From Candidatus Uhrbacteria bacterium (GTDB lineage: Bacteria > Patescibacteriota > Patescibacteriia > UBA9934): 57,930 nt of DNA. A program made the position numbers and the translations under genes. The notes under the pieces were generated by a model. It was not told where the DNA came from and searched no databases. It saw only the letters and a program-made list of their open reading frames with translations. The stretch is taken from positions 1 through 57,930 of the forward strand of contig CALRGY010000003.1 of assembly GCA_943358395.1 (NCBI GenBank), written 5' to 3'. This document shows positions 1-57,930 of the stretch, in pieces (the first letter of the stretch is position 1; every line of letters starts with the position of its first letter).

Positions 1-77
1 TGGCGGGACGGACGGGACTCGAACCCGCAACCTCTGCCGTGACAGGGCAGCGCTCTAACCAGTTGAGCTACCGACCC
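1..77 (-). tRNA. tRNA-Asp(GTC)
   Basis: Reverse complement GGGTCGGTAGCTCAACTGGTTAGAGCGCTGCCCT-GTC-ACGGCAGAGGTTGCGGGTTCGAGTCCCGTCCGTCCCGCCA folds as a cloverleaf. Encoded CCA, discriminator G73, U4:U69 mismatch in the acceptor stem. Confidence 0.97.
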
Positions 78-80
78 AGA

Positions 81-204
81 TTGAACGTCCACATTTGGTC
101 TATTTTGGATTCACTGCGTCGAAAATATGCTCAACGTACCAGGAAGTACGCCTCGCATATTTTCTCCTTGTTCATCCAAACTAGCCTCAAATGTGAACGC
201 TCAA
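81..204. repeat. Repeat family A copy 1 (~125-bp imperfect palindrome)
   Basis: Terminal inverted repeat ttgaacgtccacatttg/caaatgtgaacgctcaa and core caacgtaccaggaagtacgcctc (132-154), shared with six other loci. Confidence 0.85.
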
Positions 205-244
205 CTGAGTTTCAAGGGGATTTGGAACCACCTTGGGCGCAAAT

Positions 245-272
245 ATCGTATCACACTCATCGATTTTGACAA
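245..272 (-). promoter_or_regulatory. Putative sigma70 promoter of tRNA-Asp
   Basis: Minus strand TTGTCA-16 nt-TACGAT with a TG extension. Confidence 0.45.
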
Positions 273-378
273 GAAAAGGCTCCACTATTTCAAAGAAGAA
301 AAGTTTTCCACAGGAAGATGATGTGTCACCGTATTTCCCTGTATGCTTCTTGTATTAATCAACAATAATCACTTTCCT

Positions 379-603
379 ATGATGATGTGTAAAGGTGCAT
401 GCTCCGTTCACAAGGTTGCTGCAGCATTGGTGTGGGTAGGTGCCGTAAACTGGGGCTTGGTTGGATTCTTCCAGTGGAACCTGGTGCATTCACTCCTGGG
501 CAGCGTTTCGCCAATGCTCGAGAGCGTGGTGTACATGTTGGTTGGATTGTCCGCCGTCGCTATGTTGTTCTGCGGGAAGTGTAAGATGTGTAAGACATCC
601 TAA
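379..603 (+). CDS. DUF378 family small membrane protein
   Basis: Motif LVWVGAVNWGLVGFFQWNLV...VYMLVGLSA matches DUF378. Start uncertain (343 or 379). Confidence 0.8.
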   Translation: MMMCKGACSVHKVAAALVWVGAVNWGLVGFFQWNLVHSLLGSVSPMLESVVYMLVGLSAVAMLFCGKCKMCKTS

Positions 604-604
604 A

Positions 605-725
605 GAACTTTCCCATTTGGTCTCTTTCAACTTGTCGCAGCGGAAATTCGTTCAACGTACCGTTAAGTACGTCTCACGAAATTTCCTTGCTCCGCATCGA
701 AAATAGCCGCAAATGGAAAAAGTTC
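605..725. repeat. Repeat family A copy 2
   Basis: gaactttcccatttg...caacgtaccgttaagtacgtctc...caaatggaaaaagttc. Confidence 0.85.
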
Positions 726-737
726 CGAGTTCAATTC

Positions 738-767
738 AAAAAACACGATCATCATGATCGTGTTTTT
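738..767. terminator. Bidirectional intrinsic terminator between the DUF378 gene and pyk
   Basis: aaaaaacacgatc-atcat-gatcgtgttttt between convergent genes. Confidence 0.8.
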
Positions 768-774
768 GGTTGCG

Positions 775-2178
775 CTATCCACCGTACACAGTCAACGACA
801 ACGCTCCCCCGCCTCCGGTGATATACACGATGTGATCACGAGCCTTCATAAGACCTAAGCGAATGAGCATCGCGTGCGATCGGGGAAGGAACGTTCCTGC
901 GTCTAAGGGAAGAATAAAAGGAACAACACCGGCGGAAAGAATGATTTTTCGCGCAATGGATTCGTCTTCGCAACCGACGAAAATCGGAACGTGGGGGCGA
1001 TACCGTGGCAAAATCAAGGCAACATCCAAAAGCCCTGCTGGCACCACAATAGCGTCGATCAGTTCCCTGCTCGCCATAACGGCAACGCTGTGTGCAAAGG
1101 CATGCGCAGGGCTATCAACATCACTCGTTGGGATATCCACGGCATCAAATCGGGACTGCTCCGCTTCGTCAATCACCGCTGCCATCGCCTGCACCGTCGC
1201 TGCGGGGTATCGCCCAGATGCAGATTCTGCAGAAAGCATCACGGCATCGGCGTGGTCAAGCACCGCATTCGCGACGTCAGACACTTCAGCACGGGTAGCG
1301 CGAGGATTACGAGTCATCGAGTCCAGCATGTGAGTAGCAATGATCACCGGCTTTCCCGCACGCCGACATTTTTCGATAATCTCTTTTTGTACAATTGGCA
1401 CTTCCTCCATGGGAATTTCGAGTCCAAGATCGCCGCGCCCAAGCATAATTCCGTCAACGCATTCGAGAATATCGTCGAATCGCTCCACGGCAGCAGCAGT
1501 TTCTATTTTTGCCATCATCCATGGTGACAGCACACCGTGCGATCGAGCCGCAGACGTCGCAATCCGCCGAACATGCGTAACAACGTCGGGATTCGTAAGA
1601 AATGACAGCACCACCCAATCTACGCCATGCGCAACACCAAAGAGCAGATCCTCGTGGTCTTTTTCGGTAAAGGGATCAACGGTCACCTTCGTATCCGGCA
1701 AATTCATGCCCTTGCGCGACTTCAATAACCCGCCATGAACAACCTTTGTATGAATCACCCTTCCCTTCACGCCAGTCACGACCACTTCAAAAAAACCATC
1801 ATCAAGAAGAATGCGATGACCAGCGCGCACATCGCGATGCAAATTTTTATACGTCACCGGCAATGGCCCGTTGACGACGTAGCCGTCAATAGCCGTTGAA
1901 AAGGAAACCTTCTGCCCCTGATGCAATTCCACACCGCCCTCCGGCAATGCGCCAACGCGAATTTTTGGCCCCTGCAAATCCTGCAAAATTCCAACAGTCT
2001 TTCCTGCCTTTTTCGCACATGAACGAATATTCCTTAACAACACCTCATGTTCCGCATGCGTGCCATGCGAAAAATTCAATCGCGCCACATTCATCCCCGC
2101 CCGCATCATCCGCGTTAATACCGAAGGCGCCGAAGACGCCGGACCAATGGTGCACACAATTCTCGTCCTTCGACTCAT
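775..2178 (-). CDS. pyk: Pyruvate kinase
   Basis: TRIVCTIGPAS, ARLNFSHG, DLQGPKIR, AKIET, GIMLGRGDLG, ATHMLDSM..NPRATRAEVSDVANA. Start placed at MSRRTRI. Confidence 0.97.
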   Translation of the reverse strand: MSRRTRIVCTIGPASSAPSVLTRMMRAGMNVARLNFSHGTHAEHEVLLRNIRSCAKKAGKTVGILQDLQGPKIRVGALPEGGVELHQGQKVSFSTAIDGYVVNGPLPVTYKNLHRDVRAGHRILLDDGFFEVVVTGVKGRVIHTKVVHGGLLKSRKGMNLPDTKVTVDPFTEKDHEDLLFGVAHGVDWVVLSFLTNPDVVTHVRRIATSAARSHGVLSPWMMAKIETAAAVERFDDILECVDGIMLGRGDLGLEIPMEEVPIVQKEIIEKCRRAGKPVIIATHMLDSMTRNPRATRAEVSDVANAVLDHADAVMLSAESASGRYPAATVQAMAAVIDEAEQSRFDAVDIPTSDVDSPAHAFAHSVAVMASRELIDAIVVPAGLLDVALILPRYRPHVPIFVGCEDESIARKIILSAGVVPFILPLDAGTFLPRSHAMLIRLGLMKARDHIVYITGGGGALSLTVYGG

Positions 2179-2198
2179 ACGTGTGGAGTATACCATTC

Positions 2199-2657
2199 TC
2201 ACTTCCCCGACAAATTCTTCAATTCTTTTTCAAACATCTCTAAATCCTCAAATGATCGATACACAGAGGCGAAACGGATGTAGGCGACTTTATCGAAAGC
2301 TTTCAGCTGTTGCATAACAATTTCACCAATATGCAAGCTGGTAATTTCTCCCCCACGTACTTTTTGAATCTCTCGTTCAATCGTGTGAACAAGGGAATAA
2401 AATTGATTTTGCGTGTACGGGCGCTTTTCTAGCGATTTTCGTAACCCCACAGCAAGCTTGTCGCGCGAATACGGATCACGTCTGCCGTTGCGCTTAATGA
2501 CGGCGCAATCCATAAGCTCTACCTCTTCCTGCGTACTAAACCGAAATGCGCATCGCGCCTTTTCACACTCTCTCCGCCTTCGCACCGCCATACCATCTTG
2601 CGACAGCCGAGAGTCGATGACTTTGGTGGACTTGTAGTCGCAGACAGGGCATCTCAT
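2199..2657 (-). CDS. nrdR: Transcriptional repressor NrdR
   Basis: MRCPVC..KVIDSR..RRRREC..C..RFST zinc ribbon, ATP cone, VAYIRFASVYRSF. Confidence 0.97.
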   Translation of the reverse strand: MRCPVCDYKSTKVIDSRLSQDGMAVRRRRECEKARCAFRFSTQEEVELMDCAVIKRNGRRDPYSRDKLAVGLRKSLEKRPYTQNQFYSLVHTIEREIQKVRGGEITSLHIGEIVMQQLKAFDKVAYIRFASVYRSFEDLEMFEKELKNLSGK

Positions 2658-2661
2658 AACG

Positions 2662-3996
2662 CTACATCATCTTCCTTCTGATAAACGCAGGGATGCCAAA
2701 GTCATCCTCACTCTTTTGCGGGGGCTGCTGCACAGGTGGCACCGGTTGTTGTACTGATTGGCGTTCCTCGATAGGTTGCTGACGGAAACGGGGCTCCGAC
2801 GGGATCACATCGGAAAGCGCAGAAACGCGGGATTGTTGCATGGGCTGAGGTTCTTGGTACGCCTCACGCTCTTGTGGCGCAGGAGCAGAAGGAACCTTTC
2901 GCGATTCAAATGGCGTTTCATACGGTGCAGCCACACGCGTGGTGCCGCGGAAATCGTCACGACGAGAGACAGGAGTCGGTGACCACGTGGAGCGCGGTGC
3001 AATCTCTACATCTCCTGCCAAGCTTGGCGCACGGCGCATTTCCCGGTTATCAAACCCTGTCGCGACAACGGTAATTCGTACCTCATCACCCATGGTTTCG
3101 TCGATATTTGCACCAAAGATCACACGGGCATCGTCGTCGGCTGAACCGGTAATAATTTTTGCCGCTTCCGCAACTTCGTACATCGCCAAGTCTGGGCCAC
3201 CAGTCACCGTAAACAAAATACCCTTTGCGCCGTCGATGGAAATTTCCAACAGCGGACTCGCAATAGCCTGCTTCGCCGCATCCACCGCACGATTCTCCCC
3301 CGAAGCTCGCCCAATACCCATCAAGGCACTACCAGCATTCGCCATAATCGCCTTCACGTCCGCAAAGTCTACGTTAATCAATCCCGGCAACGTGATAATT
3401 TCAGCAATGCCTTGCACACCTTGGCTCAACACGGCATCCACAATTTTAAACGCATCAAGGAGCGATGTTTTCTTGTCGATAATTTGGAGCACCCGATCGT
3501 TCGGAATCGTAATCACCGTATCAACGTGCTGAGCAAGTTCCTGATACGCATCCTCCGCAATACGTTTACGCTGAGCGCCTTCAAAGCCAAACGGCTTGGT
3601 GACGACTGCAATCGTCAACGCCCCAACTTCACGCGCGATCTTTGCAATCTCTGGAATAGCTCCGCTCCCAGTGCCGCCGCCAAGCCCACAGGTCAGGAAC
3701 ACCATGTCTGCGCCGGTAATAGCATTACGCAAATCGTTCGCATTTTCTTCTGCACTCCGCCGGCCCATTTCCGGATTCATTCCAGCACCCAAACCACGAG
3801 TCACCGTTTTTCCGATTGCAATTTTGATTGCAGCCAAATTGGTATGCAATGCTTGGGCATCTGTATTCACCGCAATAAAATCCACTCCACGCAAATTTGA
3901 CGCAATCATGCGGCTTAATGCAGAGCCACCCCCACCACCAACCCCAATCACCTTAATCTTTGCACACGTTTCAATATCGGGCTTTATTTGTGCCAT
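2662..3996 (-). CDS. ftsZ: Cell division protein FtsZ
   Basis: GLGGGTGSG tubulin signature, INVDFADV, C-terminal IPAFIRRK peptide. Confidence 0.98.
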   Translation of the reverse strand: MAQIKPDIETCAKIKVIGVGGGGGSALSRMIASNLRGVDFIAVNTDAQALHTNLAAIKIAIGKTVTRGLGAGMNPEMGRRSAEENANDLRNAITGADMVFLTCGLGGGTGSGAIPEIAKIAREVGALTIAVVTKPFGFEGAQRKRIAEDAYQELAQHVDTVITIPNDRVLQIIDKKTSLLDAFKIVDAVLSQGVQGIAEIITLPGLINVDFADVKAIMANAGSALMGIGRASGENRAVDAAKQAIASPLLEISIDGAKGILFTVTGGPDLAMYEVAEAAKIITGSADDDARVIFGANIDETMGDEVRITVVATGFDNREMRRAPSLAGDVEIAPRSTWSPTPVSRRDDFRGTTRVAAPYETPFESRKVPSAPAPQEREAYQEPQPMQQSRVSALSDVIPSEPRFRQQPIEERQSVQQPVPPVQQPPQKSEDDFGIPAFIRRKMM

Positions 3997-4074
3997 AGCG
4001 AAGGAGAAGAATGGAGAAATGTCTTATGTAATGGTATCAATATCTCCGCATTTTGCCCATTCCTTCACTTTTTT

Positions 4075-5334
4075 CTACGGTACCAGTGATTTCATCCACT
4101 TCCGCAATTGATCGGCGACTTTATCCACGGACTTAAATTTCAAGAGGGATCCGAGGGAGAACTTCCTTTTGCCAACGCCACGAATAGCATTCCCCCATAC
4201 GGCTAAACCGATCGCTGTTGCGAATGCAGGGTCGTGAACCTCATCGATCACACTAGAAACGCTTGTGGGAATACCCAGCGAGCACGGCAAACGAAGGATA
4301 CGCTTCGCAACGTCCACCACCCCCTCAAGCTTCACCGCTCCCCCCGTCAGCACTGCACCAACCGGCAACATTCCAGAACGATCAATCTTCCGCAGCTCAT
4401 TATCTGCAGCTTCAAAAATTTCTTCTAACCGCGCTTCAATAATTTCGGCAATAAATCGCTGCTTCACCATTTCCTCGCTTTCTACTCCAAAGTCTGCAAG
4501 CGCAAACTGTGCCTTACGGTCAACGCGATCTGGCAACGCTTGACCATATTGCACCTTAATATGCTCCGCAACATCAATAGACGTTCGTAACCCAATCGCA
4601 ATGTCGTTCGTAATATGGTCGCCACCAAACGGCAGCACCGCCGTGTGAAGCAAATCCCCCTCTTCAAACACCGCGAGCGTGGTGGACGACGCACCGACGT
4701 TCAATACACATACGCCAAGCTCTTTCTGCCGCTGAGTGACGACGGCTTCTGCAGTAGCAAGCGGCGTGTACACAAGGTCGTCGATATCTAAACCGGTACG
4801 ATAAACGCTTTTTGTGAGATTCTTAATGTGCGATGCCAGTGCTTCGATGATGAGCGCGTCAACCTCCAACCGAATGCCATTCATCCCCACCGGATCCTTC
4901 ACGCCCCGCTGACCATCGACGGTAAAACTCTTTGGAATAACGTGCAAAATATCGTAATTTGTGGGAGTAGCAACGGAACGCGCCGCTTCCATGGCGCGCT
5001 CAACATCTTCCTCTTTCATTTCAGCATCGGTACGCGAAACCCCAATCACTCCACGACTCTCTTGCACAAGAATGCTTTGCCCCGCAATGCCAACCCACGC
5101 ACTATTAATGGCAACACCGGTCATGCGCTCCGCCTTTTCCAAGGCTTTTGAAATCGACGAGACCGCATCTTCTAAACTGGAAATCGCTCCACGATGCACG
5201 CCGAACGATGGGGACGATACCGCACCAATCACATGAAGACGGGGTTTCCCATCTTCGCCCGGCATCATCTGAAGAACCGCAACGCGAATCGTTGATGATC
5301 CAATGTCTAAACCGGTAAGAATATCGTCAGCCAT
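4075..5334 (-). CDS. ftsA: Cell division protein FtsA
   Basis: GLDIGSSTI, DPVGMNGIRLEV, GGDHITNDIA, VLTGG; directly upstream of ftsZ. Confidence 0.97.
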   Translation of the reverse strand: MADDILTGLDIGSSTIRVAVLQMMPGEDGKPRLHVIGAVSSPSFGVHRGAISSLEDAVSSISKALEKAERMTGVAINSAWVGIAGQSILVQESRGVIGVSRTDAEMKEEDVERAMEAARSVATPTNYDILHVIPKSFTVDGQRGVKDPVGMNGIRLEVDALIIEALASHIKNLTKSVYRTGLDIDDLVYTPLATAEAVVTQRQKELGVCVLNVGASSTTLAVFEEGDLLHTAVLPFGGDHITNDIAIGLRTSIDVAEHIKVQYGQALPDRVDRKAQFALADFGVESEEMVKQRFIAEIIEARLEEIFEAADNELRKIDRSGMLPVGAVLTGGAVKLEGVVDVAKRILRLPCSLGIPTSVSSVIDEVHDPAFATAIGLAVWGNAIRGVGKRKFSLGSLLKFKSVDKVADQLRKWMKSLVP

Positions 5335-5361
5335 AAAGCAACGAACGCAAATTCGAACGAA

Positions 5362-5757
5362 TTATAACACAATCGCAAACCATAACTTCTGGAGGGTTGG
5401 CGCAATATGTGGCCAAAAAATACAGTACCCCACAAACACCGAAGCAAGAGCAGTAAGAAACACTGCGCCAGCCATCATGTCTTTAATATCTTTCACCATG
5501 GGGCTTACGCGAGGCTCGACCGCATCTGCAAGGCGCTCAAGAATGCTATTCACAATTTCAAGCACCAGCACTGCAACCACCATGAACGTGAGCGCAACAC
5601 GCTCCCAAATTTGTAACGATGGCATGACGATCATCAGCCCAAACACCACGGCTGCCGCAAGCATCTGCACGCGAAAGCTCTGCTCTTCTTCTGCGATGCG
5701 CACAATGCCAGCAATGGCATGCCTCACGCTTTTTTGAAACGAATGGAAAGAAATCAT
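5362..5757 (-). CDS. dgkA: Diacylglycerol/undecaprenol kinase family (DgkA)
   Basis: SVRHAIAGI, E..F, LEIVNSILERLAD, KDMMAGAV; follows ybeY. Confidence 0.9.
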   Translation of the reverse strand: MISFHSFQKSVRHAIAGIVRIAEEEQSFRVQMLAAAVVFGLMIVMPSLQIWERVALTFMVVAVLVLEIVNSILERLADAVEPRVSPMVKDIKDMMAGAVFLTALASVFVGYCIFWPHIAPTLQKLWFAIVL

Positions 5758-6176
5758 AGGGCAGCATTCACAAGGATATCTTGAAGAGGAAACATCACTG
5801 CAGCATCCTCCGGCTTTTCATGATCGTACCCAAGAATGTGCAGAATTCCGTGCACGATAAGGTCGACAAGCTCTAACGTCACATCGTTCTCCTCAGATTG
5901 GCGGACGGCTTGATCGAACGAAATAACAACGTCGCCGAGCACACCGGTGTGATTGCCAAAGTCTGACGCAAACGACAAAACGTCCGTTACGGCATCTTTC
6001 CCACGATAGACCCGATTCAATCGACGAATCTCCGCATCGTCGACGTACGAAATGCCGATGGTTCCCTGGAGCTCTGGAAACCGATGTGCAAACGCCTCAA
6101 GAATCCGACGAGAGGTTTCTTCGGATAATCGGTCACCATTCGGCACACTATCATCTACAATATCAAGGGTAATCAT
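5754..6176 (-). CDS. ybeY: rRNA maturation RNase YbeY
   Basis: LNRVYRGKDAVTDVLSF, GDVVIS, HGILHILGYDH. Confidence 0.96.
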   Translation of the reverse strand: MITLDIVDDSVPNGDRLSEETSRRILEAFAHRFPELQGTIGISYVDDAEIRRLNRVYRGKDAVTDVLSFASDFGNHTGVLGDVVISFDQAVRQSEENDVTLELVDLIVHGILHILGYDHEKPEDAAVMFPLQDILVNAAL

Positions 6177-7126
6177 GGTGCAAGATGAAAACTGTTTACC
6201 ATCATGGCAAACGTTTGAACATATGAAATCTCCAGAGATCCGTTCAATGCATACGTAAACGCATACACGTGCGTGCCGCCGTCCACATACGCCACCAAGT
6301 CATCTTTGCTCCGCAATGTGTAATACCCTTCCTTGGTATACGACGACTTGAGCGTGGAAATATCCGCATCCTTCACATGTTTCAGCACCCAATCTTCCAC
6401 GGTTAAATCTGTATCTTTTGCTCCCCATGCAATCGTCACCGATGCAAGCGCAGATGTTTTGAACGTCACCATATTCTTCGCAGTATCCAAAGACTGTTTC
6501 CAGCTCAACGGGTAATACACGGTGAACGGCAATGCAGCGTCGGTGAAAATCTTTACCGCACCCGTATCAAGAAGTGTGGATGGAGAGAGTCCATTTGGAT
6601 CATACCGATGAAACACCTCGTTTCCATCAAGAAACGTATCGCCATCAGAATCGGGATTCCGATAATCCGTTCCGTACATCCGCTCTTCAATATCGGTAAT
6701 GCCATCGCTATCAGAATCTGTAGACTGAACAGGAACCTTTGGCTTCTCTATAACCGTTGGGGTTTTTATCGGCTCCGTTACGGGCAATGGCGTGGTAATC
6801 ACGGGCGCAACAGGAACAGGTTGTGGAGTGGACTTCGTGAAAACAACATACGCCACAGCCCCCACAGCAAGAAGAAACACCACCGCAAGCACAATCCATA
6901 ATGCCAATGGCACACGACGCTGTTTCACGGGAGGGATGATGACTTTCGGCGCAATCGGTATCACCGGAATCGGTACAGGAGGCGCTTGCTCAACACGAAG
7001 CTTAGCGTCTTTCCCCAAAAAATCTCGAGGCATCGCATGAATGACCACACCCAAATCCTCTACAGGCTTTTCTAAAGATGCAGGAGAAATCGATGACGAG
7101 GATTTTTTCCCTCCAAAAAATCCCAT
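6173..7126 (-). CDS. Single-pass membrane protein with thrombospondin type-3-like Ca-binding repeats
   Basis: Transmembrane segment LALWIVLAVVFLLAVGAVAYVVF, Pro/Thr linker, DSDSDGITDIEERMYGTD..NPDSDGDTFLDGNEV. Confidence 0.8.
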   Translation of the reverse strand: MGFFGGKKSSSSISPASLEKPVEDLGVVIHAMPRDFLGKDAKLRVEQAPPVPIPVIPIAPKVIIPPVKQRRVPLALWIVLAVVFLLAVGAVAYVVFTKSTPQPVPVAPVITTPLPVTEPIKTPTVIEKPKVPVQSTDSDSDGITDIEERMYGTDYRNPDSDGDTFLDGNEVFHRYDPNGLSPSTLLDTGAVKIFTDAALPFTVYYPLSWKQSLDTAKNMVTFKTSALASVTIAWGAKDTDLTVEDWVLKHVKDADISTLKSSYTKEGYYTLRSKDDLVAYVDGGTHVYAFTYALNGSLEISYVQTFAMMVNSFHLAP

Positions 7127-7132
7127 ATGCGT

Positions 7133-7789
7133 TTAGCTGCCTTGGGGAACGGTGAATAATTTTCCAGCACCATTCGGGTTGTACCCACCAGACACTTCTT
7201 GCCCATCCAAATATCCATCCCCGTCTGTATCTGTTTTCCGTGGATCCGTTGCATATACCTCTACCTCTTCTTTATCCCCAAGCCCATCCCCATCTGTATC
7301 CGCTTTCGTTACCGATGTACCAACTTCCAACTCTCGCGCATTCGTTAACCCATCCCCATCACTATCAAGCAACGACGACGGATTCTTTGTTTCTGTTGGC
7401 GTGATCTCTCCCCCATTTATGGGGGAGTTAGGAGGGGGCTGGGAGCCGGAGGGGGCTTTTTCCGATACTGGCTTTTCACCATCATCCTTCACCCCAGTAT
7501 CCGGCACCGCATTCACCACACTATCCGGCACCGCCGGCTGCACCATAATGCGATACGCAAAGAAACCAGAGACACCAAGAATAACAAGAATGCCAGCAAT
7601 AATTGCAACAATCTTCAACGTACCCCCGCCTCCTCGATGTTCCATCATCGGCGCGCTATTCATCGACGACTGCCCATAATCCGCCGGCAATTTCGTTGGT
7701 GGCGGCACAATCTGCGCAGGCTCTGCTTGCGGTGTTGGTGAAACCTTCTCCACACCCTCAAACATGTCTTTTGGCTCGTCATCAAACAT
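7133..7789 (-). CDS. Single-pass membrane protein with three TSP3-like repeats
   Basis: Transmembrane segment IVAIIAGILVILGVSGFFAY; DSDGDGLTNARE..GT, DTDGDGLGDKEE, DTDGDGYLDGQEV..GYNPNG. Confidence 0.82.
   Translation of the reverse strand: MFDDEPKDMFEGVEKVSPTPQAEPAQIVPPPTKLPADYGQSSMNSAPMMEHRGGGGTLKIVAIIAGILVILGVSGFFAYRIMVQPAVPDSVVNAVPDTGVKDDGEKPVSEKAPSGSQPPPNSPINGGEITPTETKNPSSLLDSDGDGLTNARELEVGTSVTKADTDGDGLGDKEEVEVYATDPRKTDTDGDGYLDGQEVSGGYNPNGAGKLFTVPQGS
7406..7457. repeat. Repeat family B (C-run/G-run REP-like hairpin) copy 1, in frame inside a CDS
   Basis: ctctcccccatttatgggggagttaggagggggctgggagccggagggggct; nearly identical to intergenic copies at 26469, 32876 and 8751. Confidence 0.8.
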
Positions 7790-7812
7790 AGAATAGAATT
7801 TGGAGAACTTTC

Positions 7813-8634
7813 TTATTTTAATGGATCGTGTTTCGACTCTACCTCTTCCCCATCAGTATACCCGTCTCCGTCCGTATCCGCATTCACATCAGACGTTCCG
7901 AGGACTGCTTCGTCGAATAAGTTCAAACCATCCTTGTCTTGATCGAGAGAAACAAAGATATCTGCACAGCTTGCTGCCTGCTCGCCGGAAAATTGTGCAC
8001 AGCCGTCGGGTTTACCGGCAGCAATAACCGATTGGATTCTCTTCGAGAATGAGCACTCGTCATCCGAAACGCCATACTTCGCACATTCCCCTGCTGCAAC
8101 CACTGCCGAGAGCAATTGCGACTGACATGACGCACGGATCGCTGCATCGGTAATAGACGAACACATGCTGTAATTCTTCGCCTTTCGTGCTGCAAGAAGT
8201 GTGGCGTTATCCGTACACTGTACTTCATCGGCGCCCGAAAGCTGTGCACATGCCGCCGCACTTTCCGCATCTAATGCAATCAACGAAACACAATTCACTA
8301 ATTCTTCCCCCACCAACGCACTACACACACTCGCTTGCCCCGTGGCGCGCGCCGCATCGGAACGCGCAGTGTTTTCACATGCCTCTGGATCTGCATCCCC
8401 AGCACAAGATGCAACAGCATTCGCGATAATCGTATTCGCTTGTTCCACCTTTGCCACATCCACATGCGTGAGCGAATACGTTTGCCATGCGTAATACCCA
8501 ATCACTCCAATACCAACCATAATCCCAAACCCCGCAAGCATCCGCATCTGGTGCTTCCGCACCCTCCACCACGGAAGAACAACAGGTGTCTGTTCATCGA
8601 GTGAGAAGTAGTTTTGGTTGTTGGGATCGATCAT
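7813..8634 (-). CDS. Membrane-anchored Cys-rich helical repeat protein with C-terminal TSP3 repeats
   Basis: Transmembrane segment MLAGFGIMVGIGVIGYYAW; recurring Cys pairs about 10-11 aa apart; DQDKDGLN..GT..DTDGDGYTDGEEV. Start trimmed to MIDPNN because the upstream extension is translated repeat B. Confidence 0.75.
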   Translation of the reverse strand: MIDPNNQNYFSLDEQTPVVLPWWRVRKHQMRMLAGFGIMVGIGVIGYYAWQTYSLTHVDVAKVEQANTIIANAVASCAGDADPEACENTARSDAARATGQASVCSALVGEELVNCVSLIALDAESAAACAQLSGADEVQCTDNATLLAARKAKNYSMCSSITDAAIRASCQSQLLSAVVAAGECAKYGVSDDECSFSKRIQSVIAAGKPDGCAQFSGEQAASCADIFVSLDQDKDGLNLFDEAVLGTSDVNADTDGDGYTDGEEVESKHDPLK

Positions 8635-8670
8635 AGAGTTTCGAAAATGGATCACTGTCCCCCGATCACG

Positions 8671-8722
8671 AGCCCCCTCTAATCCCCCTCCTCCCCCTAA
8701 CCCCTCCATAAATGGAGGGGAG
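8671..8722. repeat. Repeat family B copy 2
   Basis: agccccctctaatccccctcctccccctaacccctccataaatggaggggag. Confidence 0.75.
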
Positions 8723-8750
8723 TTCACAATCGAGATTCATCTCTTTGCTT

Positions 8751-8832
8751 CTCTCCCCCATTTACCTGTCCCCACGAAGCTTTAGCGAAGTGGGATGGGG
8801 GAGTAAGGAGGGGGTGGGAGTCGGAGGGGGCT
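8751..8832. repeat. Repeat family B copy 3 with nested 31-bp element (8765-8795)
   Basis: ctctcccccattta[cctgtccccacgaagctttagcgaagtggga]tgggggagtaaggagggggtgggagtcggagggggct. Confidence 0.8.
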
Positions 8833-8853
8833 GAGCCGCAAAGAGTCGAGAAA

Positions 8854-11800
8854 TCAGGGAGCACAGTAATTGATTCGCACATTACTGATATTGATCTTCC
8901 CCTCCCCACGGAACGTAAACCGAACCGGAATCTCGGTGTCGCTTACACCATCGCAGGCAAAGTTACTTGGCCACGGCAAGGAAATATTGTGCGCATCCCT
9001 AATCGAATCAGTATCTGTTGCAACGGTGCTACCATCGGAAGAAAGAATCGTGATTGTTGCTTCGTTTAACGATTCAGTGATCGCGGAGTACGCATCTTCA
9101 ATCTCTTCCTCGGTCGATCCTGCTTGTGAGTAATCCACAGCATTCAATGGGCTTTCCGTGTTATCCCGATCGCAGTCAGAGAAACTGGTATCAGTGGATT
9201 CACACACCGTATTGCTCGACCAATTATTCATGTACTTCAGCAGTGTAGTATCCGAAGTAAGAGCAATCGAATACAGCTCAATGTCGCTTTGCAGCACTTT
9301 GCGTGCATGGGTATTGGCACACGCAACTTCATCGGCACAATCATAATCGTACTCATGCGTTGGCTGCCCGTCACTCAAGAACACAATGATTTTCGCAACG
9401 TTACTTCCGGTCACCGCATCAAGCATGGTTCGTGCCTCGTTAAACCCTCTCCACGTTTCGGTATACCCACCAGCAAGACCATCGTACGTATTCACATACC
9501 CCTGTAATGTGCTTTCGCCGGAAGATGTCAGGAACGTTGAATCCATGGTTACTGATGTTGAATAGTGCACCAAGCCAATATGCGCCTTGCTTCCCAGCTC
9601 GTCGAAAAGATCCGTAATGGCGGTATTAATACTATTCACAGCAGTATTCAATCGCGAGCCAACAAACCAATTTTCACACACATCAGCACTTCCGTCAGAG
9701 AGCACGGGACAGTCACTGTTTTGAGAGCACGACTCCGTGGAGTCCGCACGACACGTCCCCAAGTTATTCCCATCAAAATCGGATTTCATCGACCCAGAAA
9801 CATCAGTCACGAACACGACATATACATCCGGTTCTTCGATTTCGCTGAAGTCGATATCTGCAAGGATATTACCCGAAACCGTACATGCAGGAATGGTGAT
9901 GGTGGCAGCGTTTGGCAACGTCGACGTGCTGGACGTGCTGTACGAATACACATCCGCTTCATCGTCACCGCGTGCGCCGATTTCGTTCGTGGTGAGTAAT
10001 AAGGAACCTGTTGTGGTGGACAGTGGGCATGTTGCCGCACACGATTCTGCACACACCGGTGGAGTGCATCGCTCAACACTTCCACATTCGCTCCCTCCAA
10101 GTCTGCAATAATCGCCATTAAATCCCCCGCCATTACACATCCCTATTTGTGAACAGAACACATATGGAATCGTTGTGCCATCAGCACTGGTGTACACACT
10201 TCCTTCACCTTCTTCATACGAAAGACCGTCCTGACTTTCATTACACTCTCCAAGATTCGCCGATGATCCATTACTCTCATAAAACATGTTGAACCAGTAA
10301 TACGGCACCTCGGCACCGTCGCACAGTTCTGGACCGTTCCGTACACCGTCACCACAGAATTCACCGGAAGCCGTGGTGTAATAGCAGCTCGTCGAGCACG
10401 CGGTACACGTGGAATCGTATGCGGAATCACATCCTGCACCATTATCTGTTCCTTCATCACATTCCTCTACACCGTCGTACAAGTATCCATCACCACACGT
10501 GTTCAACGTACATTCCGTTGTACAATCATCCGTTGCAACATCGTTTCCGTCGTCACATTCCTCGTTCGAATCCGCCACGCCATCCCCACATGTTCCAGCG
10601 GTTTCACAAGGGATCTTTTCCCACGTCAACGCGGATGAATACACACATAATTCCCCGCTCGCACCGTTATCTTCACATGTTTTTACACGTGCTGTTTCGT
10701 AACCTTGTGCGTCTGGTTCGCATGCATTCGTAGCTAAATCACCGGAACCGCTACATAACGAGCCAGCAATAAACGGAGCAAGTCCAGAAGCGATCGCCGC
10801 ATCGTACCCACAATACCCAGAAACAGGACAGTCAGAAGAACTCGAGCACGGATCTCCGTCCTTGGGCCCACCACAACACAACGCACCGCCCCATGTATCC
10901 GATGTTGCATCGCATTCTTCGGCGCTATCAACCGTGGTATCCCCGCAGTACGACGCTGGCCCGGCACAATCCCAGGCGCATGTTGTATTTGGATTTGCTG
11001 CGTATGTTCCGTTGTATCCAGCACACAATCCGGCAGTACCCGTATATGGTTTCGACGTTGCCGTTGCTGTAGTACTCGAACTTCCACAATCACACGCTTC
11101 TCCACCAGAAATCACGCCATCGCCACAATATCGGGCAGTGCTCCATTTACACAAATCACCACAATATCCGTACTCACCATTCTTCGCACCGTCATCACAT
11201 TCCTCACTAAGCGTTGCATCGATCACGCCGTTGCCACACGATGGCGCTGAACACACGGCAGTACTCGAAAGCGTCCAACCGGAACACGTACTATTACAAT
11301 CTTGATCTGCACTTCCAGCAGTATCATCGGATGTTCCAGAAATGCCGTCTACACCAACGTCATATACACACGACGTTGCATACACATCCCCGATTTCACA
11401 TGTCTCTGTGTAATCATCGGTAGCATCGTCAGGAGTTCCGTTGGTACTTGTGCCGATAATTCCATCACCGCAACTACTCGATGTGCCGTACACATCGCCA
11501 TCGCAATACGATGACGTGTAGAACGTAACAGCATCGGTACTATCGGAATCAAAAGGATTTACCCAACTTGCGCCCGTATATTCCAACTCCGTCGCAAGCT
11601 CATACTTCTCAGAACCGATCGCACGATAATGATACACATATGAACCCTCCGGGCACATGTAGGCACCGCTCGTTTGCTCAACGCAAGTCGCGGAATCGTA
11701 GCCATCACACGCAGCATACGTATTCAATGGATCCGTTGGCATATCAATGCCAAGTGCCCCGCCCAATGTTTCCGTCCACGAACTCCAGCCACTCGATGCT

Positions 11801-14800
11801 AACGATCGCACAGCAGTACCAGAGGAAAGCACAGGAATCACGCCGTCATTTTCTTCACTGTATGCGGTAACGGCACGTGAAACATCCTTCACATCCGCAA
11901 GACGTGTAACATCACGTGCGATCTTCGCCGCATCATCTTCATCCGCGATGTTCGCCAAGAACGTCAGGTTCTCCACCATCTGCTTGTAAACATCCTGCGT
12001 TACGGAAGATGCGCCGGCGTTATACGAAATAACGAAAATGTTCGAATACAATCCCGACGATGTTGAGTTCGCCATGCCAACATATGTGGAGCGTTCATCT
12101 TCTACTGCTTGGAATCCATCAATCGTGGTCTCTGATGGACTGCCGGTAAATCCTTGCGCCGTATACCACGCCATTGGGCTGAGATACTCGGCATTGCTCA
12201 AGATGCGCACACCAATCACATCGCCATTGTCGTCGGTAGATGATGTTGACGAATCTGCATCGATCTCAAACAAGTATTCTTTCAACACCTTGGTGCTCGA
12301 TGGTTGCGTTGGCACAAGCACTACATTCACATCTGGCAAATCCTCCGTTGTTACGTCATCGTCAAGATAATCCTTACAATACGACATGGAGAAATTCATG
12401 TAGCCTCCTGGAAGTTCAAATACGCCAGTATCGCCAGAGCCATCGTCCGTCCATGGGAAGGATGAAAGTGCTGGCCACGGATTCTTACACAACAGCACAA
12501 GAACATCCGCGGTACCGCTCACGGTTTTTCCGGTGGTACCGCCAATGGTGTCTGCCGTAATTTTCACCGTTGCCGTTACCGTTGCCTTACCGTTTTCATT
12601 CTTTGCCGTAACCGTTGCTTCATCGAGTGCCGTGGTCGATTGTGTAGCAGTTACGATGTTCTCATCACTACTTGCCCACGCACTCCACGTCCAATCGTAT
12701 ACCGTAGGAATCTCCGTGATCTCTTGCCGTGTGCCAGCGGTGTATGAAACCGCAGTCGCTGTAAACGTATGCGCTTCGCCGCTGGTAGTAAACGTATTCG
12801 AGCTTTCGGTATCAGTATCCTCTACCGTCACCGCATCAACAGTACAAATATCGGTTCCCGTCGTGAACGTGATCGATTGCTTTCCCTTCATCGCTCCCCC
12901 AAGTGCAGATGTGATGCCTTGCGTTGCCTGATCCGTAAGATCAGTATCCCCCACAAACATAAGCGTGTACGACGAGCTCGCTTCCAGCGCAACGGAATAA
13001 TTCATGGCAACTTTATACGTCACTGCACCAGTTGTTGCATCGGTAACTGCAGTTTGGGTGTACCCGGAAATCGGCACAATACAGTCTGTCGATGCCGCAC
13101 TTGCCTCTGCACCAAAGAAGAATGTTTTGATGGTGCGGAACACTTTCGCAAAGAAGCTCGAATCTGCAAGCGCAAGCGTGGTGTATTCCTCCGGACATGA
13201 TTGCCCGGAAGCCAAGTTCAATTGCACATACATCTGTGGCGTGGTGATTTGTACTTCATCCACCGTTTGCGTGAGCGTAAACGAATCCCGATCCATCTGC
13301 TCGGAGAACACGCCGTATATCGCAGCATTGCGGCACACCGCGCTTCCGATTGGTGCCGATGATTCAAGCTCTGGCCGTGGCACACAGCAATTCCCAATCC
13401 CCACGCCATACGTGGAAGGATCTGAACAATCTTCATCAGTCGTCGCCCCACACGAAAGTGTAAAGTCTGCAGATGCGGAAAGGCTCGATGATTCTTCCGA
13501 AACTGTCACAATACCGATCGCTTTATTGGTTGTAGCACTCACTTCAGCAACCGCTTCCGATGTGATGTACGCCACCTGTACCGGATCTGGTCTGCCATCA
13601 CCGGTAGAGCTTGATGATTCGCATGATGCATATTCACCAACGCCAGCAAATCCATCACCACATACCGATGGCTCACCGTACGCAACCGATGACCCTTCGA
13701 ACGTACAGGAATCAGAGCACCCTTCCACTCCAGCCGCAGGATCACAATCCTCCCCCCCACCATTCTCTGCCGTGTCCGTTGCTGCATCTTGCTCAACAAG
13801 AGCATTGCCACAACATTCAAACTCGCCGTCTATTGCCCCAGGACACGCGGCAGACCCTTCACGAATACAGATCGACGAGCAGCCATCGTTCTCCGCGGTG
13901 TTCCCGTCATCGCAGGTTTCGTACGGTGTAGTGATTTTACCGTCGCCACACAATGCTCCACCTAATGATGCCAAACTGTGAGAACCTTCTGCTAAACACA
14001 ACCGCGAACACCCATCACCGTTGACGTTATTGCCATCGTCACATACTTCTCCAGCGTGAGTAATCTCATCGGCGGCAATATCATTGTTTCCACACGTTGC
14101 GCTCACTGATGCCGAACCCTCCGCCAAACACGTCGCTGAACAGCCGTCGCCATTCGTAAGGTTCCCGTCATCACAACTTTCAGCAATGTCCATGGAATAC
14201 GTCACTTCAATTGCGTTGTTCGCACAACAATTCGTTCCCGTGGTGCGGCATGTTGCGGTGGCGTATGCGCAATCACTCGTGGCAGTACACGCTGTGCCAC
14301 TCACCGAGCACGTCGATGTGCTGGTATCGCACGTTTCAACACACTCGCTATCGGCGCTACACGATGAACCAGTAGAACTACACGTAAACGAACACGCGTT
14401 CGATCCTTCAAATACACATGTTGACGAGCATCCGTCATGATCTGTGGTATTCCCATCGTCACACTCTTCGCCACTCATGTTTGCATCACGGTCGAGCACG
14501 CCGTCGCCACACACCGCCTGATACGGCGAGCTTCCAATTGGCGTACACAGCGATGAACATCCTTCCGTAATTGCCGTAGGTCCGCCGTCGAACAATTTTC
14601 CGTCGATCGTTGAAAATGCTGCCGTGTATCCAGTGGTTTCCGTGTTTTGAGTGCTGTCGGGAATTGGGTCTGTCCAGTTCCATGTGTACGCAGCTCCCGC
14701 TAATTTCTGCCCAGATGTTGAACAGGAATCTGCGGCACCAAACGCATCCGCAGTAAATGCGGTGGTTTCCCCTACGGCATCTGCTTCAGCGCTACTTGGC

Positions 14801-17800
14801 GACATCGTAATCCGTTCAATAGCGCACGCCGTACCATCTTCACGCACACGGAACGTCCACGAGAAATCTGATCCGTAATTCAGGCGAATCAACCCAACGC
14901 CGCTTTCGCTCGTCACATCACCGGAAACGATGACGCGATAATACTCACCGGCAGTCAACGTTGCCTGATCGAACGCAAAGCCATCACATCGTGTAACGTC
15001 ATCGGTGCTCGACGTACATGGAGGATTTGCATCAAAAAAGGTCAGATTCGTACACAACTCATTGGAACATTGATAGAGCAAAATGTTGTCACCCGTCGTA
15101 ATGGTGCTTGCCGTCATTGCCGTATTGAACTCCGCATACACCAACGCATTCGTACATGCCTCAATACAGTTTGGGGCATAGCTTTCCACATACGGATCCG
15201 TAAAGTTCACCGTAAGAGTACTGCTATCTGAAACACTGCCGGCACCACCAGGATTCAGCGCAGTTGCAGTCACCTCAGTGACACCTTCTGCCAATGCCTC
15301 AAGCGTGGCACATGCGGTAGGATCACCAACACATGTTGCGTCCGCGGTACTATTAAAATCGACGTATGAATACCGATCAAGTGACCAATCCCACGTATAG
15401 TCCGAGCTATCCACCACCACACAACCGGTTCCTGCATTTGCACCAAAACCCGTAGTTTCACCATCAACAGAAAGCGATTCCCGTGCCGGAGTAACCGTCA
15501 CACGGTCAACAACGCACTGCGCAGAAGACGTTGACGTGGTGAAGTCCCACGTTACTGCCTTTGCCAACGGAACAGAATCCGATGAAAGAGCACTCGTCGC
15601 AACAGTCACACGATAGGTACTGTTCGTATCAAAATCCGCATCCGGAATCCACGTCACACGCGTTGCGGTGGTCGATGACGCCGCTGTGGCAGTACCGGAA
15701 ACCGCTGCGGTTGTGGTACATGGATTATCCGTTGCGCTTGCCACGACTGCTGTACATTTTTCGATAGTAAATGCGGCTTCTGCACTTGGTTCATTCATCA
15801 GCGTGGTGAATTCGGCATACACCACCGCATTCACACAAATCTCGTCCTGCTCTGAATACACATTATTTGGCACCGCAGAAACAGTAGTCACCGAGCATTC
15901 GCTTACCACTTGAGGAACATCGTAAATCTCTCCCGTTGAAAATGCCCAGGCATACGCCGCCTTCACTGCCGCTGACGAAGATGACGTTGCACCAACCGTA
16001 AGGTTCGCGGCATTACTCTCACGTCCTGCAACCGTTACCGTGACCGGCCCCGTGACAGCACCCGAAGGAACCACGGCGGTAATTCTCGACTGCCCCCATG
16101 TGGTTGCCGTCAAATTCTTCACACCGTCATAAAAGGTGATCGTATCCGTGGCTACGCCAAAACTATCACCAATAATCACCACCTCATCCCCCACGTCAGC
16201 TGACGACGTGATACTACAAATTCCAGGTGTTGGCGCAGCACTCGTCACCGTGAATGTTTGCGACGTTGACGTTACCCCTTCGCGATTCGTCACTGTGACG
16301 GTATACGCACCATTCGCAAGCGGTGTCGCAGATGCATCGTTGAATGTTTCCGGGACGATAATAATCACCTGATCATTTTTCCAATAATCTGAGCTACACG
16401 CGGATGGGAAATCAACGCTCCCAATCGCCGTATCACCAGCAGCATTCGTAAACGTCACTGTTCCCACCGATGCCCCAAAGTTTGTTCCAGAAAGAGTAAC
16501 GTATTGACCAATTCCACCAGATTCCGGAGCAATATCAGTAATAGTGGAAATATCAGCTTCTTCTTCCACAATAGTCAACGCAACAGTATTCGACGCCTGC
16601 CCATCCACCACAACGCTCACGTGATATTCCCCTTCTGTTACCTGTGGCACCGTGACCTTTACCGCATCGGTTCCCCACGCGGTATACGATCCCGCAGCAG
16701 TAGATGAAAACAGCACCTCTCCGGCATCACCCTGCGTGCTTCCAAAATTCGATCCGTACACAGTAAGCGCCGACGTTGGATACGCCTCTGATCGGGACAA
16801 CGTACACAAACTTGGGTGCACCACGTCGTTCACGTCAAAGTTCGGCACCAGCACGCCAGAATCGTCGTTCGTGGCATCCGAAACATCATCGGCATTCACA
16901 ATCGTGATTGGCCCATCCCCTGCACCCGCTGGCACATCGACAATAACTTGCGTGTCTTGCCACCCATCGCCACAGCTTCGCAATACCGTTGCCTCCACCG
17001 TTCCCGTTCCTGCGCTATCGGTAAAGAATACCGATCCATCTGATCCAAAATCTGTTCCCGTAATCGTTACGTATGTTCCCACGGCACCATCTTGAGGCGA
17101 CACGTCCGTAATAACAGGATTCGACACACACACTCCCTCAACGCATGAGCCACTCGAACAATCACTGTCCACCGTACAGCTCGAGCCATCACATGCGCCA
17201 CAATACGTTGCCGCAGCAGAATCCCCACCACAATCAATACCGGTTTCGCCAAGTGTTTCATCGAGCACCCCATTAAAACACCACTCCGGTCGAGCACGAA
17301 CAGAAACAGAATCAAAGTCCTCGTTTCCAGCAAAGTCGATCACCGTCGCGGTCAGCGTGTATCGTGTGCCATCGGTGAAACCCGTAGTATCCAGCGTAGT
17401 CGCAATAGTTTCCGCAACACTTCCTGATCCAGAAACACTATCCTTCCATTCGCTATCCACAGAAAAATCTGCACTCGACACCCCAGCATCATCGGTAGCG
17501 TAGACCTGGAAGTCCGTCGATGAATCTGTGGGAATACTGGATTCCGGATACGTGATCGACGCCGTCGGATCCTGTGTATCGATGAGCGTTCCAGATGTGA
17601 ATGTCGCGGAACATGGATCCGATGTATCGCACGTCAGATCGGTACCACTCTTACTGGTAACATCCGATGAAACCGTCACGGTAAACACGGAACTTTCCGC
17701 AAAACAGAACCTGTCTGTATTCGGATCTGGGCACACTGCCGTTGGCACAAACTTCACAACATTACCAGAAACAGAGAATGCTCCATCGATCGCTGTTCCC

Positions 17801-18390
17801 GATGCGTCGGTTATCGTAATATTCCCTTCGATAGAATCGGAATCCACCGTTTTACTGAACGTGATTCGAGGCACAATATTGCGGATACTCACCCCGCCTT
17901 CTGGAGAAAAACCGGTGACGGTAAATGCGGAGGAACTTCCGCCGCCCAACCCCGTGCCACTACTGCTACTTCCGCCACTCCCACCAGAACCACCCGTTCC
18001 GCCCGTTGCTCCAAGCAAGGACTGCAGCACAAACGTCGTAATACTCCACGAGAGCAAGATGATAACAAGTCCAATGATCGCGTTAATAAGAACTTTCTTT
18101 GCCTTTTCAATCTTTTCCGGATTCCCATCTGCTGTCATCCAGAGGAATCCTCCGTACAAAATAATACATACGAGCAAAATACCGAGCACCGTTAAGCTCG
18201 TACGGATAATGTTGCCAACAATGATTTTTGGATCGGTATCGCTCAAGCCAGTAGCATCGCCAACGGTGGCAAGCGTATCAGATGTTGCGTCAGCCGCGTG
18301 CGCGATCGGCGTCGGCATAAATAATGCTCCGGCATGAAAACCGATGATGAGCGCGACGACTGCCAAACACGATGCAAGAAAGCGTTTCAC
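8854..18390 (-). CDS. Giant (3178 aa) surface protein: signal peptide, TrbC/VirB2-like pilin, Ig-like and IPT/TIG domains, ~13 Myxococcus-type Cys-rich (DUF4215-like) repeats, internal GspG/type IV pilin-like segment, C-terminal vWA domain
   Basis: Pilin motif IILYGGFLWMTADGNPEKIEKAKKVLINAIIG; IPT motifs ITDVSPQDGAVGTYVTITGTDFG and ITDIAPESGGIGQYVTLSGTNFG; repeats CGDG...EECDDGN..DGCS..C; vWA VFVTDVSGSM (DxSxS MIDAS), T, FLSDG. GTG start. Confidence 0.88.
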   Translation of the reverse strand: MKRFLASCLAVVALIIGFHAGALFMPTPIAHAADATSDTLATVGDATGLSDTDPKIIVGNIIRTSLTVLGILLVCIILYGGFLWMTADGNPEKIEKAKKVLINAIIGLVIILLSWSITTFVLQSLLGATGGTGGSGGSGGSSSSGTGLGGGSSSAFTVTGFSPEGGVSIRNIVPRITFSKTVDSDSIEGNITITDASGTAIDGAFSVSGNVVKFVPTAVCPDPNTDRFCFAESSVFTVTVSSDVTSKSGTDLTCDTSDPCSATFTSGTLIDTQDPTASITYPESSIPTDSSTDFQVYATDDAGVSSADFSVDSEWKDSVSGSGSVAETIATTLDTTGFTDGTRYTLTATVIDFAGNEDFDSVSVRARPEWCFNGVLDETLGETGIDCGGDSAAATYCGACDGSSCTVDSDCSSGSCVEGVCVSNPVITDVSPQDGAVGTYVTITGTDFGSDGSVFFTDSAGTGTVEATVLRSCGDGWQDTQVIVDVPAGAGDGPITIVNADDVSDATNDDSGVLVPNFDVNDVVHPSLCTLSRSEAYPTSALTVYGSNFGSTQGDAGEVLFSSTAAGSYTAWGTDAVKVTVPQVTEGEYHVSVVVDGQASNTVALTIVEEEADISTITDIAPESGGIGQYVTLSGTNFGASVGTVTFTNAAGDTAIGSVDFPSACSSDYWKNDQVIIIVPETFNDASATPLANGAYTVTVTNREGVTSTSQTFTVTSAAPTPGICSITSSADVGDEVVIIGDSFGVATDTITFYDGVKNLTATTWGQSRITAVVPSGAVTGPVTVTVAGRESNAANLTVGATSSSSAAVKAAYAWAFSTGEIYDVPQVVSECSVTTVSAVPNNVYSEQDEICVNAVVYAEFTTLMNEPSAEAAFTIEKCTAVVASATDNPCTTTAAVSGTATAASSTTATRVTWIPDADFDTNSTYRVTVATSALSSDSVPLAKAVTWDFTTSTSSAQCVVDRVTVTPARESLSVDGETTGFGANAGTGCVVVDSSDYTWDWSLDRYSYVDFNSTADATCVGDPTACATLEALAEGVTEVTATALNPGGAGSVSDSSTLTVNFTDPYVESYAPNCIEACTNALVYAEFNTAMTASTITTGDNILLYQCSNELCTNLTFFDANPPCTSSTDDVTRCDGFAFDQATLTAGEYYRVIVSGDVTSESGVGLIRLNYGSDFSWTFRVREDGTACAIERITMSPSSAEADAVGETTAFTADAFGAADSCSTSGQKLAGAAYTWNWTDPIPDSTQNTETTGYTAAFSTIDGKLFDGGPTAITEGCSSLCTPIGSSPYQAVCGDGVLDRDANMSGEECDDGNTTDHDGCSSTCVFEGSNACSFTCSSTGSSCSADSECVETCDTSTSTCSVSGTACTATSDCAYATATCRTTGTNCCANNAIEVTYSMDIAESCDDGNLTNGDGCSATCLAEGSASVSATCGNNDIAADEITHAGEVCDDGNNVNGDGCSRLCLAEGSHSLASLGGALCGDGKITTPYETCDDGNTAENDGCSSICIREGSAACPGAIDGEFECCGNALVEQDAATDTAENGGGEDCDPAAGVEGCSDSCTFEGSSVAYGEPSVCGDGFAGVGEYASCESSSSTGDGRPDPVQVAYITSEAVAEVSATTNKAIGIVTVSEESSSLSASADFTLSCGATTDEDCSDPSTYGVGIGNCCVPRPELESSAPIGSAVCRNAAIYGVFSEQMDRDSFTLTQTVDEVQITTPQMYVQLNLASGQSCPEEYTTLALADSSFFAKVFRTIKTFFFGAEASAASTDCIVPISGYTQTAVTDATTGAVTYKVAMNYSVALEASSSYTLMFVGDTDLTDQATQGITSALGGAMKGKQSITFTTGTDICTVDAVTVEDTDTESSNTFTTSGEAHTFTATAVSYTAGTRQEITEIPTVYDWTWSAWASSDENIVTATQSTTALDEATVTAKNENGKATVTATVKITADTIGGTTGKTVSGTADVLVLLCKNPWPALSSFPWTDDGSGDTGVFELPGGYMNFSMSYCKDYLDDDVTTEDLPDVNVVLVPTQPSSTKVLKEYLFEIDADSSTSSTDDNGDVIGVRILSNAEYLSPMAWYTAQGFTGSPSETTIDGFQAVEDERSTYVGMANSTSSGLYSNIFVISYNAGASSVTQDVYKQMVENLTFLANIADEDDAAKIARDVTRLADVKDVSRAVTAYSEENDGVIPVLSSGTAVRSLASSGWSSWTETLGGALGIDMPTDPLNTYAACDGYDSATCVEQTSGAYMCPEGSYVYHYRAIGSEKYELATELEYTGASWVNPFDSDSTDAVTFYTSSYCDGDVYGTSSSCGDGIIGTSTNGTPDDATDDYTETCEIGDVYATSCVYDVGVDGISGTSDDTAGSADQDCNSTCSGWTLSSTAVCSAPSCGNGVIDATLSEECDDGAKNGEYGYCGDLCKWSTARYCGDGVISGGEACDCGSSSTTATATSKPYTGTAGLCAGYNGTYAANPNTTCAWDCAGPASYCGDTTVDSAEECDATSDTWGGALCCGGPKDGDPCSSSSDCPVSGYCGYDAAIASGLAPFIAGSLCSGSGDLATNACEPDAQGYETARVKTCEDNGASGELCVYSSALTWEKIPCETAGTCGDGVADSNEECDDGNDVATDDCTTECTLNTCGDGYLYDGVEECDEGTDNGAGCDSAYDSTCTACSTSCYYTTASGEFCGDGVRNGPELCDGAEVPYYWFNMFYESNGSSANLGECNESQDGLSYEEGEGSVYTSADGTTIPYVFCSQIGMCNGGGFNGDYCRLGGSECGSVERCTPPVCAESCAATCPLSTTTGSLLLTTNEIGARGDDEADVYSYSTSSTSTLPNAATITIPACTVSGNILADIDFSEIEEPDVYVVFVTDVSGSMKSDFDGNNLGTCRADSTESCSQNSDCPVLSDGSADVCENWFVGSRLNTAVNSINTAITDLFDELGSKAHIGLVHYSTSVTMDSTFLTSSGESTLQGYVNTYDGLAGGYTETWRGFNEARTMLDAVTGSNVAKIIVFLSDGQPTHEYDYDCADEVACANTHARKVLQSDIELYSIALTSDTTLLKYMNNWSSNTVCESTDTSFSDCDRDNTESPLNAVDYSQAGSTEEEIEDAYSAITESLNEATITILSSDGSTVATDTDSIRDAHNISLPWPSNFACDGVSDTEIPVRFTFRGEGKINISNVRINYCAP

Positions 18391-18399
18391 AAAAATCGT

Positions 18400-20151
18400 T
18401 TAAAAAAGAGTGCAAGCAATGGCCTGCGGGGTTCCGTTGCAGCAATACGGAGTTGCCGACGTTGTACCGCACGTTCCACCCGTCGCCGTTGGCCCCTCGC
18501 CTGGCACAAAGCAGTTTTGATATTCATTCAACACGCCTTCGTTCGCCGTCATGCTGTACATGTATGAAAGCGGAACGGCTGCTGATTGATCAGATGCCAG
18601 GAACGTTCCGTGTGCAATGGTCACACGTGATTTCACTGGCACCTGGGATGCTACCGTAACTTTCTCCCCCTCTGCCGTGAGCGAATCCACAGTAAAGGCA
18701 TACCAGAATTCGTGCGCTTTCCCGCTCGTAATTTCCTTATTCGCTGCAACGATATTGGAGGAATTCGCCGAGAATGGATCTACAAGCGAATCAAATGTCA
18801 TTTGAATGGATTGATCGAGTGCAATATTTTCCTCGGCAATATTCGGAGTAATACTTTCCAGCGCCGGCGTGCTCAAGTTCACATCATTCGTGGTAGTAAA
18901 GCTCCACGAATAATCATCTTCTACGACAACAGCGCCGTCACCGTCACCGTCCAACGCATTGCCAGAGGTGTCGACGATACCGTCGTATGGGAAAATAGAG
19001 GCAGCGGGATTCGTGCTACTGGATGGCGTGGCAGAAAAGATCGTTGCCGTAATCGCCTCACCCCCAGGCAAACAATAGATCGTTTCCCCACAGGAATTCG
19101 TGCCGCACGCATCTGTAGAAGTGAATGTGATGGAACGATACGCATTGCTCACAACATATTCCCCAGCAACCGGAGCGGTAGACGACGTACCGACAATTTG
19201 AATATTAGAAAATCCACTTTCACTGAGTCGAGTACCCGTAGATGACGTTGGGTCAATCGCCTCACTAAACATTGCCTGTACCACAATGTTTCTATCTTTC
19301 TGCGAGCCGCTTGCGGGAATAACGTATCGCACCGTTGGGGGCGTGACATCCACCGTGGTGCCTGTGGTGAAATACCACAAGTATCCACCAGAATCGATCG
19401 GCACATCACCGTCAACATTCTTAATCGCGTCACTCAAGTACACGGCGTACGTCACATCCTCGGTCGCCGAGCCAAGATATTCAACAGGGTCGAACACAAA
19501 TGTTTTTAAATCCTCGGTAAACGTCACTGCAACATCGGTAAGTGCTGCAGAATCACCACTGGAACGAACGTAGATTTTGACGTGATCGCTATCGATGGCG
19601 GTTGCTGTGGTGTCGTCCGAAACATCAGCCGGCGTGCCATTTGTATCGTATCCCGTAATGAAGGATGAGGGATCCATGGCATCACGGAACGTCACAAACA
19701 TCTTGGTATTCCGGGAAACGTCTGTAGCACCACGCGCTGGATAATGATCACGAATCACGCCCGAGCCTAACGAATTCGACAATCGCTCCACAGAAACACC
19801 ACCAGAAGAACCACCAGATGTTCCGGTACCCGTGGCATCAGTGAGGAGATTGATCACGAACACGGAAATACCGTATGCCGAAAGGGTGATGAGTAAACCG
19901 ATAACCGCATTAATCAAAATGCCCTTTGCTTTGTCTACTTTCTTGCCGTCCCCACCTGCCGTCATCCAAATGGCGCCCGCGTATACCGTAAGAAGAAGAA
20001 AGAGAACACCAAGAATACTCAAGAACACGGTAATAACACTTCCAACAATCGCGGTAAGGCTTTCTGTACCAAAATCTGCAGCGGTACCCACCGTGGAAAG
20101 ATTCGTATCTGCAGCAAACGCAACAAGCGTGGAAAGAAAATGGGCATTCAT
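18400..20151 (-). CDS. VirB2/TrbC-like pilin fused to SbsA/Big_5-like Ig domains
   Basis: LTVYAGAIWMTAGGDGKKVDKAKGILINAVIG is homologous to the giant protein's N-terminus; Ig motifs YPARGATDVSRN..F..AMDP and WYFTTG..DVTPPTV..P. Confidence 0.83.
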   Translation of the reverse strand: MNAHFLSTLVAFAADTNLSTVGTAADFGTESLTAIVGSVITVFLSILGVLFLLLTVYAGAIWMTAGGDGKKVDKAKGILINAVIGLLITLSAYGISVFVINLLTDATGTGTSGGSSGGVSVERLSNSLGSGVIRDHYPARGATDVSRNTKMFVTFRDAMDPSSFITGYDTNGTPADVSDDTTATAIDSDHVKIYVRSSGDSAALTDVAVTFTEDLKTFVFDPVEYLGSATEDVTYAVYLSDAIKNVDGDVPIDSGGYLWYFTTGTTVDVTPPTVRYVIPASGSQKDRNIVVQAMFSEAIDPTSSTGTRLSESGFSNIQIVGTSSTAPVAGEYVVSNAYRSITFTSTDACGTNSCGETIYCLPGGEAITATIFSATPSSSTNPAASIFPYDGIVDTSGNALDGDGDGAVVVEDDYSWSFTTTNDVNLSTPALESITPNIAEENIALDQSIQMTFDSLVDPFSANSSNIVAANKEITSGKAHEFWYAFTVDSLTAEGEKVTVASQVPVKSRVTIAHGTFLASDQSAAVPLSYMYSMTANEGVLNEYQNCFVPGEGPTATGGTCGTTSATPYCCNGTPQAIACTLF

Positions 20152-20184
20152 GCCGCACAGTATACCGCACCTGCATGAACACGA

Positions 20185-21279
20185 TTATTTTTGTGCTGGG
20201 GAAAAGATGTGTGCAACAGCATTCCGCAGGTGTTCAAGCCCCTCACCAGTTTTTGCGGAAACAGCAATCATGTCACTCGTCATAGAGAAAGACCCTTGGT
20301 GCAGCGCATCAATCTTGTTGAACACACGAAGAATCGGCGTAGTGCCAACGCCAAGCTTTTTGAGAATATCGTCGACGACAGCAATCTTCTCTTCCCGCTT
20401 GTCGTCTGCAGCATCAATAACGTGCAGCAGCAGATCGGCACTCATCGCCTCTGAAAGCGTAGAACGGAAGGATGCGAGCAGTTCCGGTGGCAACCCCTGA
20501 ATGAATCCGATCGTGTCGGAGAGCAACGCCGTTCCCTCAAGCGCAGGAAGATACATCGTGCCCACCCGCGTATCGAGCGTGGCAAACAATGCATTTGCCG
20601 CATATTCCTTGCGCTTGGTGAGCACATTCAACAGCGACGTTTTCCCCGCATTCGTATACCCAACAAGCGCAACCGTGCGCTGGCCTGTTTTATCTCTGCG
20701 TTCCCGCTGACGGTCGCGCACGCCCTGGTACGTCTCCAACTTCTTCATGATCGCCCGTTCCTGCTCTTTCAAATGGCGCTTCATTGCTTCCGTATTCCCT
20801 TCCCCACTTCCACCGCGCGTGCCGGTGCCGCCACGCTGCCGGCCCAGCTGCGCACCCATGTCGTAAATTCTCGGCCCCATGTGCCGAATGCGCGCAAGCT
20901 CAATTTCGAGCTTTGCCTCCGTGGTTTTGGCATGCGCATCAAAAATATTCAAAATAAGGTCTGTTCTATCCCATACCCGCACCTTTGCGGATTTCAGCTC
21001 TTCTTCCAAATGAAAAATCTGACTTGGTTTGAGCACATGGTTCACCACCAACAGCGTTGCCCCCAAGGCTTTTGCCTCTGCGCAAATCTCCTCCACTTTT
21101 CCCTTCCCAATAAATGTTCTTCCATCCGGCTTCTCCTTTCGCTGAATGCTTTTCACAACAACAGCTCCCCCATATGTGCGCACAAGCTCTTCCAGCTCCA
21201 TCATTCTATCTTCTGCCTCGCGCTTGCTTGCCGCAAAGTGAATAAGGTCTGCGAGAATGGTTTTTTGAGGAGTCGCCAT
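20185..21279 (-). CDS. hflX: GTPase HflX
   Basis: FIGKGKVEEI, DRTDLILNIF..HAKTTEAKLEIELA, GYTNAGKTS, LFATLD, DTIGFI, NKID. Confidence 0.97.
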   Translation of the reverse strand: MATPQKTILADLIHFAASKREAEDRMMELEELVRTYGGAVVVKSIQRKEKPDGRTFIGKGKVEEICAEAKALGATLLVVNHVLKPSQIFHLEEELKSAKVRVWDRTDLILNIFDAHAKTTEAKLEIELARIRHMGPRIYDMGAQLGRQRGGTGTRGGSGEGNTEAMKRHLKEQERAIMKKLETYQGVRDRQRERRDKTGQRTVALVGYTNAGKTSLLNVLTKRKEYAANALFATLDTRVGTMYLPALEGTALLSDTIGFIQGLPPELLASFRSTLSEAMSADLLLHVIDAADDKREEKIAVVDDILKKLGVGTTPILRVFNKIDALHQGSFSMTSDMIAVSAKTGEGLEHLRNAVAHIFSPAQK

Positions 21280-21305
21280 AATAAAGAAGTGATCGAGAAA
21301 CGAGA

Positions 21306-21444
21306 GGCGGACGCCAGTGGCGAGGGTGTAAATTTTTCAGCGAGGCTACTAGGATGCACAGCCGCAGTCGAGCGCAAGCGAGACGTCGCGGCGTAGCGTC
21401 GTGTGACGCAGCAGAAAAATTTATACCCGAGCCACCAGTCCGCC
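21306..21444 (+). other. 139-nt rod-shaped structured element (possible ncRNA or divergent repeat-A relative)
   Basis: Nested stems ggcggac/gtccgcc, gtggc/gccac, gggtgtaaatttttc/gaaaaatttataccc, gatgc/gcgtc, gccgc/gcggc and a GCAA tetraloop. G-U pairs favour the + strand. Confidence 0.6.
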
Positions 21445-21469
21445 GGAAGAAACAAATCTACGAGGATTC

Positions 21470-21916
21470 CTACGATTTCAAAATCTTATCAACCATCGCC
21501 TTGATTCGCGAGCCGTCGGCGGATTCTTTCAAGTCTGCCATAAGGGCACCCATGGCTTTACCAACAGATGCCATATCGGTAATGCCAAGCTCTGCAAGCT
21601 TTGCGCGTACCCGTGTTTCCAAATCCTCATCACTCATTTGCGCCGGCAAGTACTTTTCAAGCGTCGCAATCTCTGCTCGCGCCTTCTCTGCCAAATCTTC
21701 CCGCGCAGCAGTCATAAAAGACTCTAAACCGTCCTTCAGCTTCTTCACATCACTTTTAATCGTCGCAATCACGTCGGCATCCTCAAGCTCTTTTCCCAAA
21801 TCAATCGCCTTATTCTTGATGGACGAAATAAGCATCCGCACCGTATCCAACGTTGCCGAATCCTTATTCTTCATTGCTGCCTTCATGTCTTCCCGGATTT
21901 GTTCGTAGAGAGTCAT
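21470..21916 (-). CDS. yqeY: GatB/YqeY domain protein
   Basis: LYEQIREDMKAAMKNKD..L..VRMLISSIKN, REDLAEK..AEIATLEKYLPAQMS, GKAMG. Start trimmed because the upstream extension is repeat A. Confidence 0.92.
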   Translation of the reverse strand: MTLYEQIREDMKAAMKNKDSATLDTVRMLISSIKNKAIDLGKELEDADVIATIKSDVKKLKDGLESFMTAAREDLAEKARAEIATLEKYLPAQMSDEDLETRVRAKLAELGITDMASVGKAMGALMADLKESADGSRIKAMVDKILKS

Positions 21917-21937
21917 AGAAAATATTTTAGTCCTATT

Positions 21938-22062
21938 TAGGACTTTCTCATTTGGTCTCTTTTCGGCTTGCTGCGTCGGAAATTCGTTCAACGTACCATG
22001 AAGTACGTTTCACGAACTTTCCTCCTGGCGCACCGAAAATAGCCGCAAATGAGAAAGTCCTA
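21938..22062. repeat. Repeat family A copy 3
   Basis: taggactttctcatttg...caacgtaccatgaagtacgtttc...caaatgagaaagtccta (perfect 17-bp terminal inverted repeat). Confidence 0.88.
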
Positions 22063-22138
22063 CTATTATTAAAGTAATTTAGATGAGTTCATATATGAAT
22101 AGTATACGTGACCGAACGGATTTCGTCATTCGGATACC

Positions 22139-22168
22139 AAAAGCCTCCCGATTTCTCAGGAGGCTTTT
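22139..22168 (-). terminator. Intrinsic terminator after rpsU
   Basis: aaaagcctcc-cgatttctca-ggaggctttt. Confidence 0.75.
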
Positions 22169-22171
22169 GTT

Positions 22172-22423
22172 CTATCGACGGGTTGGCTTGCGGAGATCTT
22201 CTTCCTTCACTTTTCCAGTTTTCAGAAGATATTCACGTTTTGCTCCCTTTGCCAAGCTGCGAAGCTTACTTGCTTTTACCTTGTTTGGCTTTGGTGTACG
22301 AGCAAAATATCGCCCAGCACGTACATCCAGCACCTTTCCGCTTTGCTGTTGACGGCGGCTAAAGCGACGGAAAACCGCTTCAAAGCTTTCTCCCTTTTTT
22401 CGTTTGACTTCAATATCAGACAT
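22172..22423 (-). CDS. rpsU: 30S ribosomal protein S21
   Basis: IEVKRKKGESFEAVFRRFSRR..SG....R..RYF...KP; upstream of yqeY as in many bacteria. Confidence 0.88.
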   Translation of the reverse strand: MSDIEVKRKKGESFEAVFRRFSRRQQQSGKVLDVRAGRYFARTPKPNKVKASKLRSLAKGAKREYLLKTGKVKEEDLRKPTRR

Positions 22424-22477
22424 AGTTTTGTGTTCCCTCCTTTCGGGAATGGGAAAATGATAGCAGACGAAGAGAGC

Positions 22478-22831
22478 CTAAGCAAGTTTCAACACCTGCT
22501 TTATGACAACAAACTCACGATCATGCGCATCAAGCCTGGGAAGAACGGATTCATCAAGAATATCAGTGATACCATCGATAATCTCTTCTTTTATGGTATG
22601 CATTTCTTCCTTCAATGTATCCATTTTCTTCATCGTCCGCGCTTCTGAAGCCGAAACCGCAGCATTCACCACAGAATGCATCTCATCTCGAATATCATGC
22701 TTCAAATCCCTATCTCGCTGTTCCAAATGCTCGCGCAATTCCCTATCTCGAACCTCAAGCTTCTGATCAAATTTCACCTCGAATTCCTCAAACATTCCCC
22801 GCAACAAGGCAACATCTTTCGCATCAAACAT
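22478..22831 (-). CDS. Hypothetical coiled-coil protein (paralog of 27475-27747)
   Basis: MFDAKDVALLRGMF...VNAAVSASEAR..IKEEIIDGITDILDESVLPRLDAHD aligns with 27475-27747. Confidence 0.72.
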   Translation of the reverse strand: MFDAKDVALLRGMFEEFEVKFDQKLEVRDRELREHLEQRDRDLKHDIRDEMHSVVNAAVSASEARTMKKMDTLKEEMHTIKEEIIDGITDILDESVLPRLDAHDREFVVIKQVLKLA

Positions 22832-22943
22832 ACAAAAAGAGAAAAGAATAAACGTCTTGTGGGGGAAGACAAAGCGTATTGTAGCATACAGCGAACAGAC
22901 AACGACCAAAAATCTGTGGACAAAATCCTTCACCGAGAACACG

Positions 22944-23068
22944 GAGGACGTTCTCATTTTCGACCAGTTTCGATGAAGATCGAGGAAATCTTCGGAGGCG
23001 TACTTCATGGTACGTCGACGAAATTTCCGATGATCTGAATCGAAAATGGGCAAAATGAGGACGTCCTC
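22944..23068. repeat. Repeat family A copy 4 (opposite orientation)
   Basis: gaggacgttctcatttt...gaggcgtacttcatggtacgtcgac...aaaatgaggacgtcctc. Confidence 0.85.
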
Positions 23069-23314
23069 AAAAACAAAAGATCCCCCAACTCAGCCGTTAC
23101 GCCAAGTCGAGGGATCCCGCTGCTCCGCCCACCGTCAGGGCAAGAGCCGTCATTTTTTTGCCTGGGCACCACCCCAAGCCGGACCAGAGCATCGTCTTTC
23201 GACAATCCCCCAGCGACCCACCTCTCTTCCCCCAGAGAGGCAGGATTTCTACCCCAGTTCCTTCACCCATTTTTCCCGAGCTAGTTCGCCACACTAGTCC
23301 GGGAAGACGATCAC

Positions 23315-24727
23315 CTAGAGGAGGTTGATCGTCCAATGCCCATCGTACCCACCGCCCCAGCTGTAGCTGGTTGGCACGATGGAATACCCATCGAGGGTCA
23401 TGGTGGTGACATGCGTGACATCCTGATAGAGCCACACATTGTCATCACCATAAACACCGTCCCCATCGATGTCCCAGGGACCATTGATAGCGAGCACGTT
23501 GCCGTGCATGAGCACGAAGGAGGCACACAAAGTCCCCACCCCGGAGGCGTAACCAATGTTCCAGTTCGGATCGTCGTTCCCGTCAGGGAAGACGGTCCAG
23601 TCCCGGAGCAACAGCTTCCAGGGGAAGGTTGACAGCCCCGACTCGGGCTCAACACAGACCGCGACGGAGTCACTGGTGTTCGCCAGTCCATCGCAGTTAT
23701 TGTCAATGCCATCGAGGCTCACCTCCACTTCCCCCGGGTTGACGGTAGCGTCCCCGTCGTCGCAGTCGGTGGCGGCGGGATAGCCGTCTCCGTCGACGTC
23801 GGTAGTGGTCGTGGTGGTATCGAGGGTGGCGGCATCGCAGTCGTTGTCGACCGCATCGCCAATTACTTCGATAGCACCAGGATTCACCGCAGTAACCCCA
23901 TCGTCGCAGTCAGTACCGGCGATGACCGTTCCGGTGATGGTTTCATCACCATAGTTGTCGAAGTCCGAGTCCTTCATACAGTCGATGGTCGAGTCCAGCG
24001 TGGCGGCGCCGGGGAAAGTCTGAGAGGCACCGTCGTCACAGTCTCCCCCGAAGGGGAGGTATCCGGTCGGGACGGTGCTGCAGGACTGAGTGGTGGAGAG
24101 GTCATCGCCATAGCCATCCCCGTCCACATCGGCGTAGTAGGTGATGGTCACCCCCTCGTCGATGCTGCCGTCGCAGTCGTTGTCCACGGTGTCACAGACC
24201 TCCGTGGCGGCGGGATTGATTGCGGTGGCGGTATCGTCACAATCGCCGCCGACGGCGGACCAACCGGTGGCGATGCCGCAGCTCCAAGTCAACGAGGAGG
24301 TCTGACCGTACCCGTCACTGTCACTGTCGATGTACGTCGGAGTGGTCGCCGTGGTCACCGCGGAGTCGGTGTCGCTGCAGTCGAGGCCGATCGTCGCGTC
24401 GACAACGAGAACGAACCCGTTGAGGACGTTGTCGACACAGCCGTACTGACCGTTCGCAAAAATGTCAGCGAGATTGATAGGAATGACCGCGAGGCCATCT
24501 CCATCGCTATCCTGACCGATCGCGAACAAGGTGCTGTCGTTGATCCCGTCCGCATCGCTGTCGTAGGGGATATTGCAAACGCTGGTCGAGGGACCAGAAA
24601 CCCGCGAGGCAACATCAATCGCCTCCTCGCGAGTGAGGACGATCTCGTTGCCAGTGTCACCCTTGTTACCGCAAGCGGCGAACAGGAGAGCGAGGGTAAA
24701 GACGGCGTTCAGCTTCTTGTTTTCCAT
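23315..24727 (-). CDS. Lipoprotein-like protein with about five putative metal-binding (MopE-like DCDD) repeats
   Basis: Lipobox LLFAAC after MENKK; repeats such as DCDDTATAINPAATEVCDTVDNDCDG and DCDDGDATVNPGEVEVSLDGIDNNCDG; visibly higher GC than its neighbours. Confidence 0.8.
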   Translation of the reverse strand: MENKKLNAVFTLALLFAACGNKGDTGNEIVLTREEAIDVASRVSGPSTSVCNIPYDSDADGINDSTLFAIGQDSDGDGLAVIPINLADIFANGQYGCVDNVLNGFVLVVDATIGLDCSDTDSAVTTATTPTYIDSDSDGYGQTSSLTWSCGIATGWSAVGGDCDDTATAINPAATEVCDTVDNDCDGSIDEGVTITYYADVDGDGYGDDLSTTQSCSTVPTGYLPFGGDCDDGASQTFPGAATLDSTIDCMKDSDFDNYGDETITGTVIAGTDCDDGVTAVNPGAIEVIGDAVDNDCDAATLDTTTTTTDVDGDGYPAATDCDDGDATVNPGEVEVSLDGIDNNCDGLANTSDSVAVCVEPESGLSTFPWKLLLRDWTVFPDGNDDPNWNIGYASGVGTLCASFVLMHGNVLAINGPWDIDGDGVYGDDNVWLYQDVTHVTTMTLDGYSIVPTSYSWGGGYDGHWTINLL

Positions 24728-24960
24728 GGCGGAAACCTCTTGTACGAAAAAACGACGCATCGTGCGTCGCCCGGTCACCAGAGAAGAAGTGATTTTCTTC
24801 CTGGGCCGAAGGCTCGAAAAGAAGGGGGATTCTTTTCGAATATTCGGCACAGGAAATGTGTGAAACTGACTGAAAATATTGGACTATTCTGCTGTGAAAG
24901 GACTGGGAAATGTACCTGGTTTATGGCAAAAGGTCAAGGGGTGGGAAGAGCATAGGATCG

Positions 24961-24988
24961 AAAAAAGTGGCTAAAATGGCCACTTTTT
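24961..24988 (-). terminator. Intrinsic terminator after hisS
   Basis: aaaaaagtggct-aaaat-ggccacttttt. Confidence 0.75.
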
Positions 24989-25006
24989 CTCAAAGAATAT
25001 ACCGAA

Positions 25007-26386
25007 TTATGCTGCTGCTTTCTCGTCTGCTACGTCTTTCAAACGCTTTGCCACGATGCCCACCACCTTTGCGGCGTCGACGATTTCTTGAGCACCGGAT
25101 TCCATGTCGCGGAGGATAATGGTGCCGTCGAGGACTTCTTTTTGCCCAAGAATAACAGCAAGAGGAACCTTCAGCTTATCGGCAATTTCCAGCTGCGCTT
25201 TGAGGGTTCCCTTACCGAATGCCTCCCCCACTGCAATACCACCTTCGCGGAACTTTTCGTAAATCGCTAAGCCCTTGCGGCGCGCACCTTCGCCAAGCTG
25301 GCAAAAGAATACGTCTGTTCTTTCTCGACGTGGGGGCATGACGTTTGCTGCTTTCATAGCAAGTACTAAACGTTCAATGCCCATAGCACAGCCCACGCCA
25401 CCCGTGTTTTCTCGCCCGCCAAGCAAAGGAACCAAACCATCGTACCGCCCGCCACCGCCCAATGCCATGCCCTCAAGCTCTGGAGACGATGCCGTATTCA
25501 GCACAATTTCAAACGTTGTTTTGGTGTAATAGTCCAAACCACGAACCAAGTACGGGTTCAAGGCATACGGAACCTCGGTCTCGTCGAGGTACTCAAGAAC
25601 TTTCATGAAATGCTGCTTAGAAACCTCATCGAGATAATCAAAGATCTGTGGAGCGTCAGCCTTCAGGGCTTCCATGCCAGGCTCCTTCGAGTCGAGCAAA
25701 CGTAACGGATTCTTCGTTAACCGTTTCAAATCCGTTTCAGACAGCAATTTCTTGTGCTGCTTGAAGTATTTCGCGAGCTCAGCAATGTAATCCTTGCGTG
25801 AAACTGGGGTGCCAAGGGAATTGACTTGAACAATGACATCAAGGCCAAGGTCGCGGCAAAACCGTTGCGCCATGAGAATAATCTGCGCGTCTACCACAGG
25901 GTCATCGGAGCCAAAGGCTTCCAAGCCCCACTGATAGAATTGACGATATCGTCCAGCTTGTGGACGTTCATGACGGAAAAATGGCTCAAAGTACCACAAC
26001 TTTACTGGCTGAGACTGGCTCACCATGCCGTGCTCGATGTATGCGCGTGCCGCCTGCGCCGTGCCCTCTGGGCGAAGGGTCATTTTTACCCCGCCCTGAT
26101 CGACAAACGTAAACATTTCTTTTTCTACAATGTCTGTGTCCTTCCCCACCGATCGTTCGAATAATGCCGTCTGTTCCAGCACCGGCATACGAATGCGATT
26201 AAAACCGTATGCACGAGTCATCGATCGCGCCAACTCTTCTACCTTCTCCCACGCAGCCTGCTCGTCTGCTAATACATCCCGGAATCCCCGCAATGTTTCT
26301 GGAGTTTTGGACTTTTTCTTTGGCTCTACTGCTGGTGCAGCTGCCTTTACAGGCGTTTCTTCTAATTCGGTTGATGATGAAGGCAT
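25007..26386 (-). CDS. hisS: Histidine--tRNA ligase
   Basis: LRGFRD, DIVEKEMFTF, LRPEGTA, FRHERPQAGRYRQFYQ, LVRGLDYY, GGGRYDGL, GIERL. Confidence 0.98.
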   Translation of the reverse strand: MPSSSTELEETPVKAAAPAVEPKKKSKTPETLRGFRDVLADEQAAWEKVEELARSMTRAYGFNRIRMPVLEQTALFERSVGKDTDIVEKEMFTFVDQGGVKMTLRPEGTAQAARAYIEHGMVSQSQPVKLWYFEPFFRHERPQAGRYRQFYQWGLEAFGSDDPVVDAQIILMAQRFCRDLGLDVIVQVNSLGTPVSRKDYIAELAKYFKQHKKLLSETDLKRLTKNPLRLLDSKEPGMEALKADAPQIFDYLDEVSKQHFMKVLEYLDETEVPYALNPYLVRGLDYYTKTTFEIVLNTASSPELEGMALGGGGRYDGLVPLLGGRENTGGVGCAMGIERLVLAMKAANVMPPRRERTDVFFCQLGEGARRKGLAIYEKFREGGIAVGEAFGKGTLKAQLEIADKLKVPLAVILGQKEVLDGTIILRDMESGAQEIVDAAKVVGIVAKRLKDVADEKAAA

Positions 26387-26405
26387 AGAAAATAAGAATG
26401 ATTAG

Positions 26406-26502
26406 ACCCCCTCCTTACTCCCCCTTTGCAGGGGGAGGGTTCTCGATCAGACGAATCTCGATCGTGACCTCTCCCCCATTTATGGGGGAGTCGGAGGGGG
26501 CT
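26406..26502. repeat. Repeat family B copies 4 and 5 as an inverted pair
   Basis: accccctccttactccccctttgcagggggagggt (26406-26440) and ctctcccccatttatgggggagtcggagggggct (26469-26502). Confidence 0.8.
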
Positions 26503-26526
26503 GAAGCCGAATGGCGACCTTAGGTG

Positions 26527-27135
26527 TTAATACGTAGGAACCGTAAACGTTCCCGCCCGATCAAACGGCAACCCACGCACCCACACCCTGCCAATGAAAT
26601 GATCCCTCGGAACGGCACCAAAGTACCTTGAATCCAAACTTGCGTCACGATTATCCCCCATAACATAGTATTCATCTGTTCCCAAGGTACGACGATCACG
26701 CCCCTCTGTTACCTCACTAATATACGACTCGTGAAGCGAAAACCCGTTCGGAACCTCTGTATTAAACACAGTAATCGTCCCATTGCGAACTTCTACCGTT
26801 TCCCCTGGAAGCCCGATCACTCGCTTAATGTAATATTGATCATCGTGCTGCGGAGGGCGAAACACGATAATTTCTCCGCGTTCTGGGTTTCGAAAATGGA
26901 ACGTCAACTCGTCGATAATAAGGTACTCGCTGTCGTAAAAGTTGGGCTCCATGGAAGCGCCTTTCACAATAAACGGCTGAATAAGAAAGTACCGCACCGG
27001 CAAAATAATCGCCAAGGCAAGCAGAGCAATCTGCGCAATCTCCAGCACAAAAAGCGCACATGCTCCAATTGTTGGCCCAAACCACTTCATAAACCGATGT
27101 TCTTCCGGCGGCACATCCTTAGGATCAAGAAGCAT
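26527..27135 (-). CDS. lepB: Signal peptidase I
   Basis: GASMEPNF, YYIKRVIGLPGE, YYVMGDNRDASLDSRYFG. Confidence 0.96.
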   Translation of the reverse strand: MLLDPKDVPPEEHRFMKWFGPTIGACALFVLEIAQIALLALAIILPVRYFLIQPFIVKGASMEPNFYDSEYLIIDELTFHFRNPERGEIIVFRPPQHDDQYYIKRVIGLPGETVEVRNGTITVFNTEVPNGFSLHESYISEVTEGRDRRTLGTDEYYVMGDNRDASLDSRYFGAVPRDHFIGRVWVRGLPFDRAGTFTVPTY

Positions 27136-27175
27136 AGATAGGAAGAGAATAGCACAAACCTCCCCCATCGTCATC

Positions 27176-27204
27176 TTGCGAGTACGCTCCTGTTTTGGTA
27201 TCCT
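27176..27204 (+). promoter_or_regulatory. Putative promoter of the tRNA-CAT gene
   Basis: TTGCGA-17 nt-TATCCT with a TG extension. Confidence 0.5.
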
Positions 27205-27230
27205 CTCCTCGATCTTGAATGAGAAGCGTC

Positions 27231-27361
27231 TGGAAAATGTGCTAAGTTTGGCTAGATGCAAGGCGTGACGAAGACGGGATCGTCAAGACGTACTTCACGG
27301 TACGTCGTCGATCACGTCGAGGAGCAACGCAGCAGATAGCCAAACTTGGGCACATTTTCCA
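27231..27361. repeat. Repeat family A copy 5 (divergent)
   Basis: tggaaaatgtgctaagtttggcta...aagacgtacttcacggtacgtcg...tagccaaacttgggcacattttcca; ends 1 nt before the tRNA. Confidence 0.75.
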
Positions 27362-27362
27362 T

Positions 27363-27438
27363 GGCTGGGTAGCTCAGTTGGTAGAGCACAGGACTCATAA
27401 GCCTGTTGTCGCGGGTTCGATCCCCGCCCCAGCTACCA
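27363..27438 (+). tRNA. tRNA-Met(CAT), elongator type (or Ile2)
   Basis: GGCTGGGTAGCTCAGTTGGTAGAGCACAGGACT-CAT-AAGCCTGTTGTCGCGGGTTCGATCCCCGCCCCAGCTACCA. Lacks the initiator C1:A72 mismatch and the three G-C anticodon-stem pairs. Confidence 0.93.
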
Positions 27439-27465
27439 AAAAGAACCGATTGCTCGGTTCTTTTT
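27439..27465. terminator. Bidirectional terminator
   Basis: aaaagaaccga-ttgc-tcggttcttttt. Confidence 0.8.
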
Positions 27466-27474
27466 CTTTGGACT

Positions 27475-27747
27475 CTATGCCGTGCGTCGCTCCAAACGAA
27501 GAAGTCGCACCTCGTGATTGTCGATTTGGGGAATAATGTCGCCACCGAGAATATCGGCAACACCCTCGAGAATTTCATCTTTGATCTCTTCCTTGATTTT
27601 ATACATCATCGCAATCATCCGTGTTTCAGACGCGGCGATCGCAGCATCCACGATACGATGAACTTCTTTAGTATTTTCCTCAAGAGCCTCTTGAAGAATT
27701 TCACCGAACATTTTTCGCAACAACCGAACATCTTGAGTATCAAGCAT
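27475..27747 (-). CDS. Hypothetical coiled-coil protein (paralog of 22478-22831)
   Basis: MLDTQDVRLLRKMF...VDAAIAASETR..IKEEIKDEILEGVADILGGDIIPQIDNHE. Confidence 0.72.
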   Translation of the reverse strand: MLDTQDVRLLRKMFGEILQEALEENTKEVHRIVDAAIAASETRMIAMMYKIKEEIKDEILEGVADILGGDIIPQIDNHEVRLLRLERRTA

Positions 27748-27875
27748 ACGCGTAAAGAATTACACGAACCCCCATGATATTCCCGAGATCATGTGTCGCG
27801 ATGATACATCTCTGCACTGGAGAATATTCCTATGATACCAAAATACCGAGCATAAAGAAACCCAAATATCCACCG

Positions 27876-28442
27876 TTACACCGTATACGTTGTCTCTTGC
27901 ATTGATCCTGGAGTGCCCGACAAAATTTCCACCGCTTTTGCTACGGAACGGTCGATGATGCCGTGCTCTTCTTTCATGAATCGATTCAGCACATAGGTTT
28001 CGAGCGTCTCGTGTTCGGATGGTGCACCGACACCGATCTTCATCCGCCAAAAAGTCTGCGCGCCAATATGCTGGATAATCGACTTCAGACCATTATGCCC
28101 GCCGGCACCGCCCTCTGAACGAACACGGAGCGAGCCAAGGGCGAGCGCAACATCGTCAGAAAGAACAATTGTCGACTTCGAGTCAACATGAAAACGATCC
28201 ATCACCAGCCGAACCGCCTCCCCAGACGCATTCATATACGTCGTCGGCTTCATAACGATGATCTTTACGCCGTCCACATTGCCCTCTGCGATATTCGATC
28301 GCAACGTTGGCTCATGTTTCCAGCGCAGCCCACGAGCCTTCGCGAATGCATCAACCGTCATGAATCCAACATTATGCCGGGTGCGTTCATATTCTTTTCC
28401 TGGGTTCCCAAGTCCGATGATAAGAATTGCGCTAGTCTCCAT
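27876..28442 (-). CDS. pth: Peptidyl-tRNA hydrolase
   Basis: IGLGNPGKEYERTRHNVGF, KPTTYMNASG, GGHNGLKS. Confidence 0.97.
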   Translation of the reverse strand: METSAILIIGLGNPGKEYERTRHNVGFMTVDAFAKARGLRWKHEPTLRSNIAEGNVDGVKIIVMKPTTYMNASGEAVRLVMDRFHVDSKSTIVLSDDVALALGSLRVRSEGGAGGHNGLKSIIQHIGAQTFWRMKIGVGAPSEHETLETYVLNRFMKEEHGIIDRSVAKAVEILSGTPGSMQETTYTV

Positions 28443-29805
28443 ACGTTGTGTGCGACTTCCGTGTTGCTTCTACCCGAATCCGAATAGGCGTTCCAAGGAA
28501 CTGATACTTTTCGCGCATGATGTTTTCAATAAAACGAAGATACGAGTCAGCGAGCGAGTCTTCACGAGAAAGGTTCACCGTCAGCAAGAACATCGGCGGA
28601 TTCACGCCCGCCTGATGGAAACTGGTAATACGGGGGTGCTTCACGCCTTTGCCCTTGCTCGGCTTGTGCTTCACGATGGCTTGCGAAATAAACGCCTTGG
28701 TTTCTGCATCGCTCAAATGCACAAATCGGCTTTGGAACACAGTATCGATAGTATCGAACAGTGTATTCGTACGCTGGCTATGCAAAGCAGAAACGAAGAC
28801 GATCGGCGCATACTTCAAATGCGGGAGTAATCCACGAAGGTATCGTTCTGCATCATTAATCGTATTCGGTGTTTTGGACTCAACCAAATCCCATTTGTTT
28901 GCCACGATGATCACGCTCACCCCAGCATCAGCAAGAATTCCGGCAAGGTGCTTATCGTGTGCCGTAATGCCCTTTTTCACATCGAGCACAAACAAGGCAA
29001 CATCGGTCTCTTTCAAAATCTCGATCGTACGCATAACTCCCTGCGCCTCCAAATGCACGCCAGCATTCCGAATCGTGGCATTCCGACGAATACCAGCAGT
29101 GTCGATGAAAAGATAATTCTTATCATTCCGGGTGAGCGGTGCATCGTTCGGTTCACGAGTGGTATGCGCAACGTTTGCTGTAATAAAGCGCTTCTGCCCC
29201 AGCATTGCATTCAACAGGGTTGATTTCCCCACATTCGGTTCGCCAAGCACTGCTACACGCATCGTTGCCACCGTCGAAATATCTTGTGGCGGCTTTCCGA
29301 TAGTCATCAACATGTCACGTGCAGCATCGAGCACATCACCTACACCGCTTCCCTGCTTTGCAGAAACACATAATGGACGGGGCAACGGCCACGACAACCA
29401 ATCTTTCCCCTCGGCACGGGCACGCAACGATGCCGTATCCGCCTTATTCCCAAGCACTAATACTGGCTTCTTTTTCTGAAATAAAAGCTTTGCAATATCC
29501 AAATCGTCTGGCGTGGGGCCAACAGCCATGTCTACCACAAAAAAGATCAGATCCGATTCTTCAATGGCGATTGTTGCCTGCTCAACAATATTCCGCTCAA
29601 TTTCATCGGAACGCTCCACATTCAGCCCGCCAGTATCCACCAAGCGCATCACCTGTGCACGCCACACACAGTCTGCTTCAAAGCGATCGCGTGTGGTTCC
29701 TGCAACGGTGCTCACAAGAGACTTCTGTTCTTCAACCATACGGTTAAACAACGAAGACTTGCCCACATTCGTTCTACCGATAATAGCAATTTTTGGTGGC
29801 TTCAT
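28432..29805 (-). CDS. der: Ribosome biogenesis GTPase Der/EngA
   Basis: Two G domains (GRTNVGKSS/DTGG/NKAD and GEPNVGKST/DTAG/NKWD) and C-terminal YLRFIEN..R..F.GTPI. Confidence 0.97.
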   Translation of the reverse strand: MKPPKIAIIGRTNVGKSSLFNRMVEEQKSLVSTVAGTTRDRFEADCVWRAQVMRLVDTGGLNVERSDEIERNIVEQATIAIEESDLIFFVVDMAVGPTPDDLDIAKLLFQKKKPVLVLGNKADTASLRARAEGKDWLSWPLPRPLCVSAKQGSGVGDVLDAARDMLMTIGKPPQDISTVATMRVAVLGEPNVGKSTLLNAMLGQKRFITANVAHTTREPNDAPLTRNDKNYLFIDTAGIRRNATIRNAGVHLEAQGVMRTIEILKETDVALFVLDVKKGITAHDKHLAGILADAGVSVIIVANKWDLVESKTPNTINDAERYLRGLLPHLKYAPIVFVSALHSQRTNTLFDTIDTVFQSRFVHLSDAETKAFISQAIVKHKPSKGKGVKHPRITSFHQAGVNPPMFLLTVNLSREDSLADSYLRFIENIMREKYQFLGTPIRIRVEATRKSHTTYGD

Positions 29806-29859
29806 AGGAAAAGAGAACCCGAAATGTAGCATTAAAGCCCCGATTCGTCGATAAAAAGC

Positions 29860-31344
29860 CTATCGCAGAACTAAATTCATACCGTTTTCACCAATAACAA
29901 TCAAAAAATCAATCTCTGTTCCTGTTCTACTTGGCACAGATCCTAAAACATCGGGAATAACGGCGCTTGAGGAAAGGTACCCCTGGGGGGTCATAACCAC
30001 ATCGGCATCTAAATACGTTTGCAGCGAAGCTAATTCTTCTGCTTTCTTGCCATTCGTATAGTCAAAAATGGTGGTTTTTGCGTAATCACGATGTTCTGCA
30101 TTACTCACCACCGCAATAGTAAACCCCGATGTTTGTAACAACTCTGCCGTGCGCGCAGCAAGACCAGTGGTCATGGTGCCATTTTGAATTTCAATGCGTA
30201 CACCCCCAGCCGCAGACGGCTTCTCTGGCAACGCAGCAGCCTGAGATACCGCAGTTCCAACGGGGCTAAATATATTCTGTGCAATGAGCTTCACGTCACT
30301 CCAATCTTCCTTGCGTGGCAAAATCACGAAGGCATCGTTCATTGTTGTGGAATAGAGCGGGCTCCCTGGCGCAGTATCAAGAACCTGCATCACAATGGAT
30401 TCACGGTGAATTTTGGGAATATATTCAGCAACCCGCATCATTTCCCAAATACTCATGGTGGTTTTTACATTATCGCGCACCGTTGAAAGAACTTTATTCA
30501 GCTTTACCGGATTCAATAATACATTCAAAGAAAGCACTTTATCCTTCAGAGCAAGAAGGATTTTTTGTTGACGTGCTGCGCGTGCAAAGTCGCCACCCTC
30601 ACCGTTATTACCATGACGTGAACGGGCATACTGCAACGCCGTTGCCCCATTCATCGTTGCCCACCCTTGAACAAAAGAAACGGTTTGAACACTTCCCAAT
30701 TCGTCATCAAGAGGATAGGTGCTGTCTGTGAACGCAGTATCAACATACACGTCTATACCACCAACATCGTTAATAATCTCTTCAAAACCGCGAAAATCCA
30801 CTTTAATTGTATAATCAACTGTTTGCCCAAGAATGTCATGAATGGTATTCGCAGATGCAACAAGACCGCTTCCCGCAGATTCCATTTCTGCATACGCATT
30901 CACGGCATTGATTTTTCGATAGCCGTACCCAGGAATATTCACAGTAAGATCACGGGGAATCGACAACATCCCCACGTCATTCGTTGACGGTTTATAGCTC
31001 GCAAACAGAATCGTATCCGTAAGCTCTGCACCAGCATGCCCCGCGCCCCCTACCCCAAGAAGCAATACATTAATCCGATCCGCATCTTCACCTCGCAGTT
31101 CCTTATTTGGCGCAGTCGCTAATCGCCGTAAAGAGGAAAATAGGGAGAATCCGTTCACAGCCTGAGGCTCTTCTGCTGTGGTGCGCGCAATATGCGTGCC
31201 GACAAAAACACCAACCACACTCAAAAGCAACACAGCAACACTGACACACTTCGTGAATAACCCAATATGAGCCCGAGCCTTTCGCTCGGAAAGAAGTGGG
31301 GATTTTGGCAACAAATCAACGGATGATGGCTCTTCAATGGGCAT
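29860..31344 (-). CDS. LCP (LytR-CpsA-Psr) family protein with C-terminal LytR_C domain
   Basis: INVLLLG, TDTILF, SIPRDL, KINA, ALQYARSRH..GDFARAARQQ; C-terminal IEIQNGT..GLAA. Start uncertain. Confidence 0.92.
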   Translation of the reverse strand: MPIEEPSSVDLLPKSPLLSERKARAHIGLFTKCVSVAVLLLSVVGVFVGTHIARTTAEEPQAVNGFSLFSSLRRLATAPNKELRGEDADRINVLLLGVGGAGHAGAELTDTILFASYKPSTNDVGMLSIPRDLTVNIPGYGYRKINAVNAYAEMESAGSGLVASANTIHDILGQTVDYTIKVDFRGFEEIINDVGGIDVYVDTAFTDSTYPLDDELGSVQTVSFVQGWATMNGATALQYARSRHGNNGEGGDFARAARQQKILLALKDKVLSLNVLLNPVKLNKVLSTVRDNVKTTMSIWEMMRVAEYIPKIHRESIVMQVLDTAPGSPLYSTTMNDAFVILPRKEDWSDVKLIAQNIFSPVGTAVSQAAALPEKPSAAGGVRIEIQNGTMTTGLAARTAELLQTSGFTIAVVSNAEHRDYAKTTIFDYTNGKKAEELASLQTYLDADVVMTPQGYLSSSAVIPDVLGSVPSRTGTEIDFLIVIGENGMNLVLR

Positions 31345-31402
31345 ACGAAACAGAACCTCAAAAGATTCATCCAGAGTATACCTCATCGAAGGAATAGACA
31401 AC

Positions 31403-31429
31403 AAAAAATACCCCGAATTGGAGTATTTT
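31403..31429 (-). terminator. Intrinsic terminator after the tRNA pair
   Basis: aaaaaatacccc-gaatt-ggagtatttt. Confidence 0.6.
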
Positions 31430-31506
31430 TGGTGGATGTTGGTGGGCTCGAACCACCGACCTCTGTCGTGTGAGGACAGCGCTCTAACCAGCTGAGCTAA
31501 ACATCC
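31430..31506 (-). tRNA. tRNA-Val(CAC)
   Basis: GGATGTTTAGCTCAGCTGGTTAGAGCGCTGTCCT-CAC-ACGACAGAGGTCGGTGGTTCGAGCCCACCAACATCCACCA. Confidence 0.95.
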
Positions 31507-31551
31507 CTGAAAAGAACGTCACCATTTTAGGCTAAAATAGTGATGTTCTTA

Positions 31552-31637
31552 TGGTGCCGCGGGAGGGACTCGAACCCTCAATCCCTTGCGAGAAACGGAT
31601 TTTGAGTCCGTCGCGTATACCATTCCGCCACCGCGGC
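31552..31637 (-). tRNA. tRNA-Leu(CAA)
   Basis: GCCGCGGTGGCGGAATGGTATACGCGACGGACT-CAA-AATCCGT, long variable arm, GAGGGTTCGAGTCCCTCCCGCGGCACCA. Confidence 0.96.
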
Positions 31638-31702
31638 ATACGTGCGACAAGATTTTATCACAGTCGCGGAAAACCTCAAGATGTGCTATCCTCTTGGTCA
31701 TT

Positions 31703-32167
31703 ATGACGCTAACAACTCATGCAGCTATTGGTGCAGCAATTGGGAGCGCAGTGGGAAACCCTATTCTCGGATTCGTTCTTGGGGCAGTATCCCACTTTCT
31801 CATCGATATGATCCCTCATGGAGACAACCAACTCTCCGATCTCTTCCGTATTCATAAAAAGCGCCGCAAGCTCGCCGTTGCCTATGTTATGGTCGACGGC
31901 GTCGTAGCAATGTACATGATCATGGCAGTATTCCTTGCGCGCACCGATGCTACCCATATTGTCTTCGTTGCAGCCATTAGCGGCAGCATTCTTCCTGATC
32001 TTCTTGTAGGCTTAAGCGAAATATTCCGTTGGAAAGTCCTGAAAAAGTTCTGCAAACTTCATTTTTTCTTCCACGACTTCTTTTCCCGTAAGTACGGCGA
32101 CGTAAAGCTTCAACACGCATTAATCGGGCAAGCAATTTTCATTGCAATTCTGTTGAAACATATCTAG
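31703..32167 (+). CDS. Membrane protein, YdjM-like membrane-bound metal-dependent hydrolase family
   Basis: TH..IG, SHFLIDMIPH, ILPD, H...H with four hydrophobic segments. Start moved out of the tRNA. Confidence 0.65.
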   Translation: MTLTTHAAIGAAIGSAVGNPILGFVLGAVSHFLIDMIPHGDNQLSDLFRIHKKRRKLAVAYVMVDGVVAMYMIMAVFLARTDATHIVFVAAISGSILPDLLVGLSEIFRWKVLKKFCKLHFFFHDFFSRKYGDVKLQHALIGQAIFIAILLKHI

Positions 32168-32224
32168 AAGAGACAGTGAGGGGAAGAAAAGTGAGTCTTG
32201 GAGTGGATGTGAAAAGCGGCAGCC

Positions 32225-32251
32225 AGATCCTGAGCGTAAGCGAAGGACCTC
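32225..32251. repeat. Short REP-like palindrome (agatcctgagcgtaagcgaaggacctc)
   Basis: Hairpin tcct-gagc-gtaa-gcga-agga with a GNRA loop; single copy in this window. Confidence 0.4.
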
Positions 32252-32325
32252 GAATGAGACGACAAATAAACGATTCGGGGCGTAAGGGATGGGAATCTTT
32301 GAAGGGGTTGTAAGTCCGGACGTGA

Positions 32326-32392
32326 ACCCTCCCCCTGCCACCCGTCCCTCGAAGCTCGAAGAGCGAAGTGGGAAGGGGGAGTTAGAGGGGGT
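32326..32392. repeat. Repeat family B copy 6 with nested 33-bp element (32341-32373)
   Basis: accctccccctgcca[cccgtccctcgaagctcgaagagcgaagtggga]agggggagttagagggggt. Confidence 0.78.
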
Positions 32393-32875
32393 CGTGATCT
32401 GCGAAGGTACCCCTCCATTTTCAACCTTTTTCAACAGCACATTCTCCTGCGACGTGATCGTGAAATCGACGAAAAGTGTCTAGAGACGGGGGAACGGAAA
32501 TCATCGACGGTATGCGTCATCACTTGCCCTGGATCGTCATCATCAGTATCGACCAGCGTTTTCCTCTTGCGAATGATTCGCGTTAGCGAGAGTACTCTTT
32601 TTTAAAAGCACATGGTCATATTCCGATGTCGAAAACAGGTAAGCATAATCCGCTATACGCAAAACAATCGATGAAACACGAAGGCAATCGTCATCATCGG
32701 AATCCCTGCAACAGATAATGAATACAGACGGTTATCCTCGATGCCTAGTCGTCATCCCGTCCTCTACATGCAACTCAGTTGCATTAGCAGGATGCCCCTT
32801 TTCAAAATGCACACCCTCCCCGTCGCAGCCTTTCTGATTCACAACCCACTCAAAAGACTCACTTCACATTCCCGT

Positions 32876-33035
32876 GCCCCCTCCAACTCCCCCATAAATG
32901 GGGGAGAGTTCTCACCCCATTCACAACCCACTCCAAGACTCAGTCACGTCCCTTCACATTTCCAACACCATCCAAAGACTCCCCTCACTTCCCATGCGCG
33001 ACCCCCTCCAACTCCCCCTTGTAAAGGGGGAGGGT
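32876..33035. repeat. Repeat family B copies 7 (32876-32908) and 8 (33001-33035)
   Basis: gccccctccaactcccccataaatgggggagag and accccctccaactcccccttgtaaagggggagggt. Confidence 0.8.
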
Positions 33036-33042
33036 TCACGCC

Positions 33043-33528
33043 CTACCTCCCAAGCATCGTCACCCCAAGAACAATCGCTCCCACAATGCACATGCCGCAG
33101 AAAATTGCGGGGATTGCTCGTTGCCATGGAAGTTTTAAAGCAACGGCAGCTAATACTGCTGTCCACACGCCGGTACCTGGAAATGGAATTGCCATGAATA
33201 CAATAAGCCCAAGCACGCCATACTTTTCAAAGTCCGCGCCAAATTTTCGATGCGCACGCGCAAGAAGCTTGTCGAGCCACTGTACGCTCCATTGCGCATG
33301 CCGTTCTGCCCATGCGCGCACCGCAGAAAATCCAAAGAAAATTGGAATAATAGGCAAAGCATTCCCGAACATCGCGAGCATGTAAACGAATGGTGGGGAA
33401 AGTTTCCACGAAAGGACAGCCACCGGAATGGCAAGCTGCGATTCTGTAACAGGAAGTGCTGAAAGCAGAATGGTGCCCAGCCATGGCGGAACAGACGATG
33501 CCCAAGAAAAAAAGAGTTCAACGATCAT
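33043..33528 (-). CDS. Small multi-drug export (COG2426) family membrane protein
   Basis: LSALPVTE..AIP, GN.LP, GLIVFMAIPFPGTGVWTAVLAA. ATGA overlap with the upstream gene. Confidence 0.88.
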   Translation of the reverse strand: MIVELFFSWASSVPPWLGTILLSALPVTESQLAIPVAVLSWKLSPPFVYMLAMFGNALPIIPIFFGFSAVRAWAERHAQWSVQWLDKLLARAHRKFGADFEKYGVLGLIVFMAIPFPGTGVWTAVLAAVALKLPWQRAIPAIFCGMCIVGAIVLGVTMLGR

Positions 33529-34502
33529 AATTGGGGCCACGTAAACGTGCTGAATGCCCACAATGCAAGCGCTTGGGCATCATTGAATCGATCTGCACGC
33601 GAATGGGCACCCAACACTGCAACAAAAACCTCGTTTCCATGATGCGTGATCGTGGTAATAAAACAGTATCCTGCCTCTGGAATATACCCCGTCTTCCCCC
33701 CAGTAACGGCATACGGCTTACCGTTCAGCGCGGAATCAAACAGCGCATCCGTAGAATCGACGGTGGTAACGGTGCCGCTGGCATACCGAAGAGGAATACG
33801 TGCACTTTGCATAAAGCGAACCAAAATATCTGACTGACGCGCTGCCTGAAGCATAAGCATCGTGTCACGCGCTGTGGAAACATTCCCGCTATCAATGCCC
33901 GTTGCTTCCGTAAACGCACTCGACGTCATACCAAGCGCCGCCGCCTTTGCATTCATTGCAACAATAAATGCCTCTTGCGACATACCGGATAATCGAACCA
34001 ACGCCTGCGTTGCCGTATTATCTGAACCAACAATACTTGCACCAAGCACGTCGCGCACACGAATTCCATCGTTGAACCGCACGTGCACCGTTGCACCCCC
34101 AACATAATCGTCGTCCACGAGCGCTACCCACGCGTCAAGGTCTGGCTGCGTCTCTAAAAATACGAGCGCTGTCATTAATTTTGTAATGCTTCCAATCGGG
34201 CGCACATCGTCCGCGTTCTTCGCGAATAACGCAGCCCCACTGTGCGTATCTGCTACAAAAACACTCTGTGCGTCGGTAACAACTCCATAATTGGAAAGAT
34301 CTGTTTTTTGTGGAGGAAATACGGCAACATCTTGCGCAACGGGAAGCCTAACAGGCGTAGATGTTAACGAGAATAAAGGAGCAGCGAGCACTTCGGGTGG
34401 CGTTGAAATACCAATCTGCCATTCCATATTTGCAGCATCAACCGGCACAATGCGCAACACCGTCACCGCTAAAAACATTTGTGCAACAACGCGTGCAATC
34501 AT
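33525..34502 (-). CDS. D-alanyl-D-alanine carboxypeptidase/endopeptidase, peptidase S11
   Basis: SITK, SDN and KTG catalytic motifs; signal peptide. Confidence 0.93.
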   Translation of the reverse strand: MIARVVAQMFLAVTVLRIVPVDAANMEWQIGISTPPEVLAAPLFSLTSTPVRLPVAQDVAVFPPQKTDLSNYGVVTDAQSVFVADTHSGAALFAKNADDVRPIGSITKLMTALVFLETQPDLDAWVALVDDDYVGGATVHVRFNDGIRVRDVLGASIVGSDNTATQALVRLSGMSQEAFIVAMNAKAAALGMTSSAFTEATGIDSGNVSTARDTMLMLQAARQSDILVRFMQSARIPLRYASGTVTTVDSTDALFDSALNGKPYAVTGGKTGYIPEAGYCFITTITHHGNEVFVAVLGAHSRADRFNDAQALALWAFSTFTWPQL

Positions 34503-35059
34503 ACAGATGATGATTCAGCAGTCAGAGCAGAAAGCAATGCATCGATTTTCGTATTCCCATGAAGATCGGCGTAATCCGTCAGCTCACTCACCGTATGAAG
34601 ACCAAGGTATCGAAGCGCATCGTTCGTGAGGGTGTACACCGGCTGAAGTTTCACCGTGTCCTCATTTTCATCGATAAGCCCTCGCATCAGGAGATTACGG
34701 AGAATCAGTGTGCAGTTAATTCCACGAATCGCTTCAATTTCCGATTTCGTAATCGGCCCGCGGTACGCAATAATTGTTAACGTTTCCAGCGATGGCCGCG
34801 TAAGTTCAGATTCAATATCTTCTTTTGAACAACGCTCGATGAGAGATGTAAAAGCAGGATTCGTTGCCAATGTCATGCCTTCGGCACCAATAACAACGTG
34901 AACGCCAGAATGATCGATGTTTCTTCTCTTCGCAAGCTCGTCAACCGCAGCAGTCGCCTCATCAATGTGGCAGGAACACGCAGTCGCTAAAAATTTTGCA
35001 GACACCGGCTTTGTACTCACGAAAAGGATTGCTTCAATTTTTGCGGAAAGTTCAATCAT
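34499..35059 (-). CDS. scpB: SMC-Scp complex subunit ScpB
   Basis: IEAILF, LTRPSLETLTIIAYRGPITKSEIEAIRGIN. Confidence 0.96.
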   Translation of the reverse strand: MIELSAKIEAILFVSTKPVSAKFLATACSCHIDEATAAVDELAKRRNIDHSGVHVVIGAEGMTLATNPAFTSLIERCSKEDIESELTRPSLETLTIIAYRGPITKSEIEAIRGINCTLILRNLLMRGLIDENEDTVKLQPVYTLTNDALRYLGLHTVSELTDYADLHGNTKIDALLSALTAESSSV

Positions 35060-35760
35060 ACCGGCGTACGTTCAAGGTGGATTTCGGTGCCATGCGATTC
35101 CTGTTTCGCGGTGAGATGACGTCGACGAAGAAGTTCGAGTAACGCCAAAAAGCTTACCACAATTTCACGCGTGGTTCCGGCATGAGCAACAACGTCACGA
35201 AAACGAATGTTTGCCCGCGTTTCCAGTACTGCCTTTAATTCGTCGATGCGTTCTTCCACTGTCTTCGTTCGCTCTATCGATGTTTCTTGCAAAGTAAAGA
35301 ACGGCTCAAGGCGCTTCAGAATTGAACCAAATGCATCCCGCAATGCATGCATTGTTATATTCTTTGCTGGGCTAAACAATCGCACAACCTCTCGATTCTT
35401 CACCGCCGGCCGCACAAACATAGCGCGCACCCGGTACTGCTCGTCCAAAAGCGCCGCTGCTGCAACAAATTCTTGATAGAGTCGCAGCTGATCCTCCAGC
35501 TTTGCTACAGCAGCATCCTCTGCATCAATCTTCACATACGGCATCAATTCCCTACTCTTCAAATAGATCAATCGCGCGGCAATCACTAAAAAATCCGCAA
35601 GCTCATGGCTCGAAACCGCATGCGCTTCCATATACGCAAGATATTCGTCTGCCACATGCGCCAACGAAACCTTGGTCACCGGCAAATCCTTTTTCTCAAT
35701 CATCTGCAACAGCAGCGCCAACGGCCCAGAAAATTCCGCCTGATCAACCAAAAAAGACAT
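35056..35760 (-). CDS. scpA: Segregation and condensation protein A
   Basis: FSGPLALLLQMI, ADFLVIAARLIYLKSRELMP, IVVSFLALLEL. Confidence 0.95.
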   Translation of the reverse strand: MSFLVDQAEFSGPLALLLQMIEKKDLPVTKVSLAHVADEYLAYMEAHAVSSHELADFLVIAARLIYLKSRELMPYVKIDAEDAAVAKLEDQLRLYQEFVAAAALLDEQYRVRAMFVRPAVKNREVVRLFSPAKNITMHALRDAFGSILKRLEPFFTLQETSIERTKTVEERIDELKAVLETRANIRFRDVVAHAGTTREIVVSFLALLELLRRRHLTAKQESHGTEIHLERTPV

Positions 35761-35840
35761 ATAAGAAAGTGTAGCAAAAAAGCAGAGAAGTGGATATTTA
35801 CCTCGGCAGAATGAAGGCGGTCACTTACAATGCTCAATAT

Positions 35841-37241
35841 ATGTCAAAGCTCGAAATACCCCGCCAAGCCTCAAAAAACAAAGAAAAACTGCAGACGTTG
35901 GACGCAATATTTGAAGTTGGACCAGGAATACCCCTAGAGATCAAAAAGAACATCAAGAGCCTCATAAGAACCCTGGAACCATTTGAATCGCTTGCACAGG
36001 AAATGGCAGAGAGTCCCGATCCTGAGACACGAAGTGCCTTTCTCGCCATTCTTGAACAAAGTGGCACGCTCTCAGAAAAGTTCCTTACACAGTTTTCAGA
36101 AATCGCTGCAAGCCTCGCTAAATATGTCGAAACAGTGCGCTTTGGCACTGGTGCAACCGCAACACTTGAAACTCTCGATCGAGCACTCAATAGCGCCATT
36201 GTTCGCATGAAAAATAATGGACGGATCCTGGGCGAAAGAGTTGGTCATGAAATTGTACGATATGTCGTAATCATCCTTCATCAAACAAACATCGATACAC
36301 AAAATGAAAATGGATTCGCCGTGCATCAAAAAAAGCGAGTAGTACGGCATACTCCCGAGGAAGAAAAGAAAAGACGGGAGTATGTGGCACTTAGCGCGCT
36401 AGGGAAAGCAATGGTATACCCAAGGCAACGTCCAAACCCAGAGCGCAAAAACACCGACGATACATACACCTTCAAAGAAAAGGTTACACTCTTGCGGGAT
36501 ATTGATTTCCTGCCAGGGACCGGATTCCAGACTCAGATCGTCCTCCCATCCTCAAGCGTACTCCAAAAGATGCTCTTCGTAGACCTTGCCGTGCACGTCA
36601 TAAACAATCTTGATCCACTCTCTATTGCACGATTCAAAATGACATTCAACGGAGAAGAAATAACGGGAAATATTTCTCGTCTTGATGGCGACATTAATGC
36701 AAGCGGATGTCGCTTCCTCAAAATGCACGACGTACTGCGCGTTGCCGGGGTAGCAAACGCATCCTATTTTATCCAAGACGCAATCATTACCACCATGTTT
36801 ACTGCATGGGAACGTGGCATACTCCGTGAAATGCCCTACATCTCTGCAATACAGCGAGAAGAATCGATCGACACAACATCAGCGATCACTCTCGAAGAAT
36901 CTACCGGTGTCATAAAATCTCCACCGAGCACGGAATCAAATCTTCAACGAAACGAGGTCCTAAAAATAATCACACCACCATTAACACATCAAGAAAAACC
37001 AAGGTATATTAAAGGACAGCGGGAAGGCGTACGGAATATTTCCTGGATCACGGTCATGCGACGTTTCGCACAGATGGGAGTAACAATCAGTTATGAACGC
37101 CACCCAAAACTCACCTACAACGGAGAAACATACATCTACGTCAACAAACACGACGATGGAACCGATCGTCATACCAAACGCCTACGCGAAGCATTAGAGA
37201 AATTGAAAATACCAGAGAAAGATTTCTTGCGCGGTATCTAA
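35841..37241 (+). CDS. Hypothetical protein with C-terminal HicA-like domain
   Basis: Long ORF on the opposite strand to its neighbours; C-terminus ISWITVMRRFAQMGVTISYERHPKLTYNG...VNKH...LEKLKIPEKDF. Confidence 0.65.
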   Translation: MSKLEIPRQASKNKEKLQTLDAIFEVGPGIPLEIKKNIKSLIRTLEPFESLAQEMAESPDPETRSAFLAILEQSGTLSEKFLTQFSEIAASLAKYVETVRFGTGATATLETLDRALNSAIVRMKNNGRILGERVGHEIVRYVVIILHQTNIDTQNENGFAVHQKKRVVRHTPEEEKKRREYVALSALGKAMVYPRQRPNPERKNTDDTYTFKEKVTLLRDIDFLPGTGFQTQIVLPSSSVLQKMLFVDLAVHVINNLDPLSIARFKMTFNGEEITGNISRLDGDINASGCRFLKMHDVLRVAGVANASYFIQDAIITTMFTAWERGILREMPYISAIQREESIDTTSAITLEESTGVIKSPPSTESNLQRNEVLKIITPPLTHQEKPRYIKGQREGVRNISWITVMRRFAQMGVTISYERHPKLTYNGETYIYVNKHDDGTDRHTKRLREALEKLKIPEKDFLRGI

Positions 37242-37272
37242 AAAATGAGGCTCATTGCTGAGCCTCATTTTT
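37240..37272. terminator. Bidirectional terminator
   Basis: aaaaaatgaggctca-ttgc-tgagcctcattttt. Confidence 0.85.
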
Positions 37273-37281
37273 ATACTGTTC

Positions 37282-38151
37282 CTACATCGTCGCCGCCGCC
37301 TCCACCACAACCGTCCCCGTCATTTCTTCGTGATATCCACAGTGATAGGTATAAATCCCTGGGGTATCGAATCTGCGCACAAAGCTTTCTCCCGACTTCA
37401 TGGTTCCCGTTCCCCACGCATTATCATCTGCGGTTGCGGTATGGTTCACCGAATCATTATTCGTCCACTTCACTGTCTGACCAGCGGTGATTGTTGTGGT
37501 TGCATCGGCAGCCATCAACGAACCAAAGGCCATATCCTCAATAGGAATCCAGGTATAATTTGATAAGCTCTTATCGTCAGTGATCGAAGCCGTTCCACTC
37601 CACACACGACTCACAAAGAACGCTGCTCCCGATGCTGAATCTTGCACAATATCCGTGGTAAGTGACTCACCGATGGTGTAATTCGTAAAGAATCCATCAA
37701 GCACATCATCAATTGCCGTATTCCAACTTGCCCCGTACAACAAAACCGCAGTTGCTTCATCCGTCACCCACTGCAACGTGCCACCTTGATTCACGAAGTA
37801 TGTCTTTGGATCGGAATTGATCTTAATCATTTTACTTCCTGGTCTGTACGTCACGTTCCCTCCCATCTGAATTTTCGCCAATTCCGCGTCACTAATCGTC
37901 TTCACCGATGAGAAATCAAGTTCCCCAGTTTCTGCATCCGTATACCACGTTGCATATGTTTTTTCATTTGGAAACACATAACGGAACCCATCTTCACCCA
38001 TGTAGTACACCGCAGAGAATGACGTACCACGAATCAAATCACCAGGCTCCGCTGCCACCGTGCTTTCCGCATACACCAGCGCAAACGGCACTATGGAACC
38101 AAGAACACTCATTACCGTGAGTACCGACGCAAAACGGGAAAAAACATTCAT
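37282..38151 (-). CDS. Secreted protein: CPR-type N-terminal repeat domain plus cupredoxin (plastocyanin/amicyanin-like) domain
   Basis: Signal peptide; GQTVKWTNNDSVNHTAT...YTYHCGYHEEMTGTVVV supplies His/Cys/His/Met type-1 copper ligands. Confidence 0.85.
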   Translation of the reverse strand: MNVFSRFASVLTVMSVLGSIVPFALVYAESTVAAEPGDLIRGTSFSAVYYMGEDGFRYVFPNEKTYATWYTDAETGELDFSSVKTISDAELAKIQMGGNVTYRPGSKMIKINSDPKTYFVNQGGTLQWVTDEATAVLLYGASWNTAIDDVLDGFFTNYTIGESLTTDIVQDSASGAAFFVSRVWSGTASITDDKSLSNYTWIPIEDMAFGSLMAADATTTITAGQTVKWTNNDSVNHTATADDNAWGTGTMKSGESFVRRFDTPGIYTYHCGYHEEMTGTVVVEAAATM

Positions 38152-38163
38152 AAAAAAGACATG

Positions 38164-38288
38164 TAGGACTTCCTCATTTGAGGCTATTTTCGATGAACCA
38201 GGAGGAAATGTCGTGAAACGTACTTAACGGTACGTTGAACGACTTTCCGACGCAGTGAGTCGAAAAGAGACCAAATGGGAAAGGACTA
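38164..38288. repeat. Repeat family A copy 6
   Basis: taggacttcctcatttgaggctattttcga...gaaacgtacttaacggtacgttgaacg...gaccaaatgggaaaggacta; reverse complement closely matches copies 2 and 3. Confidence 0.88.
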
Positions 38289-38293
38289 AAAAA

Positions 38294-39166
38294 TTATTCT
38301 TCGATCACGGTGATTATACCAGTCACTTCTGGGTGGTAGCTATCGTAATAGGAATAATCACCTACCGCATCAAACCGATGTACAAACGATTCTCCCGGCT
38401 GCAACGTGCCAGTGCCCCAGCTATTATCATCAGCAGTTGCCGCGTGAACAACGGCGTCTGCATTGGTAAATCGCACCGTATTGCCGACAGAGATATAAAA
38501 TGTGCCGCCGTAAATTCCCGAGAGCGAATACGTCGTGATTCCTGCAAGTTCATTGCTCATAAAATTCACACGTGGTGGAACTTTCATGACCCAAGAAAAG
38601 TTTTGGCTAATTCCAGCCGTCTCCTCAAAAGTATTCGCGACAAATATCGTCGCATCCTTCAAAGGTACGTCGTTCAATACATCGCCGATAACATAATTCC
38701 CGAAGAATCCATCCGGAATATCGTCAATCTTCGACTGCCATGCCGATCCATAGAGTGCAGCTGCCATCTCTTCAGAAGGAACCCATCGCAATGTTCCGCC
38801 TTGCGTTACCATATACGTCTTCGGGTCACTAGCGATCTTCACCATCTTGCTTCCCGGTCGATACGTCACGTTTCCTCCCATTTGAATATCAGCAAGCTCA
38901 GCATCGCTGATCGTCTTTACCGTCGAAAAATCGGCATACCATGTAAAGTATGTTTTTTCATCGGGAAAGACATAACGCAGTCCATCCGGCGCCATGAAAT
39001 ACACGGACGAGAACGTGGTGCCACGAATAAGATCGTAAGCTTCTGCTGTTGTTTCAGTAGCATGAACAGGAGCAAGTGGCATAAGACCGATGATGAGACT
39101 CATCACTGCAAACGTCGACAAGAATCGTGATGATAATTTCATAGACGAAGAAAAATACTTGTTCAT
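38294..39166 (-). CDS. Paralog of 37282-38151 with degenerate cupredoxin site
   Basis: Same domain layout with high similarity; GNTVRFTNADAVVHAAT...YSYYDSYHPEVTGIITV (Cys to Asp, Met to Val). Confidence 0.82.
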   Translation of the reverse strand: MNKYFSSSMKLSSRFLSTFAVMSLIIGLMPLAPVHATETTAEAYDLIRGTTFSSVYFMAPDGLRYVFPDEKTYFTWYADFSTVKTISDAELADIQMGGNVTYRPGSKMVKIASDPKTYMVTQGGTLRWVPSEEMAAALYGSAWQSKIDDIPDGFFGNYVIGDVLNDVPLKDATIFVANTFEETAGISQNFSWVMKVPPRVNFMSNELAGITTYSLSGIYGGTFYISVGNTVRFTNADAVVHAATADDNSWGTGTLQPGESFVHRFDAVGDYSYYDSYHPEVTGIITVIEE

Positions 39167-39173
39167 TGTAACA

Positions 39174-40487
39174 CTACGGTCTCAATCGCTGGACATCACG
39201 AGGAAAGATTGTTGCTTCTTTGACGTTGGATAATCCAAGAACATTTTGGGTTAATCGTTGCAAGCCAATGGCGAAGCCGCCTTCTGGAGGAATGCCGAAT
39301 TTGTGCATAGTGAGATAATCTTCGAAATCTTTTGGATCTAATCCTTTCTCCACAATCCGAGCAAGTTGTTCATCGTATCGATTGATGCGCATGCCTCCCG
39401 ACGTGATCTCACTTCCGAATCCGATGACGTCGAATGAAAGCGTGTTCTCAGGATTTGCTGGGTCGGGTTTTACATAGAACGCACGCTTTGTTGCTGGCCA
39501 ATCGGTAACAAAGACGAAGCCACAGTTGTGATGTTTCACCGACCACACTGTCGATAACCAGCGCTCTGCGGCTGGCGAAAGATCAGGCTCGTTTGTCTCA
39601 TCGATTCCTGCCTCGTCACGATACGCTTCGAGCGCCTGTTTCAAGGTGATTCGAGGAAATCGGTCGCCAAGTGGTGGCAATGTCACATCGAGCAGTTTGA
39701 TTTCGACGGCACATTCTTTCTCGACCGTCGCCATCATTTCTCGAATAACACCTTCCTCGACCTCCATCAATTCTTCCATATCCGTCACAAACCCCATCTC
39801 GAACTCGAATTGATTGAACTCGGTCAAATGCCGTGACGTCGCAAACTTTTCTGCGCGAAATGAATACGACAGTCCATAAACACCCTCGTAGACTCCCATC
39901 GTGATCTGTTTGTAGAGCTGTGCCGATTGCGTGAGCGTTGCTTCTCTTCCGTAATAATCGACCTTGAAAAATTCAGCACCGCCTTCACTTGCTGCACCAG
40001 AAAGCACAGGGAAAAAGATTTCCGTAAATCCTTGACGCTCCATGAACGATCGATAGCCATGAACAAGTGCGGCTTGCACGCGAAAAATTGCGCGCTGTTT
40101 TGGATGACGAAGGGTGATGACACGATTATCGAGCAAGGTATCGAGCTGAACATCGAGCACTGGCTTGCCGATTTCAACCGGTACAACGTCGATGACGGGC
40201 GAAAGGATTTCGAGTTTCTCGACCTGCATCTCCACTTCTTTCATCGACGGATCCTTCGATTTCTTCTCCACGATCTTGCCGGTGACAGATAGTACAGTTT
40301 CGACCTGAAGTCCTTTAAGCTGCTCAAGTTGTTCGGCGTTCAATACGGTCTGCGCCAAACCAGATCGATCACGAATAATCGCAAAACCAAATTTACTCAT
40401 GTCGCGCAAGCTATTAAGCCAACCTGCAATGGTTACTGTTTCGCCGAGCTTTGATGGGAGGTCTTTGATGAGTGTTCTGTTTTTCAT
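39174..40487 (-). CDS. aspS: Aspartate--tRNA ligase, archaeal/non-discriminating type
   Basis: About 437 aa without GAD insertion; LDNRVITLR, SEGGAEFF, LTQSAQLYKQ, FRAE...SRHLTEF, EITSGGMRI, PPEGGFAIGLQRL, FPRD..RL.P. Confidence 0.88.
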   Translation of the reverse strand: MKNRTLIKDLPSKLGETVTIAGWLNSLRDMSKFGFAIIRDRSGLAQTVLNAEQLEQLKGLQVETVLSVTGKIVEKKSKDPSMKEVEMQVEKLEILSPVIDVVPVEIGKPVLDVQLDTLLDNRVITLRHPKQRAIFRVQAALVHGYRSFMERQGFTEIFFPVLSGAASEGGAEFFKVDYYGREATLTQSAQLYKQITMGVYEGVYGLSYSFRAEKFATSRHLTEFNQFEFEMGFVTDMEELMEVEEGVIREMMATVEKECAVEIKLLDVTLPPLGDRFPRITLKQALEAYRDEAGIDETNEPDLSPAAERWLSTVWSVKHHNCGFVFVTDWPATKRAFYVKPDPANPENTLSFDVIGFGSEITSGGMRINRYDEQLARIVEKGLDPKDFEDYLTMHKFGIPPEGGFAIGLQRLTQNVLGLSNVKEATIFPRDVQRLRP

Positions 40488-40513
40488 ACGTCGTATTGGT
40501 CCTATAAGTCTTA

Positions 40514-41821
40514 TTAGGGTGTTGATCGGTTCAGCATTCTTGGAAATGCGATGGTTTCGCGAATGTGGTGCACGCCGGTGATCCATCGAACCGTTCGTTC
40601 AAGCCCGATGCCGAATCCGGAGTGCGGCACACTTCCGTACTTTCGCGTGTTCAAGTACCACTCATACTCTGCTAACGGATAATTTCGATCAACAATTTCT
40701 TTTTTGAGCATCTCGTAACTCTCCTCACGCTGGCTGCCACCAATAATCTCTCTTCCCTCTTCTGGTGCAATCAGATCGGCACATCGCGCACGAAGTACGC
40801 CAGCATCATCGGTATACCGTTTCATGTAGAACGACTTAATCTCTGCGGGATAATCTTCGATGAACACCGGAAGCTTGTACGTATTCCCAAGGGCAATCTC
40901 CTCTTCCGTCGACATATCACCGAGAAGGTCGACGGGCTCGATCGTGAGTTTCTCGTCATGAAGAATCTTTTTCGCCTCGGAATGTTTCAAATGAACGAAT
41001 GACTCATTCACGATCCGTTCAAGGATCGTCGTGTCTCGCTCCAGAATCGCAAGCTCTTGTTTGCAGTGATCGAGGACATCTTTCACAATCCGCTTCACCA
41101 TCTTTTCTTGAATATCCATGTTCATCGCTTGATCGAAATACGCCATTTCTGCATCCATCATCCACAGTTCGCTCAAGTGATGACGCGTCTTGCTCTTCTC
41201 TGCGCGGAATACAGGACCAAAGTCGTACACCTTTCCAAAGCCCATAATCCCTGCCTCGCTATACAGCTGACCGGATTGGGAGAGATACTTTGGATCGCCG
41301 TAGTAATCGACCTGGAAAAGCTGCGTGGTATCTTCGCAACTTGTCGGCTGAATGATTGGAGTATCGAAACGAATGAATCCTTCTTCGTGAAAGAACTGTT
41401 CGATGCTAAAAAATACGCGATCGCGAATGCGTAACACTGCCCACGGCGTCTGCGATCGGAGATACAAGTCGCGATTCTCGAACAAGAATTCTGGACCATG
41501 TTCCTTCTTCCCGATCGGATAATCTTCCGGCGCAACGTGCACCATCGTGAACCCCGTTCCCTGAATCTCAAATCCCGATGGTGATCGGGGCTCTGCCTTC
41601 ACAATACCCTTCACTATCACCGATGACTCAATACGAACGCCCTGCAACGATTCCCACGCCGCGGCATCAATATCTTGTGGCGAATACACAACTTGTACTC
41701 TTCCAGAACCATCCCGAAATTGCAGAAAGTAAATCTTTCCACTCGATCTAAAGTTATACGCCCAGCCCTTCAGCTCAACTTCCTGCCCGACCATGGATGA
41801 GAGTTGTGAAATATATGTCAT
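40514..41821 (-). CDS. asnS: Asparagine--tRNA ligase
   Basis: YPIGKKEHGPEFL..RDLYLRS, YLSQSGQLYSEA, FRAEKSKTRHHLSE, EIIGGSQRE, YGSVPHSGFGIGLER. Confidence 0.95.
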   Translation of the reverse strand: MTYISQLSSMVGQEVELKGWAYNFRSSGKIYFLQFRDGSGRVQVVYSPQDIDAAAWESLQGVRIESSVIVKGIVKAEPRSPSGFEIQGTGFTMVHVAPEDYPIGKKEHGPEFLFENRDLYLRSQTPWAVLRIRDRVFFSIEQFFHEEGFIRFDTPIIQPTSCEDTTQLFQVDYYGDPKYLSQSGQLYSEAGIMGFGKVYDFGPVFRAEKSKTRHHLSELWMMDAEMAYFDQAMNMDIQEKMVKRIVKDVLDHCKQELAILERDTTILERIVNESFVHLKHSEAKKILHDEKLTIEPVDLLGDMSTEEEIALGNTYKLPVFIEDYPAEIKSFYMKRYTDDAGVLRARCADLIAPEEGREIIGGSQREESYEMLKKEIVDRNYPLAEYEWYLNTRKYGSVPHSGFGIGLERTVRWITGVHHIRETIAFPRMLNRSTP

Positions 41822-42107
41822 AAAAAGAAAAATTCGCCTGTACAGAACCACAATGGAATCATTATGGAGCTATACGGGCGAAGTTACTCGCGGTGCCACC
41901 GTACTTTTCCGTCAACAGCTTTTGGCCGATTTTCGATTCACTCGTCAGAAATTTGCTCAACGTACCGCGAAGTACGCCTCGCAAATTTCCTTCCTCGTTC
42001 ATCGAAACTCGTCGCAAGATCTGTCGCCGGACTCGTTTCTATTTTATCGATCACCGAATCCAAAAGTTGTTTGCTTTTGGCGCGCGCTGTCACGGCGTGC
42101 AGTCAGT
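41822..42107 (-). promoter_or_regulatory. T-box riboswitch leader of asnS-aspS (transcription attenuator)
   Basis: Antiterminator TACGG-TGGCACC-GCGA-GTAACT-TCGC-CCGTA (T-box GGTGGCACCGCG at 41889-41900). It is mutually exclusive with terminator TTCGCCCGTATAG..CCATAATG-ATTC-CATTGTGG..CTGTACAGGCGAA plus TTTTTCTTTTT right before the asnS ATG. Confidence 0.85.
41909..42030. repeat. Repeat family A copy 7, at the stem III position of the T-box
   Basis: ccgtcaacag...caacgtaccgcgaagtacgcctc...ctgtcgccgg. Confidence 0.82.
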
Positions 42108-42113
42108 AGAGGG

Positions 42114-42142
42114 AGTGTAGCACGGGAACCTGATCCTTTGAA
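42114..42142 (-). promoter_or_regulatory. Putative promoter of the T-box/asnS-aspS transcript
   Basis: TTCAAA-17 nt-TACACT with extended TG. Confidence 0.55.
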
Positions 42143-42234
42143 GGGGTGATGGACTGACTCTGCCGTCGCCCCTCCCAATCCACTCAAAGGATCAATGCAG
42201 TTTTTCAGTGTAATCCCCAAACCAAACAATGTCT

Positions 42235-43029
42235 TTATACCGCCACTGGCACTGCCAACACTCCTGTCCAAAACGGCATCACCATTTCTCCGGGCACGTG
42301 ATACACATACACATCGTGCACGCATTGCACAAAATCCTCAACCTGATTACCGATCAATGGAAGGCGCATGAGAGATTCGTACGTTTCGTCGCGCCCAATG
42401 CGCATTAACGTAACGATCTCTTCGTTCATCGGTCGCGCCGAAAACCAATCTTCGGGGCTCGTTTGCACACAATCCGAACAGACCAATCCGCCCCGCCCGC
42501 CGTGCCAACGAAATGAAAGCGGAAGAACGTTTTTTCGACACGCAAGGCAATCGTGGAGCTCGACGCCGTATCCCAATCTACTTAACAAGCGAAGGATTGT
42601 TGCACCAAGAACAAAGGCACTTCGCGTATTATGCAGCGAAACTTGTGCGTTAAGAAAACGGACAAGACCAATCACATCATCGAACAATTCTGGATCCGCA
42701 AGGTCTGGCCGAATTGCCTTTGCGAGCATAGCGAATAACGTTTGCGTAAACATCCGATGTTCAAGATTCGTCTGAATCCGATCAAAAACCTCGCGGCGTT
42801 CAACGCCAATAACAGTCGTTGATCGCGCACTTTTAACAATCTCAAGATCCACAACAGCAAAAGGCTCCAAATGCGCCGCAAGTTTTGCTCTCGGTTTTTG
42901 CGCACCCCGCCCTACAAACTCAATCAATCCATAATCGGGGGTCAGTGCGCTATACCAGCGATCAGACTCTCTCCACGCCGATGATGTCAGCACGATTGCA
43001 GTGGTTTTTAATGCTGACCACATACTCAT
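42235..43029 (-). CDS. recO: DNA repair protein RecO
   Basis: AIVL....RESDR....LT...G......GAQKP..KLAAHLEPF; CLAC...GGLVCSDC zinc finger. Confidence 0.92.
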   Translation of the reverse strand: MSMWSALKTTAIVLTSSAWRESDRWYSALTPDYGLIEFVGRGAQKPRAKLAAHLEPFAVVDLEIVKSARSTTVIGVERREVFDRIQTNLEHRMFTQTLFAMLAKAIRPDLADPELFDDVIGLVRFLNAQVSLHNTRSAFVLGATILRLLSRLGYGVELHDCLACRKNVLPLSFRWHGGRGGLVCSDCVQTSPEDWFSARPMNEEIVTLMRIGRDETYESLMRLPLIGNQVEDFVQCVHDVYVYHVPGEMVMPFWTGVLAVPVAV

Positions 43030-43451
43030 TCCGTACGCCGCTTCGCAGTATCAACTGTGAGCTCTACATCACCGTCCAAAAACGCCTGAAGAATAATCTT
43101 CGCTGCCCAAGCATCTTCCGGCATATCACTGTCATATTCTTGTTGCAATCGACGAGCCTCTGCCGATGTAAACTGTTCGTCAACAACGAAAATCGGCATC
43201 GGAGTTGCCGCTTGAACATCACGAACGAATTGTTTTGTGAGTTTGAGTTGCGTTTCGGTATGGTGCGCGTCCGGAATCGGTAGCCCAATCACAAGCGCCT
43301 CGGCACCTTCATCCCTCGCACGATTCAAAATCGTCGAAATCGCCTTCACTCCCCCATCGATATTCCCCATCGGGAACGCCAAACCCGTCTCATCGTCTCC
43401 AGACGCAAGACCAATCTTCTTCACACCAAAATCAACTCCGAGGTATTTCAC
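43026..43451 (-). CDS. ruvX: YqgF/RuvX pre-16S rRNA nuclease
   Basis: LGVDFGVKKIGLA, LVIGLP, VDEQFTS, DAWAAKIILQ. Confidence 0.93.
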   Translation of the reverse strand: MKYLGVDFGVKKIGLASGDDETGLAFPMGNIDGGVKAISTILNRARDEGAEALVIGLPIPDAHHTETQLKLTKQFVRDVQAATPMPIFVVDEQFTSAEARRLQQEYDSDMPEDAWAAKIILQAFLDGDVELTVDTAKRRTE

Positions 43452-43897
43452 ATGACTTGACGTACGCCTGGAGAAATAAAGTCCGCACGAACAATATCAC
43501 CATTACTTTTCACCGGCATGTCATCGGTAACTACAAACATTCCATCACCATCATCGACGTGAAGAAGAAGCACAAACGGCTCGCCTTCCGTCATTTCATC
43601 CGAAAGTTTTATATCGACCTCAACGTTCTCTCCGATATTCAACAGATCCGAAACTCCGATCATTGGACCAGGAGCACTACCAACCGATCGATGAAGCGTG
43701 ACAAATCCCGGTTTCACAATCGTCACAAGGATTTTCGTTTCATATTTCGTTGGAGTCGTCACCGAGATCGCAGAACCCACAACCTCAACCGGACCGTAGC
43801 TGAGTTCTGGTGCAGACTTTGCGAAGTACAAAAATACTCCAATCGCCGCGATCACGATAATGAGAATAATGCCTCCAAAAATATCATCCTTTTTCAT
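43448..43897 (-). CDS. Membrane-anchored hypothetical protein (beta-sandwich, DUF7282-like)
   Basis: N-terminal transmembrane segment; PGFVTLH...G..IGVS.LL..GE..V.I.L...LLHVDDGDG.F..D.PV. Family call is tentative. Confidence 0.6.
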   Translation of the reverse strand: MKKDDIFGGIILIIVIAAIGVFLYFAKSAPELSYGPVEVVGSAISVTTPTKYETKILVTIVKPGFVTLHRSVGSAPGPMIGVSDLLNIGENVEVDIKLSDEMTEGEPFVLLLHVDDGDGMFVVTDDMPVKSNGDIVRADFISPGVRQVM

Positions 43898-43900
43898 AAT

Positions 43901-44686
43901 TTATGCGGTTACACCACGAACTTTCGGTACTGGCGTAAGAATTTCAGGGCCATTCGGAAGAATTGCGATAGTAACTTCAAAGTGCGCGGCATCACTACGG
44001 TCTGCAGTAATAATCGTCCATTCATCGTCAGAAACTTCAACGTCGTGTGTTCCCGTAGTCACCATTGGTTCAATAGCGATACACATCCCATCAAGAAGAG
44101 GGGCTTTTGGGAAATTCTTTCCACGAAAATTCGGCACGTTTGGCGCTTCGTGTACCGCATGACCAACGCCGTGACCTACCAAAGATTCAACGATGCCATA
44201 CCCTTTTGGGACAGTGTCTTCAACGGCGCCAGCAATATCCATCACCGTATTCCCAATCACCGCAGCATGAACGCCTGCCATCATCGATTCATGTGTGATA
44301 CGAAGCAAAGTCATTCGCTCTTTCGAGATTGATCCGATTGGCACCGTTACCGCCATGTCGGTACAAAGTTCCTTGTACCAGCAACCAATGTCGAGGCCGA
44401 CGATGTCGCCTTCTTCAAGAACAATCTCGCGATTACCCAAACCGTGAACAACTTCTTCATTGCGCGAAATACACACCGTCGCGGGAAACGGCCTACTCTT
44501 CGATCCATACCCAAGAAACGATGGAGTGCCACCCCCAGCCTCAATAACGCCACGAGCAATATCGTCGAGGTGTTTCATGGTCACACCAGGCTTGGCAGCG
44601 TCAACCGCAGCCTGAAGTGCCTTCGATAATAGTGCACCCCCTTCACGCATCGCCTGGATATCTTCTGCTGTTTTAATATTTGCCAT
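43901..44686 (-). CDS. map: Methionine aminopeptidase type I
   Basis: CISRNEEVVHG, DIG, TDMA, GHGVG..VHEAP, AIEPM, HFEVT. Confidence 0.97.
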   Translation of the reverse strand: MANIKTAEDIQAMREGGALLSKALQAAVDAAKPGVTMKHLDDIARGVIEAGGGTPSFLGYGSKSRPFPATVCISRNEEVVHGLGNREIVLEEGDIVGLDIGCWYKELCTDMAVTVPIGSISKERMTLLRITHESMMAGVHAAVIGNTVMDIAGAVEDTVPKGYGIVESLVGHGVGHAVHEAPNVPNFRGKNFPKAPLLDGMCIAIEPMVTTGTHDVEVSDDEWTIITADRSDAAHFEVTIAILPNGPEILTPVPKVRGVTA

Positions 44687-44692
44687 AGAAAA

Positions 44693-45259
44693 TTAACAAC
44701 CTCCCTGTGCCGTGCACACACCATAAATTCGATCCGCCACTTCTTCAACGATACCAACACCGTCTACCTCACGAACCAATCCCTGCGATCGATAATGATT
44801 AATCATCGGCTCTGTGTCTTGATCATATATTTCAAGACGACGACGAATGGCATCTGGCGTGTCATCTGTTCGATGTTCCGTTCGGGATCGATGTGCAATA
44901 CGCTCAATGGAGACTTCGCGAGGAACTTCGATAACAATAACCGCCGTTGGTTTATCATGTTCGGCATACGAATCATACTGATCTTGATTGCGTGGAAAGC
45001 CGTCCAGAATGTATCCGTTTGCACAATCTGGCATATGAAGCCTCGCGCGAAGAACCTCGGCAACAATATTTCCAGGAACAAGCTCGCCCTTTGATTGAAT
45101 AACACGAATGCGCTCTGCAAGATTATCTGTTCCCACAGCAGCATCACGAAGGAGTTGCCCCATTGAAAATTGTGGAATCTTTAATCGTTCAGACAATATT
45201 GCCGCCTGCGTTCCCTTCCCGCACCCCTGTGGCCCAAGGAGAAAAATTCGATGAACCAT
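44693..45259 (-). CDS. adk: Adenylate kinase (short LID)
   Basis: GPQGCGKGTQA, YILDGFPRN, RTDD. Confidence 0.95.
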   Translation of the reverse strand: MVHRIFLLGPQGCGKGTQAAILSERLKIPQFSMGQLLRDAAVGTDNLAERIRVIQSKGELVPGNIVAEVLRARLHMPDCANGYILDGFPRNQDQYDSYAEHDKPTAVIVIEVPREVSIERIAHRSRTEHRTDDTPDAIRRRLEIYDQDTEPMINHYRSQGLVREVDGVGIVEEVADRIYGVCTAQGGC

Positions 45260-45310
45260 AGGAAGAATATGGTGAAAATGATACAGGATTTCACTCAAGC
45301 TCGCAACGAC

Positions 45311-45350
45311 TTTTCAACCCTTAGGGTTGGTCGACCCTTAGGGTTGAAAA
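45311..45350. repeat. Short palindromic doublet (acccttagggttg x2)
   Basis: ttttcaacccttagggttggtcgacccttagggttgaaaa. Confidence 0.5.
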
Positions 45351-45352
45351 AG

Positions 45353-45381
45353 AAAAAACACCGAGTTTTCTCAGTGTTTTT
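45353..45381 (-). terminator. Intrinsic terminator after secY
   Basis: aaaaaacaccgag-tttt-ctcagtgttttt. Confidence 0.65.
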
Positions 45382-45410
45382 CAAAATATAGTTCGCGATC
45401 CTTGGATTCC

Positions 45411-46664
45411 TTACACATCGTACGCACGCATAGTCAACTGTGATTGAACCTGCTTCACAATATCGATAACCACTGAAACAACGATAATCATCGAGGCACC
45501 GCCGATGGCAAGGCTTTGATTGCCGGTAATTCCTTGAACAATATTCGGTAATATTGCGATTGTCGCAAGGAAGAATGCACCGGAAAGCAATAAACGATTC
45601 ATAACCCACTGAAGATATTGGGTTGTTTTTTCACCCGGGCGTACACCAGGAATAAATCCGCCCTGCTTTTGCAAGTTTTCCGAAATTTGCTCCGGACGGA
45701 ATACAATAGAAGCGTAGAAGAAAGTAAACGCGAAAACAAGAACAAAGTACAGCACAGCGTGCACGATATTATTCTGGAAGGTTACCACAATCCATTGCGC
45801 AAGATCACGCACGACCTGTGTGCGAGCTTGCATGAAAAATTGAGCCAATAACGGAGGAAGAACAACGATGGAAAGTGCAAAGATAATTGGAATCATGCCG
45901 CCAATATTCAGGCGCAACGGCAAGCTTGATTGCACTTTTCCCGATGTTTGCCCTCCACGAGCATATTGCACGATAATATTGCGCTGCCCTTCCGTCACCA
46001 CTACCACGCCCACGATGGTAACAACAGCAAGAGCAACGAAGAGAATAATGCTCAAAAAGTCACCAGACGTATACGTCGCAGCTGCCTGAGCAACAGCGGA
46101 AGGAAGACCGGCCATGATACCTGCAAAAATCAATAAAGAAATTCCATTTCCAATCTTACGTTCCGTTGCCAATTCACCAAGCCACATTAAAAATACCGTA
46201 CCCGCTGCCATAGAAACTAAGGCGAACATCAACTGCACACCAGTAAGGGCAATGCCAAGCTGCTGTTGACCCTCAAGCAAGCGCAACACCCCATACCCCT
46301 GAAGAAATGCCAAAGGAACCGTTGCGAATCGGGTGTAGCGCGTAATGCGTTGACGACCCTGTTCCTCTTTTTGTAATTCTTCCAAGCTAGGAAAAATCAT
46401 TCCTAAAAGCTGGAAAATAATGGAAGACGTAATATATGGCGAAATTCCCAAAGCAACAACGGAGAAGTTCGTCAACGTTCCTCCCGAGAACATGTTCAAA
46501 ATACCAAGGAATTGATTCCCTGCTAAAATGGAAGAGATCCCTGATGCATCAATGCCCGGAACAGGAATGTGCGCCGCAACGCGGAACACCACAACCACAA
46601 AGACGATGAACAGAAGTGCATTGCGGAGTTCCGGAATGCGGAAGATGCGTTTCAGAGTTTCCAT
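45411..46664 (-). CDS. secY: Preprotein translocase SecY
   Basis: ALGISPYITSSIIFQLL, GIGNG-like KIGNGISLLIF, GGFIPGVRPGEKT. Confidence 0.98.
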   Translation of the reverse strand: METLKRIFRIPELRNALLFIVFVVVVFRVAAHIPVPGIDASGISSILAGNQFLGILNMFSGGTLTNFSVVALGISPYITSSIIFQLLGMIFPSLEELQKEEQGRQRITRYTRFATVPLAFLQGYGVLRLLEGQQQLGIALTGVQLMFALVSMAAGTVFLMWLGELATERKIGNGISLLIFAGIMAGLPSAVAQAAATYTSGDFLSIILFVALAVVTIVGVVVVTEGQRNIIVQYARGGQTSGKVQSSLPLRLNIGGMIPIIFALSIVVLPPLLAQFFMQARTQVVRDLAQWIVVTFQNNIVHAVLYFVLVFAFTFFYASIVFRPEQISENLQKQGGFIPGVRPGEKTTQYLQWVMNRLLLSGAFFLATIAILPNIVQGITGNQSLAIGGASMIIVVSVVIDIVKQVQSQLTMRAYDV

Positions 46665-46678
46665 ACGTAGAAAAGAAG

Positions 46679-47116
46679 CTAGACGTTTACTGTTCCGCCG
46701 ACCTTCGTGATCTTTTCTGCTGCAGATGCAGAAACGGTACAGTTCTTTACGGTAACTGCAATGGTAATGTCTCCGTTTCCAAGAATCTTTACCGGGGATG
46801 TTTTGCTCAATACGAGTCCTTTTTTAACGAGAGTTGCCGGCGTGACATATTCACCAGCAATATATTTTGAAGTAATAGACTCCAAATTCACCGTCTGTAC
46901 CTTTGGCGTAAGCGATTTAAATCCACGCATCTTCGGCGTTGCAAGCATAAGGCTACGCATACCAAGGCGCTTCAAACCACCAACACCAGAACGAGCACTC
47001 TGACCTTTTTGTCCGCGACCAGCTGTGGTGCCACGCGATCCCAAGCCGCGACCAACGCGACGCTTGTTACGTTTTGCGCCCAATGCCGAACGAAGAGTTG
47101 AAAGAGAAATTGCCAT
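46679..47116 (-). CDS. rplO: 50S ribosomal protein L15
   Basis: RVGRG.GS.GTTAGRGQKGQSARSG, VKILGNG. Confidence 0.97.
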   Translation of the reverse strand: MAISLSTLRSALGAKRNKRRVGRGLGSRGTTAGRGQKGQSARSGVGGLKRLGMRSLMLATPKMRGFKSLTPKVQTVNLESITSKYIAGEYVTPATLVKKGLVLSKTSPVKILGNGDITIAVTVKNCTVSASAAEKITKVGGTVNV

Positions 47117-47117
47117 A

Positions 47118-47756
47118 TTAGGCTGTGATTACCGAAACAGCGTCTGGCTTGCGCAATGCCACAAGAGCCAAGAACGTTGCCTTTGCATTGTTAATCTTAT
47201 TGCTCGATCCCATAAGTTTCGACACTGCGTTTGGAACACCGGCGAGTTCAAGCACCATACGTGCAGGACCACCACACTTAAGCCCCGTACCCTGAGGCGC
47301 AGGCTTCAATAATACGATTGCGGCAGCAAATTTTCGGGTTACTTCGTGAGGAATCGTCTCTTTCACCAACGGAACGGTCACCATGTTCTTCTTTGCTTGA
47401 CGGAATGCTTTTTCCACCGCCATAGCAACATCGGCACCCTTTGCAACACCAAATCCTACTCTGCCACGACGATCACCAATAACTAAACTTGCGCGAAAAC
47501 GCATACGCTTTCCTCCCTTCGTCACACGAGTAACGCGAGCAAGTTCAAGAATTTTCTGTTCAAACTCGCGTGGTTCACGGTCGTCACGACGACCGCCACG
47601 TGCGCCACCCTTTCCACGAGAGTCGCCTCCGCCTGGTCGGTTACCACCCTGACCAGGACGACCACCGCGTCCTGCTGCGCCACGATTAGCGCCAAATGCT
47701 GGTCGTGCAGCTCCGGTTGCTGCTACTGGTGCTGTTGTTTTTGGAGAGTCGGTCAT
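47118..47756 (-). CDS. rpsE: 30S ribosomal protein S5
   Basis: RVTRVTKGGKRMRF, LLKPAPQGTG; Gly/Arg-rich N-terminal extension. Confidence 0.97.
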   Translation of the reverse strand: MTDSPKTTAPVAATGAARPAFGANRGAAGRGGRPGQGGNRPGGGDSRGKGGARGGRRDDREPREFEQKILELARVTRVTKGGKRMRFRASLVIGDRRGRVGFGVAKGADVAMAVEKAFRQAKKNMVTVPLVKETIPHEVTRKFAAAIVLLKPAPQGTGLKCGGPARMVLELAGVPNAVSKLMGSSNKINNAKATFLALVALRKPDAVSVITA

Positions 47757-47759
47757 AGA

Positions 47760-48119
47760 TTAGAACTGAAGTCCGTTTGCACGACATGCTTCCGCAATCG
47801 CCGCAACACGACCATGATAAAGATATGAACCGCGGTCAAACGTCACCGTAGTAATGCCAAGCGCTTTTGCTGCTACCGCAAGAGCAATTCCAACATTCGT
47901 TGCACGAAGTAACGGTTTGTCTGTCCGAAGCATTTTTACATCAGAAGCTGAACATAATGTTTTTCCAACATCATCATTCACCAACTGAGCACTAATGTGC
48001 TTACTTGAACGAAAAACCGTTAAGCGAGGTCGCTCTGCAGTGCCATGAATTTTTGCGCGAGTCCGGAAGGCACGACGTTCTTTTCCGTGACGTTTCGCGA
48101 GGATATTCTTTCGCAACAT
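47760..48119 (-). CDS. rplR: 50S ribosomal protein L18
   Basis: GTAERPRLTVFRS, FDRGSYLYHGRV. Confidence 0.97.
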   Translation of the reverse strand: MLRKNILAKRHGKERRAFRTRAKIHGTAERPRLTVFRSSKHISAQLVNDDVGKTLCSASDVKMLRTDKPLLRATNVGIALAVAAKALGITTVTFDRGSYLYHGRVAAIAEACRANGLQF

Positions 48120-48128
48120 AGGAGAGTA

Positions 48129-48680
48129 TTATTCGCTCTTCGACGCTTTACCAGCCTTACGACGAATAATTTCGTCAGTATAGCGGAAACCCTTTCCCTT
48201 ATACGGTTCAGGTTTTTTCTGAGAACGGATTTCTGCGGCAACTTTTCCAACCAATGCGGCATCAGATCCACTAATTGTAAGAACATTCGCTTCAATCTTC
48301 GCAGAAATTCCTGCAGGTAATACGAATGTTACATCATGTGAAAAACCAAGGGAAAGCATCAACGTCGTGCCTTGCATGCTCATCTTAAACCCAACACCGT
48401 TCAGCTCTAGGGCTTTGACATATCCTTCAGATACGCCTTTTACCATTTGCGCAATGAGTGCGCGCATCGTTCCCCAAATTGCACGATCCTCACGATCTGG
48501 ATCCAAAACAGTCACATCGATCTGCGAAACACCTTCATTCACAGAAAGTGTTGCAGTGGCACGTGGGTGAAGTACAAGCGAAAGCGCACCTTTTGGTCCT
48601 TGTGCAGATACAGTGTTCCCAACAATTGTTGCGGTAACACTAGCAGGCAAGAAGATTGTCTTTTTTCCAATGCGAGACAT
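48129..48680 (-). CDS. rplF: 50S ribosomal protein L6
   Basis: MSRIGKK, GPKG, PEPYKGKG. Confidence 0.97.
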   Translation of the reverse strand: MSRIGKKTIFLPASVTATIVGNTVSAQGPKGALSLVLHPRATATLSVNEGVSQIDVTVLDPDREDRAIWGTMRALIAQMVKGVSEGYVKALELNGVGFKMSMQGTTLMLSLGFSHDVTFVLPAGISAKIEANVLTISGSDAALVGKVAAEIRSQKKPEPYKGKGFRYTDEIIRRKAGKASKSE

Positions 48681-48684
48681 ATAT

Positions 48685-49080
48685 TTAGTAGATTTCGCAG
48701 ATAAGCTCACCGCCCAAACGACGCTTATACGCTTCCTTATTCGTCATCAATCCGTTTGGCGTGGAAAGAATAGAGAATCCTTGACCAGACCGAACGCTAC
48801 GCAAATTATCCGCCTTTACATACATCCGAAGACTTGGTTTGCTCTTCCGAGCAATAGAGGCAATCATCGGTTCGCCAGTCTCACGATACGCAAGGCGCAC
48901 GCGCAACATGGGCTTCGCACCATCCTGAAACGTTTCCACGGCAGAAAGACACCCTTCTTTTTCAAGGATCTTTGCAATGGCGAACTTCATGTTAGACATC
49001 GGCATCTCAGTAGTCACCGCACGCGTCATGGACGCATTGCGGATTCGAGTGAGCATGTCGGAAATTGGATCGGTCATCAT
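48685..49080 (-). CDS. rpsH: 30S ribosomal protein S8
   Basis: DPISDMLTRIRNA, SKPSLRMY, GGEL. Confidence 0.97.
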   Translation of the reverse strand: MMTDPISDMLTRIRNASMTRAVTTEMPMSNMKFAIAKILEKEGCLSAVETFQDGAKPMLRVRLAYRETGEPMIASIARKSKPSLRMYVKADNLRSVRSGQGFSILSTPNGLMTNKEAYKRRLGGELICEIY

Positions 49081-49083
49081 ATT

Positions 49084-49269
49084 TTACCAGCTTGCTTTTC
49101 GAATGCCCGGAATCTCACCAACGTTCGCAAGTTCACGGAAACAGATACGGCACAGGCCAAAGGCTCGCATAAAGAAGCGTTTACGACCGCAGCGCCAGCA
49201 TCGATGAACGATGCGTGTGCTGAACTTTGGCTTTTTTGCCGACTTTGCAATTTGATTCGTCGTTGCCAT
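49084..49269 (-). CDS. rpsN: 30S ribosomal protein S14 (Zn-binding, type Z)
   Basis: RCWRCGR...CRICFRELA..GEIPG.RKASW. Confidence 0.97.
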   Translation of the reverse strand: MATTNQIAKSAKKPKFSTRIVHRCWRCGRKRFFMRAFGLCRICFRELANVGEIPGIRKASW

Positions 49270-49272
49270 ACC

Positions 49273-49821
49273 TTATTTCTTTTCTTTCAAAGCGAACGGA
49301 AATCCGATCGCTTTCAGAAGGGCAAGACCTTCTTCGTGATTTTTGGCGGTAGTCGTGATCGTGACCTGGAGCCCATGGAGCGATTCCACTTCATCTGGAT
49401 GAATTTCTGGAAATGCAATGTGCTCTGTAAAGCCGTAGTTAAAGTTCCCTTGACTGTCGACGGCAGACTCGGGAATACCACGGAAGTCACGGATACGCGC
49501 AAAAGCGATATTCGTGAGCTTCGTAAGGAAGTCCCACATACGCTTGCCGCGAAGCGTTGTCATCACCCCAACCACCATACCTTCACGAACCTTGAATCCT
49601 GCAATGGATTTCTTCGCCTTCGTACGGACGGGTTGCTGACCGGTAATGCGACGGAACGTTTCCACGACAACATCGGCAAACTTCGCATCTTTTCCTTTCC
49701 CGAGCCCAGCATTGATCGTCACTTTCGTGATGACTGGTGTCTCGTGGACATTCGTGTAGCCGAACGCTTTGCGAAGCGCCGGACCAACGGTCGTCTTCAT
49801 TTGTTCTTGAATATTTTGCAT
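49273..49821 (-). CDS. rplE: 50S ribosomal protein L5
   Basis: ITGQQPVRTKAKKSIAGFKVREG, RIRDFRG. Confidence 0.97.
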   Translation of the reverse strand: MQNIQEQMKTTVGPALRKAFGYTNVHETPVITKVTINAGLGKGKDAKFADVVVETFRRITGQQPVRTKAKKSIAGFKVREGMVVGVMTTLRGKRMWDFLTKLTNIAFARIRDFRGIPESAVDSQGNFNYGFTEHIAFPEIHPDEVESLHGLQVTITTTAKNHEEGLALLKAIGFPFALKEKK

Positions 49822-49822
49822 A

Positions 49823-50140
49823 CTACGCGAGTTGAATCACATCCTTCTTGCCCTTGACGCGCAACGTACGGAACTTTTTACCATCTTTGATTTGGTATCC
49901 AATACGTCCTTTGACTCCCCCCTCACCAATCACAGCAACCTTCGATGCCTGGAATGGTGCATTGAACGTGACGCGCTGACCAGCAGCAGTTTTCCCTTTT
50001 GCTTTAATATGCTTCACCGCCTGATTCACGCCATCAACGACGACGAGGCTGCGAGCGGGAAAGGTTTGAATCACTTTTCCCTCTTTTCCTTTATGTTTGC
50101 CCGCGATAACGCGAACGTTGTCTCCAGTTTTGATTTTCAT
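49823..50140 (-). CDS. rplX: 50S ribosomal protein L24
   Basis: MKIKTGDNVRVIAGKHKGKEGKV KOW motif. Confidence 0.95.
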   Translation of the reverse strand: MKIKTGDNVRVIAGKHKGKEGKVIQTFPARSLVVVDGVNQAVKHIKAKGKTAAGQRVTFNAPFQASKVAVIGEGGVKGRIGYQIKDGKKFRTLRVKGKKDVIQLA

Positions 50141-50150
50141 AGGAGAGGAT

Positions 50151-50522
50151 TTAGAGGACTTCAGGAGCAAGAGAGACGATCTTCGTGAACCCTTCCGCAC
50201 GCAATTCGCGGGCGATTGGTCCAAAAATACGCGTTCCCTTCGGCTCCTTTGAAACACGGTTAATGATGACGCCTGCATTTTCGTCGAAACGAATGTAGGA
50301 ACCGTCCTTACGACGAACCTCTTTTCGTGTACGAACGATCACCGCATGAACGACATCACTCTTCTTTACCATCGTATGTGGAGCAGCCTGTTTTACAACG
50401 GCTGTAACAACATCGCCCAAACGGGCGTATCGCTTCTTATATCCGCCAAGCACACGAATGACTTGAAGTTGTTTTGCGCCGGTATTATCGGCGACACTCA
50501 TCATGGATCGATGTTGCAACAT
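50151..50522 (-). CDS. rplN: 50S ribosomal protein L14
   Basis: [28 protein letters not shown]. Confidence 0.98.
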
Positions 50523-50533
50523 ACAAAGTCTAA

Positions 50534-50830
50534 TTACGCCTGAGGCACTGAAACAACACGGAAACGCTTTCGAGCTGAAAGCGGGCGCGTCTCTTCTATC
50601 GTCACTGTATCACCCTCATTCGCAACCATTGTTTCATCGTGTGCCATGAATTTTGTGCTCACAATGTAGCGCTTACCGTATTTTGGATGAATTTCTGTAC
50701 GATCAATACGTACAACGATCGTTTTTGGCGTTTTATGAGCAGAAACAACGACGCCGGTAAAACGACGATGCATTGCTACTGGTACAACGGCTAGCTGTAC
50801 AGCCTGTGATGATGTTTTTTGAGTTGCCAT
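50534..50830 (-). CDS. rpsQ: 30S ribosomal protein S17
   Basis: [38 protein letters not shown]. Confidence 0.96.
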
Positions 50831-50833
50831 ACG

Positions 50834-51028
50834 TTAAAGGGTTGTGATCGCGGAGCGCTGTGTCTCCAGGCGAGCAATGCGTTTCTTGGATTCCCGAACG
50901 GTACGTACCGCTCGCAACTGACCAACAGAAAGCTTCAATTTCATATCACGGAGCTTTGCGCGTTCTTCGGCAACCATTGCCAAAAGTTCTTTTGCGGTAA
51001 GTCCCGCCAATGGGTTCGTTTTAGGCAT
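50834..51028 (-). CDS. rpmC: 50S ribosomal protein L29
   Basis: Position between rplP and rpsQ; GQL...VR..KKRIARLET. Confidence 0.9.
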   Translation of the reverse strand: MPKTNPLAGLTAKELLAMVAEERAKLRDMKLKLSVGQLRAVRTVRESKKRIARLETQRSAITTL

Positions 51029-51031
51029 AGA

Positions 51032-51445
51032 TTAGTTGCGAATAACGATTTTCGTCTTCACGGGAAGCTTGTATGCCGCAAGACGAAATGCTTCTTGTGC
51101 AACTTCCGGCGTCACACCGTCCATCTCAAACATCACAGTGCCGGCACGAACTGGAGTCATATAGTAATCAACTCCTCCCTTCCCCTTACCCATCGGTGCT
51201 TCTGCGCCATGGTTTGTGACAGGATGGTCTGGAAAAATACGGATCCAGATTTTTCCACCGCGCTTAATAGCGCGAGTCATCGCCCGACGCGCTGCTTCAA
51301 TTTGCCGCGCAGTCACCCAGGCTTCAGTAATAGCCTTCAGACCAAAGGATCCAAACGCCACTTCAGTTTTTTGCGTGGCTAAGCGGTCGCCGGTTGTTCG
51401 GCGCTTGTGCCACTTGCGGTATTTCATTTTTTTCGGAAGCAACAT
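51032..51445 (-). CDS. rplP: 50S ribosomal protein L16
   Basis: [22 protein letters not shown]. Confidence 0.98.
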
Positions 51446-51461
51446 ACAAAGATATCAATTC

Positions 51462-52175
51462 CTATGACCGTGCACCGCGAGAAGACGCGGGACGATGCTC
51501 TGCGGACTCAGTTGGTACCTGTGCCTCTGGTAATGCGCTGAACACATCGCCGCGATAAATCCAGACTTTTACACCAATCACTCCGAAAATCGTATTTGCA
51601 CGCACACGAGCAAAGTCGATATCAGCACGCAAATTATGCAACGGAATGCTGCCATTCGCAATTGTTTCCGTTCGTGCAATTTCCGAACCGTTCAAACGTC
51701 CAGAAAGTGTTAACTTCACACCCTTCGCGCCGCCCTTCATGACACGCTCGATTGCCATTTTCATGGAACGGCGGAATGGAAGACGCTGCTCAATTTCACG
51801 AGCGATCTGATCGCCGATGATTTGTGCAGACATGGTTGGACGAGTGACTTCTTCTACATTGATGTTCAGCGTCACGCGCTGACCACGATAGAATTCCTTC
51901 GAAAGCTTCTTCTTCAGCTCTTCGATTCCTGCACCAGCACGACCAATGATCACACCCGGCTTTGCGGCACGAATGGTGATGGTAACGCGCTTAGGCGTGC
52001 GGTCGATTCCGATAGAGTCCAAACCAACATCACGGAGTGCCTTACGCAAGTATTCGCGAATATTCACATCTTCCTTCAAAGAAGATACGAATTGCTTGCC
52101 GCGAGCAAACCATTTCGAATCCCACGTGTAAATCGTGGAAAGACGGAAGACTTTAGGATTAACTTTATGACCCAT
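51462..52175 (-). CDS. rpsC: 30S ribosomal protein S3
   Basis: MGHKVNP, PGVIIG, GRLNGSEIARTE, LRADID. Confidence 0.98.
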   Translation of the reverse strand: MGHKVNPKVFRLSTIYTWDSKWFARGKQFVSSLKEDVNIREYLRKALRDVGLDSIGIDRTPKRVTITIRAAKPGVIIGRAGAGIEELKKKLSKEFYRGQRVTLNINVEEVTRPTMSAQIIGDQIAREIEQRLPFRRSMKMAIERVMKGGAKGVKLTLSGRLNGSEIARTETIANGSIPLHNLRADIDFARVRANTIFGVIGVKVWIYRGDVFSALPEAQVPTESAEHRPASSRGARS

Positions 52176-52178
52176 AGA

Positions 52179-52520
52179 TTAGGTAGTGATTTTTGGTGAG
52201 ACCACAACGTGAATATGCGACATACGATGACGAATTGGCGTCGCACGCCCCTGTGCACGTGGAGCAAACCGTTTAATCTTTGGGCCTTCGTCGACCCACG
52301 TCTTCGTCACAATAAGCGTTGCAGGATCGAGCTTTGCATTATTCGTTGCGTTTGCAACAGCAGAGTTCAATGCCTTCAACACCGTTCGCGCTGCAAGTTT
52401 TGGAGAAACCATGAGCTGACGACGTGCTTCATTCACGGACTTGCCGCGGATTAATCCCACAACAAGACGCGTTTTACGAGGCGCGATTCGGATAAATTTT
52501 GCGACCGCTTTGACTTCCAT
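52179..52520 (-). CDS. rplV: 50S ribosomal protein L22
   Basis: IRIAPRKTRLV, SAVANA, PRAQGRA, SHI. Confidence 0.97.
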   Translation of the reverse strand: MEVKAVAKFIRIAPRKTRLVVGLIRGKSVNEARRQLMVSPKLAARTVLKALNSAVANATNNAKLDPATLIVTKTWVDEGPKIKRFAPRAQGRATPIRHRMSHIHVVVSPKITT

Positions 52521-52530
52521 AATATTTTAT

Positions 52531-52848
52531 CTAGCGAGCAAGTTTCTTTGCGGCTGGAGCTGCGGCTGGAGCTGCAGCAGAAGTTGCTGCCGCCTTTCCT
52601 GCATGCCGAACGAATTTTCGCGTTAACGAGAATTCGCCAAGCTTGTGACCAACCATGTTCTCTACCACACGAACCTGAATGAATTCACGTCCGTTATGCA
52701 CACCGAAGGTAAAACCTACCATTTCCGGAGTAATTGTGGATGCGCGTGCCCACGTCTTCAGAACCGTTTTATCACCCGCACGAAGATTTGAAACCTTCTT
52801 TGCGAGCTTTGGATCAATGAATGGACCCTTTTTGAGACTTCGTGGCAT
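52531..52848 (-). CDS. rpsS: 30S ribosomal protein S19
   Basis: [20 protein letters not shown]; Ala-rich C-terminal tail. Confidence 0.97.
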
Positions 52849-52852
52849 AGGC

Positions 52853-53698
52853 TTATTTACGCTTTGCGTGTTGACGACGGCGAACGATGAACGCATTGGA
52901 AGGCTTCTTGCTCTTGCGTGTTTTCACGCCGAGCGCTTTCTTTCCGGTTGGCGTCTTTGGCGACGGCATACCGATCGAGTTGCGAGCCTCTCCACCTCCG
53001 TGTGGGTGATCCACTGGATTCATCGCCTTTCCACGAACGGTAGGGCGAACACTGCGATGACGCATACGTCCAGCCTTTCCCCATCGTACCAAACGCCAGT
53101 CTGGATTAGATACAGTTCCAATTGTCGCGAAACATGTTTTTGGCACCATCCGAACTTCTCCAGATGGAAGACGAAGTGTGGCACGCTCGCCTTCGATTGC
53201 AAGAAGTTCTGCTGCAGCACCAGCACCACGAACCATTTTTCCACCACGACCCGGTTCAAGCTCTACGTTATGAACCTGCATACCAACTGGGATCTTCTCT
53301 AATGGGAAACGATTTCCCATTGCTGGCTCACCGCGCTCAAGGGAAGAGACGATTGTCATGCCAACCGTGAGACCAAGTGGAGCAAGAACGTATCGCTTTT
53401 CTCCGTCTGCGTAAGCAAGGAGGGCAATACGGGCTCCACGATTTGGATCGTATTCAATGGTTTGAACTTTTGCTGGAATGTCGTATTTATCACGCTTCCA
53501 GTCGATCAGACGAACATGGCGTTTTGCACCACCTCCACGATGACGAACTGTAATGTGACCCGATGCTCCACGTCCAGCCATCTGCTTTTGCGAGCGCAAA
53601 AGTGATTTCTGTGGCGATGTTGATGTCACGTCTGCGAACGACTGCACGCTTGATTTGCGGCGCCCAGCAGTGGTTGGTTTGTATTGGATAATTGGCAT
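52853..53698 (-). CDS. rplB: 50S ribosomal protein L2
   Basis: [25 protein letters not shown]. Confidence 0.98.
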
Positions 53699-53702
53699 AC
53701 GC

Positions 53703-54101
53703 TTAGACAACAGATGCAAAGACGTCAATCGTCGTTCCCACTGGCAACGAAATCATCGCTTTCTTGAAACTCTTGATGTGCCCGTTCGACTTTCCAAAAC
53801 GCACCGCACGTGGACGAACCGTAATGACGTTCACCTTTACTGGAGTCACGCCATACAATTCTTTAAATGCCTGTTTTACTCCAACGCGTGTTGCGGACAA
53901 TGCGACGCGGAAAACCATAACATTATTTCCCGAAAGCATCGCCGTCTTTTCTGTCACCATTGGTGAAAGAAGTGTGTCGGTTGCAAAACGTGAAAGCGAT
54001 TTTAACGCTGGAGCCGCCGTTGTTTCAACGGAAACCTTCTTCACCGTTTTCTTTGCAGGCTTTGCGAGAACTTCAACTTCAGATGTTGTTTTCTTTGGCA
54101 T
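53703..54101 (-). CDS. rplW: 50S ribosomal protein L23
   Basis: PMVTEK, F.V, KVN, FKKA; Lys-rich N-terminal extension. Confidence 0.94.
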   Translation of the reverse strand: MPKKTTSEVEVLAKPAKKTVKKVSVETTAAPALKSLSRFATDTLLSPMVTEKTAMLSGNNVMVFRVALSATRVGVKQAFKELYGVTPVKVNVITVRPRAVRFGKSNGHIKSFKKAMISLPVGTTIDVFASVV

Positions 54102-54103
54102 AC

Positions 54104-54736
54104 TTAGGCGCTAAACGTTTGAATCATTGACGCGATAGCGGCCTGTGATGCAACGATGGTTCGGTACTTTGCAGCATCACGAACGTTCAAGCTCTGGGCA
54201 TGAATCGTCACAGTCTTTGGCAAGTTCTTTGCCGCGCGCTTCATGAGAATGTCGTCTGCAGTCACCACAATAAGCGCAGAACCCCGAGCACCAGGAAGTG
54301 CTGCACGCATTTGTGCAACGAACTTTGTTTTTGCTTCTGGGAAACCGAAGTCTTCCACCGCAATAAACGCACCATCCTGAAGTTTGTCGGTTAATACCAT
54401 CGCAAGCGCCGTACGCTTCGTCTTCTTATTGAGCTTTACTGAGAAATTACGCTCAGCGAGTGGCCCATGCGTAACACCTCCACCAACCCAAATTGGTGAA
54501 CGAGATGATCCGTGACGTGCACGACCGGTTCCCTTCTGTTTCCATGGCTTCTTTCCACCACCAGAAACCTGACTACGATCCTTCGTGTGTGCTAATACCA
54601 CACGAGCGTTTGCTTCTTGCGCGACAATAACGCTGTGAATAAGATTGCTATTTGGTTGCACAGCGAACAATGCATCTGGCAACGTGACCGTTCCAGCATC
54701 TGTACCTTTCCAATTGTAGAGTTTTACTTGAGCCAT
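54104..54736 (-). CDS. rplD: 50S ribosomal protein L4
   Basis: VSGGGKKPWKQKGTGRARHGS.RSP.W.GGG. Confidence 0.98.
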   Translation of the reverse strand: MAQVKLYNWKGTDAGTVTLPDALFAVQPNSNLIHSVIVAQEANARVVLAHTKDRSQVSGGGKKPWKQKGTGRARHGSSRSPIWVGGGVTHGPLAERNFSVKLNKKTKRTALAMVLTDKLQDGAFIAVEDFGFPEAKTKFVAQMRAALPGARGSALIVVTADDILMKRAAKNLPKTVTIHAQSLNVRDAAKYRTIVASQAAIASMIQTFSA

Positions 54737-55347
54737 ACATTTCCTTCAGTTGCGAGAATAGTAACCAGACTTCCACGGCTCCCAGGAACTGCACCCTTAA
54801 TTCCGATAATGTTCTTCTCCGTATCAATCGTCATCACCTCAAGGTTCTTGACCGTTACACGATCGCTACCCATACGTCCGGCCATGCGCATTCCCTTGAA
54901 CACGCGTTGAATGCCACCGGCACCAATGGAACCTGACTTACGCTCTTGGTCTTTGTGACCGTGCGTACGTGGGTGACCATGGAATCCGTGGCGTTTCACA
55001 ACACCTTGGAAACCGCGACCCTTCGAGGTGCCAACGATGTTTACCGTGTCACCAATGGCGAAAGCCGAAACAGTGATAGCGGTACCGCGTTCAGCAGCTT
55101 CACCGTCTGCAAGAGGAAACTCTCGCAACGTTCGAAATGTACCAAGATCTCCGGTTACTCCAGCTTCCGCCTTCGTAACATTCGTGGTTTTGTCGAAACC
55201 GACAACCATGACAGAACGACCGTGCACATCACTACGAACTGCGACGACTGCCGAAGGCTCTGCCTCAATAAGCGTCACTGGCACAACCGACCCATCTGGT
55301 CGGAAGACCTGTGTCATGGCGATTTTCTTTCCGAGAAGAACTTTCAT
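54724..55347 (-). CDS. rplC: 50S ribosomal protein L3
   Basis: GKKIAMTQ, SKGRGFQGVVKRHGF, GMRMAGRMG, KGAVPG. Confidence 0.98.
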   Translation of the reverse strand: MKVLLGKKIAMTQVFRPDGSVVPVTLIEAEPSAVVAVRSDVHGRSVMVVGFDKTTNVTKAEAGVTGDLGTFRTLREFPLADGEAAERGTAITVSAFAIGDTVNIVGTSKGRGFQGVVKRHGFHGHPRTHGHKDQERKSGSIGAGGIQRVFKGMRMAGRMGSDRVTVKNLEVMTIDTEKNIIGIKGAVPGSRGSLVTILATEGNVWLK

Positions 55348-55406
55348 AGAATCTTTCGTTCATGCGCAAGGCAGAGGAACGGTATTAAGTAAGGGCTCTT
55401 TGAACG

Positions 55407-55443
55407 AAAAAACTAGAAGTATCCATAAAAGGATTGCTTCTAG
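55407..55443 (-). terminator. Terminator-like hairpin between rpsJ and rplC
   Basis: Minus strand CTAGAAG-CA-ATCC-TTTTAT-GGAT-A-CTTCTAG followed by TTTTTT. Confidence 0.55.
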
Positions 55444-55662
55444 CCCAAAACAACAGCCGAACGAAATTGCACAAAAAAGTGCAAATGTGTTGATTGAGTT
55501 TTTTTATCGGTGAAAAGAGATCTCCTAAACTCCTCACGAAGCATCAAGAAGGTTTTTCGCAAGCGAATCTTTCTTCTCGGTTCAATATTGGAGTACTTGC
55601 AGTGGAAACTGCGATGAAATCGCCTTCGAAAGATGATCTCGTCGCAGTCCCCACTACGTAAA

Positions 55663-55998
55663 TTACATTTTGATTTCGATGTCGACACCGGCCGGAAGGT
55701 TCAAGCTCATAAGCGCGTCGATTGTTCGCTCTGTTGGGCTCACAATGTCGATCAAGCGCTTGTGCACACGCATTTCGTACTGATCGCGAGACTGTTTGTC
55801 GATGAACGTTGAACGGTTCACCGTGAAACGACGAATCTCGGTAGGCAATGGCACTGGGCCAATAACTTCCGCTCCACTACGCTCAGCCGTCTTAATGATG
55901 GTCTGTGTTGCGGCGTCGATCACTTTATGATCGTAGGCACGAATCTTGATGCGAATGCGTTGTTTTACGTCTTCTTTTGTTTTTGCGACATCGGTCAT
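55663..55998 (-). CDS. rpsJ: 30S ribosomal protein S10
   Basis: [34 protein letters not shown]. Confidence 0.98.
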
Positions 55999-56071
55999 AG
56001 TGAAAAGGGCGATTGCTGAAACAGAGGAAGGCAGACGTTTTACGTTCTGCCTTCATGTTCTTTTTCAAGAA

Positions 56072-57259
56072 TTATTCAAGAATTTTTACCACGATACCTG
56101 CACCAACCGTTCTACCACCCTCACGGATAGCAAAGCGCATCTTTTCTTCAAGTGCGACTGGGTTGATAAGAGTAACAATACCGTTAACTTTGTCTCCTGG
56201 CATCACCATTTCTGTGCCTTCTGGAAGAGTAATTTCACCGGTAACATCCGTTGTACGGATGTAAAACTGTGGCTTGTAGCCCTTGAAGAATGGCTTGTGA
56301 CGACCGCCTTCTTCCTTGGTCAAGGCGTAAATTTCAGCCTCAAACTTGGTGTGCGGCTTCACAGAACCTGGCTTTGCAAGCACCTGACCACGCTCAACGT
56401 CTTCCTTCTTCACACCGCGGAGAAGAATACCAGCGTTATCGCCAGCCATACCTTTGTCCAACGACTTGTTGAACATTTCAATACCAGTCACCGTCGACTT
56501 GACGGTATCCTTGATACCAACAATTTCAACTTCATCACCCACGTTACAAATACCACGCTCGATACGACCAGTCACCACAGTTCCACGTCCTTCAATAGAG
56601 AAGACATCTTCTACTGGCAAAAGGAACGGCTTGTCGAGGTCGCGAACTGGCTGTGGAATGTAGCTATCCAATGCTGCGAGTAAATCGCGAATTGGCTGTG
56701 CGCCAGGACCAGTTGGATCTTCGAGTGCCTTCACGGAAGAACCGCGAACCACTGGAACGTCGTCGCCAGGGAAATCGTACTTCTTCAACAAATCGCGAAC
56801 TTCTTGCTCAACAAGGTCAATCAACTCTGGATCGTCAACCATGTCAACCTTGTTCAAGTAAACAAGGATAGAAGGAACACCAACCTGTTTTGCGAGCAAA
56901 ATGTGCTCGCGTGTTTGTGGCATTGGACCATCTGCTGCAGAAACAACGAGAATTGCGCCGTCCATCTGGGCAGCACCAGTAATCATGTTCTTCACGTAGT
57001 CTGCGTGCCCTGGACAGTCCACGTGTGCATAGTGACGGTTTGCCGTCTCATATTCACAGTGTGCCGTCGAAATGGTGATACCACGTGCCTTGGATTCTGG
57101 CGCCTTGTCGAGGTCATTAATACCCTTTGTTTGCGCTTTGTTTCCCATTGCAGCGGCTACAGCAAGAATTGCTGCAGTTGTGGTGGTCTTGCCGTGGTCG
57201 ACGTGACCGATTGTTCCAACGTTCACGTGCGGCTTTGTGCGGTCAAACTGTTCTGCCAT
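56072..57259 (-). CDS. tuf: Elongation factor Tu
   Basis: [48 protein letters not shown]. Confidence 0.99.
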
Positions 57260-57336
57260 ACGAAGAAATTAGGCGGGCATTCCGTGTGCGGAATACTCAG
57301 CGAATGAGTCAAAGTTTCAAAAAAGAATGTGGCGAG

Positions 57337-57365
57337 AGTGTAGCAAAACCAGGAAAATCACGCAA
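57337..57365 (-). promoter_or_regulatory. Putative tuf promoter
   Basis: TTGCGT-17 nt-TACACT with extended TG. Confidence 0.6.
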
Positions 57366-57385
57366 GTTCGCTTATGCACGGCACG

Positions 57386-57898
57386 CTAATCAATTCGCTC
57401 CAAATAAAACTGTTCTTCACCGCCATCCGTCTGAACCGCCTTCTTTCGCTCAACTTCCTTCAACTTTTCCTGCATTTCTGCCTCCTTTGCGGCCGTTGGC
57501 GCTTTCCAGAGATCAATCAACGCCACCTCATCAATCTCCGCCTCATCATCAAAGGCTTCACCAGCAGCCTCATTCATGATCCCCACACCGATCTCATCAC
57601 CGATTTCAATCATCGATTCAGCCTCTTCTTCCTCAAAGTCACCCTCAACCTTGAACCGATTCTCCTGAACCCCCTCGTTCCACATTCCCCTTCCACCTTC
57701 GTAAAAGCTCCGATTCTCCCCTTCCTCAGAAGCCTCAGCAACAGAAGACGGCCCAAAGGCCTCGTCAATCAGCGATTCATACTCCTCCAACGGCAAAATC
57801 ACCATCGGCTCCCCTCCCCCAGCCTCATCCGTCACAATCAGCCGATCCCCCGTTCTCCGTGCCAACCGCAACAATCGTGGAATGTGGTTCGTTGCCAT
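57386..57898 (-). CDS. Acidic hypothetical protein with Phd/YefM-like N-terminal domain
   Basis: RLLRLARRTGDRLIVTDEAGGGEPMVILPLEEYESL resembles the YefM ILIT..GE..VLMSLEEYNSL segment; Glu-rich tail ending EEQFYLERID. Confidence 0.65.
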   Translation of the reverse strand: MATNHIPRLLRLARRTGDRLIVTDEAGGGEPMVILPLEEYESLIDEAFGPSSVAEASEEGENRSFYEGGRGMWNEGVQENRFKVEGDFEEEEAESMIEIGDEIGVGIMNEAAGEAFDDEAEIDEVALIDLWKAPTAAKEAEMQEKLKEVERKKAVQTDGGEEQFYLERID

Positions 57899-57930
57899 AT
57901 ACCAGCATCTTAAGAAGAGAAGAGGGAAAG

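Follow-up and report, generated by a model that had tools for sequence, protein, structure and literature searches.

How can a T-box riboswitch recognize a tRNA, and which tRNA does it recognize, when two small hairpins, one with an Asn codon (AAC) and one with an Asp codon (GAC) in its loop, take the place of a long Stem I? This question is raised by the leader of the asnS-aspS operon in the window, the whole 57,930-nt stretch of Candidatus Uhrbacteria DNA that was analysed. The assembly to which the window belongs has a size of 912 kb and a completeness of 97.6%, and its closest relatives, among the matches listed, carry the labels Patescibacteria group or Candidatus Uhrbacteria. The preliminary description, which had placed the DNA in a genome of the candidate phyla radiation (CPR), is borne out in this respect.

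The leader lies on the minus strand, within the 413-nt gap between recO (42235-43029) and asnS, and is 286 nt long, extending from about 42107 to 41822. The genes, the tRNA, and the promoter that are considered with it are as follows.

40514-41821, minus strand: asnS, asparagine--tRNA ligase, 435 aa (NF003037, 494.6 bits, cut-off 414; TIGR00457, 418.6 bits)
39174-40586, minus strand: aspS, archaeal-type, longest ORF (NF003483, aspartate--tRNA(Asn) ligase, 451 bits, cut-off 353)
1-77, minus strand: tRNA-Asp(GUC), anticodon loop CUGUCAC, 3' end GCCA (G73), found by ARAGORN and Rfam
42114-42142, minus strand: putative promoter, with a -35 element TTCAAA (42142-42137), a 17-nt spacer, TG (42122-42121), and a -10 element TACACT (42119-42114)

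The aspS gene directly follows asnS, either abutting or overlapping it, and the gene order is the same in relatives. Since the family match of AspS begins at residue 34, the true start may be further in. Within this genome (G000), aspS appears to be the sole AspRS gene, gatB is present, and an asparagine synthetase of family TIGR01536 was not found. Because aspS scores as the type that charges tRNA(Asn) and gatB is also present, both operon genes can feed the formation of Asn-tRNA, which explains an Asn specifier on an asnS-aspS operon. Sister genera seem to form Asn-tRNA by different routes; this genome has asnS, an archaeal-type aspS, and gatB, and asnS was not found at E <= 1e-60 in 6 of the 22 genomes of family f1 that were searched, all of them 96-100% complete. 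Downstream of aspS on the minus strand lie a 290-aa ORF (38294-39166) that has no match in Pfam or NCBIfam and a gene for a 289-aa protein (37282-38151) with a C-terminal cupredoxin-like domain. The tRNA-Asp gene with a GCCA end, previously seen at 1-77, is present there on the minus strand and is 100% identical in five further genomes of the genus. ARAGORN also reports a tRNA with a four-base anticodon (tttc, labelled Lys/Glu) and a normal CCA end at G000:C18:18342-18417, which could be a frameshift-type tRNA or a mis-call.

The promoter had been predicted as TTCAAA and TACACT separated by 17 nt. This assignment stands only in part: a promoter scan of the region gave 0 sites above threshold, but TACACT is kept in all 12 related leaders. 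Its distance to the AAC loop downstream is 44-46 nt in 10 of 11 aligned leaders (the figure for L181 is mis-anchored) and ~45 nt in G009. Transcription is predicted to start near 42107.

A terminator-type T-box core

The asnS-aspS leader is a genuine terminator-type T-box. Its 3' portion contains the two alternative structures expected of this name.

41873-41903, minus strand: antiterminator, aligned to RF00230 positions ~183-216 at the top posterior probability
41822-41882, minus strand: intrinsic terminator, with a hairpin at 41882-41833 and a U-tract at 41832-41822 (MFE and consensus folds)

The antiterminator is composed of UACGG (41903-41899), the bulge UGGCACC (41898-41892), a GCGA/UCGC helix (41891-41878), and CCGUA (41877-41873). 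The terminator hairpin occupies the 3' half of this structure, and the two folds are thus mutually exclusive; the U-tract (UUUUUCUUUUU, 11 nt, U-rich) leads into the asnS ATG at 41821. Compensatory changes are present at four pairs of the terminator upper stem among five leaders, and the fold of the leader has z = -6.0 relative to shuffles. All of these elements had been located at the same positions before, and the T-box with terminator action that they were taken to form is upheld by the RF00230-aligned antiterminator, the competing hairpin (41882-41833), and the compensatory changes.

The Infernal search with RF00230 that had been proposed as a check does yield a match, in which the antiterminator half is the part placed with top confidence. 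Its score of 24.4 bits lies below the gathering score of 93, with an E-value of 0.0019 in a search of 551 nt and of 7.5e-4 when the search extends to the whole genome; it is the best family match of the region, which contains no T-box at the Rfam threshold. The sequence GGUGGCACC is found upstream of asnS at 12 of 12 loci of genus g1/g2 with a complete upstream region and at none of 15 loci in genomes of the order that are more distantly related.

The variable T-box base is C (41895), which makes the tRNA-binding motif UGGC (41898-41895). This had been said to imply a tRNA with discriminator base G73, and both candidates qualify: according to ARAGORN, tRNA-Asn(GUU) ends in GGAGCCA and tRNA-Asp(GUC) in CCCGCCA. 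The genome contains only one other T-box-like match.

L001 1501-1755 = G000:C6:35682-35936, minus strand: the other T-box of this genome, located before thrS (37.3 bits, under the Rfam threshold)

The thrS leader has UGGA, which corresponds to U73 in all three tRNA-Thr, and above its K-turn (AGUGA...GA) lies a 7-nt terminal loop, CUACCAC, that contains ACC-A. The variable base of UGGN therefore agrees with the discriminator base of the cognate tRNA in both the asnS and the thrS leader, and the combination of a specifier codon and a purine is found in the asnS leader as AAC-A, in the loop of the hairpin called P1b below. The thrS T-box is the commonest T-box in the family (12 loci).

Stem I as a three-way junction

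A classical long Stem I had been judged to be missing, and a structure with a K-turn, a specifier internal loop, an AG bulge, and a distal loop is indeed not found in the leader. Stem I is a 57-nt three-way junction, joined through a linker to a large Stem III.

42052-42108, minus strand: Stem I three-way junction, 57 nt (RNAalifold and covariation)
42082-42100, minus strand: hairpin P1a, GCACGC / CGUGACA / GCGCGC, with one A.C mismatch
42060-42080, minus strand: hairpin P1b, the predicted Asn specifier hairpin, CCAAAAG / CAAACAA / CUUUUGG
42032-42051, minus strand: single-stranded linker, ending in the conserved AAYGAG (AACGAG, 42037-42032; alignments)
41908-42031, minus strand: expanded Stem III, 124 nt, with the base UCCGGCGACAG / CUGUUGACGGA (MFE and consensus folds)

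The two small hairpins of the preliminary description are real, with covarying stems and invariant loops, but they are not free-standing. They are the arms of a junction that is closed by an outer helix, P1 (UACUGA 42108-42103 / UCGGUG 42057-42052). The comparison is based on 12 junction leaders, which come either from a single genus of Patescibacteria or from metagenome contigs: that of the window, G012, G005, G008, G010, G007, G001, G006, G011, G009, and two metagenome contigs. RNAalifold predicts P1, P1a, and P1b on 11 of these leaders without guidance. Standard pairs fill 94.1% of the cells, compared with 32-55% when the partners are slid by 1-3 columns, and the covariation score of 0.484 (0.06-0.18 when slid) is reached by none of 500 shuffles. 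Changes on both sides are seen at 8 of 14 pairs, including 5 of the 6 in P1b; the shuffle mean is 5.3, and 7 of 500 shuffles reach 8. In the twelfth leader, G009, an A-U pair of P1 is replaced by G-C, and the stem of P1a covaries as UCGC/GCGA, GCAC/GUGC, and GGCAU/AUGCC.

The loop of P1a is CGUGACA (42094-42088), with GAC at 42091-42089; that of P1b is CAAACAA (42073-42067), with AAC at 42071-42069 followed by the purine A at 42068. Conservation of both codons in homologous leaders, on which the earlier proposal depended, is complete: GUGACA and CAAACAA are each invariant in 12 of 12 junction leaders. An altered GAC or AAC was seen neither among the 80 matches listed of at least 119 matching stretches in a genome scan, nor in a metagenome scan (6 loci, 2 of them new), nor in a covariance-model search of 68 genomes of the family; nor did these scans contain a GAU or other codon-level variant of the P1a loop.

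P1a follows P1 with no linker or one base, so that P1 and P1a can stack. As the alignment is read, P1 and P1a together lie at the place of the canonical Stem I hairpin, and P1b branches from the 3' side. In alignments read by eye, a K-turn, a Stem II, and a IIA/B pseudoknot are absent between P1 and Stem III. A GA..GA-flanked specifier hairpin is likewise not found in L101, L115, or L135, and the matches to such a pattern in L078, L112, and L123 fall inside Stem III. A K-turn inside P1a was considered and rejected, as the 3' strand has no conserved GA.

The ~130-nt middle of the leader is the expanded Stem III. The AAYGAG that precedes it is also found before Stem III in canonical asnS and aspS leaders, as the alignments are read. 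Its inner hairpin contains an S-turn-like internal loop (GAAC... / ...AGUGA); this internal loop of the long form, GAACGAGGAAGG / CUGACGAGUGA, is highly conserved and is absent from half of the leaders. Stem III is long in five leaders, intermediate in G009, and reduced to a hairpin of ~16-35 nt in six short-form leaders. Because the end points are not the same and the forms are interspersed on the tree, repeated deletion is suggested. The leader had been called miniaturised, which does not fit this copy: at 286 nt it is not short, because of its 124-nt Stem III. Two other placements were rejected. Rfam sets a K-turn and Stem IIA/B on 42063-41960, which is spurious because this stretch consists of the 3' strand of P1, the linker, and the expanded Stem III that is lost in six relatives. 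Similarly, hairpin 42010-41925, with GAC-G in an internal loop, is not the real Stem I; it is part of the expanded Stem III and has no counterpart in six relatives.

T-boxes are not foreign to this order, since RF00230 matches are present in 36 of 61 related genomes, three of them above the gathering score; the suggestion of a lineage without characterised T-boxes is to this extent withdrawn. The alignment contains two architectures, a canonical form and the junction form. The canonical form (G003, G013, G014, G029, and several MAG contigs) has a K-turn, a short helix, and one terminal loop with GAACA, followed by Stem II with an AGUAGAA S-turn, a IIA/B pseudoknot whose strands covary (UUGC/GCAA versus UUCGC/GCGAA), Stem III, and the antiterminator. 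The canonical build is shared by CPR aspS leaders, whose loop is C-N-GAC-A-C. Of 54 asnS or aspS leaders, 41 match a pattern search for a hairpin that is flanked by GA..GA and carries a codon for Asp or Asn plus a purine, some of the 41 being chance matches elsewhere in the leader. The loops of some CPR aspS T-boxes read AAC rather than GAC (for example, CUAACGA in L080), so that aspS would be under the control of tRNA-Asn in some lineages and of tRNA-Asp in others. Elsewhere in the order, L003-L012 are T-boxes with a long Stem I that score 55-99 bits, of which three exceed the Rfam threshold; they appear to have the Trp specifier UGG-A. They precede genes for PEP-synthase-like, trpD-like, and unnamed ~270-aa proteins; one would not expect a Trp T-box to control a PEP-utilising enzyme.

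The junction form is restricted to a single genus. With a covariance model of the junction, 10 of the genus's 14 genomes give matches with E-values of 3e-17 or lower, and the other four consist of two with the canonical form, one with a masked stretch, and one with a contig end; in other genera of the family, none of 54 genomes gives a match below E 0.01. The asnS tree unites eight junction or masked rows in one clade (support 99/95) and leaves G006 unresolved, a pattern compatible with a single origin of the junction form. Judged from these alignments, the junction sensor is evidently a derived form, and leaders of the sister type represent its ancestors. What is new is the junction with two anticodon-complementary loops.

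Which tRNA the junction may read

The leader is probably a transcription-attenuating T-box riboswitch of the asnS-aspS operon in which tRNA-Asn is read by P1b. In such a mechanism the anticodon of uncharged tRNA-Asn(GUU) would pair with AAC of the P1b terminal loop, and the A after AAC would play the usual role of the conserved purine. The free G73-C-C-A end of the tRNA would pair with UGGC in the antiterminator bulge. The antiterminator would then be stabilised relative to the terminator (41882-41833), and RNA polymerase would read into asnS and aspS. Charged tRNA would be unable to hold the antiterminator, and as a result transcription would stop at the U-tract. The motifs and alternative folds, the covariation, the agreement of UGGN with the discriminator base, and the conservation throughout the genus are results of this analysis; from these we infer tRNA binding and read-through.

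The position of AAC within its loop agrees with this assignment. A terminal-loop AAC followed by a purine had been pointed out before, and its register proves to equal that of canonical terminal-loop specifiers: AAC occupies loop positions 3-5 and the purine position 6, exactly as for ACC of the thrS T-box and GAC of CPR aspS T-boxes. Reading of Asn is also favoured by the relatives with a K-turn and a single loop, which carry GAACA before the same operon. Against it count the low Rfam score, the coaxial position on P1 of P1a rather than P1b, and a weak anchor, as AAC-GUU alone is worth -2.1 kcal/mol versus -9.3 for P1a with the tRNA-Asp loop (duplexfold). In addition, apart from the codon and the NCCA contact, every tRNA-gripping module named in the available portion of PMC7583486 is absent.

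The other arm, P1a, is a selected functional part at the place of the old Stem I loop. Among the 47 tRNAs predicted for the genome, an exact complement of its GUGACA is found at a single place, U33-C38 of tRNA-Asp, and together with the next G (present in 10 of 11 aligned leaders, and in G009) the loop complements the whole tRNA-Asp loop CUGUCAC. By arithmetic, 4 of 4096 hexamers would complement the Asp or Asn anticodon loop in this way. The same hexamer lies in GUGACAC, the specifier loop of a canonical aspS T-box (L116), and U-GAC-A is the commonest Asp loop core. A pseudoknot partner for the loop was sought within the leader and rejected, as no site is common to all 12 leaders. We think that P1a contacts the anticodon region of a tRNA; it may either help to hold the weak AAC-GUU helix in place of Stem II or itself read tRNA-Asp.

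If P1a itself reads tRNA-Asp, the leader would be a dual sensor in which a junction with two separate specifier hairpins replaces the K-turn, Stem II, and pseudoknot, with P1b reading tRNA-Asn and P1a tRNA-Asp. This arrangement, as had been proposed for the two hairpins from the start, is possible but doubtful, and the same holds for the accompanying idea that either uncharged G73 tRNA might bridge to UGGC and turn on the operon, each hairpin perhaps bracing the codon-anticodon helix of the other. It would account for a GUGACA that stays invariant while its stem covaries, for the exact complement unique to tRNA-Asp, for the same hexamer in a canonical aspS specifier loop, and for the lack of a conserved partner inside the leader. 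Since aspS is apparently the sole AspRS gene, sensing of tRNA-Asp at this operon would be useful too, and a T-box responding to two tRNAs has a precedent (Saad 2013, as presented in the accessible part of PMC4052509). However, the complementarity is partly post hoc, because the reader was looking for GAC. In 8 of the 12 leaders GAC is shifted by one position from the canonical register of a 7-nt loop, with no unpaired base after the purine, and no GAU or other variant reveals selection at the level of the codon. Whether the GAC and AAC loops covary with the downstream synthetase had also been proposed as a check. A correlation of the second hairpin with the operon layout was rejected, as leaders with a single AAC loop likewise control asnS-aspS in G003, G013, G014, and L067; the operon thus does not need a second specifier.

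The role of P1a could also be purely architectural, so that the junction and a purine-bearing loop position and clamp the AAC-anticodon helix and GAC is a by-product of the old Stem I. The sister leaders make this about as likely as the dual sensor, though we hold it only tentatively: the junction form has lost the three modules that are present there, and part of P1a corresponds, as we read the alignment, to the old Stem I in G003 and G013 (GGCGAC...ACCGCC), but for the AAC segment, which is missing. Moreover, CAAACAAC is invariant well past its codon, and invariance of a loop therefore need not mean pairing with a tRNA. Such a role would leave the 6-7 nt match to the anticodon loop of the operon's one other tRNA as a coincidence, and the known T-box clamps described in the available part of PMC7583486 are S-turn purine strings, not hairpin loops. 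A complete switch to Asp is improbable. In that case P1 and P1a would be the true Stem I, reading tRNA-Asp, and the A-rich P1b would be derived from the 5' strand of Stem II (AAGAAC) and act only as an adenine clamp. P1a does stack on P1 at the canonical specifier position, pairs far more strongly with its tRNA loop (by the duplexfold energies above), and leaves P1b where Stem II of the relatives begins. However, the first gene is asnS, AAC is present in all sister leaders, and AAC-A sits in the exact canonical loop register.

Relation to known T-boxes and significance

The asnS leader shares with canonical transcriptional T-boxes (RF00230; Bacillus tyrS and glyQS types) an antiterminator, bulged at UGGN-ACC, in competition with an intrinsic terminator, the match between UGGN and the discriminator base, a specifier composed of a codon and a purine, and an aminoacyl-tRNA synthetase operon as its target. 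Unlike them, it has no long Stem I, AG bulge, distal-loop platform, or K-turn, and its specifier is in a terminal loop. [quoted passage not shown] Actinobacterial ileS T-boxes with an "ultrashort" Stem I were reportedly described by Sherwood et al. in 2015, and structures from Mycobacterium and Nocardia are said to exist. Both they and the asnS leader have a specifier on a very short Stem I without an elbow-binding platform. [quoted passage not shown] The resemblance to the ileS Stem I that the preliminary description had drawn extends to the terminal-loop specifier, but not to the K-turn, Stem II, IIA/B, or a translational platform.

The nearest systems are the K-turn terminator T-boxes before asnS or aspS in Patescibacteria and other MAGs. 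Their antiterminator is nearly the same (AAGUA[A/C]GGUGGCACCGCGA), they have the AAYGAG-Stem III module, and in the nearest relatives they precede the same operon. They differ in having one loop, a K-turn, a Stem II with its AGUAGAA S-turn, and IIA/B. The "NT-box" of Clostridium acetobutylicum (Saad et al. 2013), as described in the accessible part of PMC4052509, has two overlapping codons, for Asn and Glu, in one loop on a long Stem I. It is similar in that a response to two tRNAs, one of them tRNA-Asn, has been proposed, and in that its operon serves the supply of Asn-tRNA. In contrast, the asnS leader has two separate candidate loops, for Asn and Asp, on one junction.

The TBDB paper, in its available portion, describes a short-Stem-I model that was run on Actinobacteria and class I hits with a truncated Stem I. 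A search for literature pairing T-box riboswitches with Patescibacteria, the candidate phyla radiation, or Saccharibacteria found none; the TBDB supplements and its class II model may list such sequences. Because these leaders fall far under the Rfam threshold, they are missed by the standard annotation of Patescibacteria. The short-form relatives (~180 nt; 182 nt in L034) are compact test objects. We know of no T-box with two physically separate specifiers, and this leader, if P1a does read tRNA-Asp, would be the first such case. It would then be a natural OR-gate for two amino acids, which would be useful for engineered tRNA sensors.

The broader meaning concerns how little a T-box may need. 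As stated in the available part of PMC7583486, a long Stem I platform is generally required in transcriptional T-boxes, and those with a short Stem I depend on Stem II together with the pseudoknot. The T-box conserved in this genus is clearly under selection, and both the long Stem I platform and the Stem II/pseudoknot are missing from it. Consequently, either tRNA recognition by T-boxes can be far more minimal than has been thought, or the second hairpin is a new module that grips or reads the tRNA.
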